This document shows positions 1 to 64,000 of a stretch of 64,000 nucleotides of DNA, one piece after another. The stretch lies in NCBI RefSeq assembly GCF_048403405.1, contig NZ_CP183129.1; one strand, written 5' to 3'. Numbering within the stretch: position 1 is the first letter of the stretch; each line of letters opens with the position of its first letter. This DNA comes from Escherichia coli (GTDB lineage Bacteria; Pseudomonadota; Gammaproteobacteria; Enterobacterales; Enterobacteriaceae). A program made the translations under genes and the position numbers. Under the pieces are notes generated by a model, which worked only from the letters and a program-made list of their open reading frames with translations, had not been told where the DNA came from and made no database searches.

Positions 1-314
1 ACGCCGAATTGTTCGCACACCTGGTGGTCCTCATCAGACAGGAGCGTAAAGTTAAGCAGCTCTTTTTCCGCAAAACGGGAGAGTTTTTCAGGTTTATCGG
101 TGCTGATACCCAGCACATCAACGCCCGCTTTTTTCAACTCATCCATGTTATCGCGTAAGCCGCAGGCCTGTACGGTACAGCCGGGGGTCATGGCTTTCGG
201 GTAGAAATAAACCAGAACACGCTGTCCCTGGAAGTCGGTCAAATTAACTTGTTCTCCGTCTTGATCCGGCAAGCTAAATTTCGGTGCGATATCACCGGCT
301 TTCAGTGGATTCAT
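1..314 (-). CDS. bcp: thiol peroxidase Bcp (peroxiredoxin), 5' part only; gene runs off the left window edge
   Basis: Minus-strand translation from ATG (complement of 312-314) reads MNPLKAGDIAPKFSLPDQDGEQVNLTDFQGQRVLVYFYPKAMTPGCTVQACGLRD... with peroxiredoxin TPGC motif; no stop before position 1. Start overlaps gcvR stop (TAATG). Confidence 0.85.
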   Translation of the reverse strand, partial: MNPLKAGDIAPKFSLPDQDGEQVNLTDFQGQRVLVYFYPKAMTPGCTVQACGLRDNMDELKKAGVDVLGISTDKPEKLSRFAEKELLNFTLLSDEDHQVCEQFG

Positions 315-886
315 TACTTAACTCCATCCTGTTCATCATGTTGGGAATAATTGACGACGTTAATACTGCCTTGTGCATTGAGTTCTGTACATAGGGCTTT
401 GAACGCTTGCTCAATATTTGCTGCGTCCGCAGATGCGGGGCTGTGGGCGGTTATCTGAATATGCAACTGCGCAGCCCGTTCATTTTCAGCAGGTTGCGTG
501 CGCGACACCAGCTCCGCAATGTTCATATGATGCGCGTCGAAAAGTGCTGTGAAGCGTTCAATTAAATGCGGGGAGTCTGCCACATCGACCTGAACCCAGA
601 CAGATGCTGGCATTGGCGGACGCGGACGCGCCGTCGTGCGCTTCATCACGATTAAAAGATCCAGTTCTGCACCTTTCAACGGTAACGTTGATTCAATCAG
701 AGTAATGGCATTCCATGAACCGGAAAGCAGCATGATAAACGTGAACTCTTCTCCCAGCATCGCCAGGCGACTGTCTTCAATATTACAGCCGCAACTACTG
801 ACATGACGGGTGATGGTGTTCACAATTCCAGGGCGATCGGCACCCAACGCAGTGATCACCAGATAATGTTGCGATGACAGTGTCAA
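314..886 (-). CDS. gcvR: glycine cleavage system transcriptional regulator GcvR (tandem ACT domains)
   Basis: Track ORF 314..952 (-); sequence ...TLSSQHYLVITALGADRPGIVNTITRHV... matches GcvR. I place the start at in-frame TTG (complement of 884-886) giving 190 aa; the track's upstream extension to 952 is probably not translated. Confidence 0.85.
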   Translation of the reverse strand: MTLSSQHYLVITALGADRPGIVNTITRHVSSCGCNIEDSRLAMLGEEFTFIMLLSGSWNAITLIESTLPLKGAELDLLIVMKRTTARPRPPMPASVWVQVDVADSPHLIERFTALFDAHHMNIAELVSRTQPAENERAAQLHIQITAHSPASADAANIEQAFKALCTELNAQGSINVVNYSQHDEQDGVK

Positions 887-1031
887 ACTGGTTATTCCTT
901 TAAGGGGTGAGTTGTTCTTAAGGAAAGCATAAAAAAAACATGCATACAACAATCAGAACGGTTCTGTCTGCTTGCTTTTAATGCCATACCAAACGTACCA
1001 TTGAGACACTTGTTTGCACAGAGGATGGCCC

Positions 1032-1910
1032 ATGTTCACGGGAAGTATTGTCGCGATTGTTACTCCGATGGATGAAAAAGGTAATGTCTGTCGGGCTAGC
1101 TTGAAAAAACTGATTGATTATCATGTCGCCAGCGGTACTTCGGCGATCGTTTCTGTTGGCACCACTGGCGAGTCCGCTACCTTAAATCATGACGAACATG
1201 CTGATGTGGTGATGATGACGCTGGAGCTGGCTGACGGGCGCATTCCGGTGATTGCCGGAACCGGCGCTAACGCTACTGCGGAAGCCATTAGCCTGACGCA
1301 GCGCTTCAATGACAGTGGTATCGTCGGCTGCCTGACGGTAACCCCTTACTACAATCGTCCGTCGCAAGAAGGTTTGTATCAGCATTTCAAAGCCATCGCT
1401 GAGCATACTGACCTGCCGCAAATTCTGTATAATGTGCCGTCCCGTACTGGCTGCGATCTGCTCCCGGAAACGGTGGGCCGTCTGGCGAAAGTAAAAAATA
1501 TTATCGGAATCAAAGAGGCAACAGGGAACTTAACGCGTGTAAACCAGATCAAAGAGCTGGTTTCAGATGATTTTGTTCTGCTGAGCGGCGATGATGCGAG
1601 CGCGCTGGACTTCATGCAATTAGGCGGTCATGGGGTTATTTCCGTTACGGCTAACGTCGCAGCGCGTGATATGGCCCAGATGTGCAAACTGGCAGCAGAA
1701 GGGCATTTTGCCGAGGCACGCGTTATTAATCAGCGTCTGATGCCATTACACAACAAACTATTTGTCGAACCCAATCCAATCCCGGTGAAATGGGCATGTA
1801 AGGAACTGGGTCTTGTGGCGACCGATACGCTGCGCCTGCCAATGACACCAATCACCGACAGTGGTCGTGAGACGGTCAGAGCGGCGCTTAAGCATGCCGG
1901 TTTGCTGTAA
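1032..1910 (+). CDS. dapA: 4-hydroxy-tetrahydrodipicolinate synthase
   Basis: Track ORF 1014..1910 starts at TTG; ATG at 1032 gives [19 protein letters not shown]... (292 aa), class I aldolase DapA. Stop TAA 1908-1910. Confidence 0.95.
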
Positions 1911-1926
1911 AGTTTAGGGAGATTTG

Positions 1927-2961
1927 ATGGCTTACTCTGTTCAAAAGTCGCGCCTGGCAAAGGTTGCGGGTGTTTCGCTTGTTTTATTACTCGCTGCCTG
2001 TAGTTCTGACTCACGCTATAAGCGTCAGGTCAGTGGTGATGAAGCCTACCTGGAAGCGGCACCGCTTGCGGAGCTTCATGCCCCGGCTGGAATGATTTTG
2101 CCGGTGACCTCCGGTGATTATGCAATCCCGGTGACCAACGGTAGTGGTGCTGTCGGTAAGGCGCTGGACATTCGTCCACCAGCCCAGCCGCTGGCACTGG
2201 TTTCTGGCGCGCGTACCCAGTTCACGGGCGATACCGCTTCATTGCTGGTGGAAAATGGTCGTGGCAATACTCTGTGGCCGCAGGTGGTTAGCGTGCTGCA
2301 GGCGAAAAACTACACCATCACCCAACGTGATGATGCTGGTCAGACACTGACCACCGATTGGGTACAATGGAACCGTCTGGACGAAGACGAGCAGTATCGT
2401 GGTCGTTATCAAATCTCTGTTAAGCCGCAGGGTTATCAGCAGGCGGTTACGGTTAAACTGCTGAACCTGGAACAGGCGGGCAAACTGGTTGCAGACGCGG
2501 CTTCCATGCAGCGTTACAGCACGGAGATGATGAACGTTATTTCCGCCGGTCTGGATAAATCTGCCACTGACGCCGCGAACGCTGCGCAAAATCGAGCCTC
2601 CACCACTATGGACGTACAAAGTGCAGCTGATGACACCGGTTTACCAATGCTGGTCGTACGCGGGCCGTTCAATGTGGTTTGGCAACGTCTGCCAGCGGCG
2701 CTGGAAAAAGTGGGCATGAAAGTGACCGACAGCACCCGTTCGCAGGGCAACATGGCCGTAACTTACAAGCCGCTGTCTGACAGCGACTGGCAGGAACTGG
2801 GCGCGAGCGATCCAGGCCTGGCATCCGGTGACTATAAACTGCAGGTTGGCGATTTAGATAACCGCAGCAGCCTACAGTTCATCGATCCGAAAGGTCATAC
2901 TCTGACTCAGAGTCAGAACGACGCGCTGGTAGCTGTCTTCCAGGCTGCGTTTAGCAAGTAA
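1927..2961 (+). CDS. bamC: outer-membrane lipoprotein BamC (NlpB), BAM complex component
   Basis: ATG 1927 preceded by AGGGAGA; [28 protein letters not shown] has a lipobox (LAAC); 344 aa; 16 bp after dapA, consistent with a dapA-bamC operon. Confidence 0.92.
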
Positions 2962-2967
2962 AAATAC

Positions 2968-2995
2968 AGGGCTGGAGTCATCCGGCCCTTTTTTC
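2968..2995 (+). terminator. intrinsic terminator after bamC
   Basis: GGGCTGGA-gtca-TCCGGCCC stem (one G-U pair) followed by TTTTTT, 7 bp after the bamC stop. Confidence 0.7.
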
Positions 2996-3004
2996 TGATA
3001 TGAT

Positions 3005-3020
3005 ACGCAAACGTGTGCGT
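3005..3020. promoter_or_regulatory. PurR operator-like box upstream of purC
   Basis: ACGCAAACGTGTGCGT, a near-perfect palindrome matching the pur-box consensus (ACGCAAAC/GTTTGCGT), about 155 bp upstream of the purC ATG. Confidence 0.6.
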
Positions 3021-3065
3021 CGGCAGAAAAATGCGATTTTAGCGGTAATTCGCACAAAATTTGTT

Positions 3066-3110
3066 TGTCGGACGTAGGTCGGATAAGGCGTTCTTGCCGC
3101 ATCTGACAAA
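3066..3110. repeat. REP-type palindromic unit
   Basis: GACGTAGGTCGGATAAGGCGTT...GCCGCATCTGAC matches the REP family motif (GCCGGATGCGGCG / CTTATCCGGCCTAC type) in the bamC-purC intergenic region. Confidence 0.6.
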
Positions 3111-3173
3111 ACATCCGGCACACCAGACAGCAAAAGATTTTAAAACGTTAATTCACACCCAGGAGTGATAAAG

Positions 3174-3887
3174 ATGCAAAAGCAAGCTGAGTTGTATCGT
3201 GGTAAAGCGAAAACCGTATACAGCACGGAAAACCCGGACCTGTTGGTGCTCGAATTCCGCAATGATACGTCAGCAGGGGATGGCGCGCGCATTGAGCAGT
3301 TTGATCGCAAAGGTATGGTGAACAACAAGTTCAACTACTTCATTATGAGCAAACTGGCTGAAGCGGGTATCCCGACTCAAATGGAGCGTCTGCTCTCCGA
3401 TACCGAATGTCTGGTCAAAAAGCTGGATATGGTGCCGGTTGAGTGTGTCGTGCGTAACCGTGCTGCTGGCTCTCTGGTGAAACGTCTTGGAATCGAAGAA
3501 GGTATTGAGCTGAACCCGCCGCTGTTCGATCTGTTCCTGAAAAACGACGCCATGCACGATCCGATGGTCAACGAATCTTACTGCGAAACCTTTGGCTGGG
3601 TGAGCAAAGAGAACCTGGCGCGTATGAAAGAGCTGACCTACAAAGCGAACGACGTGCTGAAAAAACTGTTCGATGATGCTGGTCTGATTTTGGTCGACTT
3701 TAAACTGGAGTTTGGCCTGTACAAAGGTGAAGTGGTACTGGGCGATGAGTTCTCCCCGGACGGCAGCCGCCTGTGGGACAAAGAAACGCTGGAGAAAATG
3801 GACAAAGACCGTTTCCGCCAGAGCCTCGGTGGCCTGATCGAGGCCTATGAAGCCGTCGCCCGCCGCCTGGGTGTACAGCTGGACTGA
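3174..3887 (+). CDS. purC: phosphoribosylaminoimidazole-succinocarboxamide synthase
   Basis: ATG 3174 after AGGAG; [39 protein letters not shown]... (237 aa) is SAICAR synthetase. The track start at 3165 is an upstream GTG. Confidence 0.95.
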
Positions 3888-4054
3888 TTTTTCTGCTCAT
3901 CATCTTGCCGTGCAGCTGGCACGGCAAGACAACCGCTCTCGGAAGATGTGCATTGAACGCTCATTCCTCCGCCATTTCATCCCGCTTTCCTGTGGTAATC
4001 TTCCTCTGAACCACCTACGATCATTTCTATAATGAATATATTGTTGAGGTATCT

Positions 4055-4918
4055 ATGCGTTGGCAAGGGCGACGTGAAAGTGACAATGTTGAAGACAGGC
4101 GCAACAGCTCTGGTGGTCCGTCAATGGGCGGTCCAGGTTTTCGCCTGCCAAGCGGTAAAGGCGGGCTGATTTTACTGATAGTCGTGCTGGTTGCAGGTTA
4201 CTATGGCGTTGATTTAACCGGGTTGATGACCGGACAGCCGGTTTCCCAACAGCAATCAACACGGTCAATTAGTCCTAATGAAGACGAAGCCGCAAAATTC
4301 ACTTCGGTGATTCTGGCAACCACGGAAGACACCTGGGGACAGCAATTCGAGAAGATGGGTAAAACCTATCAGCAACCGAAGCTGGTCATGTACCGTGGAA
4401 TGACGCGCACCGGCTGCGGGGCGGGCCAGTCCATTATGGGACCGTTCTATTGCCCGGCGGATGGCACGGTTTATATCGATCTCTCCTTCTATGATGACAT
4501 GAAAGACAAACTTGGCGCGGATGGCGATTTTGCCCAGGGGTACGTTATCGCCCATGAAGTCGGTCATCATGTGCAGAAACTGTTAGGCATCGAGCCGAAA
4601 GTTCGTCAACTGCAACAAAACGCGACGCAGGCGGAAGTGAACCGCTTATCTGTGCGTATGGAACTCCAGGCCGACTGTTTTGCTGGTGTCTGGGGGCATA
4701 GTATGCAGCAGCAAGGCGTTCTGGAAACCGGCGATCTGGAAGAGGCGCTGAACGCGGCGCAGGCCATCGGCGATGACCGTTTACAACAGCAAAGTCAGGG
4801 GCGAGTAGTACCAGACAGTTTCACTCATGGCACTTCTCAGCAACGCTACAGCTGGTTTAAACGTGGTTTCGACAGCGGCGATCCGGCACAATGCAATACT
4901 TTTGGTAAAAGCATTTAA
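4055..4918 (+). CDS. ypfJ: putative zinc metallopeptidase-like membrane-anchored protein YpfJ
   Basis: Track ORF 287 aa; N-terminal TM segment ([15 protein letters not shown]) and HEXXH-type motif HEVGHH. Confidence 0.8.
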
Positions 4919-4932
4919 CTTCCGGGGCAGGG

Positions 4933-6948
4933 ATGGCTGAACTAACTGCGCTTCACACATTAACAGCGCAAATGAAACGTGAAGGGATCCGCCGCTTGCT
5001 GGTGTTGAGCGGGGAAGAGGGTTGGTGTTTTGATCATGCGCTTAAGTTGCGTGATGCCTTACCTGGCGACTGGCTGTGGATTTCGCCGCAGCCAGATGCT
5101 GAAAACCACTGTTCACCCTCGGCGCTACAAACTTTACTTGGGCGCGAGTTCCGGCATGCGGTATTCGACGCCCGCCACGGCTTTGATGCCGCTGCCTTTG
5201 CGGCACTTAGCGGAACGTTGAAAGCGGGAAGTTGGCTGGTTTTGTTACTCCCTGTATGGGAAGAGTGGGAAAACCAACCTGATGCCGACTCGCTGCGCTG
5301 GAGTGATTGCCCTGACCCTATTGCGACGCCGCATTTTGTCCAGCATCTCAAACGCGTACTTACGGCGGATAACGACGCTATTCTCTGGCGGCAAAACCAG
5401 CCGTTCTCGTTGGCGCATTTTACTCCCCGTACTGACTGGCACCCCGCGACCGGCGCACCACAACCAGAACAACAGCAACTCTTACAGCAGCTACTGACCA
5501 TGCCGCCGGGCGTGGCAGCGGTAACTGCTGCGCGTGGGCGCGGTAAATCGGCGTTGGCAGGGCAACTCATTTCTCGTATTGCGGGCAGTGCGATTGTCAC
5601 CGCGCCCGCAAAAGCGGCAACGGATGTACTGGCACAATTTGCGGGCGAGAAGTTTCGCTTTATTGCGCCGGATGCCTTGTTAGCCAGCGATGAGCAAGCC
5701 GACTGGCTGGTGGTCGATGAAGCCGCAGCTATACCTGCGCCGTTGTTGCATCAACTGGTATCGCGTTTTCCTCGAACGTTGTTAACCACTACGGTGCAGG
5801 GCTACGAAGGCACCGGACGTGGTTTTTTGCTGAAATTTTGCGCTCGCTTTCCGCATTTACACCGTTTTGAACTACAACAGCCGATCCGCTGGGCGCAGGG
5901 ATGCCCGCTGGAAAAAATGGTTAGTGAGGCACTGGTGTTTGACGATGAAAACTTCACCCATACACCACAAGGCAATATCGTCATTGCCGCATTTGAACAG
6001 ACGTTATGGCGAAGTGAGCCAGAAACGCCGTTAAAGGTTTATCAGCTATTGTCTGGTGCGCACTACCGGACCTCGCCGCTGGATTTACGCCGCATGATGG
6101 ATGCACCAGGGCAACATTTTTTACAGGCGGCTGGCGACAACGAGATTGCCGGGGCGCTGTGGCTGGTGGATGAGGGGGGATTATCTCAACAACTCAGTCA
6201 GGCGGTATGGGCGGGTTTTCGTCGCCCGCGGGGTAATCTGGTGGCTCAGTCGCTGGCGGCGCACGGCAGCAATCCTCTGGCGGCGACATTGCGCGGACGG
6301 CGGGTCAGCCGGATAGCAGTTCATCCGGCTCGTCAGCGGGAAGGCACAGGGCGGCAACTTATTGCTGGTGCTTTGCAATATACGCGTGACCTCGACTATC
6401 TTTCGGTGAGTTTTGGTTACACCGGGGAGTTATGGCGTTTCTGGCAACGCTGCGGTTTTGTGCTGGTGCGAATGGGTAATCATCGTGAAGCCAGCAGCGG
6501 TTGCTATACGGCGATGGCGTTGTTACCGATGAGTGATGCGGGTAAACAGCTGGCTGAACGTGAGCATTACCGTTTACGTCGCGATGCGCAAGCTCTCGCG
6601 CAGTGGAATGGCGAAACGCTCCCTGTTGATCCACTAAACGATGCCGTCCTTTCTGACGACGACTGGCTTGAACTGGCCGGTTTTGCTTTCGCTCATCGTC
6701 CGCTATTAACGTCGTTAGGTTGCTTAATGCGTCTGTTACAAACCAGCGAACTGGCATTACCGGCGCTGCGTGGGCGTTTACAGAAAAACGCCAGTGACGC
6801 GCAGTTATGTACCACACTTAAACTTTCAGGCCGTAAGCTGTTACTGGTCCGTCAACGCGAAGAAGCCGCGCAGGCGCTGTTCGCACTTAATTATGTTCGC
6901 ACTGAGCGTCTGCGCGATCGCATAACGCAATGGCAATTTTTTCACTGA
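4933..6948 (+). CDS. tmcA: tRNA(Met) cytidine acetyltransferase TmcA (YpfI)
   Basis: 671 aa; P-loop ARGRGKSA, helicase-like core and C-terminal GNAT-like region; starts 14 bp after ypfJ. Confidence 0.88.
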   Translation: MAELTALHTLTAQMKREGIRRLLVLSGEEGWCFDHALKLRDALPGDWLWISPQPDAENHCSPSALQTLLGREFRHAVFDARHGFDAAAFAALSGTLKAGSWLVLLLPVWEEWENQPDADSLRWSDCPDPIATPHFVQHLKRVLTADNDAILWRQNQPFSLAHFTPRTDWHPATGAPQPEQQQLLQQLLTMPPGVAAVTAARGRGKSALAGQLISRIAGSAIVTAPAKAATDVLAQFAGEKFRFIAPDALLASDEQADWLVVDEAAAIPAPLLHQLVSRFPRTLLTTTVQGYEGTGRGFLLKFCARFPHLHRFELQQPIRWAQGCPLEKMVSEALVFDDENFTHTPQGNIVIAAFEQTLWRSEPETPLKVYQLLSGAHYRTSPLDLRRMMDAPGQHFLQAAGDNEIAGALWLVDEGGLSQQLSQAVWAGFRRPRGNLVAQSLAAHGSNPLAATLRGRRVSRIAVHPARQREGTGRQLIAGALQYTRDLDYLSVSFGYTGELWRFWQRCGFVLVRMGNHREASSGCYTAMALLPMSDAGKQLAEREHYRLRRDAQALAQWNGETLPVDPLNDAVLSDDDWLELAGFAFAHRPLLTSLGCLMRLLQTSELALPALRGRLQKNASDAQLCTTLKLSGRKLLLVRQREEAAQALFALNYVRTERLRDRITQWQFFH

Positions 6949-7021
6949 CTCCTTCAATTTTCTCCCATGGTCATTGTGAGTCAGCGGCGTAAAATTAATG
7001 ACATCAGTTAAGGAGTTCGCC

Positions 7022-7720
7022 ATGAAACATGACCATTTTGTTGTTCAAAGCCCGGATAAACCTGCGCAACAGTTGTTACTGCTTTTCCACGGTGTCGGGG
7101 ATAACCCGGTGGCAATGGGGGAAATAGGTAGCTGGTTTGCACCGCTGTTTCCTGATGCGCTGGTGGTGAGTGTCGGTGGCGTGGAGCCGAGCGGTAATCC
7201 GGCGGGGCGTCAGTGGTTTTCGGTGCAGGGTATTACGGAAGATAATCGCCAGGCACGTGTGGATGCCATCATGCCGACGTTTATTGAAACGGTGCGCTAC
7301 TGGCAGAAACAGAGCGGAGTAGGGGCTAACGCCACGGCGCTAATCGGTTTCTCACAAGGCGCGATTATGGCGCTGGAGAGCATTAAAGCCGAACCGGGCC
7401 TTGCTTCGCGCGTCATTGCCTTCAACGGACGCTACGCGAGCCTGCCGGAAACCGCGTCTACAGCCACGACAATTCACCTGATTCATGGCGGTGAAGATCC
7501 TGTTATCGATCTGGCGCATGCGGTTGCGGCGCAGGAAGCGTTAATCAGTGCCGGTGGTGATGTGACGCTGGATATCGTGGAGGATTTAGGCCATGCGATC
7601 GACAATCGCAGTATGCAATTTGCCCTGGATCACTTGCGTTATACCATTCCGAAACATTATTTCGACGAAGCGCTAAGTGGCGGTAAGCCTGGCGATGATG
7701 ATGTGATTGAAATGATGTAA
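7022..7720 (+). CDS. ypfH: esterase/carboxylesterase YpfH (alpha/beta hydrolase)
   Basis: ATG 7022 gives MKHDHFVVQSPDKPAQQLLLLFHGVGDN...; nucleophile elbow GFSQG; the track start at 6998 is upstream in-frame. Confidence 0.85.
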   Translation: MKHDHFVVQSPDKPAQQLLLLFHGVGDNPVAMGEIGSWFAPLFPDALVVSVGGVEPSGNPAGRQWFSVQGITEDNRQARVDAIMPTFIETVRYWQKQSGVGANATALIGFSQGAIMALESIKAEPGLASRVIAFNGRYASLPETASTATTIHLIHGGEDPVIDLAHAVAAQEALISAGGDVTLDIVEDLGHAIDNRSMQFALDHLRYTIPKHYFDEALSGGKPGDDDVIEMM

Positions 7721-7724
7721 TAAT

Positions 7725-7795
7725 AGCCGGGTAGGCCTGATAAGACCGTATCAGGCATCATGGCCGGATGCGGCGTTAACGCCTTATCCGGCCAC
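7725..7795. repeat. two adjacent REP units (BIME-like) between convergent ypfH and ypfN
   Basis: GCCTGATAAGACCGTATCAGGC followed by GGCCGGATGCGGCGTTAACGCCTTATCCGGCC; both are imperfect palindromes of the REP family. Confidence 0.75.
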
Positions 7796-7800
7796 TCAGC

Positions 7801-8001
7801 TTACTTCTTCGGTTGATCCTTTTTCGGCCAGTCGTCGTCATCGTCCCACTTATCGTTGAAATCACGATGCGGGGGAAGCTCCGGCTTGTTGGCGAGAAAT
7901 TTCTTATGGTCGACGCGCTTGAGATCTTTAATCACGTTCAGCAGGACGCCTACCAAAAAGACAATCACCAGAATCCACCAATATTTAGCCAGCCAGTCCA
8001 T
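7801..8001 (-). CDS. ypfN: small inner-membrane protein YpfN (UPF0370)
   Basis: [34 protein letters not shown]...[14 protein letters not shown] (66 aa): single TM helix plus acidic tail. The track ORF extends 8 codons upstream to 8025. Confidence 0.8.
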
Positions 8002-8028
8002 GCTTATTTCCTCTTGCAGAACCACTCA

Positions 8029-9156
8029 TCAGGCGACGAGCTGTTCCATGATACGTTGATACATACGGGCAAGTAGCTGCAGGTCGGCAGCGTTCACACA
8101 TTCATTAATTTTATGAATAGTGGCATTGACCGGCCCGAGTTCCACCACCTGCGCCCCCATGCGGGCAATAAAGCGCCCGTCGGACGTTCCGCCTGTGGTC
8201 AGTAGCTGCGGTTTAATTTCATTATAGTGCTCAACCGCGTTAACGACCGCATCCACCAGTTTACCGCGCGCGGTCAAAAATGGCTGCCCGGAAAGCCACC
8301 ATTCCACCGTATAACGCAGTTGATGTTTTTCAAGCAGGGCAAGTACCTGCGCTTTGATCATCTCATCAGTCAGTTCGGTGCTGAAGCGGAAGTTAAACTG
8401 CACAAACAGTTCACCCGGAATAACGTTGTTACTGCCCGTTCCCGCCTGAATATTGGCAATCTGCATACTGGTCGCCGGGAAGAATTCATTGCCCTGATCC
8501 CACTCAATAGCCACTAATTCATTAAGGAAAGGTGCTGCGCGATGTACCGGATTGTCAGCCAGATGTGGGTAGGCAACATGCCCCTGCACGCCATGAATGG
8601 TGAGGTTGCAGGTTAACGATCCGCGACGACCATTTTTCACCACATCACCTACCACTTCGATACTCGACGGTTCGCCAACCAGGCAGTAATCGAGACGCTC
8701 ATTACGTGCCATCAACGCTTCGACGACTTTTACCGTACCGTTATGGGCACTGGCTTCTTCATCAGAAGTGATCAGAAATGCCAGTCGACCTGCATGGTTG
8801 GGATGTTGTGCGACAAAGCGTTCTGCCGCTACCACCATCGCTGCCAGCGAGCCTTTCATATCTGCCGCACCGCGCCCGAATAACATGCCATCACGAATGG
8901 TGGGTTCAAACGGCGGATTGATCCAACGATCGGCGTCGCCAGGCGGCACCACGTCGGTATGCCCGGCAAAGGCCAACGTTTCACCTTGCCCACGCCATGC
9001 CCAAAAATTCTGCGTATCGGCAAAATCCATGCGTTCAACGGTAAAACCGATCGCCTGCAAACGTTCAATCAACAAAGCCTGACATCCTGCGTCATCAGGA
9101 CTCAGGGAAGGGCGGCGAATAAGCTGTTGTGTCAGCTCAATAACCGGGCACGACAT
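8029..9156 (-). CDS. dapE: succinyl-diaminopimelate desuccinylase
   Basis: 375 aa, [26 protein letters not shown]...; M20 peptidase metal-binding motifs (HTDVVP, GAADMKG). Confidence 0.95.
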
Positions 9157-9159
9157 AGA

Positions 9160-9534
<375 letters not shown>

Positions 9535-9897
9535 TTATGAGAATAAATACTCATTTAAGGGTGAAAACATTTTGCCTGCAAATGATTATCAGGAAATATA
9601 ACATTATCGAAGTATTCAAATTAACAACTATTAAATAATATTAAACATTTTTAACGTAAACATTAAGAATATTCATCTTGTTATCTGTCTGTATTTTAAC
9701 CAGAATTAAATCAGTATTAGATGCCGTATGAATATCTCGAAATGTTGCTGTGTATCACATACAAATCATCACCGCAGGACCATAGTATTTACATAAGATT
9801 TGTCCCCCCGGAGGTAGTCATCGCAGCAATCGAGTAAATTAGCTTCACCACGGTATATTGTTTCCGTAGAATACCCATAATTATAAGAGAGGTTGTT

Positions 9898-9957
9898 ATG
9901 ATTGAACGTGAACTGGGGAACTGGAAAGACTTTATCGAAGTTATGCTTCGTAAGTAA
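9898..9957 (+). CDS. ypfM: 19-aa small protein YpfM
   Basis: ATG 9898 preceded by AGAGAGG (spacing about 6 nt); translation MIERELGNWKDFIEVMLRK, stop TAA 9955-9957. Not in the ORF track (below size cutoff). I recognise the peptide from memory as the K-12 small protein YpfM. Confidence 0.75.
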   Translation: MIERELGNWKDFIEVMLRK

Positions 9958-10015
9958 TTCCTGAGACAAAGTACAAAAAGCAAGAACCTGCTGAGCAAGT
10001 TCTTAATCGGAAAGT

Positions 10016-10050
10016 TGAAAAAGGCGACACATTGGCATGTCGCCTTTTTT
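10016..10050. terminator. bidirectional intrinsic terminator between ypfM (+) and acrD (-)
   Basis: A-run, GGCGACA-cattggca-TGTCGCC stem, then TTTTTT; lies 6 bp from the acrD stop. Confidence 0.75.
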
Positions 10051-10055
10051 ATTGC

Positions 10056-13000
10056 TTATTCCGGGCGCGGCTTCAGCGGGAAGCGGCGGCGCACCAGCAC
10101 AAAGAACAGCGGCACGAAGTAAATAGCCAGAATAGTGGCCGAAATCATCCCGCCCATTACGCCAGTACCCACCGCATGCTGACCACCGGAACCGGCACCC
10201 GTGCTGGTTGCCATTGGCAATACGCCGAAGATAAATGCCAGCGAGGTCATCAGAATCGGGCGTAAACGCTGACGGCAGGCGTGGAGCGTCGCTTCAAACA
10301 GGTCGTGGCCTTTTTGGTTCATCTCGTTAGCAAACTCGACGATCAGGATGGCGTTTTTCGCCGATAAACCAATGACCGTTAACAGGCCCACCTGGAAGTA
10401 AACGTCGTTTTCCAGCCCGCGCATCCAGGTTGCCAGCAGCGCGCCGATAACCCCCAGCGGCACGACCAGCATTACCGAGAACGGCACCGACCAGCTTTCA
10501 TACAGCGCCGCCAGACACAGGAATACCACCAGCAAGGAAATGGCGTACAGCGCCGGAGCCTGCGCGCCGGAAAGCCGCTCCTGATACGACATCTCCGTCC
10601 ACTCCAGACCAAAGCCGTTTGGCAGCTGCTTCACTAACGATTCCATAATATCCATCGCCGTACCAGTACTGACCCCCGGTGCGGCTTCCCCGACAATCTC
10701 TACCGCAGAATAACCGTTATAGCGTTCCAGACGCGGCGAGCCTGTTTCCCAGCGTGAGGTCGCGAAAGCAGAGAAGGGCACCATGCCGCCATCTTTATTT
10801 CGGACATACCAGAGATTAATGTCATCTGGCAGCATGCGATACGGCGCAGCTGCCTGCACATAGACTTTCTTCACGCGACCGCGATCCATAAAGTCATTCA
10901 CATAGCTCGAACCCCAGGCGGTTTGCAGTGTGTCGTTAATATCGTCGATAGCAACGCCCAGCGCCTGAGCTTTACGCTGGTCGATATCAATCTGCAACTG
11001 CGGACTGTCGTCGAGGCCGTTATGGCGCACACGGGTTAGCTCCGGGTTTTCCGCCGCCAGCGCCAGCAACTGGTTACGTGCTGCCATCAGCGCATCGTGA
11101 CCTGCTCCAGCGTGGTCCTGCAACTCCATATCAAAACCCGCAGAACTGCCAAGACCGCTAATTGCTGGCGGGCTGCTGGCGATAACGCGAGCTTCTTTAA
11201 TCTTGTTAAACGCCTTCGTTGCACGCTCGATAATGGCAAACGAGGTGCCGGTCTTACTGTCGCGTTCGCTCCAGTCTTTCAGGCGGATAAACATTCGCGC
11301 CACGTTTTGCCCGTTACCCCCAGGGCCAGAACCAACAGTGGCAAACACCGACATGATGTTGTCTTTTTCATGGGTGAAGTAATATTTCTCGATTTGCTCA
11401 ACGACTTTCAGGGTCTGTTGTTGGGTTGAACCGCTGGGCAATTGTACCGAGGTAGTAAACATGCCACGGTCTTCCAGCGGTAAGAACGACGTCGGCAAAC
11501 GCAGGAACAGGAACACCATGCCGCCAAGCAGCAGGACATAAATCACAATCCAGCGCAGGCTGCGGTGGAGAATTTTCGCCACCCCTTTTTCGTAGCGTTC
11601 GGCGTTGCGGTTAAACATCTGGTTAAACCAGGCAAAAAAGCCTTTTTGCCCGTGATGCTCACCCTTTTTCAGTGGCTTAAGTAGCGTGGCACACAGAGCC
11701 GGAGTGAGGATCATCGCTACCAGTACTGACAGCACCATCGCCGCAACAATGGTAATAGAGAACTGGCGATAGATGGCACCGGTGGTGCCGCCGAAGAAGG
11801 CCATTGGTACAAATACCGCCGAAAGCACCATCGCAATCCCGACCAGTGCCCCCTGGATCTGCCCCATCGATTTACGTGTGGCTTCGCGAGGAGTGAGTCC
11901 TTCCTCACTCATAATACGTTCGACGTTTTCCACCACCACGATGGCGTCATCCACCAGCAGACCGATCGCCAGTACCATTGCGAACATGGTTAAGGTGTTG
12001 ACGCTGTAACCGAAGGCGTAAAGTACGGAGAAGGTTCCCATCAACACCACCGGCACGGCGATAGTGGGTATCAGCGTGGCGCGGAAGTTTTGCAGGAACA
12101 GATACATAACGAGGAAAACCAGAGCGATAGCTTCCAGCAGCGTTTTCACCACGTCTTCAATGGAGGCTTTAACAAACGAGGTGGTTTCATACGCCACCTT
12201 GTATTCCAGTCCGTGCGGGAAATACTGCGCCAGCTCGTCGAGACGATTGAGCACCAGCTCCGCTGTCGCCATTTCGTTCGCGCCGGAGGCCAGTTTTACC
12301 CCCAACCCGGAGGCTGGCTTACCATTGAAGCGGCTAAGATAATCGTATTTCTCCGCCCCCATTTCGACGGTGGCGACATCGCCCAGCCTTACCTCTGAGC
12401 CGTCCTGATTCACCCGCAAGGTGATATCGCGGAACTGTTCTGGTGTTTGCAGCAGTGACTGGGCGTTAATGGTGGCGTTGAGCGCCTGCTTATCGACGGA
12501 AGGCGTACCACCAAGTTGCCCAACCGCAATCTGCGCGTTCTGTGACTCAATGGCATCAGTGACATCTTTAGCCGTCATCTGGAAACTGTTGAGTTTCGCC
12601 GGGTCCAGCCAGATACGCATGGAATATTGCGAACCATAGGCATCGATATCCCCAACGCCATTCACGCGGCTTAACGGATCCTGAATATTACTGGCAACGT
12701 AATCGGCAATATCCTGTTTATCCATCGAACCATCGGTAGAGACGAAGGCAATGGTCAGAATGTTGGTATCGCCGGTTTTACGCACCGTCACGCCCTGATT
12801 TTGCACTGCCTGCGGTAACTTTCGCATGGCAGATTGCAGCTGGTTTTGTACTTGCTGCACGGCTTCGTCCGGATCGGTGCCTGCTTTAAAACTTAAAGTG
12901 ACAGATGCCTGACCGGTGCCGCTGCTCTGAGATGACATATACATCAGATTATCGAGACCGGTCATATTTTGCTCGATAACCTGGGTCACGGTGTTTTCCA

Positions 13001-13169
13001 GCGTCTGGGCCGATGCGCCGGGATAGTTAGCGGTCACTCGCACATTCGGTGGCGCGAGATCGGGGTATTGTTCAACGGGCAATGAAAAAATCGCCAGGGT
13101 CCCTGTCAGACACAACAGGATTGCCAGCACCCAGGCAAAAATGGGGCGATCAATAAAGAAATTCGCCAT
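10056..13169 (-). CDS. acrD: RND aminoglycoside efflux pump AcrD
   Basis: 1037 aa, [41 protein letters not shown]..., HAE1-family RND transporter (AcrB paralogue). Confidence 0.93.
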
Positions 13170-13239
13170 TAAAAGAGGACCTCGTGTTTCTGCGTATCGT
13201 TGTAGGCTTGACTTGCTTCACTGTAGCGGCAAGGTACGA

Positions 13240-13257
13240 GCCAATCGTGGAGAAAAA
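13240..13257 (-). promoter_or_regulatory. BaeR box-like site upstream of acrD
   Basis: Minus-strand reading TTTTTCTCCACGATTGGC, matching the BaeR consensus TTTTTCTCCATDATTGGC at 17/18 positions, about 70-90 bp upstream of the acrD start. Confidence 0.6.
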
Positions 13258-13332
13258 AAGGAGTTAATGTAAATTATCATGCCCTTTTATACTGAACCTT
13301 AAGTGCCAGTATTCTTTGGTCAGTCGGAGGCA

Positions 13333-15033
13333 TTACATCAGCTGGCTTTCCTCACCCTCCGCGGAGCGAAAGCTAATACTCACTAACGTGCCGCCGCCGG
13401 AAGGTTGCGAAAAAGTCAGCGTCCCACTCAATCTTTCCGCGCGTTCACGCATGATATTCAGACCATAATGGCCTTCGGGTTCTTTCGGTTCACCGATGCC
13501 AATCCCGTTGTCGCGAATATAGACTGTGTGATTGCCATCCGGCGCGGTGACGCAGCTAACGGCGATTTCGCTGGCGTTGGCGTGCTTCATCGCATTCAGC
13601 ACCGCTTCGCGAATAATTTGCAACAAATGCACCTGCATTTGCGCATCCAGCGCCAGGGTTGGCAGACGGCAGTCGAGGGTCAGTTTGGCGCTGGTTTGAT
13701 TTTGTAACGTATCCAGCATTTCCCTCAACGCGGAGGGGAGATCCGCCTGCTGCAGCGTCAGGCGGAAAGTAGTTAACAGCTCGCGTAACTGCCGATAAGC
13801 ATCATTCAACGCCTGGGAAAAATCGGCCATGATACTTTGTGCGGTGGCATTATCTTCCGGTATCGAACGCTTCAGTAACGTCAACTGGATACGTAAGTAA
13901 GAAAGTACCTGAGCCAGCGAGTCGTGCAATTCGCGGGCGATGGTCGCACGTTCTTCCATCAACAATAACTGCTGAAAATGCTTCTGCGCCTGATTAAAGT
14001 ACAAACCGCGTCCCAGCATCGACGAAACGCTATTAAGCAGCGGTTCTGATGATGAAACGTGACTATTTTGCCAGTGCAGTTCGCCGTAAACCGTCTCTTG
14101 CATTGTCACCGGTAAAATCTGCATCGGCAATTCCGGGTTTGGTTGCCCTTCGCTAATCCGCCAGTTTTCACCGACATTTAACTCCAGATATTCAGCCGCT
14201 TCATTGTCGCGAACAATCTGCAAAATATGGCGGAAACAATGCACATCAATCTGGCTGGTGTTCAGCGCCTGCGAACACTGATACAACACCTCCAGACGAC
14301 GCTTGGCCTCGTGGAGATCGCGGGTCTTTTCTTCTACTGACGCCTCCAGCGAACGGTACAATTTATGTAGCTCGCTCGACATCTGGTTAAAGGTTTTTGC
14401 AAGCAGGCCAAGCTCATTCGGCAGGCTGGTATCCAGCGGCGGCGAGTCGAACTGCCCGTGTTCAATACGCTGACTGGCGGTAACCAGCTGATTCAGCGGG
14501 GCAACCACCTGATGGCGTATGCGGCGCAAAGTAAAAAAGACCAGCGTGAAAATACCGATGCCGCCAGCCAGGGAAATTGCCACCACCAGCAGCATTTTGC
14601 GTTCAGCGTAGTGCTGTAAAGCCAGCACGAACAGGTCTATCTGATTAACATAATTATTAATATTGGCCTGATACCACGGCAAGTCGCCCTTGCTGAGCCG
14701 ATTATTCATCTCCAGCCAGTTGGCATTCAGATGCGCATAGCGGGTTTTTACTGCTTCTGGCACATACCAGACGTTGAGATTGGTTAATACCGGTGAATGC
14801 AGTGCCTGCTGAAATAACTGGCGATGTGCATTGAGTTGTGGACTGCCACTTTGCAAGTCGTAGCCCAGGCGGTAACTCTGCATACGCAGCGATCCGGCAA
14901 TATTGATAGCCTCAGCGTCGCGCAAACTGCTCGCCAGAGTTAGCAGAGCGATACCCGTGGAAAGAATCGACAGCAGCACAATGTAAAAAAAGGCCCGGGC
15001 CAGACTGGCCGAGACGGGTCGTTTAACAATCAC
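13333..15033 (-). CDS. narQ: nitrate/nitrite sensor histidine kinase NarQ
   Basis: Track ORF 13333..15048; I place the start at GTG (complement of 15031-15033) giving MIVKRPVSASLARAFFYIVLL... (566 aa); HAMP and HisKA_3 (ELHDSLAQ) / HATPase domains. Confidence 0.9.
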   Translation of the reverse strand: MIVKRPVSASLARAFFYIVLLSILSTGIALLTLASSLRDAEAINIAGSLRMQSYRLGYDLQSGSPQLNAHRQLFQQALHSPVLTNLNVWYVPEAVKTRYAHLNANWLEMNNRLSKGDLPWYQANINNYVNQIDLFVLALQHYAERKMLLVVAISLAGGIGIFTLVFFTLRRIRHQVVAPLNQLVTASQRIEHGQFDSPPLDTSLPNELGLLAKTFNQMSSELHKLYRSLEASVEEKTRDLHEAKRRLEVLYQCSQALNTSQIDVHCFRHILQIVRDNEAAEYLELNVGENWRISEGQPNPELPMQILPVTMQETVYGELHWQNSHVSSSEPLLNSVSSMLGRGLYFNQAQKHFQQLLLMEERATIARELHDSLAQVLSYLRIQLTLLKRSIPEDNATAQSIMADFSQALNDAYRQLRELLTTFRLTLQQADLPSALREMLDTLQNQTSAKLTLDCRLPTLALDAQMQVHLLQIIREAVLNAMKHANASEIAVSCVTAPDGNHTVYIRDNGIGIGEPKEPEGHYGLNIMRERAERLSGTLTFSQPSGGGTLVSISFRSAEGEESQLM

Positions 15034-15238
15034 ACGCGTCTTCTCCACAAAAAATCATTAATGTTCCAGTTCGCTGAAACACAATTTAGTCAGTGATGGG
15101 ATTATTTGATCTGCCACAGTTTATAGCGAAATAGTTACTTATTCTGGGCACATGAACATTGCCGATTCCCCTGTAAGTCGGGTAATAACAACACTCATAT
15201 AAAGAATAAGGTTTTTACAACCAAAAAAGAAGGTCGTT

Positions 15239-17218
15239 ATGAATCGTTTTATTATGGCCAACAGTCAGCAATGTCTGGGGTGTCATGCTTGTGAAATCGC
15301 CTGTGTCATGGCTCACAATGATGAACAACATGTCTTGAGCCAACACCATTTTCATCCCCGAATTACGGTTATCAAACATCAGCAGCAACGTAGTGCAGTG
15401 ACCTGTCACCATTGCGAAGATGCGCCCTGCGCCCGTAGCTGCCCTAATGGCGCAATCAGCCACGTTGATGACAGCATTCAGGTCAATCAGCAAAAGTGTA
15501 TTGGCTGTAAATCCTGCGTGGTGGCCTGTCCATTTGGTACGATGCAAATCGTCCTTACCCCCGTCGCGGCAGGAAAAGTAAAAGCCACGGCGCATAAATG
15601 CGACCTTTGTGCAGGGCGCGAAAACGGTCCTGCCTGTGTCGAGAATTGCCCGGCAGACGCGCTGCAACTGGTCACTGATGCCGCACTCTCCGGCATGGCG
15701 AAATCCCGCCGCTTGCGTACCGCACGTCAGGAACATCAACCGTGGCATGCCAGTACCGCGGCTCAAGAAATGCCGGTAATGAGTAAAGTCGAGCAAATGC
15801 AGGCAACGCCCGCGCGTGGCGAGCCGGACAAACTGGCGATTGAAGCGCGTAAAACCGGTTTTGATGAAATTTATCTGCCATTCCGTGCCGATCAGGCACA
15901 ACGGGAAGCCTCGCGCTGCCTTAAGTGCGGCGAGCACAGCGTTTGTGAATGGACCTGCCCGCTGCATAACCATATTCCGCAGTGGATTGAACTGGTGAAA
16001 GCCGGAAACATCGACGCCGCCGTCGAGCTTTCTCACCAGACCAACACTCTGCCGGAAATTACCGGACGCGTTTGTCCGCAAGACCGTTTGTGTGAAGGAG
16101 CCTGTACTATTCGCGATGAGCACGGTGCAGTAACTATCGGCAACATTGAACGCTACATTTCAGATCAGGCGTTGGCGAAAGGTTGGCGTCCTGACTTAAG
16201 CCATGTCACCAAAGTGGACAAGCGGGTGGCGATTATCGGTGCGGGTCCGGCAGGGCTGGCCTGTGCGGATGTTCTGACCCGCAATGGCGTGGCGGTGACG
16301 GTGTACGATCGCCATCCAGAAATTGGTGGCTTGCTCACTTTCGGCATTCCTTCTTTCAAACTGGATAAATCCCTGCTGGCACGCCGTCGGGAAATCTTCA
16401 GCGCGATGGGGATTCACTTCGAACTCAATTGTGAAGTGGGTAAAGATGTCTCTTTGGATTCGCTTTTGGAACAATACGACGCGGTCTTCGTTGGCGTAGG
16501 CACTTACCGTTCCATGAAAGCGGGTTTACCCAATGAAGATGCGCCAGGCGTTTATGACGCGCTGCCGTTCCTCATCGCCAACACTAAACAGGTGATGGGA
16601 CTCGAAGAGCTACCGGAAGAGCCGTTTATCAATACCGCCGGACTCAACGTCGTGGTACTGGGCGGCGGCGACACCGCGATGGACTGTGTGCGTACCGCGC
16701 TGCGCCACGGCGCGAGTAACGTCACCTGCGCTTATCGTCGTGATGAAGCTAACATGCCAGGCTCGAAGAAAGAGGTGAAGAACGCCCGCGAAGAGGGGGC
16801 CAACTTTGAATTTAACGTCCAGCCGGTGGCGCTTGAGCTGAATGAGCAAGGTCACGTTTGCGGAATTCGTTTCCTGCGCACGCGTCTTGGCGAGCCGGAT
16901 GCCCAGGGGCGTCGGCGTCCAGTGCCGGTGGAAGGCAGTGAATTTGTCATGCCAGCCGACGCGGTGATTATGGCGTTTGGCTTCAATCCACACGGGATGC
17001 CGTGGCTGGAATCGCACGGTGTAACGGTAGACAAATGGGGCCGCATCATCGCGGATGTGGAAAGCCAGTACCGTTATCAGACCACGAATCCGAAAATCTT
17101 CGCCGGTGGTGACGCCGTGCGTGGTGCGGATCTGGTGGTTACCGCAATGGCAGAAGGACGTCATGCGGCACAGGGGATTATTGACTGGCTGGGGGTAAAA
17201 TCAGTCAAATCTCACTGA
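15239..17218 (+). CDS. aegA: putative Fe-S oxidoreductase AegA (ferredoxin-like N-terminus + GltD-like FAD/NAD(P) domain)
   Basis: 659 aa; several CxxCxxCxxxCP 4Fe-4S motifs (CLGCHACEIAC, CIGCKSCVVACP) and dinucleotide-binding VAIIGAGPAGLA; divergent from narQ. Confidence 0.88.
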   Translation: MNRFIMANSQQCLGCHACEIACVMAHNDEQHVLSQHHFHPRITVIKHQQQRSAVTCHHCEDAPCARSCPNGAISHVDDSIQVNQQKCIGCKSCVVACPFGTMQIVLTPVAAGKVKATAHKCDLCAGRENGPACVENCPADALQLVTDAALSGMAKSRRLRTARQEHQPWHASTAAQEMPVMSKVEQMQATPARGEPDKLAIEARKTGFDEIYLPFRADQAQREASRCLKCGEHSVCEWTCPLHNHIPQWIELVKAGNIDAAVELSHQTNTLPEITGRVCPQDRLCEGACTIRDEHGAVTIGNIERYISDQALAKGWRPDLSHVTKVDKRVAIIGAGPAGLACADVLTRNGVAVTVYDRHPEIGGLLTFGIPSFKLDKSLLARRREIFSAMGIHFELNCEVGKDVSLDSLLEQYDAVFVGVGTYRSMKAGLPNEDAPGVYDALPFLIANTKQVMGLEELPEEPFINTAGLNVVVLGGGDTAMDCVRTALRHGASNVTCAYRRDEANMPGSKKEVKNAREEGANFEFNVQPVALELNEQGHVCGIRFLRTRLGEPDAQGRRRPVPVEGSEFVMPADAVIMAFGFNPHGMPWLESHGVTVDKWGRIIADVESQYRYQTTNPKIFAGGDAVRGADLVVTAMAEGRHAAQGIIDWLGVKSVKSH

Positions 17219-17285
17219 TAGCCTGCGCAGACAAACCCGGCTTCACAGCGTAAGATAATTGTTCATTTCGCGCTGTGGAGTCGGT

Positions 17286-17861
17286 ATGACGCAACAAATC
17301 ACCCTCATTAAAGACAAAATTCTCTCCGATAACTATTTCACCCTGCACAACATTACTTACGATCTCACGCGCAAAGATGGCGAAGTTATCCGTCATAAAC
17401 GTGAAGTTTACGATCGCGGTAATGGTGCGACGATCCTCCTGTACAACGCGAAGAAAAAGACCGTGGTTCTGATTCGTCAGTTCCGCGTCGCTACCTGGGT
17501 TAATGGCAATGAAAGCGGGCAGCTGATTGAAACCTGCGCCGGGCTGCTGGATAACGACGAACCGGAAGTGTGTATACGTAAAGAAGCAATTGAAGAGACG
17601 GGTTATGAAGTTGGCGAAGTGCGCAAATTATTTGAACTGTATATGTCGCCAGGCGGTGTGACTGAGCTAATCCACTTCTTTATCGCCGAATACAGTGACA
17701 GCCAGCGCGCTAACGCGGGCGGTGGTGTCGAAGATGAAGATATTGAAGTGCTCGAGCTGCCGTTCAGCCAGGCGCTGGAGATGATCAAAACCGGCGAGAT
17801 ACGTGACGGTAAGACGGTGTTATTGCTTAACTATTTGCAAATGTCACATTTAATGGACTGA
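17286..17861 (+). CDS. nudK: GDP-mannose pyrophosphatase NudK (Nudix hydrolase)
   Basis: ATG 17286 gives [26 protein letters not shown]... (191 aa); Nudix box [22 protein letters not shown]. Confidence 0.88.
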
Positions 17862-17986
17862 AAAATAACAATAATATTTCGTTGTTTATTATTGGCTCAA
17901 TCCGACAAATCCGATTGAGCCGCGCTACCTGCGCAACGAAGATACGACTTGTGCTGTTTGTTTGAACTTCTGGGGTCGTACCGTCC

Positions 17987-19030
17987 ATGCGCTATCGCAT
18001 TTTCCTTCTCTTTTTTTTCGCTTTGTTGCCGACGTCTTTGGTGTGGGCGGCACCAGCGCAACGGGCGTTTTCCGACTGGCAGGTCACCTGTAATAACCAA
18101 AACTTCTGCGTGGCGCGTAATACGGGCGATCATAACGGACTGGTGATGACCCTGAGCCGCAGCGCCGGGGCGCATACCGATGCCGTTTTACGTATTGAGC
18201 GCGGCGGGTTGAAGTCGCCGGATGCGTCTGAAGGGGAGATAGCGCCACGGCTGCTGTTAGATGGTGAGCCGTTGGCGTTAAGTGGTGACAAGTGGCGGAT
18301 TTCACCATGGTTATTAGTAACCGATGATACGGCAACCATCACCGCGTTTTTGCAGCTGATTCAGGAAGGGAAGGCAATCACCTTACGCGATGGCAATCAG
18401 ACCATTTCTCTGAATGGCTTAAAAGCGGCGTTGTTGTTTATTGATGCTCAGCAAAAGCGCGTTGGCAGTGAAACCGCGTGGATAAAGAAAGGGGACGAAC
18501 CGCCGCTCAGCGTACCGCCCGCGCCTGCGCTGAAAGAGGTCGCGGTGGTTAACCCAACGCCGACGCCACTCTCACTCGAAGAACGCAACGATTTGCTGGA
18601 TTATGGAAACTGGCGGATGAATGGTCTGCGCTGCTCGCTTGATCCATTGCGTCGAGAGGTAAATGTCACTGCGCTGACCGATGATAAAGCGCTGATGATG
18701 ATTAGCTGTGAGGCAGGGGCCTATAACACCATTGATTTGGCCTGGATTGTGTCGCGTAAAAAGCCACTGGCCTCGCGCCCGGTTCGGTTACGTTTGCCGT
18801 TCAACAACGGTCAGGAGACGAATGAACTGGAACTGATGAACGCAACATTTGATGAGAAATCGCGTGAACTGGTGACCTTAGCGAAAGGGCGCGGATTAAG
18901 CGATTGTGGCATTCAGGCGCGCTGGCGCTTTGACGGTCAGCGTTTTCGCCTGGTGCGTTACGCCGCAGAACCCACCTGCGATAACTGGCATGGGCCAGAC
19001 GCCTGGCCCACGTTGTGGATCACCCGTTAA
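17987..19030 (+). CDS. ypfG: DUF1176-family secreted protein YpfG
   Basis: 347 aa with Sec signal peptide (MRYRIFLLFFFALLPTSLVWAAPA). Confidence 0.8.
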   Translation: MRYRIFLLFFFALLPTSLVWAAPAQRAFSDWQVTCNNQNFCVARNTGDHNGLVMTLSRSAGAHTDAVLRIERGGLKSPDASEGEIAPRLLLDGEPLALSGDKWRISPWLLVTDDTATITAFLQLIQEGKAITLRDGNQTISLNGLKAALLFIDAQQKRVGSETAWIKKGDEPPLSVPPAPALKEVAVVNPTPTPLSLEERNDLLDYGNWRMNGLRCSLDPLRREVNVTALTDDKALMMISCEAGAYNTIDLAWIVSRKKPLASRPVRLRLPFNNGQETNELELMNATFDEKSRELVTLAKGRGLSDCGIQARWRFDGQRFRLVRYAAEPTCDNWHGPDAWPTLWITR

Positions 19031-19061
19031 ACAAAATCCCAGATGCGCCCCTATAAAGCGC

Positions 19062-19110
19062 ACGGACCGTCCCCTCGCCCCTCTGGGGAGAGGGTTAGGG
19101 TGAGGGGAAC
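19062..19110 (+). repeat. GC-rich palindromic dispersed repeat, copy 1 (possibly Box C-type; family unconfirmed)
   Basis: CGGACCGTCCCCTCGCCCCTCTGGGGAGAGGGTTAGGGTGAGGGGAACA; internal inverted repeat CCCTCGCCCC/GGGGAGAGGG; about 46 of 49 nt identical to 32455-32512, same orientation. Confidence 0.6.
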
Positions 19111-19132
19111 ATACAGCATCCGGCGATCACCA

Positions 19133-21136
19133 TCAGGCACCTTTCACTCCCAGCACGTTATGCGCTTTTGCCACAATATTCTCGGCGGTAAAGCCAAAGA
19201 ACGGGAACAGCTTATCCGCCGGAGCAGATTCCCCATAGCCGGTCATCCCGACAATTGCCCCTTTCAGACCAACATATTTGTACCAGTAATCGGCGATGCC
19301 TGCTTCCACCGCCACGCGAGCCGCAACGTTAGAAGGCAACACCGACTCCCGATATTCCTCATCCTGGGCGTCGAAAATATCGGTCGAGGGCAGGGAAACT
19401 ACGCGTACATTGCGACCTTCTCCCGCTAATTTCTCTGCCGCTTGCAGGGTGATTTCCATCTCTGAACCGGTGGCAATCAAAATAATATCTGGCTTACCAC
19501 CGCTGTCTTTCAGTACATAACCGCCACGAGCAATCTCTTTAACCTGATCCGGCGTACGTTCCACCTGGGCCAGATTCTGCCTTGAGAGGATCAGTGCCGT
19601 CGGTCCGTTGTGGCGCTCAACGGCCAGCTTCCAGCCCACCGCTGCTTCCACCTGATCGCACGGTCGCCAGGTGCTGAAATTTGGCGTTAAGCGCAGACTG
19701 GCCAGTTGCTCAACAGCCTGGTGCGTAGGACCATCTTCGCCCAGACCAATTGAGTCGTGGGTATAAACCATAATCTGCCGCGCTTTCATTAGTGCCGCCA
19801 TCCGCGCGGCGTTACGGGCGTATTCAACAAACATCAGGAACGTCGCGGTATACGGCACAAAGCCGCCGTGGTGCGCAATGCCGTTGGCGATAGCGGTCAT
19901 GCCAAATTCACGCACCCCGTAGTGAATGTAGTTGCCCGCCGGATCTTCCTTCAGCGACACAGAACCTTTCCAGATGGTCAGGTTGCTGGGAGCCAGATCC
20001 GCCGAACCGCCGAGCAGCTCCGGTAGCAAGGGGCCATAAGCGTTAAGCGTATTTTGCGAAGCCTTACGGGTGGCGATTTTCGCCGGATTCGCCTGTAATT
20101 CATTGATATATTTCTGAGTCGTTTTCTCCCAGTCCTTCGGTAAACCACCGCTCATCCGACGGGTAAACTCTTCTGCCAGTTGCGGATGAGCCTTTTTATA
20201 GGCGGCAAACTTCTCATTCCAGCTCTGCTGCGCTTTTTCGCCTTTTTCGCGGGCATCCCAGGCGTGATAAATCTCTTTAGGGATCTCAAATGGCGGATGG
20301 TGCCAGCCCAGTTTTTGCCGTGCCAGCGCCACTTCTTCTTCCCCCAGTGGTGCGCCGTGCGCCTCTTCCTTACCTGCTTTATTCGGCGATCCAAAGCCAA
20401 TCACCGTACGGCAGATAATCAGCGACGGCTTATCTTTCACGCTTTGCGCTTCAAGGATCGCTTCCTTCACCGCCTGCGGATCGTGACCGTCGATCTCGTG
20501 GATCACATGCCAGTGATAGGCTTCAAAACGTTTTGCTGTATCGTCGGTAAACCAGCCTTCGGTTTCACCGTCGATGGAAATACCGTTGTGATCGTAAAAA
20601 CCAATCAGCTTGCCCAGTCCCAGCGTGCCCGCCAGCGAACAGACTTCGTGGGAAATACCTTCCATCAGGCAACCGTCGCCCATAAACACATAGGTGAAGT
20701 GATCGACAATTTCATGATCCGGCTGGTTAAACTGCGCCGCCAGTGTACGCTCTGCTATCGCCAGCCCGACGGCGTTCGCCAAACCTTGTCCAAGTGGACC
20801 GGTGGTGGTTTCAACACCTGGCGTATAACCAATCTCCGGGTGACCTGGGGTTTTTGAATGCAACTGACGGAAGTTCTTCAGTTCTTCCAGCGGCAGGTCG
20901 TAACCGGTCAGATGTAGCAAACTGTAGAGCAGCATCGACGCGTGGCCGTTGGAAAGAATAAAGCGGTCGCGATCATACCAGGTTGGGTCGGTGGGGTTAT
21001 GTTTAAGAAAATCGTTCCACAGCACTTCGGCAATATCAGCCATGCCCATCGGCGCGCCGGGATGACCAGAATTGGCTTTTTGTACCGCATCCATACTGAG
21101 TGCGCGAATCGCATTGGCAAGGTCTTTTCGGGACAT
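19133..21136 (-). CDS. tktB: transketolase 2
   Basis: Start trimmed to ATG (complement of 21134-21136): [40 protein letters not shown]... (667 aa); TPP-binding transketolase. Confidence 0.93.
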
Positions 21137-21155
21137 ATAACACTCCGTGGCTGGT

Positions 21156-22106
21156 TTATAGTTTGGCGGCAAGAAGATCTTCCAGTTTGCGTTGATCAAC
21201 GGCGAACAGACGAATGCCTTCAGACAGTTTTTCTACCGCCATTGCATCCTGATTGTGCTCCCAACGGAACTCCGCTTCGCTCATGGGAGCTGGGCGTGGG
21301 AACGTCTGAGAAGGTGGGATTAATTTACGTACCACTGGCGAAACTTTTTCCTGCAGCTCCTTCAGCAAATTCGGTGCGATAGTCAGTCGATCGCAGCCGG
21401 TTAAGGCGAGGATTTGTTCGGTGCGACGGAAGCTCGCGCCCATCACAATGGTTTCATAGTGGTGTTGCTTATAGTAGTCGTAGATATTGCGTACTGATTT
21501 AACGCCTGGATCTTCTTCCACCACATACGGGTCCATCGGCTTGCGTGCCTGATACCAGTCATAAATACGCCCGACAAACGGCGAAATCAGAAAAACGCCC
21601 GCTTCTGCACAGGCCCGCGCCTGTGCAAAAGAAAACAGCAGCGTCAGGTTGCAGTTAATACCTTCTTTTTCCAGCTCTTCTGCCGCGCGAATTCCTTCCC
21701 AGGTTGAAGCCAACTTGATCAAAATGCGTGATTTCTCAACGCCTTGTTGCTGATACAAGTCCACCAGATGGCGCGCCTTCTCAATACTCTTTTCTTTATC
21801 AAAAGAGAGGCGTGCATCAACTTCTGTTGACACGCGACCGGGTACGATTTTGAGAATTTCAGCACCGAAATTGACCGCCAGTTTGTCACACGCTGCGACC
21901 ACCTGTTGTTCCTGGGTTTTGCCATTTTTTCTACCCCAGGCGATAGCATCGTCTATTAAATGCTCATATTGTGATAATCCGGCAGCCTTGAGTAACAGCG
22001 AAGGATTGGTGGTGGCATCCTGGGGATGATAATGGCGAATGGACTCAATATCGCCGCTGTCTGCCACGACAGTGGTGAACTGTTTGATGCCGTCTAACTC
22101 GTTCAT
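21156..22106 (-). CDS. talA: transaldolase A
   Basis: 316 aa, [39 protein letters not shown]...; 19 bp upstream of tktB (talA-tktB operon). Confidence 0.93.
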
Positions 22107-22394
22107 AGGAAATACTCCTTGAAAAGTAAAGTGTTAGATGAGTGCGTTAATTCACACTTCTGAGAAATTTCGCTAAACGCATCAAAAAAGCATAGCAGAC
22201 AGGCATGGTATTGCTGGATTAAGCAGGTAACATCAGTGTTATAGGATTATTACCAAAACATTATATTAATGGTGAGAGTTTGGACTTGCTCAAAGTCTGT
22301 AGACTCCGGCAAGGTAATAATGTGCGCCACGTTGTGGGCAGGGGCTGTTGCCCACACACTTTATTTGTGAACGTTACGTGAAAGGAACAACCAA

Positions 22395-24674
22395 ATGGAT
22401 GACCAGTTAAAACAAAGTGCACTTGATTTCCATGAATTTCCAGTTCCAGGGAAAATCCAGGTTTCTCCAACCAAGCCTCTGGCAACGCAGCGCGATCTGG
22501 CGCTGGCCTACTCACCAGGCGTTGCCGCACCTTGTCTTGAAATCGAAAAAGACCCGTTAAAAGCCTACAAATATACCGCGCGCGGTAACCTGGTGGCGGT
22601 GATCTCTAACGGTACGGCGGTGCTGGGGTTAGGCAACATTGGCGCGCTGGCAGGCAAACCGGTGATGGAAGGCAAGGGCGTTCTGTTTAAGAAATTCGCC
22701 GGGATTGATGTATTTGACATTGAAGTTGATGAACTCGACCCGGACAAATTTATTGAAGTCGTCGCCGCGCTTGAACCGACCTTCGGCGGCATCAACCTCG
22801 AAGACATTAAAGCGCCAGAATGTTTCTATATTGAACAGAAACTGCGCGAGCGGATGAATATTCCGGTATTCCACGACGATCAGCACGGCACGGCAATCAT
22901 CAGCACTGCCGCCATCCTCAACGGTTTGCGCGTGGTGGAGAAAAACATCTCTGACGTGCGGATGGTGGTTTCCGGCGCGGGTGCCGCAGCAATCGCCTGT
23001 ATGAACCTGCTGGTAGCGCTGGGTCTGCAAAAACATAACATCGTGGTTTGCGACTCAAAAGGCGTTATCTATCAGGGCCGTGAGCCAAACATGGCGGAAA
23101 CCAAAGCCGCATATGCGGTGGTGGATGACGGCAAACGTACCCTCGATGATGTGATTGAAGGCGCGGATATTTTCCTCGGCTGTTCCGGCCCGAAAGTGCT
23201 GACCCAGGAAATGGTGAAGAAAATGGCTCGAGCGCCAATGATCCTGGCGCTGGCGAACCCGGAACCGGAAATTCTGCCGCCGCTGGCGAAAGAAGTGCGT
23301 CCGGATGCCATCATCTGCACCGGTCGTTCCGACTACCCGAACCAGGTGAACAACGTTCTTTGCTTCCCGTTCATCTTCCGTGGCGCGCTGGACGTTGGCG
23401 CAACGGCTATCAATGAAGAGATGAAACTGGCGGCAGTACGCGCGATTGCAGAACTGGCCCATGCGGAACAGAGTGAAGTGGTGGCTTCAGCTTATGGCGA
23501 TCAGGATCTGAGCTTTGGTCCGGAATACATCATTCCAAAACCGTTTGATCCGCGCTTGATCGTTAAGATCGCTCCTGCGGTCGCTAAAGCCGCGATGGAG
23601 TCGGGCGTGGCGACGCGTCCGATTGCTGATTTCGACGTCTACATCGACAAGCTGACGGAGTTCGTTTACAAAACCAACCTGTTTATGAAGCCGATTTTTT
23701 CCCAGGCTCGCAAAGCGCCGAAGCGCGTCGTTCTGCCGGAAGGGGAAGAGGCGCGCGTTCTGCATGCCACTCAGGAACTGGTAACGCTGGGGCTGGCGAA
23801 ACCGATCCTTATCGGTCGTCCGAACGTGATCGAAATGCGCATTCAGAAACTGGGCTTGCAGATCAAAGCGGGTGTTGATTTTGAGATCGTCAATAACGAA
23901 TCCGATCCGCGCTTTAAAGAGTACTGGACTGAATACTTCCAGATCATGAAGCGTCGCGGTGTCACTCAGGAACAGGCTCAGCGTGCGCTGATCAGTAATC
24001 CGACAGTGATCGGCGCAATCATGGTTCAGCGTGGCGAAGCCGATGCAATGATCTGCGGTACGGTGGGCGATTATCATGAACATTTTAGCGTGGTAAAAAA
24101 TGTCTTTGGTTATCGCGATGGCGTTCACACCGCAGGTGCCATGAACGCGCTGCTGCTGCCGAGTGGTAACACCTTTATTGCCGATACCTACGTCAATGAC
24201 GAACCAGACGCAGAAGAGCTGGCGGAGATCACCTTGATGGCGGCAGAAACTGTTCGTCGTTTTGGCATTGAGCCGCGTGTGGCTCTGTTGTCGCACTCCA
24301 ACTTTGGTTCTTCTGACTGCCCGTCGTCGAGCAAAATGCGTCAGGCGCTGGAACTGGTCAGGGAACGTGCACCAGAACTGATGATTGATGGTGAAATGCA
24401 CGGCGATGCAGCGCTGGTGGAAGCGATTCGCAGCGACCGTATGCCGGACAGCCCTTTGAAAGGTTCCGCTAATATTCTGGTGATGCCGAACATGGAAGCT
24501 GCCCGCATTAGTTACAACTTATTGCGCGTTTCCAGCTCGGAAGGTGTGACTGTCGGCCCGGTGCTGATGGGCGTGGCGAAACCGGTTCACGTGTTAACGC
24601 CGATCGCATCGGTACGTCGTATCGTCAACATGGTGGCGCTAGCCGTGGTTGAAGCACAAACCCAACCGCTGTAA
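22395..24674 (+). CDS. maeB: NADP-dependent malic enzyme (malic enzyme core + phosphotransacetylase-like C-terminal domain)
   Basis: 759 aa, [44 protein letters not shown]... Confidence 0.93.
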
Positions 24675-24692
24675 TTCATTCTTAACTCTCAC

Positions 24693-24727
24693 GCTTACCC
24701 TGAATATTCAGGGTAAGCGGTTTTCCT
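24693..24727 (+). terminator. strong intrinsic terminator after maeB
   Basis: Perfect palindrome GCTTACCCTGAATA/TATTCAGGGTAAGC followed by GGTTTTCC, 19 bp after the maeB stop. Confidence 0.8.
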
Positions 24728-24966
24728 GAAATATATTAGCAAAGCTTATTACTGAGTTTGCGAATAATAAAAAAAGCAGTATATAAAATATCTCGATATT
24801 ATTTTATTTATATTCATGCCTCGCATATGAAAGTTTATTCATAACAGTAAATATCTCTCCATTCTTAGTGATCTACCTCACCTTTTAAACGCGCTTGCCG
24901 AATTTTGTTATTTACTCTGACGAAAAATTGTCACGATACACGAAAGTTTTTCACAGGCGGCGACTC

Positions 24967-25302
24967 ATGGATAAAGAACGCATCATTCAGGAATTTGTGC
25001 CCGGCAAACAGGTCACACTGGCGCATCTCATCGCGCATCCCGGCGAGGAACTGGAGAAGAAAATCGGCGTTCCTGATGCGGGCGCAATCGGCATTATGAC
25101 GCTAACTCCCGGCGAAACGGCGATGATCGCCGGTGATTTAGCACTAAAAGCCGCCGATGTGCATATCGGTTTTCTCGACCGTTTTAGCGGCGCGTTGGTG
25201 ATTTATGGCTCGGTGGGTGCAGTAGAAGAAGCGTTATCACAAACCGTCAGCGGTTTAGGGCGTTTATTAAATTATACGCTTTGTGAAATGACCAAAAGTT
25301 AA
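24967..25302 (+). CDS. eutS: ethanolamine-utilisation microcompartment shell protein EutS (BMC domain)
   Basis: ATG 24967: [57 protein letters not shown]... (111 aa). The track start at 24895 is upstream in-frame in an AT-rich leader. Confidence 0.9.
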
Positions 25303-25314
25303 TACGAGGCATTC

Positions 25315-25794
25315 ATGAAACGAATTGCGTTTGTGGGTACCGTCGGGGCAGGAAAAACAACGTTATTTAATGCGTTGCAGGGAGATTATACCCTCGCCAG
25401 AAAAACGCAGGCCGTAGAATTTAATGATAAGGGCGATATTGATACGCCGGGTGAATATTTTAGCCATCCCCGCTGGTATCACGCCTTAATTACCACGCTA
25501 CAGGATGTGGACATGCTGATCTATGTCCATGGCGCGAATGACCCGGAAAGTCGGTTGCCTGCCGGGTTGCTGGATATTGGCGTCAGCAAACGGCAAATCG
25601 CCGTCATCAGTAAAACGGACATGCCAGATGCTGACGTCGCCGCAACGCGAAAGTTATTGCTTGAGACGGGCTTCGAAGAGCCGATTTTCGAGCTAAACAG
25701 CCACGACCCGCAAAGCGTGCAGCAACTGGTGGATTATCTGGCATCTCTCACCAAACAGGAGGAAGCAGGTGAAAAAACTCATCACAGCGAATGA
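25315..25794 (+). CDS. eutP: EutP, P-loop NTPase of the eut operon
   Basis: 159 aa; Walker A GTVGAGKTT. Confidence 0.9.
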   Translation: MKRIAFVGTVGAGKTTLFNALQGDYTLARKTQAVEFNDKGDIDTPGEYFSHPRWYHALITTLQDVDMLIYVHGANDPESRLPAGLLDIGVSKRQIAVISKTDMPDADVAATRKLLLETGFEEPIFELNSHDPQSVQQLVDYLASLTKQEEAGEKTHHSE

Positions 25795-26470
25795 TATTCG
25801 TGAAGCACACGCGCGCGGCGAACAGGCAATGTCCGTGGTTCTGCGCGCCAGCATTATTACCCCGGAAGCCCGTGAAGTGGCAGATCTACTGGGTTTTACC
25901 ATCACTGAATGTGATGAATCGACCCCGGTAACGGCGTCCGTTCCCGCCTGCGTGCCAGCCGATAAAACCGAAAGCCAGCGTATCCGCGAAACCATCATCG
26001 CCCAGCTACCGGAAGGCCAGTTTACCGAAAGCCTGGTCGCGCAGCTGATGGAAAAAGTGATGAAGGAAAAACAGTCACTGGAGCAGGGTGCAATGCAGCC
26101 GAGTTTCAAATCGGTGACCGGCAAAGGCGGCATCAAAGTTATTGATGGCAGCAGCGTCAAGTTTGGTCGTTTCGACGGCGCAGAGCCGCATTGCGTGGGC
26201 TTGACTGATCTTGTGACCGGAGACGACGGCAGCAGCATGGCCGCCGGTTTTATGCAGTGGGAGAACGCATTCTTCCCGTGGACCCTGAACTACGACGAAA
26301 TCGACATGGTGCTGGAAGGGGAGCTGCATGTTCGCCACGAAGGCGAAACCATGATCGCCAAAGCAGGCGACGTAATGTTTATCCCGAAAGGCTCCAGCAT
26401 CGAATTTGGTACGACATCCAGCGTGAAATTCCTGTATGTCGCCTGGCCGGCTAACTGGCAATCCCTATGA
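25769..26470 (+). CDS. eutQ: EutQ, cupin-fold protein (acetate kinase activity reported)
   Basis: 233 aa; overlaps eutP by 26 bp in a different frame. Confidence 0.88.
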   Translation: MKKLITANDIREAHARGEQAMSVVLRASIITPEAREVADLLGFTITECDESTPVTASVPACVPADKTESQRIRETIIAQLPEGQFTESLVAQLMEKVMKEKQSLEQGAMQPSFKSVTGKGGIKVIDGSSVKFGRFDGAEPHCVGLTDLVTGDDGSSMAAGFMQWENAFFPWTLNYDEIDMVLEGELHVRHEGETMIAKAGDVMFIPKGSSIEFGTTSSVKFLYVAWPANWQSL

Positions 26471-27270
26471 AAGATTTCATCACCGAAGCATGGCTAAGAG
26501 CGAATCATACGCTTAGCGAAGGCGCAGAGATCCATCTCCCTGCGGACAGTCGCCTGACGCCCTCTGCCCGGGAGTTGCTGGAAAGCCGCCATCTGCGCAT
26601 CAAGTTTATTGACGAGCAGGGCCGCCTGTTTGTTGACGATGAACAGCAGCAGCCGCAGCCCGTTCACGGGCTGACCAGTAGTGATGAACATCGGCAGGCG
26701 TGCTGCGAACTGTGCCGCCAGCCGGTGGCGAAAAAGCCGGACACGCTGACTCACCTGTCGGCGGAAAAAATGGTCGCCAAAAGCGATCCGCGTCTGGGTT
26801 TTCGCGCGGTTCTCGACAGCACCATTGCGCTGGCAGTGTGGCTGCAAATTGAACTGGCGGAACCGTGGCAGCCGTGGCTGGCGGACATCCGCTCGCGTCT
26901 TGGCAACATTATGCGCGCCGATGCGCTGGGGGAACCGCTGGCCTGCCAAGCGATTGTCGGGCTTTCTGACGAAGATCTGCATCGGCTTTCTCATCAGCCG
27001 CTGCGCTATCTTGGTCACGATCATCTGGTGCCGGAAGCCAGCCACGGGCGCGATGCGGCGTTACTCAATCTGCTACGCACCAAAGTGCGGGAAACCGAAA
27101 CCGTAGCGGCGCAGGTGTTTATAACCCGCAGTTTTGAAGTATTACGCCCGGACATCTTGCAGGCGCTGAACCGCCTTTCGAGCACGGTCTACGTGATGAT
27201 GATCCTGAGCGTAACGAAGCAGCCGCTAACGGTGAAGCAGATCCAACAACGACTGGGGGAAACGCAATGA
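26467..27270 (+). CDS. eutT: EutT, ATP:cob(I)alamin adenosyltransferase
   Basis: 267 aa; 4-bp overlap (ATGA) with eutQ. Confidence 0.88.
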
Positions 27271-28283
27271 TTATTGAACGTTGTCGTGAACTGGCGTTGC
27301 GAGCGCCCGCCAGAGTGGTTTTTCCGGATGCGTTAGATCAACGTGTGCTGAAAGCCGCGCAATATTTACATCAACAAGGTCTGGCAACGCCCATTCTGGT
27401 CGCCAATCCGTTTGAACTTCGTCAGTTTGCGCTCAGTCACGGCGTGGCGATGGACGGGCTACAGGTGATAGATCCGCATGGCAACCTCGCAATGCGGGAA
27501 GAATTTGCTCTCCGCTGGCTGGCCCGTGCGGGCGAAAAAACGCCGCCGGATGCGTTGGAAAAACTCACCGATCCGCTGATGTTCGCTGCCGCAATGGTCA
27601 GCGCCGGGACAGCGGATGTCTGTATCGCGGGCAATCTCTCTTCCACGGCGAATGTGCTGCGTGCCGGATTACGCATTATTGGCTTACAGCCAGGCTGTAA
27701 AACGCTCTCCTCCATTTTCCTGATGCTGCCACAGTACAGTGGCCCCGCATTGGGCTTTGCCGATTGCAGCGTAGTGCCACAGCCGACGGCGGCGCAGCTG
27801 GCGGATATCGCGCTTGCCAGCGCCGAAACCTGGCGCGCCATCACCGGAGAAGAGCCGCGCGTGGCGATGCTGTCGTTTTCCAGCAACGGTAGTGCCCGTC
27901 ACCCCTGCGTTGCCAACGTCCAGCAGGCGACAGAAATCGTCCGTGAGCGCGCACCGAAGCTGGTGGTGGATGGCGAGTTGCAGTTTGACGCCGCCTTCGT
28001 GCCGGAAGTGGCGGCGCAAAAAGCGCCTGCCAGCCCGCTACAAGGCAAGGCCAATGTGATGGTTTTTCCGTCGCTGGAAGCCGGAAATATTGGCTACAAA
28101 ATCGCACAACGACTCGGCGGATATCGTGCCGTCGGGCCATTGATACAAGGGCTTGCCGCGCCGATGCACGATCTCTCTCGTGGTTGTAGCGTGCAGGAAA
28201 TTATCGAGCTGGCGCTGGTGGCAGCTGTGCCGCGTCAGACAGAAGTGAACCGCGAAAGCAGTTTACAAACACTGGTTGAATGA
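27267..28283 (+). CDS. eutD: EutD, phosphotransacetylase
   Basis: 338 aa, Pta-like (resembles the C-terminal domain of maeB/pta); 4-bp overlap with eutT. Confidence 0.9.
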
Positions 28284-28321
28284 ACGGTCCCGTTCTGGAC
28301 CCTGATAAAGAGGAAAGCACA

Positions 28322-28615
28322 ATGGAAGCATTAGGAATGATCGAAACCCGGGGCCTGGTTGCACTGATTGAGGCTTCTGACGCGATGGTGAAAGCTGCGC
28401 GCGTCAAGCTGGTTGGTGTTAAGCAGATTGGCGGCGGCCTGTGTACTGCCATGGTTCGTGGTGATGTTGCAGCCTGTAAAGCCGCGACCGACGCAGGTGC
28501 TGCAGCGGCACAGCGTATCGGCGAGCTGGTATCTGTACACGTTATCCCGCGTCCGCACGGCGACCTGGAAGAAGTCTTCCCGATCGGCCTGAAAGGCGAT
28601 AGCAGCAACCTGTAA
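28322..28615 (+). CDS. eutM: EutM, hexameric BMC shell protein
   Basis: ATG 28322: [55 protein letters not shown]... (97 aa). The track start at 28280 is upstream in-frame. Confidence 0.92.
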
Positions 28616-28623
28616 TCACCCTG

Positions 28624-28660
28624 TGTGACGTCGATTCGGGCGTCACGCTCTCTCCTTTTT
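28624..28660 (+). other. stem-loop with U-rich tail in the eutM-eutN spacer (possible partial terminator or mRNA-stability element)
   Basis: GTGACG-tcgattcggg-CGTCAC followed by GCTCTCTCCTTTTTCAGTTTTCC, inside a 106-bp spacer in an otherwise tightly packed operon. Confidence 0.5.
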
Positions 28661-28721
28661 CAGTTTTCCTTCCGCGGAGGGTAGGGGGAGCTTTTACCTG
28701 AAATACGCCACGGAGGCGGGT

Positions 28722-29009
28722 ATGAAACTGGCAGTCGTCACTGGACAAATTGTTTGTACCGTACGCCATCACGGACTGGCGCATGACAAATTGCTGATGG
28801 TGGAAATGATTGATCCACAAGGTAATCCTGACGGGCAATGCGCCGTCGCCATCGACAATATTGGCGCGGGAACCGGGGAGTGGGTGTTGCTGGTGAGTGG
28901 CAGTTCTGCCCGCCAGGCGCATAAAAGCGAAACATCACCGGTCGATCTGTGCGTGATTGGCATCGTCGATGAGGTGGTGTCTGGCGGTCAGGTAATTTTC
29001 CACAAATAA
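28722..29009 (+). CDS. eutN: EutN, pentameric vertex shell protein
   Basis: 95 aa, MKLAVVTGQIVCTVRHHGLAHDKLLMVEMIDPQGNPDGQCAVAIDNIGAG... Confidence 0.9.
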   Translation: MKLAVVTGQIVCTVRHHGLAHDKLLMVEMIDPQGNPDGQCAVAIDNIGAGTGEWVLLVSGSSARQAHKSETSPVDLCVIGIVDEVVSGGQVIFHK

Positions 29010-29020
29010 GGCAGAACATC

Positions 29021-30424
29021 ATGAATCAACAGGATATTGAACAGGTGGTGAAAGCGGTACTGCTGAAAATGCAAAGCAGTGACACGCCGCCCGCCGCCGT
29101 TCATGAGATGGGCGTTTTCGCGTCCCTGGATGACGCCGTTGCGGCAGCCAAAATTGCCCAGCAAGGGTTAAAGAGCGTGGCAATGCGCCAGTTAGCCATT
29201 GCTGCCATTCGTGAAGCAGGCGAAAAACACGCCAGAGATTTAGCGGAACTTGCCGTCAGTGAAACCGGCATGGGCCGCGTCGAAGATAAATTTGCCAAAA
29301 ACGTCGCTCAGGCGCGCGGCACACCAGGCGTTGAGTGCCTCTCACCACAGGTGCTGACCGGTGACAACGGCCTGACCCTGATTGAAAACGCACCCTGGGG
29401 CGTGGTGGCTTCGGTGACGCCTTCCACTAACCCGGCGGCAACCGTAATTAACAACGCCATCAGCCTGATTGCCGCGGGCAACAGCGTCATTTTTGCCCCG
29501 CATCCGGCGGCGAAAAAAGTCTCCCAGCGGGCGATTACGCTGCTCAACCAGGCGATTGTTGCCGCAGGCGGGCCGGAAAACTTACTGGTTACTGTGGCCA
29601 ATCCGGATATCGAAACCGCACAACGCTTGTTCAAGTTTCCCGGCATCGGCCTGCTGGTGGTGACCGGCGGCGAAGCGGTAGTAGAAGCGGCGCGTAAACA
29701 CACCAATAAACGTCTGATTGCCGCAGGCGCTGGCAACCCGCCGGTAGTGGTGGATGAAACCGCTGACCTCGCCCGTGCTGCTCAGTCCATCGTCAAAGGC
29801 GCGTCTTTCGATAACAACATCATTTGTGCCGACGAAAAGGTACTGATTGTTGTTGATAGCGTAGCCGATGAACTGATGCGTCTGATGGAAGGCCAGCACG
29901 CGGTGAAACTGACCGCAGAGCAGGCGCAGCAGCTGCAACCGGTGTTGCTGAAAAATATCGACGAGCGCGGAAAAGGCACCGTCAGCCGTGACTGGGTTGG
30001 TCGCGATGCGGCGAAAATCGCGGCGGCAATCGGCTTTGAAGTTCCGGAACAAACGCGACTGCTGTTTGTAGAAACCACCGCAGAACATCCGTTTGCTGTG
30101 ACTGAACTGATGATGCCGGTGCTGCCCGTCGTGCGCGTCGCCAACGTGGCGGATGCCATTGCGCTGGCGGTGAAACTGGAAGGCGGTTGCCATCACACGG
30201 CGGCAATGCACTCGCGCAACATCGAGAACATGAACCAGATGGCGAACGCCATTGATACCAGCATTTTCGTTAAGAACGGACCGTGCATTGCCGGGCTGGG
30301 GCTGGGCGGGGAAGGCTGGACCACCATGACCATCACCACGCCAACCGGTGAAGGGGTAACCAGCGCGCGTACGTTTGTCCGTCTGCGTCGCTGTGTATTA
30401 GTTGATGCGTTTCGCATTGTTTAA
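29021..30424 (+). CDS. eutE: EutE, CoA-acylating acetaldehyde dehydrogenase
   Basis: 467 aa aldehyde dehydrogenase family with catalytic Cys context (NIICADEKV). Confidence 0.9.
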   Translation: MNQQDIEQVVKAVLLKMQSSDTPPAAVHEMGVFASLDDAVAAAKIAQQGLKSVAMRQLAIAAIREAGEKHARDLAELAVSETGMGRVEDKFAKNVAQARGTPGVECLSPQVLTGDNGLTLIENAPWGVVASVTPSTNPAATVINNAISLIAAGNSVIFAPHPAAKKVSQRAITLLNQAIVAAGGPENLLVTVANPDIETAQRLFKFPGIGLLVVTGGEAVVEAARKHTNKRLIAAGAGNPPVVVDETADLARAAQSIVKGASFDNNIICADEKVLIVVDSVADELMRLMEGQHAVKLTAEQAQQLQPVLLKNIDERGKGTVSRDWVGRDAAKIAAAIGFEVPEQTRLLFVETTAEHPFAVTELMMPVLPVVRVANVADAIALAVKLEGGCHHTAAMHSRNIENMNQMANAIDTSIFVKNGPCIAGLGLGGEGWTTMTITTPTGEGVTSARTFVRLRRCVLVDAFRIV

Positions 30425-30434
30425 GGAGTAACCG

Positions 30435-31271
30435 ATGGCGCACGACGAACAATGGCTCACCCCACGTCTGCAAACGGCGGCAACGCTGTGTAACCAGACG
30501 CCCGCCACGACGGAGTCTCCGCTGTGGCTGGGGGTAGATCTGGGCACCTGCGATGTGGTGTCGATGGTTGTCGACCGCGACGGTCAGCCGGTGGCGGTAT
30601 GCCTCGACTGGGCTGATGTGGTCCGCGACGGCATCGTCTGGGATTTCTTCGGTGCGGTCACCATTGTTCGTCGCCATCTCGACACTCTTGAGCAGCAATT
30701 CGGTCGCCGTTTTAGCCATGCGGCGACCTCATTTCCTCCTGGTACGGACCCGCGTATTTCCATCAACGTGCTGGAGTCTGCCGGACTGGAAGTGAGCCAT
30801 GTGCTGGATGAGCCAACCGCAGTTGCGGATCTGCTGCAACTGGACAACGCCGGTGTAGTGGATATCGGCGGTGGCACCACCGGCATTGCCATCGTGAAAA
30901 AGGGCAAGGTGACTTACTCGGCAGATGAAGCCACCGGCGGACATCATATCTCTCTGACTCTCGCCGGAAATCGCCGTATTTCGCTGGAAGAGGCGGAGCA
31001 GTACAAGCGCGGTCACGGTGACGAGATTTGGCCTGCGGTGAAACCGGTGTACGAAAAAATGGCGGACATTGTCGCCCGGCATATTGAAGGGCAGGGCATT
31101 ACTGATTTATGGCTGGCGGGCGGCTCTTGTATGCAACCGGGCGTGGCGGAACTGTTTCGCAAACAATTCCCGGCGTTACAGGTGCATCTACCGCAGCACA
31201 GTTTGTTTATGACCCCGCTGGCGATCGCCAGTAGCGGGCGAGAGAAAGCGGAGGGGATCTATGCAAAATGA
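30435..31271 (+). CDS. eutJ: EutJ, actin/Hsp70-fold chaperone-like protein
   Basis: 278 aa; sugar-kinase/Hsp70/actin-fold motifs (DLGTCDVVS, VDIGGGTTGIAIV). Confidence 0.88.
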   Translation: MAHDEQWLTPRLQTAATLCNQTPATTESPLWLGVDLGTCDVVSMVVDRDGQPVAVCLDWADVVRDGIVWDFFGAVTIVRRHLDTLEQQFGRRFSHAATSFPPGTDPRISINVLESAGLEVSHVLDEPTAVADLLQLDNAGVVDIGGGTTGIAIVKKGKVTYSADEATGGHHISLTLAGNRRISLEEAEQYKRGHGDEIWPAVKPVYEKMADIVARHIEGQGITDLWLAGGSCMQPGVAELFRKQFPALQVHLPQHSLFMTPLAIASSGREKAEGIYAK

Positions 31272-32448
31272 ATTGCAGGCCGCGCTCTTTCAGGCGTTCG
31301 ATACCCTGAATCTGCAACGGGTAAAAACATTTAGCGTTCCACCGGTGACGCTTTGCGGTCCGGGCGCGGTGAGCAGTTGTGGGCAGCAAGCGCAAACGCG
31401 TGGGCTGAAACATCTGTTCGTGATGGCAGACAGCTTTTTGCATCAGGCAGGGATGACCGCCGGGCTGACGCGTAGCCTGGCCGTTAAAGGTATCGCCATG
31501 ACGCTCTGGCCATGTCCGGTGGGCGAACCATGCATCACCGACATGTGTGCAGCCGTGGCGCAGTTGCGTGAATCAGGCTGTGACGGGGTGATTGCGTTTG
31601 GCGGCGGCTCGGTGCTGGATGCAGCAAAAGCCGTGGCGTTGCTGGTGACGAACCCGGATAGCACGCTGGCAGAGATGTCAGAAACCAGCGTTCTGCAACC
31701 GCGCCTGCCGTTGATTGCCATTCCAACTACCGCCGGAACCGGTTCTGAAACCACCAACGTAACGGTGATTATCGACGCGGTGAGCGGGCGCAAGCAGGTG
31801 TTAGCCCACGCCTCGCTGATGCCGGATGTGGCGATTCTCGACGCTGCGCTGACCGAAGGCGTGCCGTCGCATGTCACGGCGATGACCGGTATCGACGCGT
31901 TAACCCATGCTATTGAAGCGTACAGCGCGCTGAACGCTACACCGTTTACCGACAGCCTGGCGATTGGCGCAATCGCGATGATTGGTAAATCACTGCCGAA
32001 AGCGGTGGGCTACGGTCATGACCTTGCCGCGCGCGAGAGCATGTTGCTGGCTTCATGCATGGCGGGAATGGCGTTTTCCAGTGCGGGGCTTGGGTTATGC
32101 CACGCGATGGCGCATCAGCCGGGGGCGGCGCTGCATATTCCGCACGGTCTGGCGAACGCCATGTTGTTGCCAACGGTGATGGAATTTAACCGGATGGTTT
32201 GTCGTGAACGCTTTAGTCAGATTGGTCGGGCGCTGCGAACTAAAAAATCCGACGATCGTGACGCTATTAACGCGGTAAGTGAGCTGATTGCGGAAGTCGG
32301 GATTGGTAAACGACTGGGCGATATTGGTGCGACATCTGCGCATTACGGCGCATGGGCGCAGGCCGCGCTGGAAGATATTTGTCTGCGCAGCAACCCGCGT
32401 ACCGCCAGCCTGGAGCAGATTGTCGGCCTGTACGCAGCGGCGCAATAA
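31261..32448 (+). CDS. eutG: EutG, iron-containing alcohol dehydrogenase
   Basis: 395 aa Fe-ADH family (GGGSVLDAAK); 11-bp overlap with eutJ. Confidence 0.9.
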   Translation: MQNELQAALFQAFDTLNLQRVKTFSVPPVTLCGPGAVSSCGQQAQTRGLKHLFVMADSFLHQAGMTAGLTRSLAVKGIAMTLWPCPVGEPCITDMCAAVAQLRESGCDGVIAFGGGSVLDAAKAVALLVTNPDSTLAEMSETSVLQPRLPLIAIPTTAGTGSETTNVTVIIDAVSGRKQVLAHASLMPDVAILDAALTEGVPSHVTAMTGIDALTHAIEAYSALNATPFTDSLAIGAIAMIGKSLPKAVGYGHDLAARESMLLASCMAGMAFSSAGLGLCHAMAHQPGAALHIPHGLANAMLLPTVMEFNRMVCRERFSQIGRALRTKKSDDRDAINAVSELIAEVGIGKRLGDIGATSAHYGAWAQAALEDICLRSNPRTASLEQIVGLYAAAQ

Positions 32449-32452
32449 AAGT

Positions 32453-32574
32453 GTACGGACAGTCCCCTCGCCCCTTTGGGGAGAGGGTTAGGGTGAGGGG
32501 AACAGAGTCGCGCCGGTGCAAACAATTACCCTCACCCCGGCCCCTCGGCTTCCAGAGTGAGGGAAAAACCCACT
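32453..32574 (+). repeat. GC-rich multi-palindromic repeat, copy 2 (extended), between eutG and eutH
   Basis: Core 32455-32512 nearly identical to 19062-19110; further inverted arms GGGTGAGGG / CCCTCACCC / GTGAGGG within a 169-bp gap inside the eut operon. Confidence 0.6.
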
Positions 32575-32617
32575 TTCAGCATTGGCAATAAATAACAACT
32601 AACAGGGAGTAAAGGCG

Positions 32618-33844
32618 ATGGGAATTAACGAAATCATCATGTACATCATGATGTTCTTTATGCTGATAGCTGCCGTAGACAGGATCCTGTCGCAGTTCGG
32701 TGGTTCTGCTCGTTTCCTCGGTAAGTTCGGTAAAAGTATCGAAGGATCAGGCGGTCAGTTCGAAGAAGGCTTTATGGCAATGGGCGCTCTGGGCCTGGCG
32801 ATGGTCGGTATGACCGCGCTGGCACCGGTACTGGCTCACGTACTCGGGCCGGTGATTATCCCGGTTTACGAAATGCTCGGCGCAAACCCGTCAATGTTCG
32901 CCGGAACACTGCTGGCGTGCGATATGGGCGGGTTCTTCCTCGCCAAAGAGCTGGCGGGCGGCGACGTAGCAGCGTGGCTATACTCTGGGTTAATTCTCGG
33001 GTCGATGATGGGGCCAACGATTGTGTTTTCCATTCCGGTGGCGCTCGGCATTATCGAACCTTCTGACCGTCGTTATCTGGCGCTCGGCGTGCTGGCGGGC
33101 ATTGTGACCATTCCGATTGGCTGTATTGCTGGTGGTCTGGTTGCTATGTACTCCGGTGTGCAGATCAACGGTCAGCCGGTGGAATTCACCTTTGCGCTGA
33201 TCCTGATGAACATGATCCCGGTACTTATCGTTGCGGTGCTGGTGGCGCTGGGGCTGAAATTCATCCCGGAAAAAATGATCAACGGCTTCCAGATCTTCGC
33301 CAAATTCCTCGTTGCATTGATCACCCTCGGTCTTGCTGCCGCGGTAGTGAAATTCCTCCTTGGCTGGGAACTGATCCCCGGTCTGGATCCTATCTTTATG
33401 GCCCCTGGCGACAAACCCGGTGAAGTGATGCGCGCCATTGAAGTTATCGGTTCTATCTCCTGCGTTCTGTTAGGGGCGTACCCGATGGTGCTGCTGCTGA
33501 CCCGCTGGTTTGAAAAACCGCTGATGAGCGTCGGTAAAGTGCTGAATATGAACAACATCGCGGCAGCTGGCATGGTGGCAACGCTTGCTAACAACATCCC
33601 GATGTTCGGCATGATGAAGCAGATGGATACCCGCGGCAAAGTCATCAACTGCGCCTTCGCCGTTTCCGCTGCTTTCGCCCTGGGTGACCACTTAGGCTTC
33701 GCCGCTGCCAACATGAACGCCATGATTTTCCCGATGATTGTCGGCAAGTTGATCGGCGGCGTAACGGCGATTGGCGTGGCGATGATGCTGGTGCCAAAAG
33801 AAGACGCGACCGCGGCCAAAACCGAAGCGGAGGCACAATCGTGA
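32618..33844 (+). CDS. eutH: EutH, ethanolamine permease
   Basis: 408 aa polytopic membrane protein; ATG 32618 after GGGAG. Confidence 0.9.
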   Translation: MGINEIIMYIMMFFMLIAAVDRILSQFGGSARFLGKFGKSIEGSGGQFEEGFMAMGALGLAMVGMTALAPVLAHVLGPVIIPVYEMLGANPSMFAGTLLACDMGGFFLAKELAGGDVAAWLYSGLILGSMMGPTIVFSIPVALGIIEPSDRRYLALGVLAGIVTIPIGCIAGGLVAMYSGVQINGQPVEFTFALILMNMIPVLIVAVLVALGLKFIPEKMINGFQIFAKFLVALITLGLAAAVVKFLLGWELIPGLDPIFMAPGDKPGEVMRAIEVIGSISCVLLGAYPMVLLLTRWFEKPLMSVGKVLNMNNIAAAGMVATLANNIPMFGMMKQMDTRGKVINCAFAVSAAFALGDHLGFAAANMNAMIFPMIVGKLIGGVTAIGVAMMLVPKEDATAAKTEAEAQS

Positions 33845-35244
33845 ACACTCGCCAGCTACTGAGCGTCGGTATCGATATCGGCACCACCACCACCCAGGTG
33901 ATTTTCTCCCACCTGGAGCTGGTTAACCGTGCGGCGGTGTCGCAGGTGCCGCGCTACGAATTCATCAAACGCGAAATTAGCTGGCAAAGCCCGGTGTTCT
34001 TTACCCCTGTCGATAAACAGGGTGGTTTAAAAGAAGCGGAACTGAAAACCTTAATCCTGGAGCAATATCAGGCTGCGGGCATTGCGCCGGAAAGTGTTGA
34101 TTCTGGTGCCATCATCATCACCGGTGAAAGCGCGAAAACCCGCAACGCTCGCCCGGCGGTGATGACGCTCTCCCAGTCTCTGGGCGATTTTGTCGTCGCC
34201 AGCGCCGGGCCGCATCTCGAATCCGTGATCGCCGGTCACGGTGCCGGGGCGCAAACCCTTTCTGAACAACGGCTGTGTCGGGTACTGAATATCGATATCG
34301 GCGGTGGCACTGCGAACTACGCCCTGTTCGATGCCGGAAAAATCAGCGGCACCGCCTGCCTCAACGTCGGCGGTCGCCTGCTGGAAACCGACAGCCAGGG
34401 GCGCGTGGTTTACGCTCATAAACCGGGGCAGATGATTGTGGATGAGTGCTTCGGCGCAGGCACCGACGCCCGTTCGCTGACCGGCGCGCAGCTGGTGCAG
34501 GTTACCCGGCGGATGGCAGAGCTGATTGTCGAAGTGATTGACGGAACGCTTTCGCCGCTCGCGCAGGCATTAATGCAAACCGGTTTGCTGCCCGCAGGTG
34601 TTACGCCCGAAATCATTACGCTTTCTGGCGGCGTGGGCGAATGTTATCGCCACCAGCCCGCCGACCCGTTCTGTTTTGCCGATATCGGCCCGCTTCTGGC
34701 AACGGCGCTGCATGACCATCCGCGCCTGCGTGAGATGAACGTGCAGTTTCCGGCGCAAACCGTACGCGCCACGGTGATTGGCGCGGGTGCACATACCCTT
34801 TCGCTCTCTGGCAGCACAATCTGGCTGGAGGGCGTACAACTGCCGCTGCGCAATTTGCCGGTGGCGATCCCAATTGATGAAACGGATCTGGTGAGTGCCT
34901 GGCAACAGGCGCTGATTCAGCTGGATCTTGATCCCAATTCTGACGCGTACGTGCTGGCGCTTCCCGCCTCGCTGCCTGTGCGTTACGCCGCGGTACTGAC
35001 GGTCATCAACGCGCTGGTCGATTTCGTCGCGCGTTTTCCGAATCCGCATCCCCTGCTGGTGGTGGCCGGGCAGGACTTTGGTAAAGCTCTGGGCATGTTG
35101 TTGCGCCCACAGCTACAACAACTCCCGTTGGCAGTCATTGACGAAGTGATTGTCCGCGCGGGGGACTATATCGACATTGGTACGCCTCTTTTTGGCGGAT
35201 CGGTTGTGCCGGTGACGGTGAAATCACTCGCATTTCCTTCCTGA
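33841..35244 (+). CDS. eutA: EutA, ethanolamine ammonia-lyase reactivase
   Basis: 467 aa; GTG start 33841 overlapping the eutH stop; ASKHA-fold motifs (GIDIGTTTT). Confidence 0.9.
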   Translation: MNTRQLLSVGIDIGTTTTQVIFSHLELVNRAAVSQVPRYEFIKREISWQSPVFFTPVDKQGGLKEAELKTLILEQYQAAGIAPESVDSGAIIITGESAKTRNARPAVMTLSQSLGDFVVASAGPHLESVIAGHGAGAQTLSEQRLCRVLNIDIGGGTANYALFDAGKISGTACLNVGGRLLETDSQGRVVYAHKPGQMIVDECFGAGTDARSLTGAQLVQVTRRMAELIVEVIDGTLSPLAQALMQTGLLPAGVTPEIITLSGGVGECYRHQPADPFCFADIGPLLATALHDHPRLREMNVQFPAQTVRATVIGAGAHTLSLSGSTIWLEGVQLPLRNLPVAIPIDETDLVSAWQQALIQLDLDPNSDAYVLALPASLPVRYAAVLTVINALVDFVARFPNPHPLLVVAGQDFGKALGMLLRPQLQQLPLAVIDEVIVRAGDYIDIGTPLFGGSVVPVTVKSLAFPS

Positions 35245-35255
35245 GGGAACGACTT

Positions 35256-36617
35256 ATGAAACTAAAGACCACATTGTTCGGCAATGTATATCAGTTTAAG
35301 GATGTAAAAGAGGTGCTGGCTAAAGCCAACGAACTGCGTTCGGGGGATGTGCTGGCGGGCGTTGCAGCGGCAAGCTCACAAGAGCGCGTGGCGGCAAAGC
35401 AGGTGTTGTCGGAAATGACCGTAGCGGACATCCGCAATAATCCGGTGATTGCCTATGAAGATGACTGCGTGACGCGGCTGATTCAGGACGACGTTAACGA
35501 AACGGCCTACAACCAGATTAAAAACTGGAGCATCAGCGAACTGCGTGAGTATGTCCTGAGCGATGAAACCAGCGTGGACGACATTGCCTTTACCCGCAAA
35601 GGGCTGACCTCGGAAGTGGTTGCGGCGGTAGCGAAGATTTGCTCCAACGCGGACCTGATCTACGGCGCGAAGAAAATGCCGGTAATCAAAAAGGCCAATA
35701 CCACCATCGGTATTCCGGGCACCTTCAGCGCCCGTTTGCAGCCAAATGACACCCGTGACGACGTGCAAAGTATCGCTGCGCAAATCTACGAAGGGCTTTC
35801 CTTCGGGGTGGGCGATGCGGTGATCGGCGTCAACCCGGTGACGGACGACGTGGAAAACTTAAGCCGCGTGCTGGACACCATCTACGGCGTGATCGACAAA
35901 TTCAACATTCCGACCCAGGGCTGCGTGCTGGCGCACGTCACCACCCAGATTGAAGCGATCCGTCGTGGCGCACCGGGCGGGCTGATTTTCCAGAGTATCT
36001 GCGGCAGCGAAAAAGGGCTGAAAGAGTTTGGCGTGGAGCTGGCGATGCTCGATGAAGCACGCGCAGTGGGCGCGGAGTTCAACCGTATCGCCGGGGAAAA
36101 CTGCCTCTACTTCGAAACCGGACAAGGTTCGGCGCTGTCCGCTGGCGCTAACTTCGGCGCTGACCAGGTGACGATGGAAGCGCGTAACTATGGGCTGGCG
36201 CGTCATTACGATCCGTTTATCGTCAACACCGTGGTCGGTTTTATTGGGCCGGAGTATCTCTACAACGACCGCCAGATTATCCGCGCGGGCTTAGAAGATC
36301 ACTTTATGGGCAAGCTGAGCGGCATCTCTATGGGCTGTGACTGCTGCTACACCAACCACGCTGACGCTGACCAGAACCTCAACGAAAACCTGATGATCCT
36401 GCTCGCCACCGCAGGCTGTAACTACATCATGGGGATGCCGCTGGGTGATGACATCATGCTCAACTACCAGACTACGGCCTTCCACGACACCGCCACTGTG
36501 CGTCAGTTACTCAACCTGCGCCCGTCACCGGAGTTTGAACGCTGGCTGGAAAGCATGGGCATTATGGCAAACGGTCGCCTGACCAAACGGGCGGGCGATC
36601 CGTCACTGTTCTTCTGA
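35256..36617 (+). CDS. eutB: EutB, ethanolamine ammonia-lyase large subunit
   Basis: 453 aa, MKLKTTLFGNVYQFKDVKEVLAKANELRSGDVLAGVAA...; starts 11 bp after eutA. Confidence 0.93.
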   Translation: MKLKTTLFGNVYQFKDVKEVLAKANELRSGDVLAGVAAASSQERVAAKQVLSEMTVADIRNNPVIAYEDDCVTRLIQDDVNETAYNQIKNWSISELREYVLSDETSVDDIAFTRKGLTSEVVAAVAKICSNADLIYGAKKMPVIKKANTTIGIPGTFSARLQPNDTRDDVQSIAAQIYEGLSFGVGDAVIGVNPVTDDVENLSRVLDTIYGVIDKFNIPTQGCVLAHVTTQIEAIRRGAPGGLIFQSICGSEKGLKEFGVELAMLDEARAVGAEFNRIAGENCLYFETGQGSALSAGANFGADQVTMEARNYGLARHYDPFIVNTVVGFIGPEYLYNDRQIIRAGLEDHFMGKLSGISMGCDCCYTNHADADQNLNENLMILLATAGCNYIMGMPLGDDIMLNYQTTAFHDTATVRQLLNLRPSPEFERWLESMGIMANGRLTKRAGDPSLFF

Positions 36618-36637
36618 TGACGCGGAGATAACACATC

Positions 36638-37525
36638 ATGGATCAAAAACAGATTGAAGAAATTGTACGCAGCGTGATGGCGTCAATGGGACAAGCGGCC
36701 CCCGCGCCGTCAGAAGCAAAGTGCGCCACCACCACCTGTGCGGCACCGGTGACCTCGGAAAGCTGCGCGCTGGATTTAGGCTCTGCGGAAGCAAAAGCGT
36801 GGATTGGCGTTGAAAACCCGCATCGCGCAGACGTATTAACAGAACTGCGTCGCAGCACCGTGGCCCGCGTTTGTACCGGTCGTGCCGGTCCGCGTCCGCG
36901 TACCCAGGCGTTGCTGCGTTTCCTGGCCGATCACTCTCGTTCGAAAGATACCGTACTGAAAGAAGTGCCGGAAGAGTGGGTGAAAGCGCAGGGCTTGCTG
37001 GAAGTCCGCTCTGAAATTAGCGACAAAAATCTCTACCTGACTCGTCCGGATATGGGCCGCCGCCTGTGTGCAGAAGCTGTTGAAGCGCTGAAAGCGCAGT
37101 GTGTTGCCAATCCGGACGTGCAGGTCGTTATTTCTGATGGCCTGTCAACTGATGCGATCACCGTGAACTACGAAGAGATCCTGCCACCGCTGATGGCGGG
37201 CCTGAAACAGGCCGGGCTGAAAGTCGGTACGCCATTCTTTGTTCGTTATGGTCGCGTGAAGATTGAAGATCAGATCGGTGAGATCCTCGGCGCGAAAGTA
37301 GTGATCCTACTGGTGGGGGAACGCCCGGGATTAGGGCAGTCAGAAAGCCTCTCCTGCTACGCCGTTTACTCGCCGCGTATGGCGACCACCGTTGAGGCCG
37401 ATCGCACCTGCATCTCTAACATTCACCAGGGCGGCACGCCGCCGGTTGAAGCCGCAGCCGTCATTGTGGATTTGGCGAAACGTATGCTGGAGCAGAAAGC
37501 ATCCGGCATCAACATGACCCGATAA
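36638..37525 (+). CDS. eutC: EutC, ethanolamine ammonia-lyase small subunit
   Basis: 295 aa, [19 protein letters not shown]... Confidence 0.92.
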
Positions 37526-37534
37526 GGAGGCATC

Positions 37535-38194
37535 ATGCCAGCTTTAGATTTGATTCGACCGTCGGTCACCGCCATGCGGGTGATTGCCTCTGTTAACGCC
37601 GAATTTGCGCGTGAACTGAAATTGCCGCCGCATATTCGTAGCCTCGGGCTGATTTCTGCTGATTCCGATGACGTCACCTACATTGCGGCTGACGAAGCGA
37701 CCAAGCAGGCGATGGTCGAAGTGGTGTATGGCCGCTCGCTGTATGCGGGAGCTGCACACGGACCGTCACCGACTGCCGGTGAAGTGCTGATTATGCTCGG
37801 TGGGCCAAACCCGGCGGAAGTGCGTGCTGGTCTGGATGCGATGGTTGCGCATATTGAAAATGGCGCGGCTTTCCAGTGGGCTAATGATGCGCAAGATACG
37901 GCATTCCTGGCACATGTAGTTTCGCGTACCGGTTCTTATCTCTCATCAACCGCCGGGATCACGCTTGGCGATCCGATGGCGTATCTGGTGGCACCGCCGC
38001 TGGAAGCGACCTATGGCATTGATGCAGCCCTGAAATCTGCCGACGTACAGCTGGTGACCTATGTCCCGCCACCGTCTGAAACCAACTACTCGGCAGCATT
38101 TTTAACCGGTAGCCAGGCAGCGTGTAAAGCAGCCTGTAACGCCTTTACCGATGCAGTGCTGGAAATCGCGCGTAATCCAATCCAGCGTGCGTAA
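37535..38194 (+). CDS. eutL: EutL, tandem-BMC-domain (trimeric) shell protein
   Basis: 219 aa. Confidence 0.9.
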
Positions 38195-38206
38195 CGGAGG
38201 TTGCCG

Positions 38207-38707
38207 ATGATCAATGCACTGGGATTGCTGGAAGTGGACGGCATGGTCGCCGCGCTAGATGCTGCGGATGCCATGCTCAAAGCAGCTAACGTTCGTCTGC
38301 TCAGTCACGAAGTGCTTGACCCTGGTCGCCTAACGCTGGTGGTGGAAGGCGATCTGGCGGCGTGTCGTGCGGCGCTGGACGCAGGTTGTGCTGCCGCGAT
38401 GCGTACCGGGCGTGTCATCAGCCGCAAGGAGATCGGTCGGCCAGACGATGACACCCAGTGGCTGGTTACTGGCTTTAACCGCCAGCCTAAGCAACCCGTA
38501 AAGGAACCCGACGCGCCAGTTATCGTCGCGGAATCTGCTGACGAGTTGTTGGCGCTGTTAACATCAGTACGTCAGGGAATGACGGCAGGAGAAGTGGCTG
38601 CCCACTTTGGCTGGCCGCTGGAAAAAGCCAGAAATGCGCTCGAACAGCTCTTTTCTGCCGGGACGTTACGTAAACGCAGTAGTCGTTATCGTCTCAAGCC
38701 CCATTAA
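38207..38707 (+). CDS. eutK: EutK, BMC shell protein with C-terminal helix-turn-helix-like extension
   Basis: ATG 38207: MINALGLLEVDGMVAALDAADAMLKAANVRLL... (166 aa). The track start is TTG at 38201. Confidence 0.88.
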   Translation: MINALGLLEVDGMVAALDAADAMLKAANVRLLSHEVLDPGRLTLVVEGDLAACRAALDAGCAAAMRTGRVISRKEIGRPDDDTQWLVTGFNRQPKQPVKEPDAPVIVAESADELLALLTSVRQGMTAGEVAAHFGWPLEKARNALEQLFSAGTLRKRSSRYRLKPH

Positions 38708-38752
38708 CCTGTCGGAGGTGCCGGGTGTCCTACAACACCCGGCATTAACATC

Positions 38753-39805
38753 ATGAAAAAGACCCGTACAGCCAATTTGCACCATCTTTATCATGAACCC
38801 TTACCCGAAAACCTGAAGCTCACGCCGAAGGTCGAAGTGGATAATGTTCATCAACGACAGACAACGGATGTCTATGAACATGCTTTGACAATTACCGCCT
38901 GGCAGCAGATTTACGATCAGCTGCATCCGGGCAAGTTTCATGGTGAATTTACGGAAATTCTACTCGATGATATTCAGGTTTTTCGTGAATACACCGGTCT
39001 GGCGCTGCGTCAGTCGTGCCTGGTCTGGCCGAATTCGTTCTGGTTTGGCATTCCGGCGACGCGCGGTGAGCAGGGATTTATCGGTTCGCAATGTCTGGGA
39101 AGCGCAGAAATAGCGACGCGCCCTGGTGGAACCGAGTTTGAATTAAGTACGCCGGATGATTACACGATCCTTGGCGTAGTGCTTTCTGAAGATGTCATCA
39201 CCCGTCAGGCTAACTTTTTGCATAATCCGGATCGGGTATTACATATGCTGCGTAGCCAGTCGGCGCTGGAAGTGAAAGAGCAGCATAAAGCCGCGCTGTG
39301 GGGCTTTGTCCAACAGGCGCTGGCGACATTTTGCGAGAACCCGGAAAATCTTCATCAGCCTGCTGTGCGTAAAGTGCTGGGGGATAATTTGCTAATGGCG
39401 ATGGGGGCGATGCTGGAAGAAGCGCAGCCAATGGTGACGGCGGAAAGCATCAGTCATCAGAGTTACCGTCGGTTGCTTTCCCGCGCCCGTGAATATGTGC
39501 TGGAAAACATGTCTGAGCCGGTGACTGTGCTGGACTTGTGTAATCAACTGCATGTCAGCCGCCGCACGCTACAAAACGCGTTTCACGCTATTTTAGGCAT
39601 TGGCCCAAATGCGTGGCTGAAACGCATTCGCCTGAACGCCGTACGCCGCGAACTGATAAGCCCTTGGTCGCAAAGCACAACGGTAAAAGACGCCGCCATG
39701 CAGTGGGGATTCTGGCATCTGGGGCAATTTGCCACGGATTACCAGCAGCTGTTTGCCGAGAAGCCGTCGTTGACGCTGCATCAGCGGATGCGGGAATGGG
39801 GGTGA
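38753..39805 (+). CDS. eutR: EutR, AraC-family activator of the eut operon
   Basis: 350 aa; C-terminal AraC HTH (region around [33 protein letters not shown]). Confidence 0.9.
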
Positions 39806-39810
39806 GGGAG

Positions 39811-40713
<903 letters not shown>

Positions 40714-41583
40714 TTACCGCTTTCTCGAGTGTGCTTTCTGGTTGTCAAACCAGTGAAAATAACTGATCACGCCTTCGGCAATCGCTGTGGCGATTTTCTG
40801 GCGAAATGCCGCCGTGCCTAACAGCCGCTCTTCTTCCGGATTGGTGATAAACGAGGTTTCCACCAGCACCGAAGGAACCGACGGCGATTTCAACACCACA
40901 AACGCGGCTTGTTCGGTGTTGCGGCTGTGCAGTTTATGCACCGGCTTAATCTTCTTCAGAATATGCGAGCCGAGCGTCAGGCTGTTTTTAATAGTATCGG
41001 TTTGCACCAGATCAAACAGCACTTGCTGCAATAGGTGATCCTTGTCAGTCGCCTTTTTACCGGCAACTTCATCGGCGCGGTTTTCGCGTTCAGACAGGTA
41101 TTTCGCCATTGCGCTACTTGCACCGCGGTTAGAGAGGGCAAATACCGAAGCACCGGCAGCTTTCGGGTTGGTAAAGCCGTCGGCATGAATTGACATAAAC
41201 AGATCTGCGCCATGTTTATGGGCGATTTCAACGCGATCGTACAGTGGGATAAACGTATCGCCAGAACGCGTTAAACGCGCATCAATGCCATGATTACGCA
41301 AAATGGAACGGACGTTTTTAGCAATCGCCAGCACCACATGTTTTTCTTTCGAACCGTTGCGCCCGATCGCTCCGGTATCAATCCCGCCGTGGCCTGGATC
41401 GAGAACAACGACACGTTTGCCGCCAGATTTTTTGGCTTTCGGCTTGCTGTGTCCGTTGCTGGTTTTTAAAGGTTCGTCTTTGGCGATGGCTTGCGACATT
41501 CCTGACAACGTCAGCGCTGCAAGTCCGGCTTTCAGCACCTGGCGGCGCGAAGTGAGTGTTTTTAGTGGTTTAAAAGTGCTCAT
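40714..41583 (-). CDS. amiA: N-acetylmuramoyl-L-alanine amidase AmiA (Tat-secreted)
   Basis: 289 aa; twin-arginine signal (SRRQVLKAGLAAL); amidase_3 domain; amiA-hemF are adjacent on the same strand. Confidence 0.92.
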   Translation of the reverse strand: MSTFKPLKTLTSRRQVLKAGLAALTLSGMSQAIAKDEPLKTSNGHSKPKAKKSGGKRVVVLDPGHGGIDTGAIGRNGSKEKHVVLAIAKNVRSILRNHGIDARLTRSGDTFIPLYDRVEIAHKHGADLFMSIHADGFTNPKAAGASVFALSNRGASSAMAKYLSERENRADEVAGKKATDKDHLLQQVLFDLVQTDTIKNSLTLGSHILKKIKPVHKLHSRNTEQAAFVVLKSPSVPSVLVETSFITNPEEERLLGTAAFRQKIATAIAEGVISYFHWFDNQKAHSRKR

Positions 41584-41796
41584 ACGGCCTGAGTTGTAAT
41601 AATAAAGTTCCAGATGTTATATCGTATCGCGTAATCCGTTACGACCGTTTGCTGTTGAGAATTGTTTTACTTTTCATTTCAATAGTTGACAACTCCCCAT
41701 TATGCCACTTTTTCAACCGATTTTCGTCAGATATTGGCTAATTCGACCGTTCACGCCATAATCAGCCTTTTAACCCGCAAAAAGGTAACGAATACC

Positions 41797-42222
41797 ATGG
41801 AGATACGCGTATTTCGCCAGGAAGATTTCGAAGAGGTCATCACCCTTTGGGAGCGTTGCGACTTGCTGCGTCCGTGGAACGATCCGGAAATGGACATCGA
41901 GCGTAAGATGAACCATGACGTCAGTTTGTTTCTGGTCGCTGAGGTGAACGGTGAAGTGGTCGGAACGGTGATGGGCGGTTATGACGGGCATCGCGGGTCT
42001 GCTTATTATCTTGGCGTGCATCCAGAGTTTCGTGGGCGTGGGATTGCTAATGCGTTGCTTAATCGGTTGGAGAAAAAGCTGATTGCTCGCGGCTGCCCGA
42101 AAATTCAGATCAACGTGCCGGAAGATAACGACATGGTGCTCGGAATGTATGAACGCCTGGGATATGAACACGCCGACGTGCTGAGTCTGGGTAAGCGTTT
42201 GATTGAAGATGAAGAGTACTGA
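41797..42222 (+). CDS. ypeA: GNAT-family N-acetyltransferase YpeA
   Basis: ATG 41797: [29 protein letters not shown]... (141 aa); the track ORF is extended upstream. Confidence 0.85.
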
Positions 42223-42658
42223 GTTTCATCCTGTCCATTATGATGCACACGGTCGCCTGCGTTTACCCTTGCTCTTCTGGTTTGTGCTATTGCTTCAGGC
42301 GCGAACCTGGGTGCTGTTTGTCATTGCCGGTGCGTCGCGCGAGCAGGGTACTGCGCTGCTAAATCTGTTTTATCCCGATCACGATAATTTCTGGCTGGGG
42401 TTGATTCCCGGCATTCCGGCGGTGCTGGCGTTTTTGCTGAGTGGTCGGCGGGCTTCATTTCCCCGTATCTGGCATGTGCTCTATTTTCTGTTGCTGTTGG
42501 CGCAGGTGGTTTTACTTTGCTGGCAACCGTGGCTGTGGCTGAACGGTGAATCCGTTAGCGGTATCGGGCTGGCGCTGGTAGTGGCGGATATTGTGGCGTT
42601 AATCTGGCTGCTGACCAATCGACGTTTACGCGCTTGTTTTAATGAAGAAAAAGAATAA
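42209..42658 (+). CDS. yfeZ: inner-membrane protein YfeZ
   Basis: [29 protein letters not shown]...; four predicted TM segments; start overlaps the ypeA 3' end. Confidence 0.8.
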
Positions 42659-42718
42659 CGGCACTTTTTGGTGAATTTGCACTCCAAGCAACGTTATTGA
42701 ATAACCAAAGGAAGTGAC

Positions 42719-43294
42719 ATGAAATCGCTGCGTTTAATGTTATGCGCTATGCCGTTGATGCTGACCGGCTGTTCCACGATGTCGTCAGTTAACTGGTCTG
42801 CCGCTAACCCGTGGAACTGGTTTGGGTCGTCCACCAAAGTGAGCGAGCAGGGCGTTGGTGAATTAACGGCGTCCACACCACTGCAAGAACAAGCCATTGC
42901 CGATGCGCTTGATGGCGATTATCGCCTGCGCAGCGGAATGAAAACCGCGAACGGCAACGTGGTGCGCTTTTTTGAAGTGATGAAAGGCGACAACGTGGCG
43001 ATGGTGATTAACGGCGATCAGGGTACGATCAGCCGCATTGATGTGCTGGATAGCGATATTCCTGCTGACACCGGTGTTAAAATCGGTACACCGTTTAGCG
43101 ACCTTTACAGCAAAGCATTTGGCAATTGCCAAAAAGCTGATGGTGATGATAATCGTGCCGTCGAATGTAAAGCCGAAGGCAGTCAACATATTAGCTACCA
43201 GTTCAGCGGGGAATGGAGTGGTCCTGAAGGGTTAATGCCTTCAGACGATACCCTGAAAAACTGGAAAGTCAGTAAAATTATCTGGCGGCGTTAA
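42719..43294 (+). CDS. yfeY: outer-membrane lipoprotein YfeY
   Basis: 191 aa; lipobox LTGC in MKSLRLMLCAMPLMLTGCSTM. Confidence 0.82.
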   Translation: MKSLRLMLCAMPLMLTGCSTMSSVNWSAANPWNWFGSSTKVSEQGVGELTASTPLQEQAIADALDGDYRLRSGMKTANGNVVRFFEVMKGDNVAMVINGDQGTISRIDVLDSDIPADTGVKIGTPFSDLYSKAFGNCQKADGDDNRAVECKAEGSQHISYQFSGEWSGPEGLMPSDDTLKNWKVSKIIWRR

Positions 43295-43305
43295 TTTGCG
43301 TCTGA

Positions 43306-44289
<984 letters not shown>

Positions 44290-44312
44290 GCGTTTCTGAT
44301 TCATTGATTAAA

Positions 44313-44345
44313 GGCCAGCCAGTAACACAACTGACTGGCCTTTTT
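44313..44345 (+). terminator. intrinsic terminator after yfeX
   Basis: GGCCAGCCAGT-aacaca-ACTGACTGGCC (one mismatch) followed by TTTTT. Confidence 0.7.
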
Positions 44346-44374
44346 ATTACTGCTTTAACGCCGCATACACTTGA

Positions 44375-44464
44375 TCAACTACTTTCTGTCAGAACAGGGT
44401 ATTTTGCGGCGCTGACGCTACAGCTGACAGCCAGCAGAGAAAGATAGAGCATTGTCCGTTTCAT
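44375..44464 (-). pseudogene. 29-codon ORF with Sec-signal-peptide-like sequence, 4 bp downstream of murP; possible remnant of the gene occupying this position in K-12 (yfeW/pbp4B)
   Basis: Minus-strand ATG (complement of 44462-44464) gives MKRTMLYLSLLAVSCSVSAAKYPVLTESS then TGA. Assignment as a remnant is an inference; I cannot verify similarity to YfeW. Confidence 0.35.
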
Positions 44465-44468
44465 GATA

Positions 44469-45893
<1,425 letters not shown>

Positions 45894-45896
45894 GGG

Positions 45897-46793
45897 TTAT
45901 TCCTTGTCTAAAACCTGACGAATAAAGCCGCCGTGTTGATCCAGGCGTTTTTTAGCTTCTGCGGCATCGAGATTTTTCAGCACCATCACAATGGCCGTTT
46001 TACAGTTGCGCTCGCAGGCAACCAATGCCGCTTCCGCTTGCTCTGCGCTACATCCGGTAGCGTTTTTGACGATATTGACCTGGCGCACATGCAGTTTTTC
46101 GTTGGTGGCGACCACATCGACCATCAGGTTGCCGAACACTTTGCCGGATTTAATCATCAGCCCGGTGGAGAGCATATTGAGCACCAGTTTCTGCGCTGTA
46201 CCTGCTTTCATCCGCGAAGAACCGGTAACCACTTCGGCACCTACAATCGGTGTAATGGCAAACTCTGCGGTGGTTGAAACGGCGCTCCCCGGATTACAGG
46301 AAATTCCCACTGTGCGGCAACCGAGCTGGCGGGCGTATTCCAGTCCGGCAATCACATACGGCGTACGACCGCTGGCGGCAATACCGACCACCACATCCTG
46401 TGCCGTTAAATTAATATTTTTCAGATCGTTAACGCCGCCTTCCCGGCTATCTTCCGCGCCTTCCACCGCGTGCTGAATGGCATATTCGCCGCCAGCAATC
46501 AAACCAACTACCAGGCCCGGTTTCACGCCGTAGGTCGGCGGACATTCACTGGCATCAAGAATACCCAGACGACCAGAGGTCCCCGCACCGATGTAAATCA
46601 GACGGCCGCCGCCGCTCACCTGGGCGTGAATAACATCGATCGCCGCTGCAATATCCGGCAGTACGCGCTCAACGGCGAGTGGTACGGTTTTATCTTCATC
46701 GTTGATAATCCGGCACATTTCCAGCGTCGAAACGCGGTCAATTTCAGCCGAGGCGGCATTCGAGCCTTCGGTAATCATCTTTTCAAGTTGCAT
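45897..46793 (-). CDS. murQ: N-acetylmuramic acid 6-phosphate etherase
   Basis: 298 aa SIS-domain protein, [26 protein letters not shown]...; 3 bp upstream of murP. Confidence 0.92.
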
Positions 46794-46964
46794 CAGTGGT
46801 GACCTTAGTATTCACAATCAAATAATTGCATATTGATGGAATCATATATCTCAATTTGCTAGTTTTAAAGGAATCATTGAGTCTGAAATCACAGAGTGTG
46901 AAGAGCGTCAAAGGGCAAAATCCGTGTGCTATGCTGCGCGCAGGATGTGGTGAGGGAGTGGAAG

Positions 46965-47822
46965 ATGTTGTACCTGACGAAAATACGCAATGCGGAAAGT
47001 GAATTTACCGAGAACGAGCAAAAAATTGCTGACTTTCTGCGGGCCAACGTGAGTGAGCTGAAATCCGTCTCTTCGCGCAAGATGGCGAAACAGCTCGGCA
47101 TCAGCCAGTCGAGTATTGTGAAGTTTGCCCAGAAGCTCGGTGCGCAAGGATTTACTGAATTGCGTATGGCGTTAATTGGCGAATACAGTGCTAGCCGGGA
47201 GAAAACGAATGCCACGGCGCTGCACCTGCACAGTTCGATTACCAGTGATGATTCGCTGGAAGTGATTGCCCGCAAATTGAATCGCGAAAAAGAGCTGGCG
47301 CTGGAGCAAACCTGTGCGTTGTTCGACTACGCGCGGTTGCAAAAAATCATTGAGGTCATCAGTAAAGCACCGTTTATCCAGATAACGGGCCTGGGTGGGT
47401 CGGCGCTGGTGGGGCGCGATCTTTCATTCAAACTGATGAAAATTGGTTATCGTGTGGCCTGTGAAGCTGACACGCATGTACAAGCCACCGTTTCCCAGGC
47501 GCTGAAAAAAGGCGATGTACAAATCGCTATCTCTTACAGCGGCAGTAAAAAAGAGATTGTCTTGTGCGCCGAGGCAGCGCGAAAGCAGGGGGCAACGGTG
47601 ATTGCCATTACCTCATTAACCGATTCCCCGCTGCGGCGGCTGGCGCATTACACCCTCGATACCGTTTCTGGCGAAACCGAATGGCGCAGCTCGTCGATGT
47701 CCACCCGCACGGCGCAAAATTCTGTTACCGATTTACTGTTTGTTGGCCTTGTGCAACTCAATGATGTGGAGTCATTGAAAATGATTGAGCGCAGCAGTGA
47801 GCTAACGCAACGCCTGAAATGA
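46965..47822 (+). CDS. murR: RpiR-family repressor MurR
   Basis: ATG 46965: [32 protein letters not shown]... (285 aa), HTH + SIS domains; divergent from murQP. The track start is GTG at 46926. Confidence 0.9.
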
Positions 47823-47950
47823 TGCATAAAGCAGCGACTGGATTGAGATTTTCCTGAATTAGTGAGCTGATCCGCAGCAATATTTTGTTTATCCTGTATT
47901 TTCAGAGGGAATGGAGTGTAACGCTCTGTATTAACAAGGAGAGCATTAAA

Positions 47951-48742
47951 ATGGGTAAACTCACGGGCAAGACAGCACTGATTACGGGCGCATTGCAGGG
48001 AATTGGCGAAGGAATTGCCAGAACTTTTGCGCGTCATGGCGCAAACCTAATCTTGCTGGATATCTCCCCTGAGATCGAAAAGCTGGCGGACGAACTGTGT
48101 GGTCGTGGTCATCGCTGTACGGCGGTTGTCGCCGATGTGCGTGACCCGGCGTCGGTCGCCGCAGCTATCAAGCGCGCGAAGGAAAAAGAAGGGCGCATTG
48201 ATATCCTGGTGAATAACGCAGGCGTTTGTCGTCTGGGCAGTTTCCTCGATATGAGCGATGAAGATCGCGATTTCCATATTGATATCAATATTAAAGGCGT
48301 ATGGAACGTCACGAAGGCGGTGCTGCCGGAGATGATTGCCCGCAAAGATGGCCGCATTGTGATGATGTCTTCGGTCACCGGCGATATGGTGGCGGACCCA
48401 GGTGAAACGGCGTATGCCTTAACGAAAGCGGCGATTGTTGGCCTGACTAAGTCGCTGGCGGTGGAGTACGCGCAGTCTGGTATTCGCGTTAACGCCATCT
48501 GCCCGGGATACGTTCGCACGCCAATGGCGGAAAGCATTGCCCGCCAGTCGAACCCGGAAGATCCAGAATCGGTGCTGACTGAAATGGCAAAAGCAATCCC
48601 GATGCGTCGCCTCGCCGATCCGCTGGAAGTCGGCGAACTGGCAGCCTTCCTCGCATCGGATGAATCAAGTTATTTAACCGGTACACAGAATGTGATTGAT
48701 GGCGGCAGCACACTGCCGGAGACGGTTAGCGTCGGCATTTGA
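47951..48742 (+). CDS. ucpA: short-chain dehydrogenase/reductase UcpA
   Basis: ATG 47951: MGKLTGKTALITGALQGIGEGIA... (263 aa), SDR Rossmann motif. Confidence 0.9.
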   Translation: MGKLTGKTALITGALQGIGEGIARTFARHGANLILLDISPEIEKLADELCGRGHRCTAVVADVRDPASVAAAIKRAKEKEGRIDILVNNAGVCRLGSFLDMSDEDRDFHIDINIKGVWNVTKAVLPEMIARKDGRIVMMSSVTGDMVADPGETAYALTKAAIVGLTKSLAVEYAQSGIRVNAICPGYVRTPMAESIARQSNPEDPESVLTEMAKAIPMRRLADPLEVGELAAFLASDESSYLTGTQNVIDGGSTLPETVSVGI

Positions 48743-48754
48743 TTCACCTCTGTT

Positions 48755-48787
48755 TCCTCCCTGCATTTGTGGGGAGGATTTCGTCTT
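48755..48787 (+). terminator. candidate terminator after ucpA
   Basis: TCCTCCC-10 nt loop-GGGAGGA followed by TTTCGTCTT; U-tract is weak. Confidence 0.5.
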
Positions 48788-48912
48788 GAACCCGGTTCTT
48801 ATTCCCTTTTCAACTTCCAAATCACCAAACGGTATATAAAACCGTTACTCCTTTCACGTCCGTTATAAATATGATGGCTCTTAGAAAGTCATTAAATTTA
48901 TAAGGGTGCGCA

Positions 48913-49929
48913 ATGGCCGTTAACTTACTGAAAAAGAACTCACTCGCGCTGGTCGCTTCTCTGCTGCTGGCGGGCCATGTACAGGCAACGGAACTGCTGA
49001 ACAGTTCTTATGACGTCTCCCGCGAGCTGTTTGCCGCCCTGAACCCGCCGTTTGAGCAACAATGGGCCAAAGATAACGGCGGCGACAAACTGACGATAAA
49101 ACAATCTCATGCCGGGTCATCAAAACAGGCGCTGGCGATTTTGCAGGGCTTAAAAGCCGACGTTGTCACTTATAACCAGGTGACTGACGTACAAATCCTG
49201 CACGACAAAGGCAAGCTGATCCCGGCCGACTGGCAAACGCGCCTGCCGAATAACAGCTCTCCGTTCTACTCCACCATGGGTTTCCTGGTGCGTAAGGGCA
49301 ACCCGAAAAATATCCACGACTGGAACGATCTGGTGCGCTCCGACGTGAAGCTGATTTTCCCGAACCCGAAAACGTCGGGTAACGCACGTTACACCTATCT
49401 GGCGGCATGGGGTGCAGCGGATAAAGCTGACGGTGGCGACAAAGCCAAAACCGAACAGTTTATGACCCAGTTCCTGAAAAACGTTGAAGTGTTCGATACC
49501 GGTGGCCGTGGCGCGACCACCACCTTTGCCGAGCGCGGGCTGGGCGATGTGCTGATTAGCTTCGAATCGGAAGTGAACAACATCCGCAAACAGTATGAAG
49601 CGCAGGGCTTTGAAGTGGTGATTCCGAAAACCAACATTCTGGCGGAATTCCCGGTGGCGTGGGTCGATAAAAACGTGCAGGCCAACGGTACGGAAAAAGC
49701 AGCAAAAGCCTACCTGAACTGGCTCTACAGCCCGCAGGCGCAGACCATCATCACCGACTATTACTACCGCGTAAATAACCCGGAAGTCATGGACAAACTG
49801 AAAGACAAATTCCCGCAGACCGAACTGTTCCGCGTGGAAGACAAATTTGGCTCCTGGCCGGAAGTGATGAAAACCCACTTCACCAGCGGCGGCGAGTTAG
49901 ACAAGCTGTTAGCGGCGGGGCGTAATTAA
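48913..49929 (+). CDS. cysP: periplasmic thiosulfate-binding protein
   Basis: 338 aa with signal peptide ([25 protein letters not shown]). Confidence 0.93.
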
Positions 49930-50762
49930 TGTTTGCAGTTTCATCAAGACGCGTGCTGCCGGGCTTTACCTTAAGCCTCGGCACCAGTCTGCTGTTTGTG
50001 TGCCTGATTTTGCTGCTGCCGCTCTCCGCGCTGGTGATGCAGCTGGCTCAGATGAGCTGGGCGCAGTACTGGGAGGTGATCACCAACCCACAAGTGGTCG
50101 CGGCCTACAAAGTGACGCTGCTGTCAGCGTTTGTCGCGTCGATTTTTAACGGCGTTTTCGGTTTGCTGATGGCGTGGATCTTAACCCGCTATCGCTTTCC
50201 GGGCCGCACGCTGCTTGATGCGCTGATGGATTTACCCTTTGCGCTGCCAACGGCAGTCGCCGGTTTGACGCTGGCCTCGCTCTTTTCCGTGAACGGTTTT
50301 TACGGTGAATGGCTGGCGAAGTTTGATATCAAAGTCACCTATACCTGGCTGGGGATTGCGGTGGCGATGGCCTTTACCAGCATTCCGTTTGTGGTGCGTA
50401 CCGTGCAGCCGGTGCTGGAAGAGTTAGGCCCGGAATATGAAGAAGCGGCGGAAACGCTCGGCGCAACGCGCTGGCAGAGTTTCTGCAAAGTGGTGCTGCC
50501 GGAGCTATCTCCGGCGCTGGTGGCGGGCGTGGCGCTGTCGTTTACCCGTAGTCTTGGTGAATTTGGCGCGGTGATTTTTATCGCCGGGAACATCGCCTGG
50601 AAGACAGAAGTGACGTCGCTGATGATTTTTGTTCGCTTACAGGAGTTTGATTACCCGGCGGCGAGCGCGATTGCTTCGGTGATCCTCGCGGCATCCCTGC
50701 TGCTGCTGTTCTCAATTAACACTCTGCAAAGTCGCTTTGGTCGGCGTGTGGTAGGTCATTAA
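49929..50762 (+). CDS. cysU: sulfate/thiosulfate ABC transporter permease CysU (CysT)
   Basis: 277 aa permease; start overlaps the cysP stop. Confidence 0.92.
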   Translation: MFAVSSRRVLPGFTLSLGTSLLFVCLILLLPLSALVMQLAQMSWAQYWEVITNPQVVAAYKVTLLSAFVASIFNGVFGLLMAWILTRYRFPGRTLLDALMDLPFALPTAVAGLTLASLFSVNGFYGEWLAKFDIKVTYTWLGIAVAMAFTSIPFVVRTVQPVLEELGPEYEEAAETLGATRWQSFCKVVLPELSPALVAGVALSFTRSLGEFGAVIFIAGNIAWKTEVTSLMIFVRLQEFDYPAASAIASVILAASLLLLFSINTLQSRFGRRVVGH

Positions 50763-51637
50763 TGGCGGAAGTGACACAGTTGAAGCGTTATGACGCGCGC
50801 CCGATTAACTGGGGCAAATGGTTTCTGATTGGCATCGGGATGCTGGTTTCGGCGTTCATCCTGCTGGTGCCGATGATTTACATCTTTGTGCAGGCGTTCA
50901 GTAAAGGGCTGATGCCAGTTTTACAGAATCTGGCCGATCCGGACATGCTGCACGCCATCTGGCTGACGGTGATGATTGCGCTGATTGCCGTGCCGGTGAA
51001 CCTGGTGTTCGGCATTCTGCTGGCATGGCTGGTGACGCGCTTTAACTTCCCCGGACGCCAGTTGCTGCTGACGCTGCTGGACATTCCGTTTGCCGTGTCG
51101 CCGGTGGTTGCCGGTCTGGTGTATCTGCTGTTTTACGGCTCTAACGGCCCGCTCGGCGGCTGGCTGGATGAACATAATCTGCAAATTATGTTCTCCTGGC
51201 CGGGAATGGTGCTGGTCACCATCTTCGTGACGTGTCCGTTTGTGGTGCGTGAGCTGGTGCCGGTGATGTTAAGCCAGGGCAGCCAGGAAGACGAAGCGGC
51301 GATTTTGCTGGGCGCATCTGGCTGGCAGATGTTTCGCCGCGTCACGCTGCCGAACATCCGCTGGGCGCTGCTTTATGGCGTGGTGCTGACCAACGCCCGC
51401 GCGATTGGCGAGTTTGGTGCGGTGTCGGTGGTTTCCGGCTCGATTCGCGGCGAAACACTTTCGCTGCCGTTACAGATTGAATTGCTGGAGCAAGACTACA
51501 ACACCGTCGGCTCCTTTACCGCTGCCGCGTTGTTGACGCTGATGGCGATTATCACCCTGTTTTTAAAGAGTATGTTGCAGTGGCGTCTGGAGAATCAGGA
51601 AAAACGCGCGCAGCAGGAGGAACATCATGAGCATTGA
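50762..51637 (+). CDS. cysW: sulfate/thiosulfate ABC transporter permease CysW
   Basis: 291 aa permease; start overlaps the cysU stop. Confidence 0.92.
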
Positions 51638-52724
51638 GATTGCCAATATTAAGAAGTCTTTTGGTCGCACCCAGGTGCTGAACGATATCTCACTGGATAT
51701 TCCTTCTGGTCAGATGGTCGCGTTGCTGGGGCCGTCCGGTTCCGGGAAAACCACGCTGCTGCGCATTATCGCCGGGCTGGAGCATCAAACCAGCGGGCAT
51801 ATTCGCTTCCACGGCACCGACGTCAGCCGCCTGCATGCGCGCGATCGTAAAGTTGGTTTCGTGTTCCAGCACTATGCGCTGTTCCGCCATATGACGGTGT
51901 TCGACAATATCGCTTTCGGCCTGACGGTGCTGCCGCGTCGCGAGCGCCCGAATGCCGCAGCCATCAAAGCGAAAGTGACAAAATTGCTGGAGATGGTGCA
52001 GCTTGCGCATCTGGCGGATCGTTATCCGGCACAGCTTTCCGGCGGGCAGAAACAGCGCGTGGCGCTGGCGCGTGCGCTCGCTGTGGAACCGCAAATTCTG
52101 CTGCTTGATGAACCGTTTGGCGCGCTGGATGCGCAGGTGCGTAAAGAGCTGCGTCGCTGGCTGCGTCAGTTACATGAAGAGCTGAAATTCACCAGCGTGT
52201 TTGTGACCCATGACCAGGAAGAAGCGACCGAAGTAGCCGATCGTGTAGTGGTGATGAGCCAGGGCAATATCGAGCAGGCTGATGCACCGGACCAGGTATG
52301 GCGCGAACCAGCGACCCGTTTTGTACTCGAATTTATGGGCGAAGTGAACCGCCTGCAGGGAACCATTCGCGGCGGGCAGTTCCATGTTGGCGCGCATCGC
52401 TGGCCGCTGGGCTATACACCTGCGTATCAGGGGCCGGTGGATCTCTTCCTTCGTCCGTGGGAAGTGGATATCAGCCGCCGTACCAGCCTCGATTCGCCGC
52501 TGCCGGTACAGGTACTGGAAGCCAGCCCGAAAGGCCACTACACCCAATTAGTTGTGCAGCCGCTGGGGTGGTACAACGAACCGCTGACGGTTGTGATGCA
52601 TGGCGACGATGCCCCGCAGCGTGGCGAGCGTTTATTCGTTGGTCTGCAACATGCGCGGCTGTATAACGGCGACGAGCGTATTGAAACCCGCGATGAGGAA
52701 CTTGCTCTCGCACAAAGCGCCTGA
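51627..52724 (+). CDS. cysA: sulfate/thiosulfate ABC transporter ATP-binding protein
   Basis: 365 aa; Walker [13 protein letters not shown] signature LSGGQKQR. Confidence 0.93.
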
Positions 52725-52745
52725 TAGGTTGAGTGAATGTTAAAC

Positions 52746-52778
52746 GCCCGGAGGCGCTTCCCGCGATCCGGGCTTTTT
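52746..52778 (+). terminator. terminator-like hairpin between cysA and cysM
   Basis: GCCCGGA-14 nt loop-TCCGGGC followed by TTTTT, 22 bp after the cysA stop. Confidence 0.6.
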
Positions 52779-52802
52779 AATGGCAAGGTTTGTAACCTGT
52801 AG

Positions 52803-52834
52803 GCCTGATAAGACGCGCAAGCGTCGCATCAGGC
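52803..52834. repeat. REP-type palindromic unit upstream of cysM
   Basis: GCCTGATAAGACGCGCAAGCGTCGCATCAGGC, an imperfect REP-family palindrome. Confidence 0.65.
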
Positions 52835-52857
52835 AACACCACGTATGGACAGAGATC

Positions 52858-53769
52858 GTGAGTACATTAGAACAAACAATTGGCAATACGCCTCTGGTGA
52901 AGTTGCAGCGAATGGGGCCGAATAACGGCAGTGAAATCTGGTTGAAACTGGAAGGCAATAACCCGGCAGGTTCGGTGAAAGATCGTGCGGCGCTTTCGAT
53001 GATCGTCGAGGCGGAAAAGCGCGGGGAAATTAAACCGGGTGATGTGTTAATCGAAGCCACCAGTGGTAACACCGGCATTGCGCTGGCAATGATTGCCGCG
53101 CTTAAAGGCTATCGCATGAAATTGCTGATGCCCGACAACATGAGCCAGGAACGCCGTGCGGCGATGCGTGCTTATGGTGCGGAACTGATTCTTGTCACCA
53201 AAGAGCAGGGCATGGAAGGTGCGCGCGATCTGGCGCTGGAGATGGCGAATCGTGGCGAAGGAAAGCTGCTCGATCAGTTCAATAATCCCGATAACCCTTA
53301 CGCCCATTACACCACTACCGGGCCGGAAATCTGGCAGCAAACTGGCGGGCGCATTACCCATTTTGTCTCCAGCATGGGAACAACCGGCACCATCACCGGC
53401 GTGTCACGCTTTATGCGCGAACAATCCAAACCGGTGACCATTGTCGGCCTGCAACCGGAAGAGGGCAGCAGCATTCCCGGCATTCGCCGCTGGCCTGCGG
53501 AATATCTGCCGGGGATTTTCAACGCTTCGCTGGTGGATGAGGTGCTGGATATTCATCAGAGCGATGCGGAAAACACCATGCGTGAACTGGCGGTGCGGGA
53601 AGGAATATTCTGTGGCGTTAGCTCCGGCGGCGCGGTTGCCGGAGCACTGCGCGTGGCAAAAGCTAACCCCGGCGCGGTGGTTGTGGCGATCATCTGCGAT
53701 CGCGGCGATCGCTACCTCTCCACCGGCGTGTTTGGGGAAGAACACTTTAGCCAGGGGGCGGGGATTTAA
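52858..53769 (+). CDS. cysM: cysteine synthase B (O-acetylserine sulfhydrylase B)
   Basis: GTG start 52858: (M)STLEQTIGNTPLVKLQRMGP... (303 aa), PLP enzyme; the track ORF from 52780 runs through the REP/terminator and is unlikely to be translated. Confidence 0.9.
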   Translation: MSTLEQTIGNTPLVKLQRMGPNNGSEIWLKLEGNNPAGSVKDRAALSMIVEAEKRGEIKPGDVLIEATSGNTGIALAMIAALKGYRMKLLMPDNMSQERRAAMRAYGAELILVTKEQGMEGARDLALEMANRGEGKLLDQFNNPDNPYAHYTTTGPEIWQQTGGRITHFVSSMGTTGTITGVSRFMREQSKPVTIVGLQPEEGSSIPGIRRWPAEYLPGIFNASLVDEVLDIHQSDAENTMRELAVREGIFCGVSSGGAVAGALRVAKANPGAVVVAIICDRGDRYLSTGVFGEEHFSQGAGI

Positions 53770-53771
53770 GA

Positions 53772-54231
<460 letters not shown>

Positions 54232-54244
54232 GAGAAAAAATTAA

Positions 54245-55096
54245 ATGAGTAGTTTGTTGTTGTTTAACGATAAGAGCAGGGCATTGCAGGCGGATATCGT
54301 CGCCGTGCAGTCGCAGGTAGTGTACGGCAGCGTAGGCAACAGCATTGCGGTGCCTGCTATAAAACAGAACGGCTTGAATGTCTTTGCCGTGCCGACTGTA
54401 TTGCTGAGCAATACACCGCATTATGACACTTTCTACGGTGGTGCGATTCCGGACGAATGGTTTAGCGGCTATTTGCGTGCGCTTCAGGAGCGTGATGCGC
54501 TGCGCCAACTTCAAGCAGTAACCACGGGCTATATGGGAACGGCATCGCAAATCAAAATCCTTGCCGAGTGGCTGATTGCGCTACGCAAAGACCATCCTGA
54601 CTTATTGATTATGGTCGATCCGGTGATTGGCGATATTGATAGCGGAATTTATGTCAAACCTGACCTTCCCGAGGCATATCGACAATATTTACTGCCTCTG
54701 GCGCAGGGAATTACGCCAAATATCTTTGAGCTGGAAATTCTGACAGGTAAAAATTGCCGCGATCTCGACAGCGCCATTGCTGCCGCAAAAAGTCTGCTTT
54801 CAGACACATTAAAATGGGTGGTGATTACCAGCGCCTCCGGTAACGAAGAAAATCAGGAGATGCAGGTGGTGGTGGTCAGTGCCGACAGCGCGAATGTTAT
54901 TTCCCATTCTCGGGTAAAAACGGACCTTAAAGGAACAGGAGATCTGTTTTGCGCCCAGCTTATCAGTGGCTTGTTGAAAGGTAAGAAATTAACTGACGCG
55001 GTACATAGCGCGGGATTACGCGTGCTGGAGGTGATGCGCTATACCCAGCAGCATGGCAGTGATGAATTGATTTTGCCGCCCCTGACGGAAGCATAA
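54245..55096 (+). CDS. pdxK: pyridoxal/pyridoxine/pyridoxamine kinase
   Basis: 283 aa, [33 protein letters not shown]...; ribokinase-like fold. Confidence 0.92.
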
Positions 55097-55124
55097 AAAA
55101 ATGGCGCCCATCGGCGCCATTTTT
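55095..55124. terminator. bidirectional intrinsic terminator between pdxK (+) and crr (-)
   Basis: AAAAAA-ATGGCGCC-catc-GGCGCCAT-TTTT; perfect 8-bp stem. Confidence 0.8.
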
Positions 55125-55138
55125 CACTGCGGCAAGAA

Positions 55139-55648
55139 TTACTTCTTGATGCGGATAACCGGAGTTTCACCCACAGTTACGCTACCGGACAGTTTGATCA
55201 GTTCTTTGATTTCGTCCATGTTGGAGATAACAACCGGAGTCAGGGTAGACTTGGCTTTCTCTTCCAGCAGCGGCAGATCAAATTCAATGACAGTATCGCC
55301 AACTTTCACGCGCTGACCTTCTTCAGCAATACGCTTGAAGCCTTCGCCTTTCAGTTCAACGGTGTCGATACCGAAGTGGACGAACAGTTCAACGCCGCTA
55401 TCAGATTCGATAGAGAACGCGTGGTTGGTTTCAAAGATTTTACCAATGGTGCCGTCTACAGGCGCGACCATTTTGTTACCCGTTGGTTTGATAGCAATAC
55501 CATCACCAACGATTTTTTCCGCAAAAACGACATCCGGCACGTCTTCGATATTGACGATCTCGCCAGAGAGCGGAGCAATGATCTCAATAGTTCCGGTATC
55601 CTTCTTGTCGTCGGAAACCAGAGATTTCAGTTTATCGAACAAACCCAT
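55139..55648 (-). CDS. crr: PTS glucose-specific EIIA component
   Basis: 169 aa, [50 protein letters not shown]... Confidence 0.96.
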
Positions 55649-55688
55649 GATCTTCTCCTAAGCAGTAAATTGGGCCGCATCTCGTGGA

Positions 55689-57416
55689 TTAGCAGATTGT
55701 TTTTTCTTCAATGAACTTGTTAACCAGCGTCATTAACTCGTCCGTTGTCGGTTGAGCAAGAGCCTGCTCTGCTAACACCTTCGCATCTTCGAAGTTCGTG
55801 TTACGGATAATCTTCTTAATGCGCGGGATAGAAATGGCGCTCATAGAGAATTCGTCCAGACCCATCCCCAGCAACAGAAGTGTAGCACGTTCATCGCCAG
55901 CAAGCTCACCACACATGCCAGTCCATTTGCCTTCAGCATGAGAAGCATCAATAACTTGCTTGATCAAGTTCAGCACGGACGGTGACATTGGCTGGTAAAG
56001 GTGTGAAATCATATCATTACCACGGTCAACTGCCAGAGTGTACTGCGTTAAATCATTGGTGCCGATACTAAAGAAATCAACTTCTTTGGCTAAATGACGT
56101 GCAATTGTTGCGGCAGCCGGTGTTTCCACCATTACGCCGATTTCAATTGACTCGTCAAACGCTTTACCTTCGTCGCGCAGTTCCTGTTTGTAGATTTCGA
56201 TCTCTTTGCGCAGTGCACGCACTTCTTCAACAGAGATGATCATCGGGAACATAATGCGCAATTTACCGAAAGCCGAGGCACGCAGGATAGCGCGGAGCTG
56301 ATCGCGCAGGATCTCTTTACGATCCATCGCGATACGGATAGCGCGCCAGCCGAGGAACGGGTTCTCTTCTTTCGGGAAGTTCATGTATGGCAGCTCTTTG
56401 TCGCCGCCGATGTCCATGGTACGAACGATAACCGCCTGCGAGCCACACGCTTCAGCCACTGCTTTGTAAGCAGCAAACTGTTCTTCTTCAGTGGGCAGCG
56501 CGTCGCGGTCCATGAACAGAAACTCAGTACGATACAGACCAACGCCTTCAGCGCCGTTACGCTCTGCACCTTCAACGTCACGAACCGTACCAATGTTAGC
56601 GCACACTTCGACCTGGTGACCGTCCAGCGTAATAGCTGGCAGATCTTTCAGTTTAGCAAGCTCTGCTTTTTCAGAAGCCACTTGCTCCTGAACAGCGCGC
56701 ATTTTATCAATAACTTCGTTGGTTGGATTGACGTAAACCTGATTATTTACGGCATCCAGAATCAGATAGTCGTCATTTTTCACCTGAGAGGTGACGCTAC
56801 CGGTACCCACGATAGCAGGCAGTTCCAGAGAACGCGCCATGATAGAGGTGTGGGAAGTACGGCCACCCGCGTCGGTGATGAAACCCAGCACCTTCTTCAG
56901 GTTCAGCTGTGCAGTTTCGGACGGCGTCAGGTCAGCGGCAACCAGAATGACTTCATCCTGAATGGCGCTCAGGTCGATAATCTTCAGGCCCAGGATGTTG
57001 CGCAGCAGGCGCTTACCGATATCACGTACGTCAGCCGCACGTTCTTTCAGGTATTCATCATCCAGCTCTTCCAGGGCAGAAGCCTGACCTTCGATAACTT
57101 CATGAGCAGCTGCGTCAGCTGTCATGTGCTTATCTTTAATCAGGGCTATGATTTCCTGCTCCAGCTCCTCATCTTCGAGCAGCATAATATGCCCTTCAAA
57201 GATGGCTTCTTTTTCTTCACCGAACGTTTCACCAGCTTTCGTTTTGATCGTTTCCAGCTGGGCTGATGCCTTGGCACGACCGCTCAGAAAACGTTCAACT
57301 TCCTGATCAACCTGGTCGGCAGAAATTTTTTTCCGGTCAATGACAATTTCGTCTTCTTTCAGAAGCAGAGCTTTACCGAAAGCGATACCCGGGGATGCTA
57401 AAATGCCTGAAATCAT
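55689..57416 (-). CDS. ptsI: PTS enzyme I
   Basis: 575 aa, [43 protein letters not shown]... Confidence 0.96.
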
Positions 57417-57460
57417 AACCCTACCTTACTTGTGACTGATTTTTAAAAGAACCCGGGAAA

Positions 57461-57718
57461 TTACTCGAGTTCCGCCATCAGTTTAACCAGATGTTCAACC
57501 GCTTTCTGCTCGTCTTCGCCTTCTGCGGAGATAGTCACAACGGTACCTTGAGTCAGGCCCAGAGTCTGCAGTTTAAACAGGCTTTTCGCGCTGGCGCTTT
57601 TGCCGTTGGAAGTCACAGTAATTTCAGAAGTGAAGCCCTTAGCTTCTTTTACAAACTGGGCAGCAGGGCGGGTGTGCAGACCGTTCGGAGCGGTAATGGT
57701 AACTTCTTGCTGGAACAT
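57461..57718 (-). CDS. ptsH: phosphocarrier protein HPr
   Basis: 85 aa, [29 protein letters not shown]... (His15 context). Confidence 0.96.
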
Positions 57719-57956
57719 TGTATTTCCCCAACTTATAGGTTTAGTGTTGTGGAACTAAAGTCTAGCCTGGCGGTTCGACTTTAGCCTGTATTGTTAGCGC
57801 CAGTTTTTAACAGACGCGACGCACGAAGAGCGCAATACAGTCCATTGCTGGCGGGTGTTGACCGCTGACGTTTCGTACGTCATTAAACATTATGCCGCTA
57901 AAGGAAGAATTGAACCAAATCATAAAATCGATTCAGCTTTGGCTTTTCCTGTAACG

Positions 57957-57980
57957 ATTAATTTCGCGCATCAAAATAAT
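57957..57980 (-). promoter_or_regulatory. candidate Mlc/NagC-type operator in the ptsH upstream region
   Basis: ATTAATTTCGCGCATCAAAATAAT: AT-rich arms around a central CGCG, about 240 bp upstream of ptsH. Consensus recalled from memory only. Confidence 0.3.
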
Positions 57981-58051
57981 TAGTCTGGTTAAATACCAGT
58001 TCCGACAGGCTGAATCAATGCCAGGAGGGGCGAAAGTTTGAAGCAGGCCAC

Positions 58052-58080
58052 AAAAAAGCACCTGAAAAGGTGCTTTTTTA
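58052..58080 (-). terminator. intrinsic terminator after cysK (hairpin usable in both directions)
   Basis: Minus strand: AAGCACC-ttttc-AGGTGCTT followed by TTTTGTGG, 22 bp after the cysK stop. Confidence 0.75.
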
Positions 58081-58101
58081 CGCATTTTTAACAAGCTGGC
58101 A

Positions 58102-59073
58102 TTACTGTTGCAATTCTTTCTCAGTGAAGAGATCGGCAAACAATGCGGTGCTTAAATAACGCTCACCCGATGACGGCAGAATAACCACAATATTCTTGTT
58201 GGTAAAGCTTTCATCTTCTTGTAGTTTCAACGCCGCAGCAACAGCTGCTCCAGAAGAGATACCTGCAAGAATACCTTCTTCTTCCATCAGACGACGCGCG
58301 GTAGAAATGGCTTCTTCATTGGTGATGCCAATGACTTTATCGACCAGCTTGAGATCGAGGTTAGCCGGGATAAAACCTGCGCCAATACCCTGAATTTTAT
58401 GCGGGCCAGGTTTAATCTCTTCACCAGCCAGTGCCTGGGCGATAACTGGAGAATCGGTTGGCTCAACGGCGACAGAGATAAGATCGGTCTTGCCTTTGGT
58501 GCCTTTAATGTAGCGGCTGACGCCAGTCAGCGTACCGCCAGTCCCAACGCCAGCAATAAATACATCAACCTGACCGTCGGTATCTTCCCAGATCTCCGGA
58601 CCGGTGGTTTTTTCGTGAATTTCAGGGTTTGCCGGATTGCTGAATTGTTGCAGCAGCAGGTATTTCTCTGGATTGCTGGCGACAATTTCTTCTGCTTTTT
58701 GGATTGCGCCTTTCATGCCTTTAGCACCTTCGGTCAGCACCAGGTTTGCACCTAACGCTTTCAGCAGCTTGCGGCGTTCAATACTCATGGTTTCTGGCAT
58801 GGTCAGGGTAAGTTTGTAACCGCGAGCGGCAGCGACATAGGCCAGTGCAATCCCGGTATTACCGCTGGTTGGTTCAACCAGTTCAACGCCTGGTTTCAGC
58901 ACGCCGCGCTTTTCGGCATCCCAAATCATGTTGGCACCGATACGGCACTTAACGCTGAAGCTGGGGTTACGAGATTCCACCTTCGCCAGAATGCGTCCGT
59001 TACCGATGCGATTCAGGCGAACCAGCGGCGTGTGACCGATAGTCAGCGAGTTATCTTCAAAAATCTTACTCAT
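58102..59073 (-). CDS. cysK: cysteine synthase A (O-acetylserine sulfhydrylase A)
   Basis: 323 aa, [57 protein letters not shown]... Confidence 0.96.
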
Positions 59074-59193
59074 GGCCTGTCCTTAACTGTATGAAATTGG
59101 GATACAACAGGTAGCATAACCGCTCAGAGAATATGCGGAAGTAAGGATTTAGCATATCTATATGCAGAAGGGAAATAATGACATGCAAGATGG

Positions 59194-59218
59194 AATAAGG
59201 GGCGGCATAAGCCACCCC
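59194..59218 (-). terminator. candidate terminator after cysZ
   Basis: Minus strand: GGGGTGGC-ttat-GCCGCCCC followed by TTATT, about 40 bp after the cysZ stop. Confidence 0.5.
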
Positions 59219-59257
59219 TGTTTCACACAAGCGGTTTACAAAATAACCGGTAGATTG

Positions 59258-60019
59258 TTACCGCCACATCGCGTGTTTATCGCGATAGCAATCGACCCAC
59301 ATCGCCGTCGCACCACAAACGGCAACGGGCATGATGAACAGATTAAGCAGAGGGATCATCGTAAACAGGCTGGTTAAAGCACCAAACTGCATATTGGTGA
59401 TTTTGCGTGTGCGCAGGGCGGTGCGCATCTCTTTAAACGGCACTTTGTGGTTATCGAAGGGGTAATCGCAATACTGGATGGCTAACATCCAGGCGCTAAA
59501 CAGGAACCATAGTACCGGCGCGACGGTTTGCCCAATACCAGGGATGAAGTAAAGAATTAGCAATACAATTGCGCGCGGCAGATACCAGGCAAATTTTTGC
59601 CATTCGCGTTTCATGATTCGCGGCACATCTTTCATGATACCGAAAATCCCGGTATCTGGCGGTGTAGCGCCAGTCAATCGTGCTTCCAGTTGTTCAGCCA
59701 ATAAACCGTTAAACGGAGCGGCAATCCAGTTAGCAATCGTTGAGAAGAAATAGCCAAACACTAACAGCACGGAGATGACTGCCAGAGGCCACAACAGATA
59801 GCTCAGCCATTGTAACCAGTCCGGAACATAACTCATGAGAGTCGGGATCCAGACATCGAGTTGCGTAAATAGCCACCAGAATGCGCCCCCCATCAACAAA
59901 ATATTGACCAGCAGCGGTAAAATAACGAAACGCCGAATCCCAGGTTGCGAGACGAGCTTCCAGCCTTGCGCAAAATAGTAAAAACCGCTGCGTGGGGCAG
60001 ATGTGAATGATGAAACCAT
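59258..60019 (-). CDS. cysZ: sulfate transporter CysZ
   Basis: 253 aa polytopic membrane protein, [31 protein letters not shown]... Confidence 0.9.
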
Positions 60020-60248
60020 AATCAGGATGAGCTCCTTTTGACCAATCCCAGGAAAATTCTGCGTATTTTACCGGGTAATTGCGCAATGGACAGTTAGGAT
60101 ATGTTCGAAAAAACAGCAAAAAGCACGATTTCATCTATCTTTGTGCTGTGAAAGTTAATAGTGCACTTGCACTTGAGGTAATCGGCAAATACTCTTAGTG
60201 AGTAAATGTTTGCCGTGGTGGCAAGGTGTTAGAACAACAGAGAATATA

Positions 60249-61247
60249 ATGATGCAGGATTTGCGTCTGATATTAATCATTGTTGGCGCGATCGCCATAA
60301 TCGCTTTACTGGTACATGGTTTCTGGACCAGCCGTAAAGAACGATCTTCTATGTTCCGCGATCGGCCATTAAAACGAATGAAGTCAAAACGTGACGACGA
60401 TTCTTATGACGAGGATGTCGAAGATGATGAGGGCGTTGGTGAGGTTCGTGTTCACCGCGTGAATCATGCCCCGGCTAACGCCCAGGAGCATGAGGCTGCT
60501 CGTCCGTCGTCGCAACACCAGTACCAACCGCCTTATGCGTCTGCGCAGCCGCGTCAACCGGTCCAGCCGCCGCCTGAAGCGCAGGTACCGCCGCAACATG
60601 CTCCGCGTCCAGCGCAGCCGGTGCAGCAACCCGTGCAGCAGCCTGCCTATCAGCCGCAGCCTGAACAGCCGTTGCAGCAGCCAGTTTCGCCACAGGTCGC
60701 GTCAGCGCCGCAGCCAGTGCATTCAGCACCGCAACCGGCACAACAGGCTTTCCAGTCTGCAGAACCCGTAGCGGCACCACAGCCTGAGCCTGTAGCGGAA
60801 CCGGCTCCAGTTATGGATAAACCGAAGCGCAAAGAAGCGGTGATTATCATGAACGTCGCGGCGCATCACGGTAGCGAGCTAAACGGTGAACTGCTTCTTA
60901 ACAGCATTCAACAAGCGGGCTTCATTTTTGGCGATATGAATATTTACCATCGTCATCTTAGCCCGGATGGCAGCGGCCCGGCGTTATTCAGCCTGGCGAA
61001 TATGGTGAAACCGGGAACCTTTGATCCTGAAATGAAGGATTTCACTACTCCGGGTGTCACTATCTTTATGCAGGTACCGTCTTACGGTGACGAGCTGCAG
61101 AACTTCAAGCTGATGCTGCAATCTGCGCAGCATATTGCCGATGAAGTGGGCGGTGTAGTGCTTGACGATCAGCGCCGTATGATGACTCCGCAGAAATTGC
61201 GCGAGTACCAGGACATCATCCGCGAAGTCAAAGACGCCAACGCCTGA
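60249..61247 (+). CDS. zipA: cell-division protein ZipA
   Basis: ATG 60249: [30 protein letters not shown]... N-terminal TM anchor, P/Q-rich linker, C-terminal FtsZ-binding domain; 332 aa from this start. The track ORF begins 17 codons upstream. Confidence 0.9.
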
Positions 61248-61277
61248 TACACTTAAGGCAAATTAACTCCTCTTCGA

Positions 61278-61300
61278 ACCCCCGCTTGTCGGGGGTTTTT
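61278..61300 (+). terminator. intrinsic terminator after zipA
   Basis: ACCCCCG-cttgt-CGGGGGT followed by TTTT, 30 bp after the zipA stop. Confidence 0.75.
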
Positions 61301-61308
61301 AGCATTGA

Positions 61309-63333
<2,025 letters not shown>

Positions 63334-63334
63334 G

Positions 63335-63553
63335 ATGGAAAAAGAGCAGCTGATTGAAATAGCCAATACGATAATGCCGTTTGGCAAATACAAAGGGCGT
63401 CGCTTAATCGACCTGCCGGAGGAGTATCTTCTGTGGTTTGCCCGCAAAGATGAGTTCCCGGCAGGGAAGCTCGGTGAGCTAATGCAAATCACGCTGCTGA
63501 TTAAAACTGAGGGGCTGACGCAACTGGTCCAGCCCCTGAAGCGTCCTCTTTAA
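63335..63553 (+). CDS. ypeB: DUF3820-family small protein YpeB
   Basis: 72 aa, MEKEQLIEIANTIMPFGKYKGRRLIDLPEEYLLWFARKDEFPAGKLG...; starts 1 bp after the ligA stop. Confidence 0.8.
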   Translation: MEKEQLIEIANTIMPFGKYKGRRLIDLPEEYLLWFARKDEFPAGKLGELMQITLLIKTEGLTQLVQPLKRPL

Positions 63554-64000
63554 GCTTTATTGGCGCGGCTTTCCTGCTGCGCCTGTAACTGTTCGGTCTG
63601 GTGTTTGTATCGACGCGCCAGCACCGCACAGACCATCAATTGGATCTGATGGAAAATCATCAGAGGCAGCATCATCATACCGATCACCGATGTGGGGAAA
63701 AGAATGTTTGCCATCGGGATGCCATTTGCCAGACTCTTTTTCGAACCACAAAAGACGATAGTAATTTCATCTGCCTTATTGAAGCCCAGTCGGCGTGCCA
63801 TAAAGACGTTAACTACAATCACGATAGCCAGAAGAACGCAGCTGACCACCACGATAAACAGCAATGATCCCCAGCCAACTTTATGCCAGATACCATTAAC
63901 AACGGCTTCGCTGAACGCTGTATAAACCACCAACAGAATGGACGTCTGGTCAGTTTTCGCAATCCATTTTTTATTGCGTGACACCCAGCCACCAATCCAC
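63550..64000 (-). CDS. yfeH: putative membrane transporter YfeH (bile acid:sodium symporter-like), 3' part only; gene runs off the right window edge
   Basis: Minus-strand frame is open to the window end; hydrophobic sequence ...LLFIVVVSCVLLAIVIVVNVFMARRLGF...; stop overlaps the ypeB 3' end by 4 bp. Confidence 0.65.
   Translation of the reverse strand, partial: WIGGWVSRNKKWIAKTDQTSILLVVYTAFSEAVVNGIWHKVGWGSLLFIVVVSCVLLAIVIVVNVFMARRLGFNKADEITIVFCGSKKSLANGIPMANILFPTSVIGMMMLPLMIFHQIQLMVCAVLARRYKHQTEQLQAQQESRANKA

Follow-up and report, generated by a model that had tools for sequence, protein, structure and literature searches.

The 16-bp palindrome at positions 3005–3020 of the window, which denotes the whole stretch of 64,000 nucleotides analyzed here, is almost certainly the operator through which PurR, the purine repressor of the LacI family, controls the purC promoter. 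Published data on the identical sequence establish the site itself and the transcription start site as well as an occupancy in vivo that depends on both purR and the purine supply, and nothing that we found argues against the PurR operator reading. The window was assigned to the E. coli chromosome with the gene order dapA-bamC-purC-ypfJ-tmcA; in the list of open reading frames the box is surrounded by gcvR on the minus strand and by dapA, bamC, purC, ypfJ and tmcA on the plus strand. Positions 2900–3260 were matched in 5,425 out of 5,426 complete E. coli genomes, the best matches being 100% identical, and in the best-matching genomes bamC and purC are annotated on either side of the match. The PurC protein is 100% identical to those of E. 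coli and E. albertii loci. The features on which the analysis rests are the following:

1927–2961, plus strand: coding sequence of bamC, the upstream gene (open reading frame list and RefSeq annotation of an identical E. coli locus, offset 101)

2968–2995, plus strand: intrinsic terminator of bamC with a 9-bp stem and a 4-nt loop (2968–2989) and a T-run to 2995 (terminator scan)

2996–3004, plus strand: extended -10 element TGaTATGAT (read from the sequence and placed relative to the published transcription start site)

3005–3020, unstranded: PurR operator (pur box) ACGCAAACGTGTGCGT, -6 to +10 of purC (match, statistics, K-12 identity, ChIP-chip, IPOD-HR and conservation)

3011, plus strand: transcription start site of purC, an A at box position 7 (published start site transferred via alignment with K-12)

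3011–3173, plus strand: 5' untranslated leader of purC, 163 nt (transcription start site and purC ATG at 3174)

3057–3135, plus strand: Escherichia-specific leader insertion with a REP-type repeat (alignment, repeat copies, Rfam and fold)

3161–3165, plus strand: purC Shine-Dalgarno sequence AGGAG, 8 nt before the ATG (read from the sequence)

3174–3887, plus strand: coding sequence of purC, the regulated gene, encoding SAICAR synthetase of 237 amino acids (open reading frame list and RefSeq annotation)

The stop codon of bamC occupies 2959–2961 and the start codon of purC is the ATG at 3174. Downstream of purC, a hairpin with an 11-bp stem (TCTTGCCGTGC...GCACGGCAAGA) was observed at 3903–3929, 16 nt after the purC stop codon; a T-run is absent on both strands of this hairpin, which is therefore not a canonical intrinsic terminator. 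The purR gene itself lies outside the window (at 1.735 Mb in K-12, about 0.86 Mb from purC; PMC3159470).

The sequence ACGCAAACGTGTGCGT agrees with the perfect PurR palindrome ACGCAAACGTTTGCGT at 15 out of 16 positions. The sole departure is position 11, which is G in the box and T in the perfect palindrome, and between the halves of the box, ACGCAAAC and GTGTGCGT, seven of the eight pairs around the central CG at positions 8–9 are complementary. A first-pass annotation made from the letters alone had proposed an almost perfect inverted repeat of the PurR half-site within 3001–3025, situated about 155 bp upstream of the purC start and just downstream of the bamC terminator. This description holds in all its parts: the repeat is the 16-mer at 3005–3020, 153 nt separate its end from the ATG at 3174, and the hairpin at 2968–2989 is followed by a T-run that ends 9 nt before the box. 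When up to one mismatch to ACGCAAACGTTTGCGT was allowed, 3005–3020 was the only match on both strands of the 64-kb window, and none of 100 dinucleotide-preserving shuffles gave a match. With up to three mismatches, about 0.8 matches are expected by chance in 64 kb, so that the weight rests on the closeness of the match.

For an independent score, a symmetrised position weight matrix was built from the 27 PurR ChIP-chip motifs other than that of purC in Table 1 of Cho et al. 2011 (PMC3159470). On this matrix the pur box scores 19.4 bits (training sites, 9.8–23.9 bits), and the runner-up in the window, with 11.5 bits, lies 8 bits below it. The runner-up is TGGCAAACGGTCGCCT at 36565–36580, and its score is in the range of the weak ChIP-chip sites. 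No PurR ChIP-chip peak was reported between the one at fabB-mnmC (2.439 Mb) and that at purC (2.595 Mb), a region that includes the remainder of the window (Cho et al. 2011, PMC3159470). The PurR operator reading of the first-pass annotation is borne out by the match to the consensus and the matrix score as well as by the identity with K-12 and the published ChIP-chip and purR-dependent IPOD-HR occupancy described below.

The pur box is base-for-base identical to that of K-12 MG1655, and the alignment from the terminator to the box is likewise identical except for one position in the terminator loop. Ten differences distinguish the window strain from K-12 in the 212-bp bamC-purC spacer: besides the one in the terminator loop, the leader contains nine, including four inside the REP element; the bases immediately 3' of the box already differ. 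In K-12, the reverse complement of the window box, ACGCACACGTTTGCGT, is the motif given for the PurR ChIP-chip peak at purC (2,595,794–2,595,809 of U00096.2; PMC3159470), with an enrichment of 2.08 in the presence of adenine and 1.52 in its absence (Cho et al. 2011 Table 1, PMC3159470). The same study names purC among the PurR-repressed genes of the IMP pathway (PMC3159470). The purC promoter served as a demonstration case of Freddolino et al. 2021 (PMC8282354): in rich medium, and after correction for RNA polymerase, an IPOD-HR occupancy peak lies directly on the annotated purC PurR site, the peak is gone upon deletion of purR or in minimal medium, and RNA polymerase occupancy at the purC promoter is substantially higher in the purR deletion (PMC8282354). 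Meng et al. 1990 (cited in PMC3159470) name the regulation of purC by purR in their title. Published work already includes the experiments proposed in the first-pass annotation, and their results support control of purC by PurR. He et al. 1990 (J Bacteriol 172:4555) reportedly found that a purC-lacZ fusion is repressed in a PurR-dependent manner and that PurR binds the purC operator in vitro. Given the identity of the sequences, PurR occupancy and regulation would carry over from K-12 to the window strain.

The position of the box relative to the promoter was derived from the single purC transcription start site in Table S1 of Kim et al. 2012 (2,595,803 on the minus strand, 24 reads, 5' untranslated region of 163 nt; PMC3415461). 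The 51-mer listed there for purC ends ...CTGATATGATACGCAAA, its last base being the start site (PMC3415461), which corresponds to 3011 of the window. Relative to this start, the TG at 2996–2997 is located at -15/-14 and the hexamer TATGAT at 2999–3004 at -12 to -7. The pur box overlaps the promoter of a purine metabolism gene, spanning -6 to +10 of the K-12-mapped purC start site, and the extended -10 element directly abuts it on the upstream side. The site is therefore on the transcription start and is no distant upstream element, and the 153 nt that follow it up to the ATG belong to the 5' untranslated region. A consensus promoter scan of 2800–3400 called no sigma-70 promoter; the tool requires a -35 match, and there was no call because the purC -35 region, which falls within the bamC terminator hairpin, lacks a consensus match. 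The promoter assignment is based on one high-throughput start site (24 reads) together with the -10 sequence.

PurR most likely acts by steric exclusion of RNA polymerase, as judged from the position of the box over the start site (-6 to +10) and right against the extended -10 element. When purines are abundant, a PurR dimer loaded with the corepressor hypoxanthine or guanine would bind the box, cover the start site and abut the extended -10 element, so that RNA polymerase would be excluded or open-complex formation prevented and purC transcription would fall. When purines are scarce, corepressor-free PurR would leave the site and purC would be transcribed with its 163-nt leader. The steric block agrees with the rise in polymerase occupancy observed in the purR deletion (PMC8282354). 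We infer the details of the corepressor from established knowledge of PurR; hypoxanthine and guanine are restated as its corepressors in PMC10912719.

Compared with known systems, the box is the same element as the K-12 purC PurR operator in another strain, with the same 16 bp, the same -10 element and the same dapA-bamC-purC order, and no difference in the operator. Operators of the LacI/GalR family (lac O1 type) are likewise bound by a dimeric helix-turn-helix repressor at a short palindrome at or near the start site, where initiation is blocked. PurR binds only with its corepressor (hypoxanthine or guanine), whereas LacI is released by its inducer. A further difference from these systems is that purC has a single operator; in the PurR matrix scan no auxiliary operator above 11.5 bits was present anywhere in the window. 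The other E. coli PurR operators (purF, purMN, purL, purHD, purEK, purT and others) share with purC the 16-bp palindrome with a central CG, the consensus ACGNAAACGTTTGCNT and the overlap with the core promoter (PMC3159470). The purC box differs from them at position 11, where it has a G (read as C at position 6 of the opposite strand) that only gadX shares among the other 27 sites listed, and in its location at -6 to +10, while a typical PurR site lies between -35 and -10 (PMC3159470).

Since similar half-sites occur in the LacI family, the main binder of the box might be another regulator, such as RbsR or CytR, with PurR in a secondary role. A central CG and A/T-rich flanks are common to LacI-family operators, and an effect of RbsR on purine genes has been reported. 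We nevertheless consider this very unlikely for purC. The GCAAAC/GTTTGC half-site fits the PurR matrix at 19.4 bits, deletion of purR alone abolishes the occupancy at the purC site (PMC8282354), and PurR ChIP-chip enriches the purC region, more so with adenine (PMC3159470); no result of our analysis supports RbsR or CytR at purC. It is also highly improbable that PurR at this box acts mainly as a roadblock to transcripts reading through from bamC and not in the control of purC initiation. The box begins only 9 nt past the T-run of the bamC terminator, and PurR is said to stop elongation at purB and purR (PMC3159470), but the mapped start site lies within the box with a good extended -10 element directly upstream, the bamC hairpin and T-run form a canonical terminator, and RNA polymerase occupancy at the promoter goes up when purR is deleted (PMC8282354). 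A minor roadblock effect on read-through could exist alongside the control of initiation by PurR.

That the palindrome has no regulatory role at all, having arisen by chance or belonging to the structure of the terminator or the REP element, has a probability close to zero. Although up to three mismatches would admit about 0.8 chance matches per 64 kb, the shuffles returned no match at up to one mismatch (0/100), and the box is conserved across genera whose flanking sequences diverge. It lies outside both the terminator hairpin (2968–2989) and the REP insertion (3057–3135), and a 16-nt loopless palindrome of which the right half alone is transcribed would form no stable hairpin. Both the ChIP-chip (PMC3159470) and the IPOD-HR data (PMC8282354) contradict a chance or purely structural origin. 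A role of the palindrome as an RNA hairpin was rejected as well: transcription starts at box position 7, there is no loop, and a role at the RNA level is unlikely because only the right half is transcribed.

Conservation of the PurR operator was followed within E. coli and across species. A stretch of 38 nt, running from the terminator's 3' arm to the end of the box and including the T-run and the -10 element, is identical in 5,389 out of 5,416 E. coli records. The cross-species sample comprised 80 purC loci, 65 of them from Enterobacterales, and 45 of these 65 loci have a box scoring at least 15 bits upstream of purC. In most of the loci with a box, it starts about 40 nt past the bamC stop codon, right after the bamC terminator. 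The exact sequence ACGCAAACGTGTGCGT is found in 25 Enterobacteriaceae loci with BamC identities down to 79%, and variant boxes scoring 16.8–22.2 bits occur in Erwiniaceae, Serratia, Providencia, Morganella and Edwardsiella. In an alignment of 16 species, the terminator and the ribosome-binding site aside, no block of the spacer other than the box is invariant. Across genera, the hairpin and T-run of the bamC terminator are kept, with compensating changes visible in the stem, and the GGAG of the purC ribosome-binding site is invariant.

Among the 80 loci, no box was detected upstream of purC in Yersinia, Rahnella, Photorhabdus, Pectobacterium, Brenneria, Budvicia and Proteus, nor in Cedecea neteri, Mangrovibacter, some others and any locus from outside the Enterobacterales. 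The loci concerned are:

L020, L023, L024, L028, L029, L033, L036, L039, L041–L044, L046, L049, L051, L055–L057, L064 and L072: no PurR box in the bamC-purC spacer

In a study of Y. pestis PurR, purC receives no mention among the pur genes described as regulated. This distribution suggests that direct control of purC by PurR is restricted to certain lineages.

The sequence ACGCACACGTTTGCGT was observed at the corresponding position, downstream of the bamC terminator, in Enterobacter sp. BIGb0383 (L022:1401–1416) and Enterobacter sp. ENT03 (L065:1432–1447). In these two boxes the lone asymmetry is kept but mirrored with respect to E. coli, which needs two substitutions. The conserved G at position 11 could be under selection, either through the second role of the box as start site and first transcribed bases or through an effect on the affinity for PurR.

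The register between the box and the -10 element was surveyed by taking the best -10-like hexamer within 30 nt on either side of the box in loci L003–L066, and all positions given here are predictions. TGaTATGAT is identical in Escherichia, Citrobacter, Pseudocitrobacter, strain RIT691 and Pluralibacter sp., and the predicted -10 element abuts the box on its upstream side in Escherichia and Citrobacter. In the Pantoea-like group, Mixta, Rosenbergiella and Tatumella it is also predicted upstream, with about 11 nt between the hexamer and the box. Downstream positions were predicted for Enterobacter, Pseudescherichia and Edwardsiella, where the element starts 2–4 nt after the box (TGgCATAAT, GATAAT, TATAAT), for Serratia (about 11 nt) and for Erwinia (about 21 nt).

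The distance between the box and the ATG amounts to 49–114 nt in other Enterobacteriaceae (mostly 49–72 nt) and to up to 242 nt in other families. The 153 nt in Escherichia are explained by the REP-type insertion in the leader, an extra segment of about 100 nt (roughly 3057–3135) that is present in E. coli and E. albertii and absent from the 14 other Enterobacteriaceae aligned; Kluyvera has an unrelated insert. An imperfect direct repeat of 21–23 nt (GATTTTAGCGGTAATTCGCAC at 3036–3056 and GATTTTAAAACGTTAATTCACAC at 3136–3158) on either side of the insertion resembles a target-site duplication. Per E. coli genome, a median of 10 locations contain the segment, whose REP-type palindrome is predicted to fold as a hairpin at about 3078–3107. 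Rfam returned a weak match to the REP-derived family naRNA4 at 3077–3121 (28 bits, below the gathering score of 59.5); the match reflects the REP element, and an RNA gene was rejected here. The window contains a second REP core (GGATAAGGCGTTAACGCCGCATC) at 7767–7789 on the minus strand, just after an open reading frame that ends at 7720 and would be ypfH by gene order.

In the minimum-free-energy fold, the 5' end of the leader, GUGUGCGUCG, which is the transcribed half of the operator, pairs with CCGGCACAC at 3114–3123. This pairing (3013–3123) encloses the REP hairpin, and its partner CCGGCACAC is inside the Escherichia-specific insertion; with a z-score of only -2.4, the predicted pairing may have arisen by chance. 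In view of this predicted pairing, the REP-type insertion could add control over the stability or structure of the purC mRNA. That the asymmetry at position 11 and the REP insertion carry a function beyond simple repression appears unlikely.

In two of the loci without a box, Cedecea neteri (L023) and Klebsiella sp. BIGb0407 (L028), the bamC-purC spacers are about 220 nt long and end in ...ATGCAGCTTGAAGTATGACGGGTA, just before the ribosome-binding site, in the last 45 nt or so ahead of the purC ATG. This end presumably resembles the end of an ERIC-type repeat, and if the likeness is true it would represent another mobile-repeat insertion in the bamC-purC spacer.

The pur box of purC is a textbook element that has been known for a long time and has belonged to the described E. 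coli pur regulon since 1990. It has been reconfirmed by ChIP-chip and IPOD-HR, so that the discovery value is small, and the result mainly shows that a real operator can be recognized from the raw sequence. The by-products are small illustrations of cis-regulatory evolution, none of them surprising: an operator is kept while its register to the predicted -10 element shifts between lineages, a REP insertion lengthens the leader in Escherichia, and several genera of the Enterobacterales are without the box.

Follow-up and report, generated by a model that had tools for sequence, protein, structure and literature searches.

A stem-loop without a U-tract at the mapped 3′ end of the purC transcript in Escherichia coli

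The purC message of Escherichia coli K-12 grown in M9 is mostly monocistronic, ending directly behind a GC-rich stem-loop in the purC–ypfJ spacer, with ∼20 % of transcripts reading through into ypfJ. We consider this hairpin to be a 3′-end-defining, exonuclease-blocking structure of the class found on Rho-dependent transcripts, and would put the probability of the full account, in which the parts played by Rho and by exonuclease trimming are what we infer, at roughly 60 %. According to this account, transcription from the PurR-controlled purC promoter (TSS 3011) would run past the stop codon, and the stem-loop would fold just clear of the terminating ribosome's footprint. For lack of a U-tract behind it, the hairpin would not release RNA polymerase, which would move on instead into a C-rich, G-poor spacer (approximately 3933–4054), where Rho most likely loads and would end the majority of transcripts upstream of, or close to, the start of ypfJ. 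The uneven tails would subsequently be digested as far as the stem by the 3′-to-5′ exonucleases PNPase and RNase II, leaving a precise, stable purC 3′ end at 3930–3932. The hairpin would in this way define the end of the message and shield it from exonucleolytic decay and, together with the downstream termination zone, would partly insulate ypfJ–tmcA and their promoter from purine-regulated transcription, about one-fifth of purC transcripts running on into ypfJ.

In kind and in instance this hairpin is already known, its 3′ end having been catalogued in 2018 as an unnamed ‘novel TTS’. Modestly new are the conservation of its position alongside turnover of its sequence and the existence of a two-allele spacer. 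It supplies a defined 3′ boundary for purC and a clean, well-conserved example of a 3′ stem-loop that lacks a U-tract; beyond annotation, its importance is small.

The hairpin and its genomic setting

All coordinates refer to the window, meaning the whole 64 000-nt stretch of E. coli DNA that was analysed, unless K-12 positions are given. The chromosomal order is bamC–purC–ypfJ–tmcA, all on the + strand: bamC occupies 1924–2961, purC (SAICAR synthetase, 237 aa; from the ORF list and from how RefSeq annotates E. coli records of identical or nearly identical sequence) 3174–3887, ypfJ (a member of the zinc metallopeptidase family, into which read-through transcripts extend from upstream) 4055–4918, with its ATG at 4055, and tmcA 4933–6948. 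The published purC TSS (K-12 2597781) corresponds to position 3011, giving a 163-nt 5′ UTR, and is overlapped by a PurR-box-like palindrome, ACGCAAACGTGTGCGT, at 3005–3020. The 5′ UTR also holds a REP-like element (3065–3121; GTAGGTCGGATAAGGCGTTCTTGCCGCATCTGACA…), for which a weak, sub-threshold Rfam match to naRNA4 was obtained (28.2 bits against a gathering threshold of 59.5, E = 0.011).

The purC stop codon (TGA, 3885–3887) is followed by a 16-nt spacer, the 17th nucleotide past the stop being the first stem base of a hairpin at 3904–3928 that consists of CTTGCCGTGC (3904–3913), the loop AGCTG (3914–3918) and GCACGGCAAG (3919–3928), with ACAACCGCTC directly 3′ of the stem. The first-pass annotation had proposed a perfect 10-bp stem-loop in this place, and its sequence and coordinates proved exact; an 11th pair, U3903–A3929, lies beyond the perfect 10 bp, and the 3′-terminal stem-loop of the purC mRNA, as defined by sequence and fold, thus spans 3903–3929 on the + strand (11-bp stem, 5-nt loop). 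As RNA, this sequence forms one hairpin, with a ΔG of −17.6 kcal/mol (z = −4.5), a stability reached by none of 200 dinucleotide shuffles, and seven of the ten perfect pairs are G–C. The 8 nt past the stem, ACAACCGC, contain no U, in agreement with the earlier statement that the stem is not followed by a U-run, and the sequence upstream, TTTTTCTGCTCATCAT, is not A-rich and has no A-tract. A scan for terminators of the hairpin-plus-T-run type did not call the purC hairpin and did call the bamC terminator at 2968–2989, and an Rfam 15 scan of 2900–4200 with E-values up to 10 returned no match over 3880–3960.

Across the 64-kb window, perfect hairpins of ≥ 10 bp with a loop of 3–8 nt gave 13 register hits, which fall at six separate sites, compared with an expectation of 0.27 per window from dinucleotide shuffles, and on this ground the purC hairpin is not a chance feature. 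That it should be a functionless inverted repeat is hardly credible for further reasons, as a transcript 3′ end has been mapped to the site, the stem stays constant while its flanks are polymorphic and the position of the hairpin is kept in the 79-species comparison described below.

The mapped 3′ end and read-through into ypfJ

The end of the purC transcript was taken from SMRT-Cappable-seq of K-12 in M9 (Yan 2018, Supplementary Data 1; PMC6131387), a method that sequences 5′-triphosphate (primary) transcripts at full length. Positions were converted as window = 2600792 − K-12 coordinate, which places the hairpin at 2596864–2596888 on the minus strand of NC_000913.3. The purC site is an exact row of the M9 table of ‘novel TTS’ (2596861–2597781, reverse, 88 / 58 / 19 / 8 / 1077, ‘novelTTS’, b2476), and its read-through is quantified there: 88 reads begin at the purC TSS 2597781, 58 of which stop at 2596861, eight stop ≤ 50 bp past it, and 19 pass it by ≥ 50 bp, their median extension of 1077 nt reaching to about the end of ypfJ (PMC6131387). 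This catalogue gives coordinates and counts alone; the hairpin is not named in it and no mechanism is assigned.

In window coordinates, the monocistronic purC transcript ends at 3930–3932 on the + strand (K-12 2596861, possibly 0-based), 1–3 nt past the 11-bp stem, the position being ambiguous over A3931/A3932 (after C3930) because 3′ poly(A) was trimmed from the reads (PMC6131387). As a control, the bamC end is found at 2597797 by SMRT-Cappable-seq (PMC6131387) and at 2597798, corresponding to window 2994, by Term-seq (PMC7815308); as the two are 1 nt apart, the reverse-strand starts of the former appear to be 0-based. SMRT-Cappable-seq 3′ ends are indirect, being obtained by poly(A) tailing and trimming, and its authors state that some may derive from processing (PMC6131387). 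The first-pass annotation had set 3′ ends near 3930 against transcripts that simply read through into ypfJ. With 58 of 88 reads ending at 3930–3932, and read-through accounting for a minority of 19, its tentative interpretation of the hairpin as a Rho-assisted or RNase-protective 3′ structure of purC is supported: ends pile up right behind the stem, in a sequence context that fits the stem-loops without a U-tract known from Rho-dependent transcripts.

The purC row is missing from the rich-medium sheet of the same study (PMC6131387), as is to be expected given that purC is PurR-repressed. The transcription units listed in its Supplementary Data 2 comprise purC alone (as in RegulonDB), a novel purC|ypfJ unit and a dapA-to-ypfJ unit (PMC6131387). 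Transcripts of the last kind are accounted for by read-through of the intrinsic terminator behind bamC (2968–2997; hairpin 2968–2989, AGGGCTGGAGTCATCCGGCCCT and then TTTTTTCT), which amounts to 40 % in M9 and 11 % in rich medium by SMRT-Cappable-seq (PMC6131387).

In a Term-seq and bicyclomycin study, the bamC end is listed, and at purC there is no curated 3′ end and no Rho region (PMC7815308). As the curated lists are stringent, and as the bicyclomycin work of these authors (Adams et al.) was reportedly performed in rich medium, where purC is repressed, we regard this absence as weak evidence against an involvement of Rho. Nor does purC figure among the terminators of a 72-terminator study, the BATTER preprint makes no mention of purC, and our literature search found no paper describing the structure of the purC hairpin.

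Termination, trimming and the downstream spacer

The sharpness of the mapped end raises the possibility that the hairpin, perhaps with NusA or NusG, itself frees RNA polymerase without a U-tract, the mapped end then being the point of termination. Two-thirds of the reads do end at one position right behind a strong GC-rich hairpin, and the equivalent hairpins of other genera include some with a classic U-tract (e.g. loci L035, L046, L038 and L024 of the comparison set), such that the E. coli hairpin could be a decayed intrinsic terminator with some activity left. The bamC terminator offers a likeness close at hand: the two GC-rich hairpins resemble each other in size and energy, each comes soon after a stop codon and has a transcript 3′ end behind it, and read-through is partial at both. 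Unlike the bamC hairpin, however, which is followed by TTTTTTCT, the purC hairpin is followed by 8 nt without a single U, and goes uncalled by the terminator scan. For hairpin-driven release, E. coli RNA polymerase depends on a weak rU:dA hybrid. The U-tract of ∼7–9 nt, with the 3′ end inside it, that characterizes intrinsic terminators is absent here, and the 3′ end lies 1–3 nt from the stem instead of the usual 5–9 nt, compared with 5–6 nt for bamC in the same data. Given the lack of U past the stem, we do not regard the hairpin as a canonical intrinsic terminator, and release by the hairpin itself is, in our estimation, an improbable explanation of the end; some residual intrinsic activity is possible, as the hairpins of many relatives have U-richer tails.

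A better fit is provided by the stem-loops described by Dar & Sorek (2018), in whose data Rho-dependent transcripts have precise steady-state 3′ ends just past stable stem-loops. These structures show reduced U, no upstream A-tract and an enrichment of C over G downstream, and the diffuse downstream ends are trimmed back to them by PNPase and RNase II (PMC6061677). The purC hairpin shares with this class a stable stem-loop (−17.6 kcal/mol) directly upstream of the dominant 3′ end, the lack of both a U-rich tail and an upstream A-tract, a C-over-G enrichment downstream (C26/G8 at 3960–4037) and a location in an intergenic spacer shortly past the stop codon. The class is also defined by bicyclomycin-dependent read-through and by PNPase/RNase II trimming, and it is by the sequence criteria that purC can be assigned to it. 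Trimming by these exonucleases would probably be the source of the precise purC end; the eight of 88 reads that end ≤ 50 bp downstream are compatible with this, and are not diagnostic of it.

Rho would be the likely terminating factor, and the candidate rut site or termination zone is a C-rich, G-poor tract at 3960–4037 on the + strand, whose 78 nt include 26 C and 8 G. Its C/G ratio of 3.25 corresponds to the 99.9th percentile of all 78-nt segments on this strand, there are 24 YC dimers in 3930–4054, and the spacer is untranslated up to the ypfJ ATG at 4055. The tract is common to both spacer alleles described below, which share their right flank from 3963. As it also extends over the ypfJ promoter region, which is conserved, there may be another cause for its composition. 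The ypfJ TSSs 2596784 and 2596763 correspond to window 4008 and 4029 (Supplementary Data 2; PMC6131387). The promoter (3993–4008, + strand) would be of the extended −10 type, TGgTAATCT at 3993–4001 having the right spacing for the TSS at 4008, and a TGTGGTAATC/TATGGTAATC motif located there is kept across genera. In many enterobacterial genera the sequence TTTCCTGTGGTAATC (3986–4001; TATGGTAATC in relatives) is retained 3′ of variable hairpins.

An unlikely explanation dispenses with termination in the spacer altogether: purC–ypfJ co-transcripts would be cut downstream by an endonuclease and trimmed back, the hairpin acting solely as a decay barrier that sets the differential stability of the purC and ypfJ segments. 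Co-transcripts of the purC|ypfJ and dapA-to-ypfJ kind do exist (PMC6131387), the concession by the SMRT-Cappable-seq authors that some of their 3′ ends may be processed applies here as elsewhere, and stem-loop barriers such as REP elements are well known. Against this, the 5′-triphosphate transcripts enriched by the method resist RNase E entry, yet only 19 of 88 extend past the site. In addition, ypfJ has a conserved promoter and TSSs of its own at 4008 and 4029, as would be expected if upstream transcription were largely stopped, and the composition of the spacer is strongly rut-like. We favour termination by Rho followed by trimming, for which the REP/BIME barriers, such as that of malE–malF, offer a parallel: there too an intergenic palindromic stem-loop stabilizes the upstream message, with Rho termination downstream, as is proposed for purC. 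Unlike REP/BIME sequences, the purC hairpin is single-copy and bears no resemblance to the REP-like element at 3065–3121. An identity as a dispersed repeat or REP was also considered and rejected, since each of the 3,805 carrier genomes has it at one locus and the window holds a single match at ≤ 3 mismatches.

Variation within E. coli and across species

The hairpin allele is present in 3,805 of 5,426 complete E. coli genomes (∼70 %). Both a 78-bp segment and a 35-nt core around the hairpin occur at one locus per genome in these 3,805 genomes, a second ‘place’ of the core being the palindrome read from the complementary strand. All 3,805 carriers have ≤ 2 mismatches in the core, in keeping with the loop variants TG and TA. 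In eight E. coli alleles sampled to span the identity range, none of 22 stem positions was variable, compared with 13 of the 52 nearby positions outside the stem, counted from the stop codon to 3962 (Fisher p = 0.0075), and within the hairpin the loop alone varies (AG/TG/TA). Furthermore, E. albertii carries C3913U, a change that keeps a G·U pair possible in the sense RNA only. Within E. coli, the contrast between stem and non-stem positions demonstrates selection on the structure, and the E. albertii change points to pairing in the sense strand.

In the remaining major allele the 67-bp segment that holds the hairpin (3896–3962, + strand) is swapped for an 827-bp vapB–vapC toxin–antitoxin cassette. 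This allele is found in 1,617 of 5,426 genomes (∼30 %), and the two alleles together account for 5,422 of 5,426. The dimorphic spacer corresponds to 3896–3962 in the window, to 1097–1923 in L001 and to 3444–5407 in L002; the shared flanks are identical, ending at G3895 and resuming at A3963, and the cassette has no terminal repeats. The vapBC allele brings its own 13-bp hairpin in the region AUUUAGCCGGAGG-GUAC-CCUCCGGCUAAAU (L001 1107–1136), with −24.9 kcal/mol in context. Its sequence is unrelated and is not followed by a U-tract, and it lies at the same distance past the purC stop. As unrelated hairpins occupy the one site in the two alleles, it is the stable stem-loop that would matter and not its sequence. 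The GCCGGAGG core of the vapBC-allele hairpin resembles Pseudescherichia purC-proximal hairpins (L033, L034), which hints that the cassette came with a foreign purC 3′ flank, and the presence of the hairpin allele in E. albertii suggests that the vapBC allele is the derived state. In NZ_CP101269, an ISVsa5-family IS4-like element lies between vapB and vapC.

The existence of two alleles also bears on whether the palindrome acts as DNA, i.e. as the site of a dimeric regulator of ypfJ or as a recombination site tied to the vapBC polymorphism. In favour of such a role, the segment exchanged for vapBC includes the palindrome, whose perfect 10-bp inverted repeat has its centre ∼92 bp upstream of the ypfJ TSS. 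A DNA-level role is nevertheless very improbable: the junctions (3895/3896 and 3962/3963) are outside the palindrome, the cassette lacks terminal repeats, the ypfJ promoter is unchanged in the 30 % of genomes without the palindrome, and there is one copy per genome with no other match in the window at ≤ 3 mismatches. Moreover, what is kept across genera is pairing potential and not sequence, and the sense-orientation G·U pairs would be A·C mismatches on the other strand. We likewise rejected the idea that the hairpin is a vapBC remnant or att site, as the 67-bp segment shows no homology to the cassette, terminal repeats of either kind, inverted or direct, are absent, and the position of the junctions contradicts an att site as well.

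A possible outer helix around the hairpin would pair 3895–3901 with 3945–3951 (GCUCAUC/GAUGUGC), and some alleles (Nissle type) swap G–C to A–U at 3895/3951 and repair a U·U mismatch at 3897/3949. This helix is unproven, with 85.7 % pairing, two pairs disrupted in K-12 and 70 of 500 shuffles reaching its score.

The alleles also invite the more far-reaching proposal that the hairpin is a tunable, factor-assisted terminator, at which the ∼20 % read-through would couple purC, induced by purine starvation, to ypfJ–tmcA–ypfH, and at which selection for a 3′ hairpin, whatever its sequence, would be so strong that a single species keeps two unrelated hairpins as alternative alleles of the site (70 %/30 %); we hold this to be doubtful at best.

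Beyond E. coli, we compared 79 purC loci from Enterobacterales and other Gammaproteobacteria. In nearly all of these a strong hairpin starts 0–45 nt past the purC stop, with a mean best ΔG of −19.5 kcal/mol compared with −11.4 kcal/mol for shuffled sequences, and 74 of the 79 reach −14 kcal/mol or lower. Between genera the hairpin sequences are unrelated. As for their tails, ∼12 loci have ≥ 6 U in the 8 nt past the hairpin and ∼34 have ≤ 3 U, tallies that are approximate since hairpin boundaries were drawn from a 45-nt sliding fold. The hairpin position is thus kept across Enterobacterales despite sequence turnover, and this turnover, together with the two E. coli alleles, supports the view that any stable stem-loop may serve to protect the 3′ end. 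An alignable hairpin family is formed by Enterobacter, Leclercia, Pluralibacter and Pseudocitrobacter, in which compensatory changes occur at six of 11 pairs; the covariation score of this family is 0.295 compared with 0.148 for shuffled alignments (reached by 0 of 500), slid controls give ≤ 0.133, and its G·U pairs are in the sense orientation.

Perfect hairpins of ≥ 10 bp are also present at five further sites in the window, 10020–10047, 24692–24719, 38719–38744, 55097–55124 and 58052–58079. The first of these (AAAGGCGACA…TGTCGCCTTT) is the sequence found at a strong Term-seq 3′ end of Adams et al., K-12 2590726, which is antisense to acrD.

Follow-up and report, generated by a model that had tools for sequence, protein, structure and literature searches.

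ypfM, an annotated 19-codon gene between yffB and acrD of Escherichia coli, encodes a conserved small protein

The short reading frame at positions 9898-9957 on the plus strand of the DNA studied here is almost certainly a real, translated gene, ypfM, and we consider it very probable that the 19-residue peptide is its functional product. The window, that is, the whole stretch analysed, comprises 64,000 nucleotides of E. coli DNA (contig NZ_CP183129.1, RefSeq assembly GCF_048403405.1). Within it, the frame runs from ATG at 9898 to a TAA ending at 9957, with 19 codons and a stop (ATG ATT GAA CGT GAA CTG GGG AAC TGG AAA GAC TTT ATC GAA GTT ATG CTT CGT AAG TAA), and translates as MIERELGNWKDFIEVMLRK. 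The assignment as a coding sequence draws on this translation, on the RefSeq annotation, on a frame-specific substitution pattern (pN/pS of 0.14) with codon-position periodicity, and on detection of the product by mass spectrometry (PMC12529367).

There is nothing new in the gene call itself; ypfM is already known and annotated. An identical 60-nt coding sequence appears in RefSeq between yffB and acrD as ypfM, product "protein YpfM" (WP_001386977.1), and the window DNA encoding the peptide is 100% identical to the RefSeq coding sequences that carry this label. Set against E. coli YpfM (b4606; WP_001386977.1; family NF033843), the window copy has the same 19-aa sequence, the same position between yffB and acrD, and the same orientation, with no difference: it is the gene itself. 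A sequence-only reading had placed a 19-codon ypfM at exactly these positions, a call that the translation and the identical RefSeq entry bear out; it had also recognized the peptide as a known small protein, in keeping with the RefSeq label, the family model, and the mass spectrometric detection. Its remark that the gene was missing from the track of open reading frames on account of its length was likewise correct: 19 codons fall below the 60-aa threshold of that track and below the 20-aa minimum of the open reading frame listing as well. The family model, NCBIfam NF033843 (small_YpfM), is an equivalog model of 19 positions. Our match to it was made with a natural 20-aa ortholog from Yersinia, a stand-in for the 19-aa window peptide, which scored 32.1 bits (E = 7e-8), just below the 33-bit cut-off. 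A family scan with the same 20-aa ortholog found no Pfam family, and a PDB profile search with YpfM returned solely a 9-residue chance match (E = 1.5) and no solved relative.

The gene lies between two genes of the opposite strand. Upstream, yffB (9160-9516, minus strand) and dapE (8029-9156, minus strand) are transcribed divergently from ypfM, as the sequence-only reading had described; downstream, acrD (10056-13169, minus strand) converges on it. This arrangement, divergent from yffB-dapE and convergent with acrD, is conserved for the YpfM family. To sample the conservation we fetched 80 loci, one genome per species, by a scan anchored on YffB. The ypfM frame was kept in 73 of the 80, upstream of yffB on the opposite strand, so that the check proposed in the earlier reading, conservation of the frame in related genomes, has been run and did not refute the gene. 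Carriers span the Enterobacteriaceae and extend to Yersinia nurmii (with a 20-aa product), Dickeya oryzae, and [Erwinia] mediterraneensis, one species per label. In E. coli, the ypfM region was present in 5425 of 5426 complete genomes; the gene is part of the single-copy core genome, with fixed synteny.

The association with acrD is close. Among the 73 loci that carry ypfM, 71 have acrD adjoining it; over the whole set (L002-L081), both genes were present in 71 loci and neither in seven, acrD was never found without ypfM, and ypfM was found without acrD once, in D. oryzae (L080). The remaining locus (L060) carries ypfM on a sequence too short for acrD to be scored. In Y. nurmii (L072), two genes lie between yffB and ypfM, and ypfM still adjoins acrD. 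The co-occurrence could be simple synteny or could be a functional link. A comparable case is AcrZ, which partners the AcrB efflux pump; it has 49 aa, forms a transmembrane helix, and is not encoded next to acrB. YpfM shares with AcrZ its small size and a genetic association with an RND pump; it differs in being charged and soluble and in having no transmembrane segment. Two observations on the wider neighbourhood may be recorded here. At the D. oryzae locus, positions 694-755 and 1223-1588 hold a fluoride riboswitch preceding a crcB-like gene, together with a match to the cspA thermoregulator, in place of acrD near ypfM. In the window, ypfN (7801-8025, minus strand) lies directly downstream of dapE; in RefSeq its product is a YpfN family protein of 66 aa whose N-terminal segment is hydrophobic, and the open reading frame listing starts it at a GTG further upstream, for a length of 74 aa.

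Because no gene follows on its strand, ypfM forms a self-contained monocistronic unit. Its promoter, of the sigma-70 type, consists of a -35 hexamer TTCACC at 9844-9849 and a -10 hexamer TAGAAT at 9867-9872, both on the plus strand and separated by 17 nt; in a consensus scan of 9400-10200 this was the sole plus-strand promoter. The -35 is conserved across genera, and the columns of the -10 are 80-99% identical to the window over 74 sequences (the 73 loci and the window). Distant genera have a -10 of the GTATAAT or GTAAAAT type at the equivalent place. A genomic SELEX study of RpoD gives ypfM hexamers of identical sequence and spacing and also flags H-NS in the ypfM spacer (PMC3946193), and a sigma-70 ChIP-seq peak labelled ypfM further supports the promoter (PMC3688515). 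We infer a transcription start near 9879-9880. The 5' leader of about 18 nt is occupied by the Shine-Dalgarno sequence AGAGAGG (9886-9892, plus strand), separated from the ATG by five nucleotides, TTGTT; this is the good ribosome-binding site to which the sequence-only reading had pointed. The region, TAAGAGAGG, is nearly invariant in 64 unique sequences. A predicted 5' hairpin that would enclose the Shine-Dalgarno sequence was set aside: it is weakened in most other genera, where an A replaces a U that pairs with G.

Transcription would end at an intrinsic terminator located by terminator scan and folding, a G+C-rich stem-loop at 10016-10051, about 60 nt past the ypfM stop, with a stem that is conserved across genera. 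An A-run borders it on one side and a T-run on the other, and it reaches right up to the acrD stop codon, which gives it a bidirectional form. The same methods located a further hairpin within the 3' UTR (9981-10005), where the conservation profile is near zero; this hairpin is not conserved outside Escherichia. Read on the minus strand, it resembles a terminator, with a T-run behind it, and lies downstream of the shared terminator on the acrD strand. Transcripts reading through from acrD would overlap the ypfM 3' UTR in antisense as far as this hairpin. Over the 74 sequences, conservation is high only in the -35 and -10 hexamers, the leader with its Shine-Dalgarno sequence, the open reading frame, and the terminator stem; the 3' UTR (9960-10015) is essentially unconserved. 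The Yersinia, Dickeya, and [Erwinia] loci each keep their own promoter -10, Shine-Dalgarno sequence, open reading frame, and intrinsic terminator.

The presence of a short open reading frame proves little by itself, since such frames are abundant: the window has 301 frames that start with ATG and run for 15-25 codons, five of them with a Shine-Dalgarno core upstream. More telling is how the ypfM frame has changed. The start codon is ATG in all 74 sequences, and the stop follows codon 19 in 72 of them. Column entropy at the first, second, and third codon positions is 0.20, 0.20, and 0.69, respectively. In its own frame, pN/pS is 0.14; four other frames gave values of 1.7-2.0, with stops in most, and the mirror antisense frame gave 0.32, with an open length that ranges from 8 to 170 codons between species. 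Two antisense open reading frames over ypfM (66 and 69 aa) were rejected on the basis of their variable boundaries and non-coding substitution pattern. For the neighbouring gene yffB, pN/pS in the same genome pairs was 0.21, compared with 0.14 for ypfM. Ten residues are invariant (M1, E5, W9, K10, F12, I13, M16, L17, R18, and K19), and nonsynonymous changes cluster in codons 4 and 15. Among E. coli records, 5424 of 5425 match the 121 nt of promoter and open reading frame with an identity of 99% or more, while for the surrounding region of 541 nt the identity is no higher than 95-99% in 4074 records. Judged by these substitution patterns, the peptide, and not the RNA alone, is under purifying selection.

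Translation has been observed directly. Top-down mass spectrometry detected YpfM with 100% coverage, including the N-formyl-Met form; the peptide was also detected by DIA and PRM, and an earlier detection by Schmidt et al. is cited in the same paper (PMC12529367). By PRM, YpfM was found in all replicates only in M63 with low Mn2+, as was AzuC (PMC12529367). The peptide has a net charge of 0, with 8 of its 19 residues charged, a mean hydrophobicity of -0.12, and no membrane-spanning stretch. Validation of YpfM with an SPA epitope tag was reportedly achieved by Hemm in 2008 and 2010. The literature consulted under the gene's name assigns no function, partner, or phenotype to YpfM, and on this point too it agrees with the sequence-only reading, which knew of no function.

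Selection on the peptide may not be the whole account of the sequence. Synonymous divergence is lower in ypfM than in yffB (pS of 0.42 and 0.70, respectively, in the same genome pairs), and several codons are near-fixed among the 64 unique sequences: GGG in 58, CTT in 49, GAA at codon 5 in all 64, and AAA at codon 10 in 63. GGG (Gly) and CTT (Leu) are non-preferred codons in E. coli. The low pS and the near-fixed codons make constraint at the nucleotide level possible. The same segment of DNA also bears on an annotated RNA family. An Rfam E-value scan matched STnc250 (RF01409, "Hfq binding RNA") to the plus strand at 9937-10056, with 36.9 bits and E = 7e-6; the match covers the last 18 coding nucleotides and the stop (21 nt of the open reading frame), the 3' UTR, and the terminator. 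The E. coli 3' UTR, with about 52 nt in place of the model's 13, keeps this score under the gathering threshold of 42 bits. Orthologous stretches of Citrobacter (81-94 bits), E. albertii, Yokenella, and Enterobacter pass the threshold, with 42.9-94.3 bits, and the location is that of the family: between acrD and yffB, on the strand opposite both genes. The E. coli copy thus shares with STnc250 its locus and the span of the ypfM 3' end and terminator, but differs from it in the longer 3' UTR, the sub-threshold score, and the absence of the model's second small hairpin. The GAAG/CUUC stem that the model places at the end of the open reading frame is complete in 48 of 64 unique sequences, with no compensatory change. 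In Salmonella, STnc250 was described between acrD and yffB, contains the ypfM open reading frame, and was reclassified as the ypfM small mRNA (Sittka 2008, PMC2515195). Co-immunoprecipitation with Hfq enriched it 4-fold, with 24 reads compared with 6 for the control, and Northern blots gave signals of a stable short mRNA, about 220 nt in that paper's table (PMC2515195). What the family label "sRNA" covers is the 3' part of a protein-coding mRNA.

Several other explanations for the locus have to be weighed against a translated gene with a functional peptide. That the frame is a chance occurrence without function, as the 301 comparable frames in the window might suggest, is a prospect that we regard as negligible given the comparative and proteomic evidence (73 of 80 loci, a pN/pS of 0.14, and detection by mass spectrometry). 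The Rfam type "sRNA" and the association with Hfq would fit a purely non-coding RNA, STnc250, in which the short frame is incidental; this is very improbable, in view of the low pN/pS, the three-nucleotide periodicity, the start and stop fixed across genera, the conserved strong Shine-Dalgarno sequence, and the intact peptide (PMC12529367). The combination of frame-specific selection and mass spectrometric detection effectively refutes it. An open reading frame of this size, followed by a hairpin and a terminator, also resembles a leader peptide, whose translation would control a downstream gene in cis. Here the gene arrangement excludes a co-directional target and so refutes the idea, for no gene follows on the same strand and the terminator abuts the convergent acrD stop codon; furthermore, the first hairpin of the 3' UTR is not conserved, the YpfM sequence itself is conserved beyond what mere translation would call for, and the product accumulates in cells (PMC12529367), so that we hold a leader peptide to be extremely unlikely. 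A type I toxin, or another membrane-active small peptide, is hardly credible either. The gene is short and independently transcribed, and an antisense RNA from acrD read-through is conceivable, given the terminator-like minus-strand hairpin inside the 3' UTR, but the peptide has the charge and hydrophobicity given above and no segment that could span a membrane, the gene is a single-copy core gene in fixed synteny in 5425 of 5426 E. coli genomes, and the product is detectable in normally growing cells (PMC12529367).

A transcript with two functions, encoding YpfM and also base-pairing in an Hfq-dependent manner, or serving as the target of an sRNA with relevant regulation, deserves more attention and is still unlikely in our estimation. 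In its favour are the match of STnc250 to the end of the open reading frame, the 3' UTR, and the terminator; the Hfq co-immunoprecipitation and the stable short mRNA on Northern blots (PMC2515195); and the reduced pS relative to yffB with retention of non-preferred codons. The low pS and retained codons, together with the 4-fold Hfq enrichment, would allow for a further role of the RNA itself. That enrichment is modest, however, and Sittka et al. themselves call STnc250 a small mRNA gene (PMC2515195). The reduced pS was measured over only 19 codons and could stem from constraint close to the translation start. No RNA target of ypfM is known, and the 3' UTR (9960-10015), where a seed might be expected, is essentially unconserved. 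A conserved non-coding seed segment was thus not found, neither in the 3' UTR nor in the leader, whose 18 or so nucleotides are taken up by the Shine-Dalgarno sequence; a seed for base-pairing may instead lie inside the open reading frame. Precedents exist for small proteins encoded on Hfq-binding RNAs or acting as soluble regulators, including SgrT on SgrS, AzuC on AzuCR, SpfP on Spot 42, and MntS. The ypfM locus resembles these in having a product of fewer than 50 aa, a short independent transcript, and an Hfq-associated RNA; it differs in that YpfM has no sequence similarity to any of them and in that no regulatory RNA activity has been reported for ypfM.

The spacer between yffB and ypfM contains a second conserved block (9733-9786, plus strand), seen in an alignment of 47 species, with a core of TTGCT-GTGT-ATCAC at 9745-9758 and a -10-like CATAGT at 9781-9786. 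The consensus of the block is tTTCAAAATATTGCnnnnnGTCACATAAAATTT; the conserved CATAGT or CATATT that follows 21-22 nt later resembles a plus-strand -10. The block is possibly an upstream, activator-dependent promoter of ypfM or a regulator site shared with yffB, and both assignments are uncertain. If a start near 9793 were used, the block would be centred at -41.5, which corresponds to the class II geometry of CRP- and FNR-type activators, and the transcript would measure about 262 nt in E. coli and about 223 nt in Salmonella; the published band is about 220 nt. As for the regulator, the left half-site of the block fits CRP poorly, and the tables of Myers 2013 (PMC3688515) contain no FNR ChIP peak or predicted FNR site there. 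In Salmonella, a MarA ChIP peak has been reported between ypfM and yffB; the reported MarA box had no match within 3 mismatches near ypfM in the window. On the opposite strand, the yffB promoter of Shimada 2014 (TTCATA-16-TTTAAT) is the reverse complement of 9727-9732 and 9705-9710 (minus strand). The yffB leader would then be about 180 nt long, AT-rich, and poorly conserved, and would lie inside the published H-NS and IHF regions.

Published data give some hints about the regulation of the locus. The sigma-70 ChIP-seq peak labelled ypfM measured 321.6 under aerobic and 816.5 under anaerobic conditions, 2.5-fold higher without oxygen, and the H-NS and IHF regions of that study cover the ypfM spacer (Myers 2013, PMC3688515). 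In Table S5 of Park 2013, the ypfM operon is differential between wild type and an arcA mutant (7.0 and 5.8, listed as -2.4); ypfM is absent from the table of direct targets in the same paper. The 2.5-fold difference in sigma-70 signal, the 2.4-fold difference in the arcA comparison, and an upstream element with class II geometry hint that the locus does more than encode an orphan peptide, the Hfq-associated mRNA being regulatory or regulated, or the peptide modulating a partner linked to AcrD or to anaerobiosis. We put this forward tentatively, as a reading that is probably wrong.

For the peptide, which we take to be the functional product, a mechanism can be proposed from the pattern of its residues. 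Characterized bacterial small proteins act by docking on larger proteins and modulating them. YpfM would be soluble and, as an alpha-helix, amphipathic: its hydrophobic moment at 100 degrees is 0.546, within the top 2.8% of shuffled sequences. The invariant or near-invariant residues I2, L6, W9, F12, I13, M16, and L17 would form one face, with the variable positions (4, 8, 11, and 15) turned to the other side, toward the solvent. In agreement with this geometry, variability is directed to 298 degrees on a helical wheel and hydrophobicity to 95 degrees, nearly opposite (permutation p = 0.043). For a peptide of 19 residues these helix statistics (p about 0.03-0.04) are modest. Because the variable residues lie opposite the hydrophobic, conserved face, we infer, as the likeliest mode of action, that the conserved face docks on a larger protein and modulates it; we give such a docking helix about even odds. 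The neighbouring gene product was tried as a partner in an AlphaFold2 model of a YpfM-(GGGGS)5-YffB fusion with a paired alignment of 42 species. YffB was modelled with pLDDT above 90 and YpfM with pLDDT of 43-53, helical at residues 9-18 only, in a construct with an artificial linker and no PAE. Neither docking on YffB nor a stable free helix was supported by the low-confidence peptide of this linker fusion, which is a weak test.

The case of ypfM illustrates that length cut-offs in tracks of open reading frames conceal genuine genes, here one that RefSeq already annotates. At 19 aa, YpfM is under purifying selection stronger than that on the adjacent enzyme gene and is abundant enough to be detected by mass spectrometry. 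The comparative results offer starting points for a partner search in the invariant residues, the variable face (positions 4, 8, 11, and 15), the association with acrD, and the candidate second promoter.

Follow-up and report, generated by a model that had tools for sequence, protein, structure and literature searches.

The narQ-acrD spacer

The window analysed here is a 64-kb stretch of Escherichia coli DNA in which the efflux pump gene acrD and its neighbour narQ, both on the minus strand, are separated by a 163-bp chromosomal spacer. Inside this spacer, at 13257..13240 of the minus strand, stands the 18-mer TTTTTCTCCACGATTGGC, embedded in the minus-strand reading ...ACATTAACTCCTTTTTTTCTCCACGATTGGCTCGTACC... 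and falling within a span (13226-13260) for which an earlier note, made from the sequence alone, had claimed a near-consensus recognition box for the response regulator BaeR. Box and gene have the same orientation, and 70 nt lie between the 3' end of the box and the acrD ATG (13169). The main features of the locus are as follows.

10056..13169, minus strand: acrD coding sequence, 1037 aa, the putative regulated gene (open reading frame list and annotation of 100% identical genomes)
13180..13183, minus strand: acrD Shine-Dalgarno sequence GAGG (CACGAGG block conserved 10 nt before the ATG)
13240..13257, minus strand: BaeR box of the published type, 18 bp, TTTTTCTCCACGATTGGC (17/18 consensus positions, identical to the K-12 acrD site, 28.6 bits in the ortholog-site matrix)
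13333..15033, minus strand: narQ coding sequence, same-strand upstream neighbour (carried over from the annotation of NZ_AP022087.1)

The names acrD and narQ were taken from genomes that are 100% identical across the 801-bp stretch tested (12900-13700). Exact matches to this stretch include strain WP4-S18-ESBL-07 and the O7:H15 strain ST70, and of 5425 E. coli records just 34 reach at least 99% identity over the 801 bp (5372 are at 95-99%), which indicates that the window comes from a minority E. coli lineage. K-12 MG1655 belongs to another lineage, yet it carries the identical 18-mer at the same 70 nt from the ATG, and its spacer differs from ours only by two SNPs far upstream. The genes for the cognate system, baeSR, lie outside the window; 5422 of 5426 complete E. 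coli genomes carry them, and the source genome almost certainly does too.

A scan of 13050-13450 detected no hairpin resembling a terminator between the end of narQ and acrD, and the spacer (13170-13332) has no notable fold; thus transcription of narQ might read through into acrD. An RNA-level explanation of the locus was considered and rejected, the spacer folding no better than shuffled sequence (z = 0.68) and the whole window being without an Rfam match.

Match to the BaeR consensus

The BaeR consensus of Nishino 2005, 5'-TTTTTCTCCATDATTGGC-3' as quoted in PMC3915751, PMC11644481 and PMC3799227, is matched by TTTTTCTCCACGATTGGC at 17 of 18 positions, the mismatch being C for T at position 11. 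The earlier note had used this consensus, naming the mdtA, spy and acrD promoters as its origin. Its motif is the same as the one quoted in those papers, and when the K-12 promoters were fetched and their boxes aligned (acrD TTTTTCTCCACGATTGGC, mdtA TTTTTCTCCCTTATTGGC and spy TTTTTCTCCATAATTGGC), majority rule over the three reproduced exactly TTTTTCTCCATDATTGGC. This origin also limits what the score is worth, because the K-12 acrD site, identical to the one in our window, helped to define the consensus; the 17/18 match is therefore circular and not independent evidence.

The three K-12 boxes have 15 invariant positions in common, TTTTTCTCC-N3-ATTGGC, as well as their orientation with respect to the gene and the presence of CTCC-type copies farther upstream. 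They differ in the central triplet, which is CAC/G in the acrD box, and in distance to the ATG (mdtA 53 nt, spy 138 nt, acrD here 70 nt). A second BaeR consensus, TCTNCANAA (Yamamoto 2008, as quoted in PMC3799227), includes a CTNCA element; TCTCCACGA fits it at six of its seven specified positions, with CTCCA present. The CTNCA element is common to both published consensus sequences.

A motif scan found TTTTTCTCCACGATTGGC to be the sole consensus match in the 64-kb window even with up to three mismatches tolerated. At the one-mismatch level 0.016 matches are expected per 4.9-Mb genome, and simulated windows gave one such match in 1000.

Conservation across genera and within E. coli

When species-representative genomes were scanned, 80 AcrD-ortholog loci were obtained; they belong to about 27 named genera, which span Escherichia, Citrobacter, Salmonella, Klebsiella and Enterobacter through to Buttiauxella, Cedecea and Erwinia; 79 of these loci include upstream DNA. 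A box-like sequence occurs in all 79 promoters, usually 68-74 nt before the ATG. Its core, TTTCTCCACG(A/T)TTG, is nearly invariant, with 1.5-1.7 bits at each of the ten consecutive positions of TTTCTCCACG, and the C at box position 11 that departs from the consensus is kept in 78 of the 79. The least conserved parts of the 18-mer are its extremities, namely the two 5'-most T's (0.7-0.8 bits) and the 3' GGC (0.8, 0.1 and 0.3 bits).

In a MAFFT alignment the narQ side of the spacer was essentially unconserved, and the block 13284..13242 was identical or nearly so in almost every species, a conserved footprint more than twice the length of the 18-mer. Alignment anchored on the core was free of gaps in the 79 orthologs, with no indels between the conserved blocks. 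Three species depart from the usual distance between box and ATG: Kosakonia oryziphila (198 nt), Phytobacter diazotrophicus (91 nt) and Erwinia mallotivora (139 nt), at loci L055, L063 and L081, respectively. The block from the box to the -10 hexamer described below is intact in all three and moves together, so the extra DNA must sit in the 5' leader. One further locus, L045 (CACSKA010000009.1), is titled Chryseobacterium sp. 18061 and nonetheless carries an acrD 88% identical to that of E. coli behind a full enterobacterial promoter block; this record is probably a mislabelled or contaminated assembly.

Within E. coli, 5329 of 5424 records share a 76-nt core (13215-13290) without a single difference and the other 95 have one to three differences, whereas over the surrounding 801 bp identity is only 95-99% in 5372 records. 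At both scales, across the 79 orthologs and in the E. coli population, the box is conserved more strongly than the spacer around it.

A matrix built from the ortholog sites gave the window box 28.6 bits, whereas no off-target site in 631 kb of control DNA scored above 15.3. The runner-up within the window (TTCTTCTCAACGATTGCT, 59732-59749, minus strand, 14.7 bits) was rejected as a candidate: it lies inside a 253-aa open reading frame and scores at the chance level of the control DNA.

These data bear on the simplest alternative, that the box, in an AT-rich spacer, resembles a BaeR site by chance only and is functionless. Shuffled windows do give a match in 12-19% of cases when three mismatches are allowed, but the actual match has a single mismatch, for which 2e-4 occurrences per window would be expected, and the core hardly varies across about 27 genera, unlike the spacer around it. 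We consider the chance of a functionless resemblance to be negligible. Conservation alone, however, cannot name the protein that reads the site.

For Erwinia there is a direct comparison. The Erwinia amylovora acrD promoter was shifted by BaeR in EMSA, and its reported motif, TTCTTCACGATTACTGGC (PMC3915751), lies in front of the orthologous gene and has the core T(C/T)CACGATT in common with the box described here, although its flanks have diverged further and it stands farther from the ATG (~140-166 nt). The Erwinia mallotivora promoter in our ortholog set carries AATTTCTCCACGATTATC.

Architecture of the promoter

Five further elements, all read on the minus strand, are needed to describe the conserved block and its surroundings.

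13220..13225, minus strand: inferred -10 hexamer TACAGT (TA[CGA]A[GT]T 14 nt beyond the box in 78 of 79 orthologs)
13248..13253, minus strand: proximal half-site TCTCCA, with the CTNCA element (in 74 of 79 ortholog promoters)
13259..13264, minus strand: distal direct-repeat copy, ACTCCT here, 11 bp upstream of the proximal one (TCT(C/T)CT in 74 of 79 orthologs)
13266..13275, minus strand: invariant block AATTTACATT, no regulator assigned (TTTACA at fixed distance in 77 of 79 orthologs)
13278..13292, minus strand: published CpxR site of acrD, GTATAAAAGGGCATG (PMC9600279 Table S1)

The assignment of the -10 hexamer draws on its pattern of variation, which among the 79 orthologs is confined to positions 3 and 5; since these two positions matter least in a -10 element, we read TA[CGA]A[GT]T as such. 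A simple promoter scan of 13050-13450 found no consensus -35/-10 pair, and the absence of such a pair fits an activator-dependent promoter.

The distal copy of the repeat may, like the proximal one, serve as a BaeR half-site. At its first base (13264) the window and K-12 carry A, as do 5329 of 5424 E. coli records, and 77 of 79 orthologs carry T; by parsimony the A looks like a derived, E. coli-specific change. Among the set compared, the A-first form ACTCCT was seen only in the window, K-12 and locus L005. The equivalent position is T in E. albertii, E. whittamii, Citrobacter and Salmonella. A repeat finder run on the spacer returned two weak inverted repeats (80-82% complementary) and no direct-repeat family, a TCTCC unit of 5-6 bp being below its resolution.

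TTTACA (13273..13268) stands 20 bp upstream of the proximal hexamer, in the gap left between the published CpxR and BaeR sites, neither of which covers AATTTACATT. Three readings of the block suggest themselves: an UP-like tract, a degenerate third half-site for BaeR, or a half-site for CpxR, with GTAAA on the opposite strand.

With the two 5' T's and the 3' GGC its least conserved parts, the 18-mer as published is probably not exactly the functional unit, as far as can be judged from the comparison of promoters. An alternative that keeps BaeR as the reader is accordingly that the operator is real and its published limits are wrong: BaeR would recognize a TCT(C/T)C(T/A) repeat with 11-bp spacing, possibly together with TTTACA, and ATTGGC would either reflect contact with the polymerase or be a coincidence confined to E. 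coli. The operator would then lie ~7-10 bp upstream of the published box, or up to 18 bp upstream if TTTACA is included. Besides the weak conservation of the 18-mer's ends, this reading draws on the near invariance, in the 79 orthologs, of two elements that lie outside it, the distal TCTCC and TTTACA, and on the other K-12 promoters, where CTCC-type copies are found upstream of the boxes at 10 bp for mdtA (CTCC twice) and at 11 and 22 bp for spy (TCTCCA at 0 and -22, TTTTCT at -11). The TCTNCANAA consensus (PMC3799227) covers the proximal half-site only. Regulators of the OmpR/PhoB family bind tandem repeats (PMC11644481), and the related regulator DzrR uses two direct CTCCAT repeats in the operator of desAB of Dickeya oryzae (PMC10052836). 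That operator resembles the acrD promoter in placing CTCCA(T) direct repeats before the gene of an RND efflux pump, and differs from it in the regulator, reported to act independently of phosphorylation, in the genus and in the pump. The evidence does not run all one way: ATTGGC is invariant in the three E. coli promoters and so should matter at least in E. coli, and E. coli itself has a degenerate distal copy. We regard a misplaced operator as a serious contender, somewhat short of being our preferred account.

The 11-bp direct repeat itself fits tandem binding by winged-helix proteins. The half-site model is suggestive and not proven, because the distal copy in E. coli is ACTCCT and the spacing at mdtA is 10 rather than 11 bp.

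Other regulators at the promoter

Several other proteins have been reported at this promoter. An AtoC target, GTTCAGTATAAAAGGGCATG, with ChIP and EMSA support (PMC3118216), occupies 13278-13297 on the minus strand and overlaps the CpxR site. Of this CpxR/AtoC site, the 3' part (GCATG) alone is well conserved from genus to genus, and the first half poorly. When GTATAAAAGGGCATG was compared with the tandem CpxR box GTAAA-N5-GTAAA it did not conform, fitting GTAAA at 4/5 positions in one half and 2/5 in the other; TTTACA, which is TGTAAA on the other strand, supplies a perfect single GTAAA half-site with no partner. CpxR enhances BaeR-mediated expression of acrD, and its effect depends on BaeR (PMC2731931). 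EvgA and SdiA have also been reported at the acrD promoter.

Probable BaeR control of acrD

BaeR belongs to the OmpR/PhoB family and binds as a dimer (PMC11644481). Its regulon is small and includes acrD (PMC12046405; PMC3160322), and BaeR-dependent induction of acrD is reported in PMC12046405, PMC2731931 and PMC3160322. PMC2731931 and PMC4846824 list acrD among the few reported BaeR binding sites, and PMC10052836 describes regulation upon indole exposure as direct and dependent on phosphorylated BaeR. For E. coli itself, the evidence of binding at acrD drawn on here consists of secondary citations of Nishino 2005/2007 and Hirakawa 2005. A box at this place is already known from published work and curated lists of the regulon, and the one in our window is identical to that of K-12.

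Against this stands one genome-wide study. Under ethanol stress, ChIP-exo gave BaeR peaks at mdtA and spy and none at acrD; acrD also fell outside the BaeR iModulon, and the authors called its regulation indirect, observing as well that induction conditions differ between studies (PMC7657598). On such an account the conserved block would be read by RNA polymerase, as a promoter core or UP-like tract, by CpxR or by some other regulator, and its likeness to the mdtA and spy boxes would not mean that BaeR sits at acrD in vivo. Both ChIP-exo and iModulon results favor this, as do the reports of CpxR, AtoC (PMC9600279, PMC3118216), EvgA and SdiA at the same promoter and the 3' part of the box, which in most genera reads TTGnnn, including the -35-like TTGACA and TTGACC. 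That TTG is only 13 nt from the conserved -10, however, too close for a sigma-70 -35; the 15 positions in common with mdtA and spy, the two strongest BaeR targets, go far beyond chance; and binding or direct regulation is given in several papers (PMC2731931, PMC3915751, PMC10052836 and PMC4846824), whereas the ChIP-exo condition was ethanol stress only. We judge indirect control to be improbable.

The reading that we prefer takes the region of TTTTTCTCCACGATTGGC as the operator through which BaeR acts on the acrD promoter, and we hold it with high confidence. The box shows each of the sequence features of a BaeR operator that were tested, namely the consensus, the CTNCA element, a same-strand position upstream of a regulon gene and conservation; sequence, position and conservation come from the present analysis, and binding and BaeR dependence from the literature. 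The earlier note had gone further and placed envelope-stress control directly in front of the pump gene. In this the conserved box, the identity with K-12 and the published work bear it out, subject to two qualifications, the missing ChIP-exo peak under ethanol (PMC7657598) and the weak conservation of the 18-mer's ends.

Proposed mode of action

In the mechanism that we propose for this operator, envelope stress (indole, copper, zinc, tungstate and others) would activate the BaeS kinase, and phosphorylated BaeR, a response regulator of the OmpR/PhoB winged-helix type, would then settle as a dimer on the box region. Its contacts would most likely be the two tandem TCTCC-type half-sites 11 bp apart, at 13264..13259 and 13253..13248. 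With TACAGT (13225..13220) as the -10, transcription would start near 13213, and the half-sites would fall at about -51 to -35, over the missing -35. Half-sites in that place suggest class II, PhoB-like action, and BaeR would thus be an activator of this type, recruiting sigma-70 RNA polymerase. CpxR, just upstream, would boost the effect of BaeR.

The pho box of PhoB is the familiar example of such an arrangement. Tandem operators of the OmpR/PhoB family are ~18-22 bp long, with direct repeats one helical turn apart placed at a missing -35, and the promoters depend on the activator. The geometry that we infer for the acrD promoter is like that of the pho box, and the half-site sequence is different.

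A more specific proposal takes in the whole conserved footprint. Control of acrD may be exerted by a rigid composite of ~43 bp (13284..13242) comprising the TCTCC repeat with its 11-bp spacing, shifted upstream with respect to the published box, TTTACA as a third contact (a BaeR or a CpxR half-site) and, in E. coli, the T-to-A change at 13264 as a weakening of BaeR binding. We put this forward tentatively, as an account that we think rather unlikely to hold in all its parts. If it were true, the derived T-to-A change would explain why ChIP-exo gave peaks at mdtA and spy and not at acrD, which is speculation.

What the comparative analysis adds is a modest refinement of the register of the operator and a possible reason for the conflicting in vivo binding data in K-12. 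These are of interest to specialists in two-component regulation and leave the overall picture unchanged: the site ties the Bae envelope-stress pathway to the AcrD pump for aminoglycosides, beta-lactams and metals, a link established since 2003-2005.

Follow-up and report, generated by a model that had tools for sequence, protein, structure and literature searches.

The GC-rich palindrome between the convergent genes ypfG and tktB, found in the stretch of Escherichia coli DNA analysed here (64,000 nucleotides, hereafter the window), is, judged by its sequence, one solo copy of BoxC, a dispersed, non-coding, chromosomal and intergenic repeat of this species. BoxC has been known in E. coli since the 1990s and was later rediscovered as the 'potential intrastrand triplex' or PIT element (Hoyne & Maher 2000/2002), as TMECO (Holder et al. 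2015, PMC4666352) and as HPG1/HPG2 (Kaplan et al. 2016, PMC5100583). What we describe is a known element at a strain-variable locus, with nothing in it to surprise a specialist in enterobacterial repeats. The present analysis adds an allele series at the ypfG–tktB junction, the replacement of REP by BoxC at two loci of the window, and read-through at BoxC copies drawn from published tables of transcript 3' ends.

The ypfG–tktB spacer

On the + strand the ypfG frame closes at 19030 and, facing it on the − strand, the tktB frame closes at 19133, so that the gap between them spans 19031–19132 and measures 102 bp. A 49-nt string quoted in the preliminary description of this DNA matches exactly at 19063–19111 (+), inside the gap, and a near-identical copy with 2 mismatches lies at 32456–32504 (+), between eutG and eutH; the 49-mer was not found once in 100 dinucleotide-preserving shuffles. 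That description had placed a GC-rich repeat in a 102-bp gap between convergent ypfG and tktB stops, in the same orientation as the eut copy, and both the ORF ends and the position of the 49-mer agree with it, as does the location of both copies on the + strand. Its gene names are likewise those of the RefSeq annotation of strain 4621, a genome whose spacer is 100% identical and in which the flanks are annotated as ypfG (DUF1176) and tkt, followed by tal. Homologs of YpfG carry PF06674, and the K-12 gene order, talA–tktB / ypfG–nudK–aegA, matches that of the window. The features of the locus are as follows.

17987–19030, + strand: ypfG coding sequence (DUF1176 protein), stop TAA at 19028–19030; from the ORF list and the RefSeq annotation of strain 4621.
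19031–19037, + strand: left end of the spacer, ACAAAAT, common to all REP-type spacer alleles with 0–1 mismatch; from the seven-allele alignment.
19038–19050, + strand: filler specific to the BoxC allele, CCCAGATGCGCCC, 13 nt, missing from the REP alleles.
19051–19111, + strand: whole solo BoxC, type A-mm, about 60 bp; from the consensus match, the flank consensus and identity with K-12 copies.
19051–19071, + strand: conserved BoxC left flank, CTATAAAGCGCACGGACCGTC (family consensus cAAaAA.G.GC.CGgACgGTC, from 14 type-A copies).
19071–19081, + strand: C-rich arm, CCCCTCGCCCC, forming the 5' side of the hairpin; its G at position 19077 makes the element an 'mm' subtype.
19085–19094, + strand: G-block 1, GGGGAGAGGG, complementary to the C-arm but for a single G·A mismatch.
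19098–19107, + strand: G-block 2, GGGTGAGGGG, which lies opposite the C-arm in the fold of minimum energy and is the third strand in the published triplex model.
19085–19107, + strand: G-quadruplex (G4) motif made of G-block 1 and G-block 2; from the G4 regular expression and the HPG1 sequence.
19114–19132, + strand: right end of the spacer, CAGCATCCGGCGATCACCA, common to all REP alleles and containing the REP 3' half-site GCATCCGGC; from the allele alignment.
19133–21136, − strand: tktB coding sequence (transketolase 2), convergent with ypfG, stop at 19133–19135; from the ORF list, with the RefSeq tkt coding sequence mapping here.

The repeat unit thus runs from an A-rich/GGACNGTC left flank through the C-rich arm and the two G-rich blocks to a short right flank. 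We set its length at about 60 bp (19051–19111) because similarity to other copies extends beyond the core for 21 nt leftward and for at least 5 nt rightward; the rightward part is GAACA, which ends at 19111, and about 9 nt of weaker family likeness may reach to about 19120.

Membership of the BoxC family

The published TMECO consensus, 5'-CCCTCNCCC N3-6 GGGNGAGGG N3 GGGNGAGGG-3' (Holder et al. 2015, PMC4666352), is matched exactly at 19072–19106 and at 32465–32499, with no match in 100 shuffles. Agreement with individual copies is closer still: the 36-nt core CCCTCGCCCCTCTGGGGAGAGGGTTAGGGTGAGGGG (19072–19107) is letter for letter that of K-12 TMECO copies 9, 16, 19 and 22 (Table 1 of Holder et al.), and the core of the eut copy is that of copies 7, 11 and 15. 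Both the TTA second loop of type A and the single mismatched triplet of the 'mm' subtype, with a G in the C-arm, are present at ypfG–tktB. For the flanks we aligned 12 K-12 copies at their published coordinates with the two of the window; all 14, which are of type A, have in common the left-flank consensus given above and the right flank GAACAg. Such a comparison of flanks had been proposed in the preliminary description, and those of the window align with the 12 catalogued copies. Both window copies lie between annotated genes.

HPG1 was defined as the G-quadruplex motif dGGGAGAGGGTTAGGGTGAGGG, with four G-tracts and 3-nt loops (PMC5100583). It is present at 19086–19106, and the G4 regular expression matches at 19085–19107 and 32478–32500; these two BoxC copies account for two of the three G4 motifs in the 64-kb window. 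As all features of BoxC/TMECO that a sequence can reveal (consensus, subtype, flanks, multiple copies, intergenic and chromosomal position) are found, the element is one that was already known. The family also appears in a repeat survey as a known E. coli family with a 50-nt model and 22 copies, and older literature, as quoted, gives 56 bp and 32 copies; the unit of about 60 bp described here agrees with these lengths. An Rfam scan of 18000–34000 returned two chance-level matches and no family covering the element; the sole match overlapping it, Antizyme_FSE, reached 22.3 bits where the gathering score is 40 (E = 0.72) and was set aside as chance.

Copy number and distribution

BLAST matches to the 102-bp spacer were found in 5,423 of 5,426 complete E. 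coli genomes; the median genome has 16 places and the richest 29, and 79,845 places are on chromosomes as against 28 on plasmids. The preliminary description had suspected a dispersed repeat family and had noted that two copies as the only ones in the genome would argue against it. Each of the five best-matching genomes (full spacer, 99–100% identity) has 18 places, and the species median is 16, so that this objection falls; the fit to the BoxC consensus, the core shared with four K-12 copies and the presence of copies in nearly every genome bear the suspicion out. Published TMECO counts per strain range from 1–2 in SE15, UM146 and UTI89 to 30 in strain W (Holder et al.), and the same catalogue comprises 63 loci in 56 strains (PMC4666352). 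For K-12 MG1655, the catalogue holds no copy between 1.35 and 3.05 Mb, and the ypfG–tktB locus is unoccupied there. BoxC in K-12 lies between convergent genes at 7 loci versus 2 between divergent genes.

Beyond the species, a consensus scan of representative bacterial and archaeal genomes yielded at least 142 copies in at least 120 stretches. Distant hosts among the matches listed include a Gracilibacteria MAG, Polaromonas, Contendobacter, several Gammaproteobacteria MAGs and a Bacteroidaceae MAG; Betaproteobacteria are also represented among the listed matches to the core motif, which is multi-copy in distant phyla, and the AT-rich Gracilibacteria MAG has more than a dozen listed copies. The distant copies listed have flanks particular to each genome, and inverted pairs are frequent among them. 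The second G block is kept, with T at the variable position in 133 of the 142 listed copies from distant genomes. The same consensus found at least 146 copies in at least 120 stretches of viral contigs, and an E. coli-type flank accompanied none of the 146 viral-contig copies listed. This breadth was known in outline, since a G/C-rich motif of this kind had been reported from more than 260 genomes (Holder et al. 2015, PMC4666352).

Alleles of the ypfG–tktB spacer

The ypfG–tktB junction is present in all the E. coli genomes, and its spacer is polymorphic. K-12 has a spacer of 94 bp with a REP/BIME element; overall, REP-type alleles of 76, 90, 94, 95 and 137 bp occur, all with the same ends as the 102-bp BoxC allele, and what sets them apart from one another is whether half of the REP is duplicated and how many times a tandem 14-bp unit, CAGCATCCGGCAAT, is repeated. 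Every allele begins with ACAAAAT (0–1 mismatch) and finishes with CAGCATCCGGC[G/A]ATCACCA, and between these common ends the spacer of the window consists of BoxC preceded by the 13 nt of unique filler. The full REP palindrome (GCCGGATG.../...CATCCGGC) occurs in the alternative alleles; the spacer of the window has only a remnant of it, the 3' half-site at 19117–19125.

The 38 nt specific to the BoxC allele (19034–19071) are found in exactly 830 of the 5,426 genomes (about 15%), a single time in each, with 0 to about 4 mismatches across the carriers, and at no other E. coli site in the 5,426 genomes that might have served as donor locus. In about 85% of E. coli genomes a REP lies in the spacer and BoxC is absent there. 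Such single occurrences in 830 genomes, differing by as many as about 4 mismatches, identify the BoxC allele as a single old polymorphism without a donor inside the species. The REP 3' half-site at the right end, which in REP alleles is a duplicate of REP's own arm, points in turn to a spacer with a REP as the ancestor of the BoxC allele. The allele is thus an old, lineage-restricted one and, as its right end indicates, derives from a REP-bearing spacer in which most of the REP was replaced and the half-site left standing at the right end.

The junction is no less varied in relatives with YpfG 77–85% identical to that of the window. One state is an 18-bp spacer free of repeats; a different REP also occurs directly past the stop, where the contig breaks. 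The two genes overlap in Citrobacter freundii, and Salmonella has a 422-bp spacer with a 76-codon ORF. These varied states mark the junction as a site where different elements settled independently.

The eutG–eutH and tauD–hemB spacers

The second BoxC of the window lies 13 kb from the ypfG–tktB locus, in the 170-bp spacer between the eutG stop (32448) and the eutH start (32619), where two elements are recognized.

32449–32504, + strand: eut BoxC copy, type A-mm, core at 32465–32500, one base past the eutG stop.
32529–32563, − strand: degenerate type-B BoxC, inverted; from its sequence and from the long hairpin it forms with the eut type-A copy in folds.

This pair of a type-A and an inverted type-B copy resembles five K-12 pairs, for which a pairing rule of type A with inverted type B has been published (five sites; Holder et al. 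2015, PMC4666352). The 170-bp spacer of the window is found in 304 genomes only; other genomes have at least one REP-pair (BIME) unit between eutG and eutH, in spacers of 99, 116 or 216 bp and in longer spans too, so that here BoxC likewise substitutes for BIME arrays. Two points go beyond the preliminary description: the family has already been named, and at both loci BoxC takes the place of the REP or BIME of most other strains.

A third spacer, tauD–hemB, has 106 bp with BoxC in K-12 versus an unrelated 39 bp with a small hairpin in Nissle 1917. Comparison of the alleles at ypfG–tktB, eutG–eutH and tauD–hemB revealed no clean empty site and no target duplication of the kind an insertion would leave; the alleles differ over whole spacers. 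A REP lies within about 35–65 bp of BoxC at 3 of the 12 K-12 copies examined, a small sample that is suggestive of co-residence of the two elements.

Folding and transcript 3' ends

The folding energies computed for the RNA are −26.2 kcal/mol on the + strand (the ypfG transcript) and −21.1 kcal/mol on the − strand (the tktB transcript). In the minimum-energy fold the best partner of the C-arm is the distal G block, through 11 pairs that include the flanking U-A and one G·U. Compared with dinucleotide shuffles, the fold energies of this copy are no better than expected (z between −0.8 and −1.4 or, with the range drawn wider, between −0.7 and −1.6), and the case for structure comes from the family, not from the ypfG–tktB copy.

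The element has the GC-rich stem-loop of an intrinsic terminator on both strands; past the stem come AACAUACAGC on the + strand and ACGGUCCGUG on the − strand, neither of which is a U-tract. A scan of 18700–19500 on both strands found no promoter and no terminator. The preliminary description had pointed out that a clean U-tract is missing, and indeed no stem followed by a T-run was found in that region on either strand. PIT/BoxC elements have been reported to have no promoter or terminator activity and to leave RNA polymerase unhindered (Hoyne & Maher 2002, as summarized by Holder et al., PMC4666352).

Further evidence comes from the K-12 Term-seq tables of Adams et al. (2021). The 3' end of the adk transcript at 497939/40 corresponds to a separate hairpin-plus-T terminator about 60 nt past the BoxC at 497843–497878, and for hemB and tusA, each with a BoxC behind it, Rho-termination regions are recorded downstream of that BoxC, at 388499(−) and 3607955(−). 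These 3'-end data indicate that polymerase passes BoxC at three K-12 copies. The earlier opinion that the repeat is something other than a local terminator thus holds on three grounds, namely the missing U-tract, the lack of terminator activity as reported for PIT elements in that summary, and read-through at the adk, hemB and tusA copies. The tables, which contain strong ends only, record no curated 3' end at BoxC for the 8 K-12 loci checked, so that a role as protective hairpin is not seen in them directly.

Discussion

What such an element does past two stop codons can be read in several ways. We favour, with a probability of about one half, the reading of BoxC as a hairpin of the 3' UTR that is tolerated there and functions as a REP does. 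It would be transcribed into the 3' UTRs of both ypfG and tktB and would fold there into a strong GC hairpin without a U-tract on either transcript (about −26 and −21 kcal/mol). Because the hairpin has no U-tract, RNA polymerase would be expected to read through BoxC, and transcription would end beyond it, probably through Rho, within the region antisense to the opposing gene. If the hairpin acts at all, it would block 3'–5' exonucleases and would thereby set and protect the mature 3' ends, the same job that REP hairpins perform in strains with REP alleles. Its presence would be tolerated rather than demonstrably selected, and the allele probably passes from strain to strain when the genes beside it undergo homologous recombination. 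In E. coli mRNAs terminated by Rho, stable stem-loops lacking U-tracts, of which only 24% are REPs, have been reported to mark the 3' ends and to shield them (Dar & Sorek 2018, PMC6061677). The occurrence of BoxC in the exact place where other strains have a REP or another hairpin fits a REP-like role, and so does the excess of convergent over divergent loci in K-12 (7 versus 2). Against this reading stand the want of a curated 3' end at the 8 K-12 loci checked, the fold energies, which do not surpass those of shuffles, and earlier functional tests in which RNA polymerase was unaffected; nor does a plain hairpin account for the conservation of the second G block, of which it has no need.

The element might instead be purely neutral or selfish DNA, the relic of a copying process, found past stops and away from promoters and without effect on RNA or DNA. 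We hold this to be rather unlikely. It agrees with earlier tests that gave no function (promoter, terminator, polymerase passage, conjugation), with the absence of BoxC from this spacer in 85% of genomes and the 18-bp spacer, overlapping genes or other content of relatives, with copy numbers from 1 to 30 between strains, with the want of curated 3' ends at 8 K-12 copies and with unremarkable fold z-scores. However, the core, including both G blocks, has hardly varied among many copies, even those of very distant genomes, BoxC repeatedly stands in the exact place of other hairpin-forming elements, and a 3'-UTR stem of −21 to −26 kcal/mol is expected to impede exonucleases whatever its origin. 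Conservation of the third block across phyla, together with the canonical G4 motif at 19085–19107, would also suit an action at the level of DNA, where a single-stranded triplex or G-quadruplex would stall replication or repair, giving a rearrangement hot spot, or would act as a structural switch. Published data in its favour include a triplex that is stable in vitro by CD and NMR and stops polymerase, an in vitro G4/hairpin transition of the sister motif HPG2, and a sequence variability that is higher around TMECO loci than at controls; both loci of the window, as well as tauD–hemB, are highly polymorphic. Yet the REP alleles of the same spacers are equally variable (76–137 bp, with changes in copies of the 14-bp unit), so that spacer variability need not stem from BoxC. 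Published DMS footprinting in vivo gave no triplex, the duplex winning once the complementary strand is present, and the type A-mm subtype has a mismatched triplet; an action of this sort is, in our judgement, unlikely.

Even smaller is the chance that BoxC serves as a bidirectional hairpin terminator for ypfG and/or tktB, which we consider very unlikely despite its place between two convergent stops, its strong GC stem on both strands and the compact, terminator-typical hairpin of the alternative tauD–hemB allele. The tktB strand does have a T-rich stretch (TTTATAG...GGGATTTTGTTT) about 15–40 nt on, but on neither strand does a T-run begin within 2 nt of the stem. BoxC also lies inside operons, where stopping would be harmful (eutG–eutH in the window, pstA–pstB and yihS–yihR in K-12), and both the summarized PIT results and the passage of polymerase at the adk, hemB and tusA copies speak against termination. 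Very unlikely, too, is insertion by transposition of a miniature, MITE-like element. Multiple copies, presence/absence polymorphism, a core shared with many phyla and viral contigs and the common inverted pairs would all be expected of one. The unit, however, lacks both a target-site duplication and, apart from its internal palindrome, terminal inverted repeats; none of the three loci compared offers a clean empty site, nearly the whole spacer being different; the allele-specific flank has no donor copy elsewhere in E. coli; E. coli plasmids are almost devoid of the element; and the allele is old and diverged, not a recent insertion.

The observation that BoxC stands for REP/BIME at two loci 13 kb apart, with a REP half-site at the right edge of the ypfG–tktB allele, and the near-identical core in distant phyla and viral contigs are the basis of a more speculative idea, to which we give little credence: REP and BoxC may be interchangeable in 3'-end 'slots' through directed exchange, or a widespread machinery may recognize the three-block core across phyla. 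Exchange could come about by copying of BoxC targeted to REP DNA or by hairpin-mediated template switching. If true, a machinery that recognizes the core would both spread the three-block motif and explain the conservation of its third block.

The tolerated, REP-like hairpin that we prefer can be set beside several known systems. With BoxC/PIT/TMECO/HPG there is no difference in kind, the core, TTA loop, 'mm' G, flanks and intergenic, chromosomal setting being the same. REP and BIME elements are likewise short, GC-rich, intergenic palindromes, transcribed into 3' UTRs and variable between strains; unlike them, BoxC has a three-block C-G-G layout, and the two show no relationship in sequence. 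A genome contains REPs by the hundred, and these are connected with RAYT transposases and with the binding of IHF and gyrase; for BoxC no such enzyme is known. The protective stem-loops of Dar & Sorek (PMC6061677), among which BoxC may be counted by analogy, are also stable, lack a U-rich follow-on and lie just past the coding sequence with Rho acting downstream; in contrast to them, BoxC has no mapped 3' end in the tables examined. Intrinsic terminators have a GC-rich stem past the stop codon and between convergent genes as well, but BoxC has no U-tract, is read through at other copies and occurs also inside operons. ERIC/IRU and MITE-type repeats, too, are dispersed imperfect palindromes of transcribed intergenic regions with presence/absence polymorphism, whereas BoxC is shorter and has no terminal inverted repeats, no target duplications and no clean insertion footprint.

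For the annotation of genomes, strong GC hairpins of this kind past stop codons should not be labelled as terminators, as small RNAs or as independent G-quadruplex or triplex 'regulatory sites'. The ypfG–tktB spacer itself, with BoxC in 830 genomes, several REP alleles and a near-empty state in relatives, is a natural allelic series in which any effect of BoxC on mRNA 3' ends or on local stability may be followed.

Other matches at the BoxC copy and elsewhere in the window

The solo type-A BoxC copy (19051-19111, +) lies in the 102-bp spacer between the convergent ypfG and tktB genes, and one Rfam model overlapped it, the eukaryotic Antizyme frameshift element (19056-19111, -; E = 0.72; 22.3 bits, where the gathering score is 40). 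This weak hit was judged to be due to chance and driven by the GC stem. Elsewhere, the third canonical G-quadruplex motif of the window is unrelated to BoxC:

30293-30311, + strand, G-quadruplex motif GGGCTGGGGCTGGGCGGGG

The three-block core outside E. coli

The core of BoxC (a C-rich arm and two G-rich blocks) recurs in distant genomes in different settings. JALNXF01, a Gracilibacteria metagenome-assembled genome (MAG) that is an AT-rich member of the candidate phyla radiation, holds more than 12 near-identical copies among the matches listed (comparison loci L009-L022), most commonly as CCCTCTCCCTCTGGGAGAGGGTTGGGGTGAGGG, a GC-rich core within AT-rich flanks. In the MAG JANYBJ01 (L023-L048) the core belongs to longer repeats of two families, and in both of them conservation extends for 25 nt or more to its left and right, as in gataaaaagaacgttgttgccccct-core-ttgcgggctccgcccgcgttag; such flanks make the core one module of larger elements in this genome. 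A consensus scan of the IMG/VR viral contigs returned at least 146 copies in at least 120 stretches, with up to four per stretch among the matches listed (L152-L231 onward), and the E. coli-type BoxC flank was found in none of the viral-contig matches listed. Host DNA may be present in part of this set, where a contig is a predicted prophage. For the E. coli copies, published as TMECO, Holder et al. 2015 (PMC4666352) reported that there is no link to phages.

Variation at the eutG-eutH and tauD-hemB spacers

A further type-A BoxC copy of the window lies in the following spacer:

32449-32618, eutG-eutH spacer, 170 bp, holding type-A BoxC and, inverted, a degenerate type-B copy

Of 5,426 E. coli genomes, only 304 have this form; in most strains the spacer carries at least one REP-pair (BIME) unit, with lengths of 99, 116 and 216 bp (L147-L149). 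The spans matched by a 471-bp query reached 818 bp in some genomes, which points to larger BIME arrays at the same place. The right junction of the window form, CAGCATTGGC|AATAAATAAC, bears a loose likeness to the REP end GCATCCGCC|AATAAATAAC.

At tauD-hemB, strain CX08 (L151) has 51 more bases than K-12 (L128) within the left flank of BoxC, and the direct repeats GGACGGTCaCCTCG and GGACAGTCCCgTCG delimit this extra segment. K-12 seems to have lost it by a deletion from one repeat to the other, or else CX08 to have gained it by a partial duplication. In Nissle 1917 (L150) the 106-bp BoxC spacer is replaced by an unrelated one of 39 bp carrying a compact hairpin, GCCGGGTTGGATAACCCGGC, an exchange that covers the entire stop-to-stop interval.

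The ypfG-tktB junction in relatives and in carriers

In Salmonella enterica the ypfG-tkt spacer is 422 bp long (L143/L144, 3545-3966) and contains a called 76-codon ORF without a Pfam match; a beta-lactamase-family gene is inserted upstream of nudK. Two independent assemblies of a relative whose YpfG is 85% identical (Logan contigs L141 and L142) both stop about 40 bp past the ypfG stop codon, within REP sequence, probably because the assembly broke at this repeat.

The E. coli REP alleles (L002 3641-3734, L003, L004, L006, L007) vary in how often they repeat a 14-bp tandem unit, CAGCATCCGGCAAT, and in the duplication of a REP half, and together these account for lengths of 76, 90, 94, 95 and 137 bp. 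The REP alleles thus amount to a small variable-number repeat made from a REP arm. Carriers of the BoxC allele have in total 3-12 detectable BoxC places in some genomes (H6, H8 and H9, matched by the 102-bp spacer query) and 17-18 in others, so that ypfG-tktB is among the few occupied sites in low-copy lineages.

Follow-up and report, generated by a model that had tools for sequence, protein, structure and literature searches.

The regulatory region upstream of eutS in Escherichia coli: a conserved promoter core and an Escherichia-specific AT-rich spacer

Genes and base composition at the maeB-eutS junction

The DNA between maeB and eutS was analyzed within a 64 kb stretch of the E. coli genome (the window). 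From 24660 to 24980 it is 100% identical to E. coli 042 and other strains, where the RefSeq annotation has maeB to the left of it and eutS to the right. The open reading frames and the RefSeq annotation of the identical 042 sequence put the end of maeB at 24674 and the ATG of eutS at 24967, and place the region under study directly 5' of eutS, which opens the operon whose last gene is eutR. The interval singled out in a sequence-only reading of this DNA as the leader and promoter of eutS (24728-24966) was exact, running from the maeB terminator to the last base before the eutS start codon. The eut operon is continuous from eutS to the AraC-family gene eutR at its far end (Table 1). The eutA-like and eutB-like ORFs abut one another (33841-36617 of the window), so that the operon is uninterrupted in the present strain; K-12 carries the CPZ-55 prophage at that place.

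Table 1. Features of the maeB-eutS intergenic region and flanking genes (window coordinates; promoter positions relative to the inferred start).
Feature	Position	Strand	Basis
maeB intrinsic terminator: hairpin 24692-24719 and short T-run 24721-24724	24692-24724	+	terminator scan, RNA fold
Escherichia-specific AT-rich spacer, 136 bp, 24.3% GC, -216 to -81, candidate H-NS nucleation region	24728-24863		alignment, BLAST, E. coli genome counts
Palindromic TCGAGATATT / TCGATATTAT, H-NS high-affinity motif-like, 1 and 2 mismatches to TCGATATATT	24787-24802		motif scan
CRP site cttAGTGAtctaccTCACCttt, core 24868-24881, centre -69.5	24864-24885		matches published Footprint-seq site
Box B TTGCCGAATTTTGTTATT, 18 bp, -49 to -32, presumed EutR (AraC-family) site abutting/overlapping weak -35	24895-24912	+	conservation, position
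Extended -10 TGtCACGAT: TG at -15/-14, hexamer CACGAT at -12 to -7	24929-24937	+	conserved as TGyCACGAT in most Enterobacteriaceae loci
Inferred eut P1 start, A, 23 nt before ATG	24944	+	orthology with Salmonella dRNA-seq
5' UTR, 23 nt, Shine-Dalgarno-like AGGCGG at 24955-24960	24944-24966	+	sequence reading
eutS, first gene of the operon, BMC-domain shell protein	24967-25302	+	RefSeq annotation of identical 042 sequence; Pfam BMC domain
eutR, trans-acting AraC-family activator, far end of the same operon	38753-39805	+	350-aa ORF; C-terminal HTH_18 and HTH_AraC

The marked AT-richness reported ahead of eutS is real: the GC content of the interval is 31.8%, against 53.3% for the whole window, and just 0.4% of all 239-bp windows in the 64 kb are as low. 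Only one other place is equally AT-rich (9402-9873), with a minimum of 20.6% GC over 136 bp; it is flanked by an arsC/yffB-like ORF on one side and by the beginning of a gene for an acrD-like RND pump on the other. The AT-richness is unevenly distributed within the interval, GC being 24.3% in the upstream part (24728-24863; hereafter the AT block) and 41.7% in the downstream part (24864-24966); the AT-rich string quoted in the earlier reading occupies 24765-24815 and has a GC content of 13.7%.

The description of the maeB terminator as strong needs some qualification as regards its T-run. The hairpin has a 12-bp stem, a folding energy of -22 kcal/mol and a z-score of -6.5, and is kept across Escherichia. 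It is followed by GTTTTCC, so the T-run comprises four Ts, and this part is variable: positions 24720-24727 read GGTTTTCC here and GTTTAG in a K-12-like strain, ATCC 25922 and strain 111. Because of the GTTTAG reading in these other alleles, the terminator may be leaky in many strains, with some read-through towards eut.

The conserved promoter core

To obtain a phylogenetic footprint, 58 eutS loci were gathered (one genome per species) and the upstream DNA of 26 Enterobacterales loci was aligned with the window. Conservation begins abruptly at about 24864. The 103 bp from there to the eutS start codon hold a CRP site, a second conserved box (Box B) and an extended -10, and 5233 of 5398 E. coli records show at least 99% identity over them. 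Most Citrobacter and Klebsiella loci that adjoin maeB have its terminator a few bases upstream of the point where conservation begins, and other genes occupy that place in Salmonella arizonae/diarizonae, Pluralibacter and some Citrobacter. The AT block therefore has no counterpart outside Escherichia, since the conserved sequence starts at about 24864 with a terminator or other genes just upstream in the other genera. The extra DNA at the junction differs by genus, an example being a radical-SAM-like gene in S. arizonae/diarizonae (such DNA is seen at loci L006-L008, L015, L022, L029 and L030), and despite this variety the conserved promoter has one and the same starting point, Box A, in every case.

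Box A (AGTGATCTACCTCACCTTTT, 24867-24886) has a GTGA-N6-TCAC core and coincides with the CRP site, which reads aGTGA-N6-TCACc and matches 15 of the 22 consensus positions. An in vitro Footprint-seq preprint on K-12 reported ttAGTGAtctaccTCACCttt upstream of eutS, centred at 2575900 and with an estimated Kd of about 9 nM (PMC12871828), and the CRP site of the window is identical in sequence to it. The targets from CRP genomic SELEX also include eutS (PMC3105977). Box A keeps a fixed offset in all Enterobacterales loci, and among the eutS loci compared it is absent from those of alpha- and betaproteobacteria and of Pseudomonas. Its centre at -69.5 is counted from an inferred start and may therefore be wrong by 1-2 bp, and it misses the textbook class I positions (-61.5, -71.5 or similar) by the same amount.

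Box B is unique in the window and is found unaltered, some 72 bp before the ATG, in 36 of 59 loci, of which 35 are eutS loci from other genomes. A recognisable form of it also precedes eutS in Morganella, Iodobacter, Telmatospirillum, Pseudomonas and Ventosimonas. Across 35 distinct promoters from three proteobacterial classes, a hexamer of the form NAnnnT follows 37 bp (30 cases) or 38 bp (six cases) after the start of Box B, and the hexamers of the distant taxa (among them TAGTAT, TAAGAT, TAGGAT and TAGCAT) make better -10 elements. According to a review, purified EutR binds the main eut promoter (P1) and gives a DNase I footprint just upstream of the -35 that confirms a motif from comparative genomics (PMC5821096); as the position of Box B fits this footprint, we infer that it is presumably the EutR binding site. 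A literature search with the Box B sequence string returned unrelated papers only. Box B and its fixed distance from the -10 are also kept upstream of eutS in alpha-, beta- and other gammaproteobacteria that have no CRP site (L034, L036, L042, L045 and L052), and no divergent eutR was found within 1.5 kb upstream of the distant loci with Box B. The conservation pattern suggests that the activator site may travel with the operon in horizontal transfer, host-specific inputs being added later.

The start of transcription was placed by orthology with Salmonella. Two dRNA-seq studies of strain SL1344 assign the primary eutS start to a position 23 nt before the ATG, and give a promoter string, CTTGCCGAATTTTGTTATTTACTCCGACAAAAAATTGCCACGATGACGGCA, that ends in CACGATGACGGCA and is annotated 'Sigma 70 (-10)' (PMC3293720, PMC3963941). 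The string ends at CACGAT+7, and the Salmonella call is based on few reads (3 and 1, taking the columns as read counts) under non-inducing conditions. Since the distance from CACGAT to the ATG is equal in E. coli and Salmonella, the E. coli P1 start would be at 24944; the text of the Cappable-seq supplement yielded no E. coli start-site data for the locus. A start of transcription within the interval is thus predicted from orthology and conserved geometry, the precise E. coli position being carried over from Salmonella. What had been called a 240-bp leader is in fact far shorter, with a transcribed leader of about 23 nt by orthology with the two Salmonella data sets, and no significant structure was found when this leader was folded (z = +1.15).

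A start some 24 nt further upstream (about 24920) was also considered. TGtTATTTA within Box B, which resembles an extended -10, would then serve as the -10; the EutR site over the -35 would be Box A, at -56 to -31 as is typical of AraC-type activators; and the conserved AAAAATTGyCACGAT would be a leader element. A CsrA study in Salmonella transcribed its eutS RNA from -47, equivalent to 24920, but that paper does not call the position a start site, and two dRNA-seq data sets give -23. Box A, moreover, is a CRP footprint with a GTGA-N6-TCAC core, and Iodobacter, Pseudomonas and Telmatospirillum do not keep the TTATTTA part of Box B, yet retain TTGCCGAT and, 37-38 bp downstream, a good -10 hexamer. 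We regard a start at 24920 as very unlikely, and this candidate was dropped on the strength of the dRNA-seq start at -23 and of the conserved distance from Box B to the -10.

With the start at 24944, the -35 region would be TATTTA at a 17-bp spacing, a poor match to the consensus. A strict sigma-70 scan of the interval found no promoter with both hexamers, as would be expected of an activator-dependent promoter, for which such a result is uninformative, and the near lack of a consensus -35 itself implies a need for activators. Taking these elements together, it is very probable that the interval is the regulatory region of P1, the known main promoter of eutSPQT...R, with the promoter confined to the last 100 bp or so. 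RNA polymerase with sigma-70 would use the extended -10 and, having essentially no -35, would require activators. EutR, whose gene stands last in the operon, would bind TTGCCGAATTTTGTTATT at -49 to -32 and activate if ethanolamine and adenosylcobalamin are available, and CRP-cAMP at -69.5 would impose catabolite control; the two together would recruit RNA polymerase, and transcription from 24944 would yield the short unstructured leader. Induction by ethanolamine plus adenosylcobalamin that depends on EutR has been reported for EHEC and Salmonella (PMC8565329, PMC10433801). The earlier proposal that the main eut promoter lies inside the interval is in this respect well founded, with a conserved CRP site, a presumed EutR box and a -10 all in its 3' 100 bp or so.

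Comparison with known eut and AraC-family systems

The closest parallel is eut P1 of S. Typhimurium and EHEC, which depends on EutR, ethanolamine and AdoCbl (Roof & Roth 1992 and Luzader 2013, via PMC5821096) and lies at the same locus with the same gene order, eutR being last. Salmonella matches in Box A, in Box B, in the -10 and in the spacing of the latter to the ATG, and nothing essential is different. The Escherichia promoter differs in having the extra 136-bp AT block upstream, and in a leader that lacks the GGA found in the ribosome-binding region of Salmonella. In Salmonella, most Klebsiella and many Citrobacter, the eutS leader has a GGA (as GGAGA or GGAGG) 13-14 nt before the start codon; the Escherichia sequence at this place (24944-24969) is CAGGCGG, and its sole GGA overlaps the start codon (AUGGAU). 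The eutS transcript is bound by CsrA in Salmonella, and CsrA control of eutS may differ in Escherichia.

The promoters of araBAD, rhaBAD and melAB are co-activated by an AraC-family protein and CRP, and have a weak -35, an activator site abutting or overlapping the -35, and CRP further upstream. The layout of eut P1 is similar, with a weak -35, a presumed activator box at the -35 and CRP upstream of it. It differs in having one conserved 18-bp box instead of two clear half-sites, and in an adjoining CRP site at -69.5, not beyond -80. The eut genes of Enterococcus and Listeria serve the same pathway and respond to the same two inducers by other means, through EutVW antitermination and EutX, a small RNA with an AdoCbl riboswitch; E. 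coli eut, in contrast, has no long leader, terminator/antiterminator or cobalamin riboswitch (the Rfam search was empty, and the leader is 23 nt long and unstructured).

The eut promoter, its dependence on EutR, the CRP site and H-NS binding are already published. What is added here is a map of this allele at the level of coordinates, in which the conspicuous AT block is confined to Escherichia and falls outside the conserved promoter. Gut E. coli and Salmonella draw a growth advantage from using ethanolamine, and EutR directly regulates the virulence genes ler and ssrB in EHEC and Salmonella; for both reasons the layout of this promoter is of practical interest.

The AT-rich spacer and H-NS

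No counterpart of the AT block was seen in the aligned Citrobacter, Klebsiella, Salmonella and other loci (26 Enterobacterales), and BLAST found neither homology in the loci of other genera nor a repeat in the rest of the window. The block is present as a single copy in 5312 of 5426 complete E. coli genomes, and in at most two places in any genome. Its sequence is variable, with at least 99% identity in only 63 of 5313 E. coli records and 90-95% identity in 4184. In an alignment of eight Escherichia sequences, pairs differ in the block by 6.1% on average within E. coli and by 28.6% across the genus, compared with 0% and 4.7% for the promoter core. Judged by these alignments, the AT block, which separates the maeB terminator from the promoter, is lineage-specific DNA under weak constraint and stands outside the conserved promoter cassette. 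This speaks against the earlier expectation that the AT-rich block itself would house the promoter, as the block lies at -81 to -216, is missing from the loci of Citrobacter, Klebsiella and Salmonella that were compared, and shows poor conservation within E. coli.

A functional element within the block (an extra activator, IHF or Fis site, an upstream promoter, or a gene for a small RNA or peptide) seems highly doubtful. The sub-block CATGCgyTGCATATGAAAGTTTAT (24815-24838) is common to most Escherichia lineages, and a motif scan found a Fis-like match with one mismatch at 24779-24793. The same scan revealed nothing convincing in the way of IHF sites or phased A-tracts, with no IHF match, and the strict sigma-70 scan gave no promoter-like site in the block. 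An Rfam search of both strands returned no family match in the interval (none at E <= 1), and no credible small ORF was found in the block, those present having no ribosome-binding sites and being broken by indels. The block is, furthermore, missing from genera with an intact promoter, and about 70 bp of it are absent in one Escherichia lineage (L005); nor does a divergence of 6% within E. coli, beside 0% for the core, fit an element of this kind.

Evidence for an interaction with H-NS comes mainly from published ChIP data on K-12. In those data eutS appears under its old name, ypfE. The per-gene table of Higashi et al. 2016 (S2 Table; PMC4720273) lists ypfE and eutP as H-NS-bound in K-12, as well as the unit eutSPQTDM. 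The row for ypfE stands between those for eutP and talA. The K-12 allele of the AT block, taken from a K-12-like sequence, is about 8% divergent from the present one. The notion that the base composition reflects nucleoid-protein silencing accordingly gains support in the form of H-NS occupancy of eutS and eutP, scored per gene. The palindrome at 24787-24802 resembles the H-NS high-affinity motif that was reportedly described in 2007 by Bouffartigues and by Lang. Matches of this type are common (51 in the whole window), so the palindrome is weak evidence. In the papers searched, no statement was found that H-NS silences eut or that eut is derepressed without hns. The region resembles the H-NS-bound, AT-rich promoters known from xenogeneic silencing in its 24% GC block, its motif-like palindrome and the K-12 occupancy of its first genes; unlike the targets of such silencing, the body of the eut operon has a normal GC content.

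The AT block is most likely a landing pad for H-NS or, on a more cautious wording, probably either an H-NS landing site or a neutral spacer, any silencing being putative. The second of these readings, in which the block is neutral filler that AT-biased mutation or an old insertion or deletion at a variable junction has left behind, and in which H-NS binds there with no effect on eut expression, is a plausible one that falls short of probable. It would account for the high divergence, the indels and IS1 insertions, and the different genes found at the same junction in other genera. It fits less well with the retention of the block in 98% of E. coli genomes, and with the reach of H-NS occupancy in K-12 into eutS and eutP, which is the usual companion of repression. 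A bolder form of the H-NS landing pad, which we think unlikely, is that the block is a recently acquired and fast-evolving nucleation pad, a silencing layer placed before a cassette of Box B and -10 that moves with eut between bacterial classes, and that the alleles of different phylogroups tune the induction of eut in the gut.

Two E. coli loci carry an IS1 element in this region (L062 and L064). In E. coli GF31 it is inserted in the AT block (about 24780) and in E. coli PSJ-32-1, independently, at the start of Box B (about 24900), and in both cases eutS is no longer downstream. The maeB-eutS spacer looks like a recurrent target of IS1 at which insertion is able to knock out the operon.

Follow-up and report, generated by a model that had tools for sequence, protein, structure and literature searches.

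A conserved two-hairpin spacer between the eutM and eutN shell genes of Escherichia coli, a possible leaky attenuator or 3' decay barrier

A partial terminator lies inside the operon at the rplL-rpoB junction, and the targets of the ANTAR protein EutV consist of a pair of small stem-loops, each with a loop of six nucleotides, of which the second overlaps a terminator. In the eut loci of Firmicutes, internal terminators are placed under the control of EutV and of the AdoCbl riboswitch RNA EutX/Rli55. REPs protect mRNA 3' ends, and the protective structure between malE and malF is the textbook case of differential operon decay, corresponding to model A of Dar and Sorek (2018). The shell of a microcompartment is built from its proteins in very unequal amounts, and little is understood of how natural operons arrive at such ratios, a matter that is also relevant to the engineering of synthetic compartments. 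The spacer described here sits between the most and the least abundant shell genes of the eut operon, and its element type is the familiar intra-operon attenuator or stabiliser, for this instance of which no description was found.

The whole eut operon lies on the plus strand of the 64-kb stretch of E. coli DNA that was analysed (the window). The features at the eutM-eutN junction are the following.

28322-28615, plus strand: eutM coding sequence (major hexameric shell protein), from the open reading frame list and the RefSeq annotation of an identical E. coli genome; UAA stop at 28613-28615
28616-28721, plus strand: eutM-eutN intercistronic spacer, 106 nt
28623-28648, plus strand: hairpin 1 (H1), 10 pairs, starting 7 nt past the eutM stop; from folding and the conserved stem
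about 28647-28691, plus strand: hairpin 2 (H2), nested; from the RNAalifold consensus
28666-28683, plus strand: inner hairpin of H2, CCUUC-CGCG-GAGGG in this allele, holding TCCGCGGA at 28671-28678
28692-28705, plus strand: single-stranded linker UUUUACCUGAAAUA directly 3' of H2, a candidate U-tract plus conserved downstream bases
28712-28716, plus strand: eutN Shine-Dalgarno (SD) sequence GGAGG, 5 nt before the ATG at 28722
28722-29009, plus strand: eutN coding sequence (pentameric vertex protein), from the open reading frame list and the RefSeq annotation

The first-pass annotation of this DNA had placed the spacer correctly at 28616-28721 (106 nt), as follows from the end of eutM at 28615 and the start of eutN at 28722. 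Its picture of an otherwise tightly spaced operon holds for the 12 of 16 eut junctions that overlap or are no longer than 20 nt, but eutM-eutN is only the second longest gap, after eutG-eutH (169 nt), and eutD-eutM (38 nt) and eutK-eutR (45 nt) also exceed 20 nt. Folded as a whole, the 126-nt region was no better than shuffled sequences (z = -0.92), and the case for structure at this junction rests on local hairpins and on conservation. Both single-sequence and consensus folding recover H1 and H2.

H1 has the form GUGUGACGUC-GAUUCG-GGCGUCACGC, with six of its pairs being G-C; it had been noticed earlier as the shorter hairpin GTGACG...CGTCAC, which is present and extends to 10 pairs at 28623-28648. 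Its predicted free energy is -16.2 kcal/mol and that of its best 30-nt window is -17.4 kcal/mol, which places it in the top 0.1% of 30-nt folds on the same strand of the window; 17 loci in the 64 kb have folds at least as stable, several of which are REPs or terminators. The motif GTGACGYC-N(3-25)-GRCGTCAC occurs once in the window, with 0 occurrences expected. The H1 stem is kept in 25 loci that represent six genera, its loop ranging from 4 to 22 nt, and it starts 4-9 nt past the eutM stop in every lineage that bears it. Between E. coli and Buttiauxella, Yokenella and Entomohabitans, 13-15 of the 16 stem bases are identical and all changes keep the pairing, compared with 44-52% identity at 4-fold degenerate sites for the same comparisons; by our own arithmetic, 15/16 identity would arise with a probability of ~1e-4 if the neutral identity were 0.46. 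In order to examine covariation, the arms were placed in an anchored alignment of 14 distinct sequences, in which the anchoring on partly conserved letters introduces some bias. The core pairs were essentially always formed in this alignment, compared with 17-55% in slid controls, and with Serratia, Morganella and the Enterobacterales contig L064 added, two-sided compensatory changes were found in 6 of the 10 pairs, a number that only 2 of 500 shuffles reached. Clear-cut compensatory cases are position 6, at which A-U has become G-C in Morganella, L064 and Serratia, and positions 8 (Serratia) and 3 (Yokenella), at which G-C has become A-U.

The six core pairs of H1 are invariant across six enterobacterial genera despite near-saturated synonymous sites, as might be expected if the H1 stem or the nested H2 were a putative recognition site that is bound or cut by a protein, such as RNase III or a Eut protein with a nucleic-acid-binding domain. 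The variable loop length would then point to recognition of a hairpin rather than of a DNA dimer site with fixed spacing. We consider such a site very improbable, based on the logic that outside the Enterobacteriaceae the H1 stem changes with compensation, which argues for shape over sequence, and that H1 has been lost in Salmonella and Klebsiella, whose eut operons still work.

The "U-rich tail" that the first-pass annotation had ascribed to the first hairpin is actually a C/U tract, UCUCUCCUUUUU, that forms the 5' strand of H2. The second palindromic core that it had listed (TCCGCGGA, 28671-28678) is present, but it is the apex of the H2 inner stem, and the perfect palindrome is specific to this strain, with K-12 having TCTGCGGA at the same place. 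In the outer stem of H2 the pyrimidine tract (G)CUCUCUC is paired with GGGGGAG(C), and between the outer stem and the inner stem CCUUC/GAGGG lies an internal loop that is U-rich and confined to the 5' side. There are ~14-15 pairs with a predicted free energy of -18.7 kcal/mol in K-12, and the expected number of pairs is ~13-15 in K-12, Citrobacter and K. spallanzanii. The RNAalifold consensus of the class-A alignment contains 3 compensatory pairs in H2, and the compensatory variants of the inner stem are ACCUUC/GAGGGU, GUUCUC/GAGAGC and GCCCUC/GAGGGC. Across the same alignment, H1 and H2 together were paired in 98.7% of cells, compared with 50-67% when the 3' partners were slid. Seven Escherichia alleles carried polymorphisms that fall in loops or break single H2 pairs, with none in the H1 stem, the linker or the region of the ribosome binding site (RBS); in the allele of this strain, A52U disrupts one H2 pair. 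On the comparative evidence, the stem-loops are judged to be under purifying selection with compensatory changes.

The linker UUUUACCUGAAAUA is unchanged in all 17 class-A sequences, and its motif occurs twice in the window where 0.02 occurrences are expected. Its ACCUGAAAU part is conserved and does not correspond to any enriched RNase E motif; REP-type spacers have lost it. An RNase E site (RN|WUU) in the linker was considered and set aside, with 1.6 observed versus 1.1 expected per spacer and an unstructured context in 17 of 40. The same applies to an alternative minimum free energy fold, in which the pyrimidine tract pairs with the eutN SD and start codon; it is specific to the minority allele of this strain and is absent in K-12 and six relatives.

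In a genome scan for EutN, 48 loci were found, 43 of which had both eutM and eutN placeable, and in all 43 the spacer was 52-211 nt long with a strong hairpin 1-19 nt from the eutM stop. These junctions included the following: 25 belong to the H1 class (Escherichia, the C. freundii group, K. spallanzanii, Buttiauxella, Yokenella and Entomohabitans), 14 have one or two REP cores each (Salmonella, most Klebsiella, C. koseri, C. amalonaticus, C. sedlakii, Pluralibacter and Pseudocitrobacter) and the remaining 4 have other GC-rich hairpins. H1 and a REP core did not occur together in any of the 43 junctions, and the REP core (GCCKGATRVG or its complement) was absent from all 25 H1-type spacers, including that of E. 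coli. Seven deeper loci, which were obtained via EutS homologues, came from Serratia fonticola, Morganella morganii, M. psychrotolerans, the betaproteobacterium Silvimonas and two GC-rich Enterobacterales contigs (L064 and L065), and their spacers of 84-144 nt all contain two stem-loops. As such, a structured spacer of 52-211 nt was present in 50 of the 50 junctions examined and is kept in every lineage, with REP palindromes swapped in where the native hairpins were lost. The replacement of H1 and H2 by 3'-protecting REPs has happened repeatedly, which supports the view that the two kinds of structure are functionally equivalent.

In Morganella and in L064/L065 the E. coli layout of H1, nested H2 and motif is kept, but the stem sequences differ. 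There, H1 is GCGUGGCGU...ACGCCACGC, located ~9 nt past the stop; the outer stem of H2 is CUCCCC or GCUCUCCC with GGGGA(GC), again with a U-rich 5' internal loop; and the inner hairpins are of unrelated sequence (GCUGUC-ACACA-GACGGC or GCCGCC-GCCCUG-GCGGC). The motif after H2 is UUUUUUUACCUGAAAU in Morganella, that is, U7-ACCUGAAAU, and GUUUUACCUGAAAUC in L064/L065, and CUUUGCCCGAAAUAC follows the second hairpin in Silvimonas.

The repeated invasion of the slot by REPs and the wide variation in length and content (52-211 nt) would also be expected if the spacer were largely neutral, a tolerated slot that collects palindromes (REPs and older hairpins) with no effect on eut expression, and the single H2 pairs that are broken in natural E. 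coli alleles and the unremarkable z-score of the whole-region fold are consistent with this. We nevertheless consider neutrality decidedly unlikely, since the H1 stem is far above synonymous-site conservation with changes that keep pairs, the linker is invariant in class A, the architecture is retained across families despite different sequences, and no lineage has collapsed the spacer, even though 12 of the 16 eut junctions are no longer than 20 nt.

The spacers were also considered as a means of making an EutM-EutN fusion by programmed readthrough, a candidate that was rejected given that the 106-nt spacer of E. coli is out of frame with respect to such a fusion and contains an in-frame TAG. 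Nine spacers were in frame and free of stops, compared with 4.7 expected, a mild excess that is phylogenetically confounded.

In order to compare the element with intrinsic terminators, a d'Aubenton-Carafa type score for a hairpin plus tail (d) was calculated and calibrated on a canonical terminator in the window, which scored +21.4. H2 of Morganella with its U7 reached +11.9 and so scores as an intrinsic terminator; the values for H1 of M. psychrotolerans and of B. noackiae were +5.8 and +4.5, and that for H2 of L064 was -3.2. In E. coli, both H2 (K-12 allele, -18) and H1 (-20) were below the threshold. H1 and H2 have the GC-rich stem of about 5-14 pairs that is expected of an intrinsic terminator, but the E. 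coli tails are poor U-tracts, with UCUCUCCU after H1 and UUUUACCU after H2, and a U-tract was absent from the spacers of Yokenella and one Serratia. The spread of d scores indicates a family of elements that extends from terminator-like to plain stem-loop, with the E. coli version being at best leaky. As a candidate terminator, H2 plus UUUU is to be preferred over the first hairpin, to which the first-pass annotation had pointed.

These features can be set against those of rplL-rpoB. Both loci have a GC-rich hairpin with a pyrimidine/U run and a long spacer that follows the gene of an abundant protein and precedes the genes of less abundant ones; the Morganella homologue passes the terminator score, and a simple terminator scan flags H1 of E. 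coli. The differences are that the E. coli eutM-eutN U-tracts are poor (d of -20 and -18), that some lineages are without a U-tract, and that the RNA step under induction, described below, is only ~1.2-fold.

A role for the spacer on the opposite strand, where it would promote or terminate an antisense RNA to eutM, was also considered. In K-12 Term-seq data, in which eut was uninduced, no sense-strand 3' end is listed at this junction, and the only 3' end recorded here was a weak antisense one in the 3' part of eutM (at about 28545 of the window, minus strand, score 946), and the RNA that ends there must start in or beyond the spacer. We give this role almost no credence, based on the absence of a minus-strand promoter-like site in the spacer of either the window or K-12, on the reverse complements of H1 and H2 having no U-runs after them, and on a minus-strand search with the covariance model that gave one weak, partial match, located elsewhere.

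EutN is the lowest in RNA and in protein of the operon in published data. In the proteome of E. coli W3110 on ethanolamine (with EutQ set at 100), EutM was at 96 and EutN at 1, with EutE at 27, EutD at 10, EutB at 37 and EutL at 39. RNA levels were taken from the only E. coli table found, for one strain, LF82, in which RPKM values are low; uninduced and bile-induced values were 13 and 83 for eutT, 108 and 357 for eutD, 55 and 177 for eutM, 5 and 62 for eutN (the lowest point in both conditions), 14 and 149 for eutE, 13 and 147 for eutJ, and 35 and 168 for eutG. Transcript coverage across eutM-eutN was thus unequal, and the equal coverage that the first-pass annotation had named as evidence against its proposal was not what the LF82 data contain. 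The drop from eutM to eutE and eutJ was ~4-fold without induction and only ~1.2-fold with it, the condition in which compartments are assembled. The supplementary tables of Dar and Sorek contain no eut entry.

In the same LF82 table, induction was ~3-fold for eutD and eutM and 10-12-fold for eutN, eutE and eutJ, with the change falling exactly at the spacer, and the eutE/eutM ratio rose from 0.25 to 0.84 with eutD/eutM constant at 2.0. This shift could reflect regulated read-through, or equally an internal promoter before eutD or low-count noise. If it were the former, read-through of H1 and H2 would be regulated by induction, by translation of eutM up to its stop or by a factor. H1, at 4-9 nt past the stop, would be within reach of the terminating ribosome, the sequence of the linker motif is conserved across families, and the strong-looking mid-operon terminator of Morganella would mean that the downstream genes there need read-through. 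On the other side of the argument, the ratios come from a single low-RPKM data set in which condition-dependent decay, like an internal promoter before eutD, would produce identical values; a conserved antiterminator fold was not found, the sole alternative fold being allele-specific; and the REP-type and U-less spacers are without the motif. We know of no regulator of H1/H2 read-through, and we regard such regulation as quite unlikely. Were it true, few basal transcripts would extend into eutN-eutR, and read-through would be high upon induction of the operon or upon translation of eutM as far as the stop beside H1, and the proteobacterial eut operon would contain an internal checkpoint at which EutD and EutM are made without the rest. 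It would then be a functional parallel, made of unrelated RNA, to the antiterminator-controlled internal terminators of Firmicute eut.

The 100-fold difference between EutM and EutN is a separate matter. Since termination lowers everything downstream, and EutE, EutB and EutL are at 27-39, a terminator cannot give a deficit in EutN alone. A deficit that is specific to EutN must arise at eutN itself, which points to its own translation or turnover. The duplex of the eutN SD with the anti-SD is strong (-9.5 kcal/mol), but the initiation region is predicted to be costly to open, with medians over 35 loci of 13.7 kcal/mol for eutN, 6.6 kcal/mol for eutM and 8.2 kcal/mol for eutE; eutN was harder to open than eutM in all 35 loci and at least as hard as eutE in all 35, with one tie. 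Depending on the folding context, the predicted cost for eutN was 9.3-14.8 kcal/mol, ranking 3-9 of the 17 eut genes, which makes the result only moderately robust, and eutM was consistently among the most open at 4.8-7.2 kcal/mol (rank 14-17 of 17).

These values raise the possibility that the spacer is mainly a translational insulator, which would uncouple eutN from eutM and set a low, independent rate of EutN initiation, with any effects on RNA being secondary. Supporting it are the EutN-specific nature of the deficit (EutM 96 to EutN 1, yet EutE 27), the initiation region that is harder to open than that of eutM in 35/35 loci in spite of a strong SD, and the eutN RNA level, the lowest in the operon, as expected of a poorly translated segment. 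The hairpins themselves contribute little to the predicted closure, however. Occlusion of the eutN RBS by the spacer hairpins was rejected because most of the cost of opening is due to the -25..+60 context (13.3 versus 9.4 kcal/mol). A conserved helix of the eutN SD with codons 11-20 was likewise rejected: it is strongly predicted in E. coli, but the consensus fold is weak and different, synonymous diversity is not reduced (0.85 versus 0.91), and the pairing falls from 0.85 to 0.05 in a longer folding context. In addition, the opening cost of eutN ranks only 3-9 of 17, and an unstructured spacer would uncouple the genes equally well, which leaves the selection on H1 and H2 unexplained. As such, we judge insulation to be unlikely as the main role of the spacer. 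A closed initiation region at eutN together with an absence of coupling is, on these predictions, a likelier cause than termination of EutN being ~100-fold below EutM, and the contribution of the spacer to the control of EutN is probably indirect, through its prevention of translational coupling.

Our preferred reading, which we hold with moderate confidence, is that of a selected RNA structure at eutM-eutN that acts most likely as a leaky attenuator or 3' decay barrier. We propose that the spacer is a conserved two-part RNA element at which the eutS-eutM portion of the eut mRNA would have an internal 3' boundary. H2 plus UUUU may function as a weak, leaky intrinsic terminator, and H1 and H2 together may stop 3'-to-5' exonucleases after cleavage downstream, within the poorly translated eutN segment. 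Through such a barrier, RNA that contains eutM would outlast or outnumber RNA of eutN and beyond, and the long structured spacer would also block translational coupling, so that eutN would be translated only from its own, rather closed RBS region. Stem-loops within ~15 nt of a stop codon can reportedly lower expression of the upstream gene, and by that effect a hairpin near the eutM stop would oppose high EutM.

A stable, conserved structure 3' of an abundant cistron is what differential decay entails, and it was found at eutM-eutN. The similarities to malE-malF include stable conserved stem-loops directly 3' of the more expressed upstream cistron, the presence of actual REP palindromes in the same slot in 14 relatives, and the arrangement, shared also with model A, in which a strongly translated gene is followed by a 3' structure and then by a segment that is poorly translated and, in the LF82 table, less abundant. 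Conversely, the E. coli element is not a REP, is single-copy and has no REP core, and RNA and protein of the eut genes further downstream recover to high levels.

The proposal of the first-pass annotation, that a leaky terminator or stabilising stem-loop sets the stoichiometry of the two shell proteins, is thus sustained in part. The selected stem-loops, the d of +11.9 for Morganella H2, the REPs in 14 relatives and the step-down in RNA speak for it, and the d of -20 and -18 in E. coli, the induced drop of only ~1.2-fold and the deficit that is restricted to EutN speak against it, as does the pdu operon, which has no such spacer. Considerations of the same kind (a sub-threshold d in E. coli, the U-less spacers of Yokenella and one Serratia, the ~1.2-fold step under induction, the abundance of EutE, EutB and EutL and the lack of enrichment in RNase E motifs) weigh against the boundary element itself, which would explain no more than a modest surplus of eutM RNA and not a 100:1 protein ratio. 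In a Salmonella study, eut shell genes were reported to be above the cargo genes in earlier transcriptomics and the pdu genes to be uniform. This agrees with the absence of such spacers from pdu, in which pduA and pduB overlap, pduJ-K are separated by 24 nt and pduM-N by 3 nt. A structured spacer after the major shell gene was therefore rejected as a general rule, and since the major shell genes of pdu are without one, the eutM-eutN element does not represent a general rule for shell-to-vertex stoichiometry. When eutMN or eutSMNLK cassettes are cloned, the spacer should probably not be regarded as inert, and its natural alleles, as well as the E. coli and Salmonella versions, may behave differently.

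The H1/H2 element is apparently undescribed, as no description of it was found in the literature. A scan of 27000-30500 against Rfam 15 on both strands gave no match at E <= 10, with cobalamin riboswitches and the eut-associated RNAs included in the search. The Firmicute eut loci are alike in that the gene cluster of the same pathway has terminator-like hairpins inside it, but no riboswitch or related family in Rfam matches the eutM-eutN spacer, and its H1 loops of 4-22 nt and H2 inner loop of 4-6 nt do not have the form of an ANTAR target. Unlike the Firmicutes with EutV, enterobacteria use the DNA-binding regulator EutR, which is annotated in the operon. The matches of a covariance model built from the class-A alignment were confined to the eutM-eutN junction, both in the window and across 44 other sources, and three pdu loci gave none.

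In 5406 of 5426 complete E. coli genomes the spacer is present a single time (median of 1 place across 5407 genomes), and it carries no annotation. It does not have the multi-copy character of REP/BIME elements, and membership of a dispersed repeat was rejected given that it is single-copy, that the H1 motif is unique in the window and that H2 does not match the repeat family of the eutG-eutH gap. That repeat likewise occupies a long gap in the same operon, is strongly structured (z = -2.47) and has a superficial likeness to the G-tract of H2, but H2 has no match to it within 3 mismatches; the repeat has a second copy in the window, in contrast to the single-copy eutM-eutN spacer. The repeat, located at 32455-32560 in the eutG-eutH gap, is dispersed, G-rich and palindromic, and as a positive control for the copy count it gave a median of 15 places per genome in E. 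coli.

The spacer between eutM and eutN (window 28616-28721) differs in the window strain from that of K-12 at three sites, 28663, 28667 and 28673 (spacer positions 48, 52 and 58), and at least 99% identity to the window-strain allele was found in just 384 of the 5408 matching records. Each of the three differences is predicted to weaken H2, the nested hairpin at ~28647-28691, and to shift folding towards an alternative structure, with UUCCUUCCG paired to the eutN Shine-Dalgarno (SD) sequence and UUUCA to the start-codon region. With short downstream context, the predicted probability of pairing between the SD and the pyrimidine tract (the 5' strand of H2) was 0.57-0.63 in the window-strain allele, versus ~0 in K-12 and six relatives. 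On these folding models, the window-strain and K-12 alleles might give different translation of eutN.

Published RNA-seq of E. coli LF82 (RPKM, uninduced/bile-induced) bears on the segment that precedes the spacer. Across the region eutT-eutD-eutM (26467-28615), eutD and eutM RNA was 4-8 times that of eutT in both conditions, with the step from eutT to eutD going from 13 to 108 uninduced and from 83 to 357 induced. This excess points to a promoter inside the operon, or to a stabilised 5' end, close to where eutT meets eutD; the eutD-eutM segment would then have its other end at the eutM-eutN hairpins. The LF82 paper gives the length of eutM as 335 bp and thus used a longer gene model, which corresponds to an in-frame ATG 42 nt 5' of the annotated start (28280-28321) and a 111-amino-acid ORF; the annotated RefSeq start at 28322 has its own AGAGGA ribosome-binding site. 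On the minus strand, published K-12 Term-seq, in which eut was uninduced, places a weak antisense RNA 3' end in the 3' part of eutM at window ~28545 (K-12 coordinate 2572217, score 946); the data set lists no other 3' end associated with eut. The antisense RNA must start inside the eutM-eutN spacer or further out, and a search of the spacer for a promoter-like site for it found none.

The reading frame across the two genes was compared among related loci (L007, L008, L017, L022, L032 and others). Spacer length was a multiple of three in 25 of 47 distinct eutM-eutN spacers, and nine kept the frame with no stop codon versus 4.7 expected, counts that are heavily confounded by relatedness within the sample. 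A 2012 annotation paper reported one fused 690-bp eutM-eutN ORF in S. Typhi CT18 and Ty2, and six different gene models for the locus among Salmonella RefSeq records.

Structured or repeated elements were also located elsewhere in the window, as follows:

24692-24733, maeB-eutS intergenic region: very stable palindrome ACGCTTACCCTGAATATTCAGGGTAAGCG (-20 to -22 kcal/mol)
32449-32617: eutG-eutH gap, 169 nt, the widest gap of the eut operon
19087-19106, outside the eut operon: exact second copy of the 20-nt core (GGAGAGGGTTAGGGTGAGGG) of the eutG-eutH repeat
38708-38752, eutK-eutR gap, directly upstream of eutR: strong hairpin GGTGCCGGGTGTCCTACAACACCCGGCATT (-20.7 kcal/mol)

At the first of these, GTTTTCCTGAAATAT, 3' of the palindrome, is the sole other match in the 64 kb to the spacer linker motif TTTTWCCTGAAATA (two matches versus 0.02 expected), and CCCTGAATA is also present within the palindrome stem. 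Since Yokenella has an ordinary terminator without the linker motif at this position, the likeness between the two sites may be due to chance or be specific to E. coli.

The eutG-eutH gap contains a strongly structured, G-rich palindromic unit with GGAGAGGGTTAGGGTGAGGG (fold z = -2.47), a dispersed repeat (median per E. coli genome, 15 places). LF82 RNA rose ~3-fold over this gap, from 35/168 for eutG to 106/514 for eutH, a possible sign of an internal promoter or stabiliser. At the end of the operon, eutR (start at 38753) is almost without an SD, and its initiation region is predicted to be the most closed of the operon in most folding contexts, four of six tried giving an opening cost of ~20-22 kcal/mol. 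Among three pdu loci, the metagenome locus L052 has a 205-nt pduE-pduG gap (13990-14194), versus ~15 nt in the other two, which is probably an inserted repeat.
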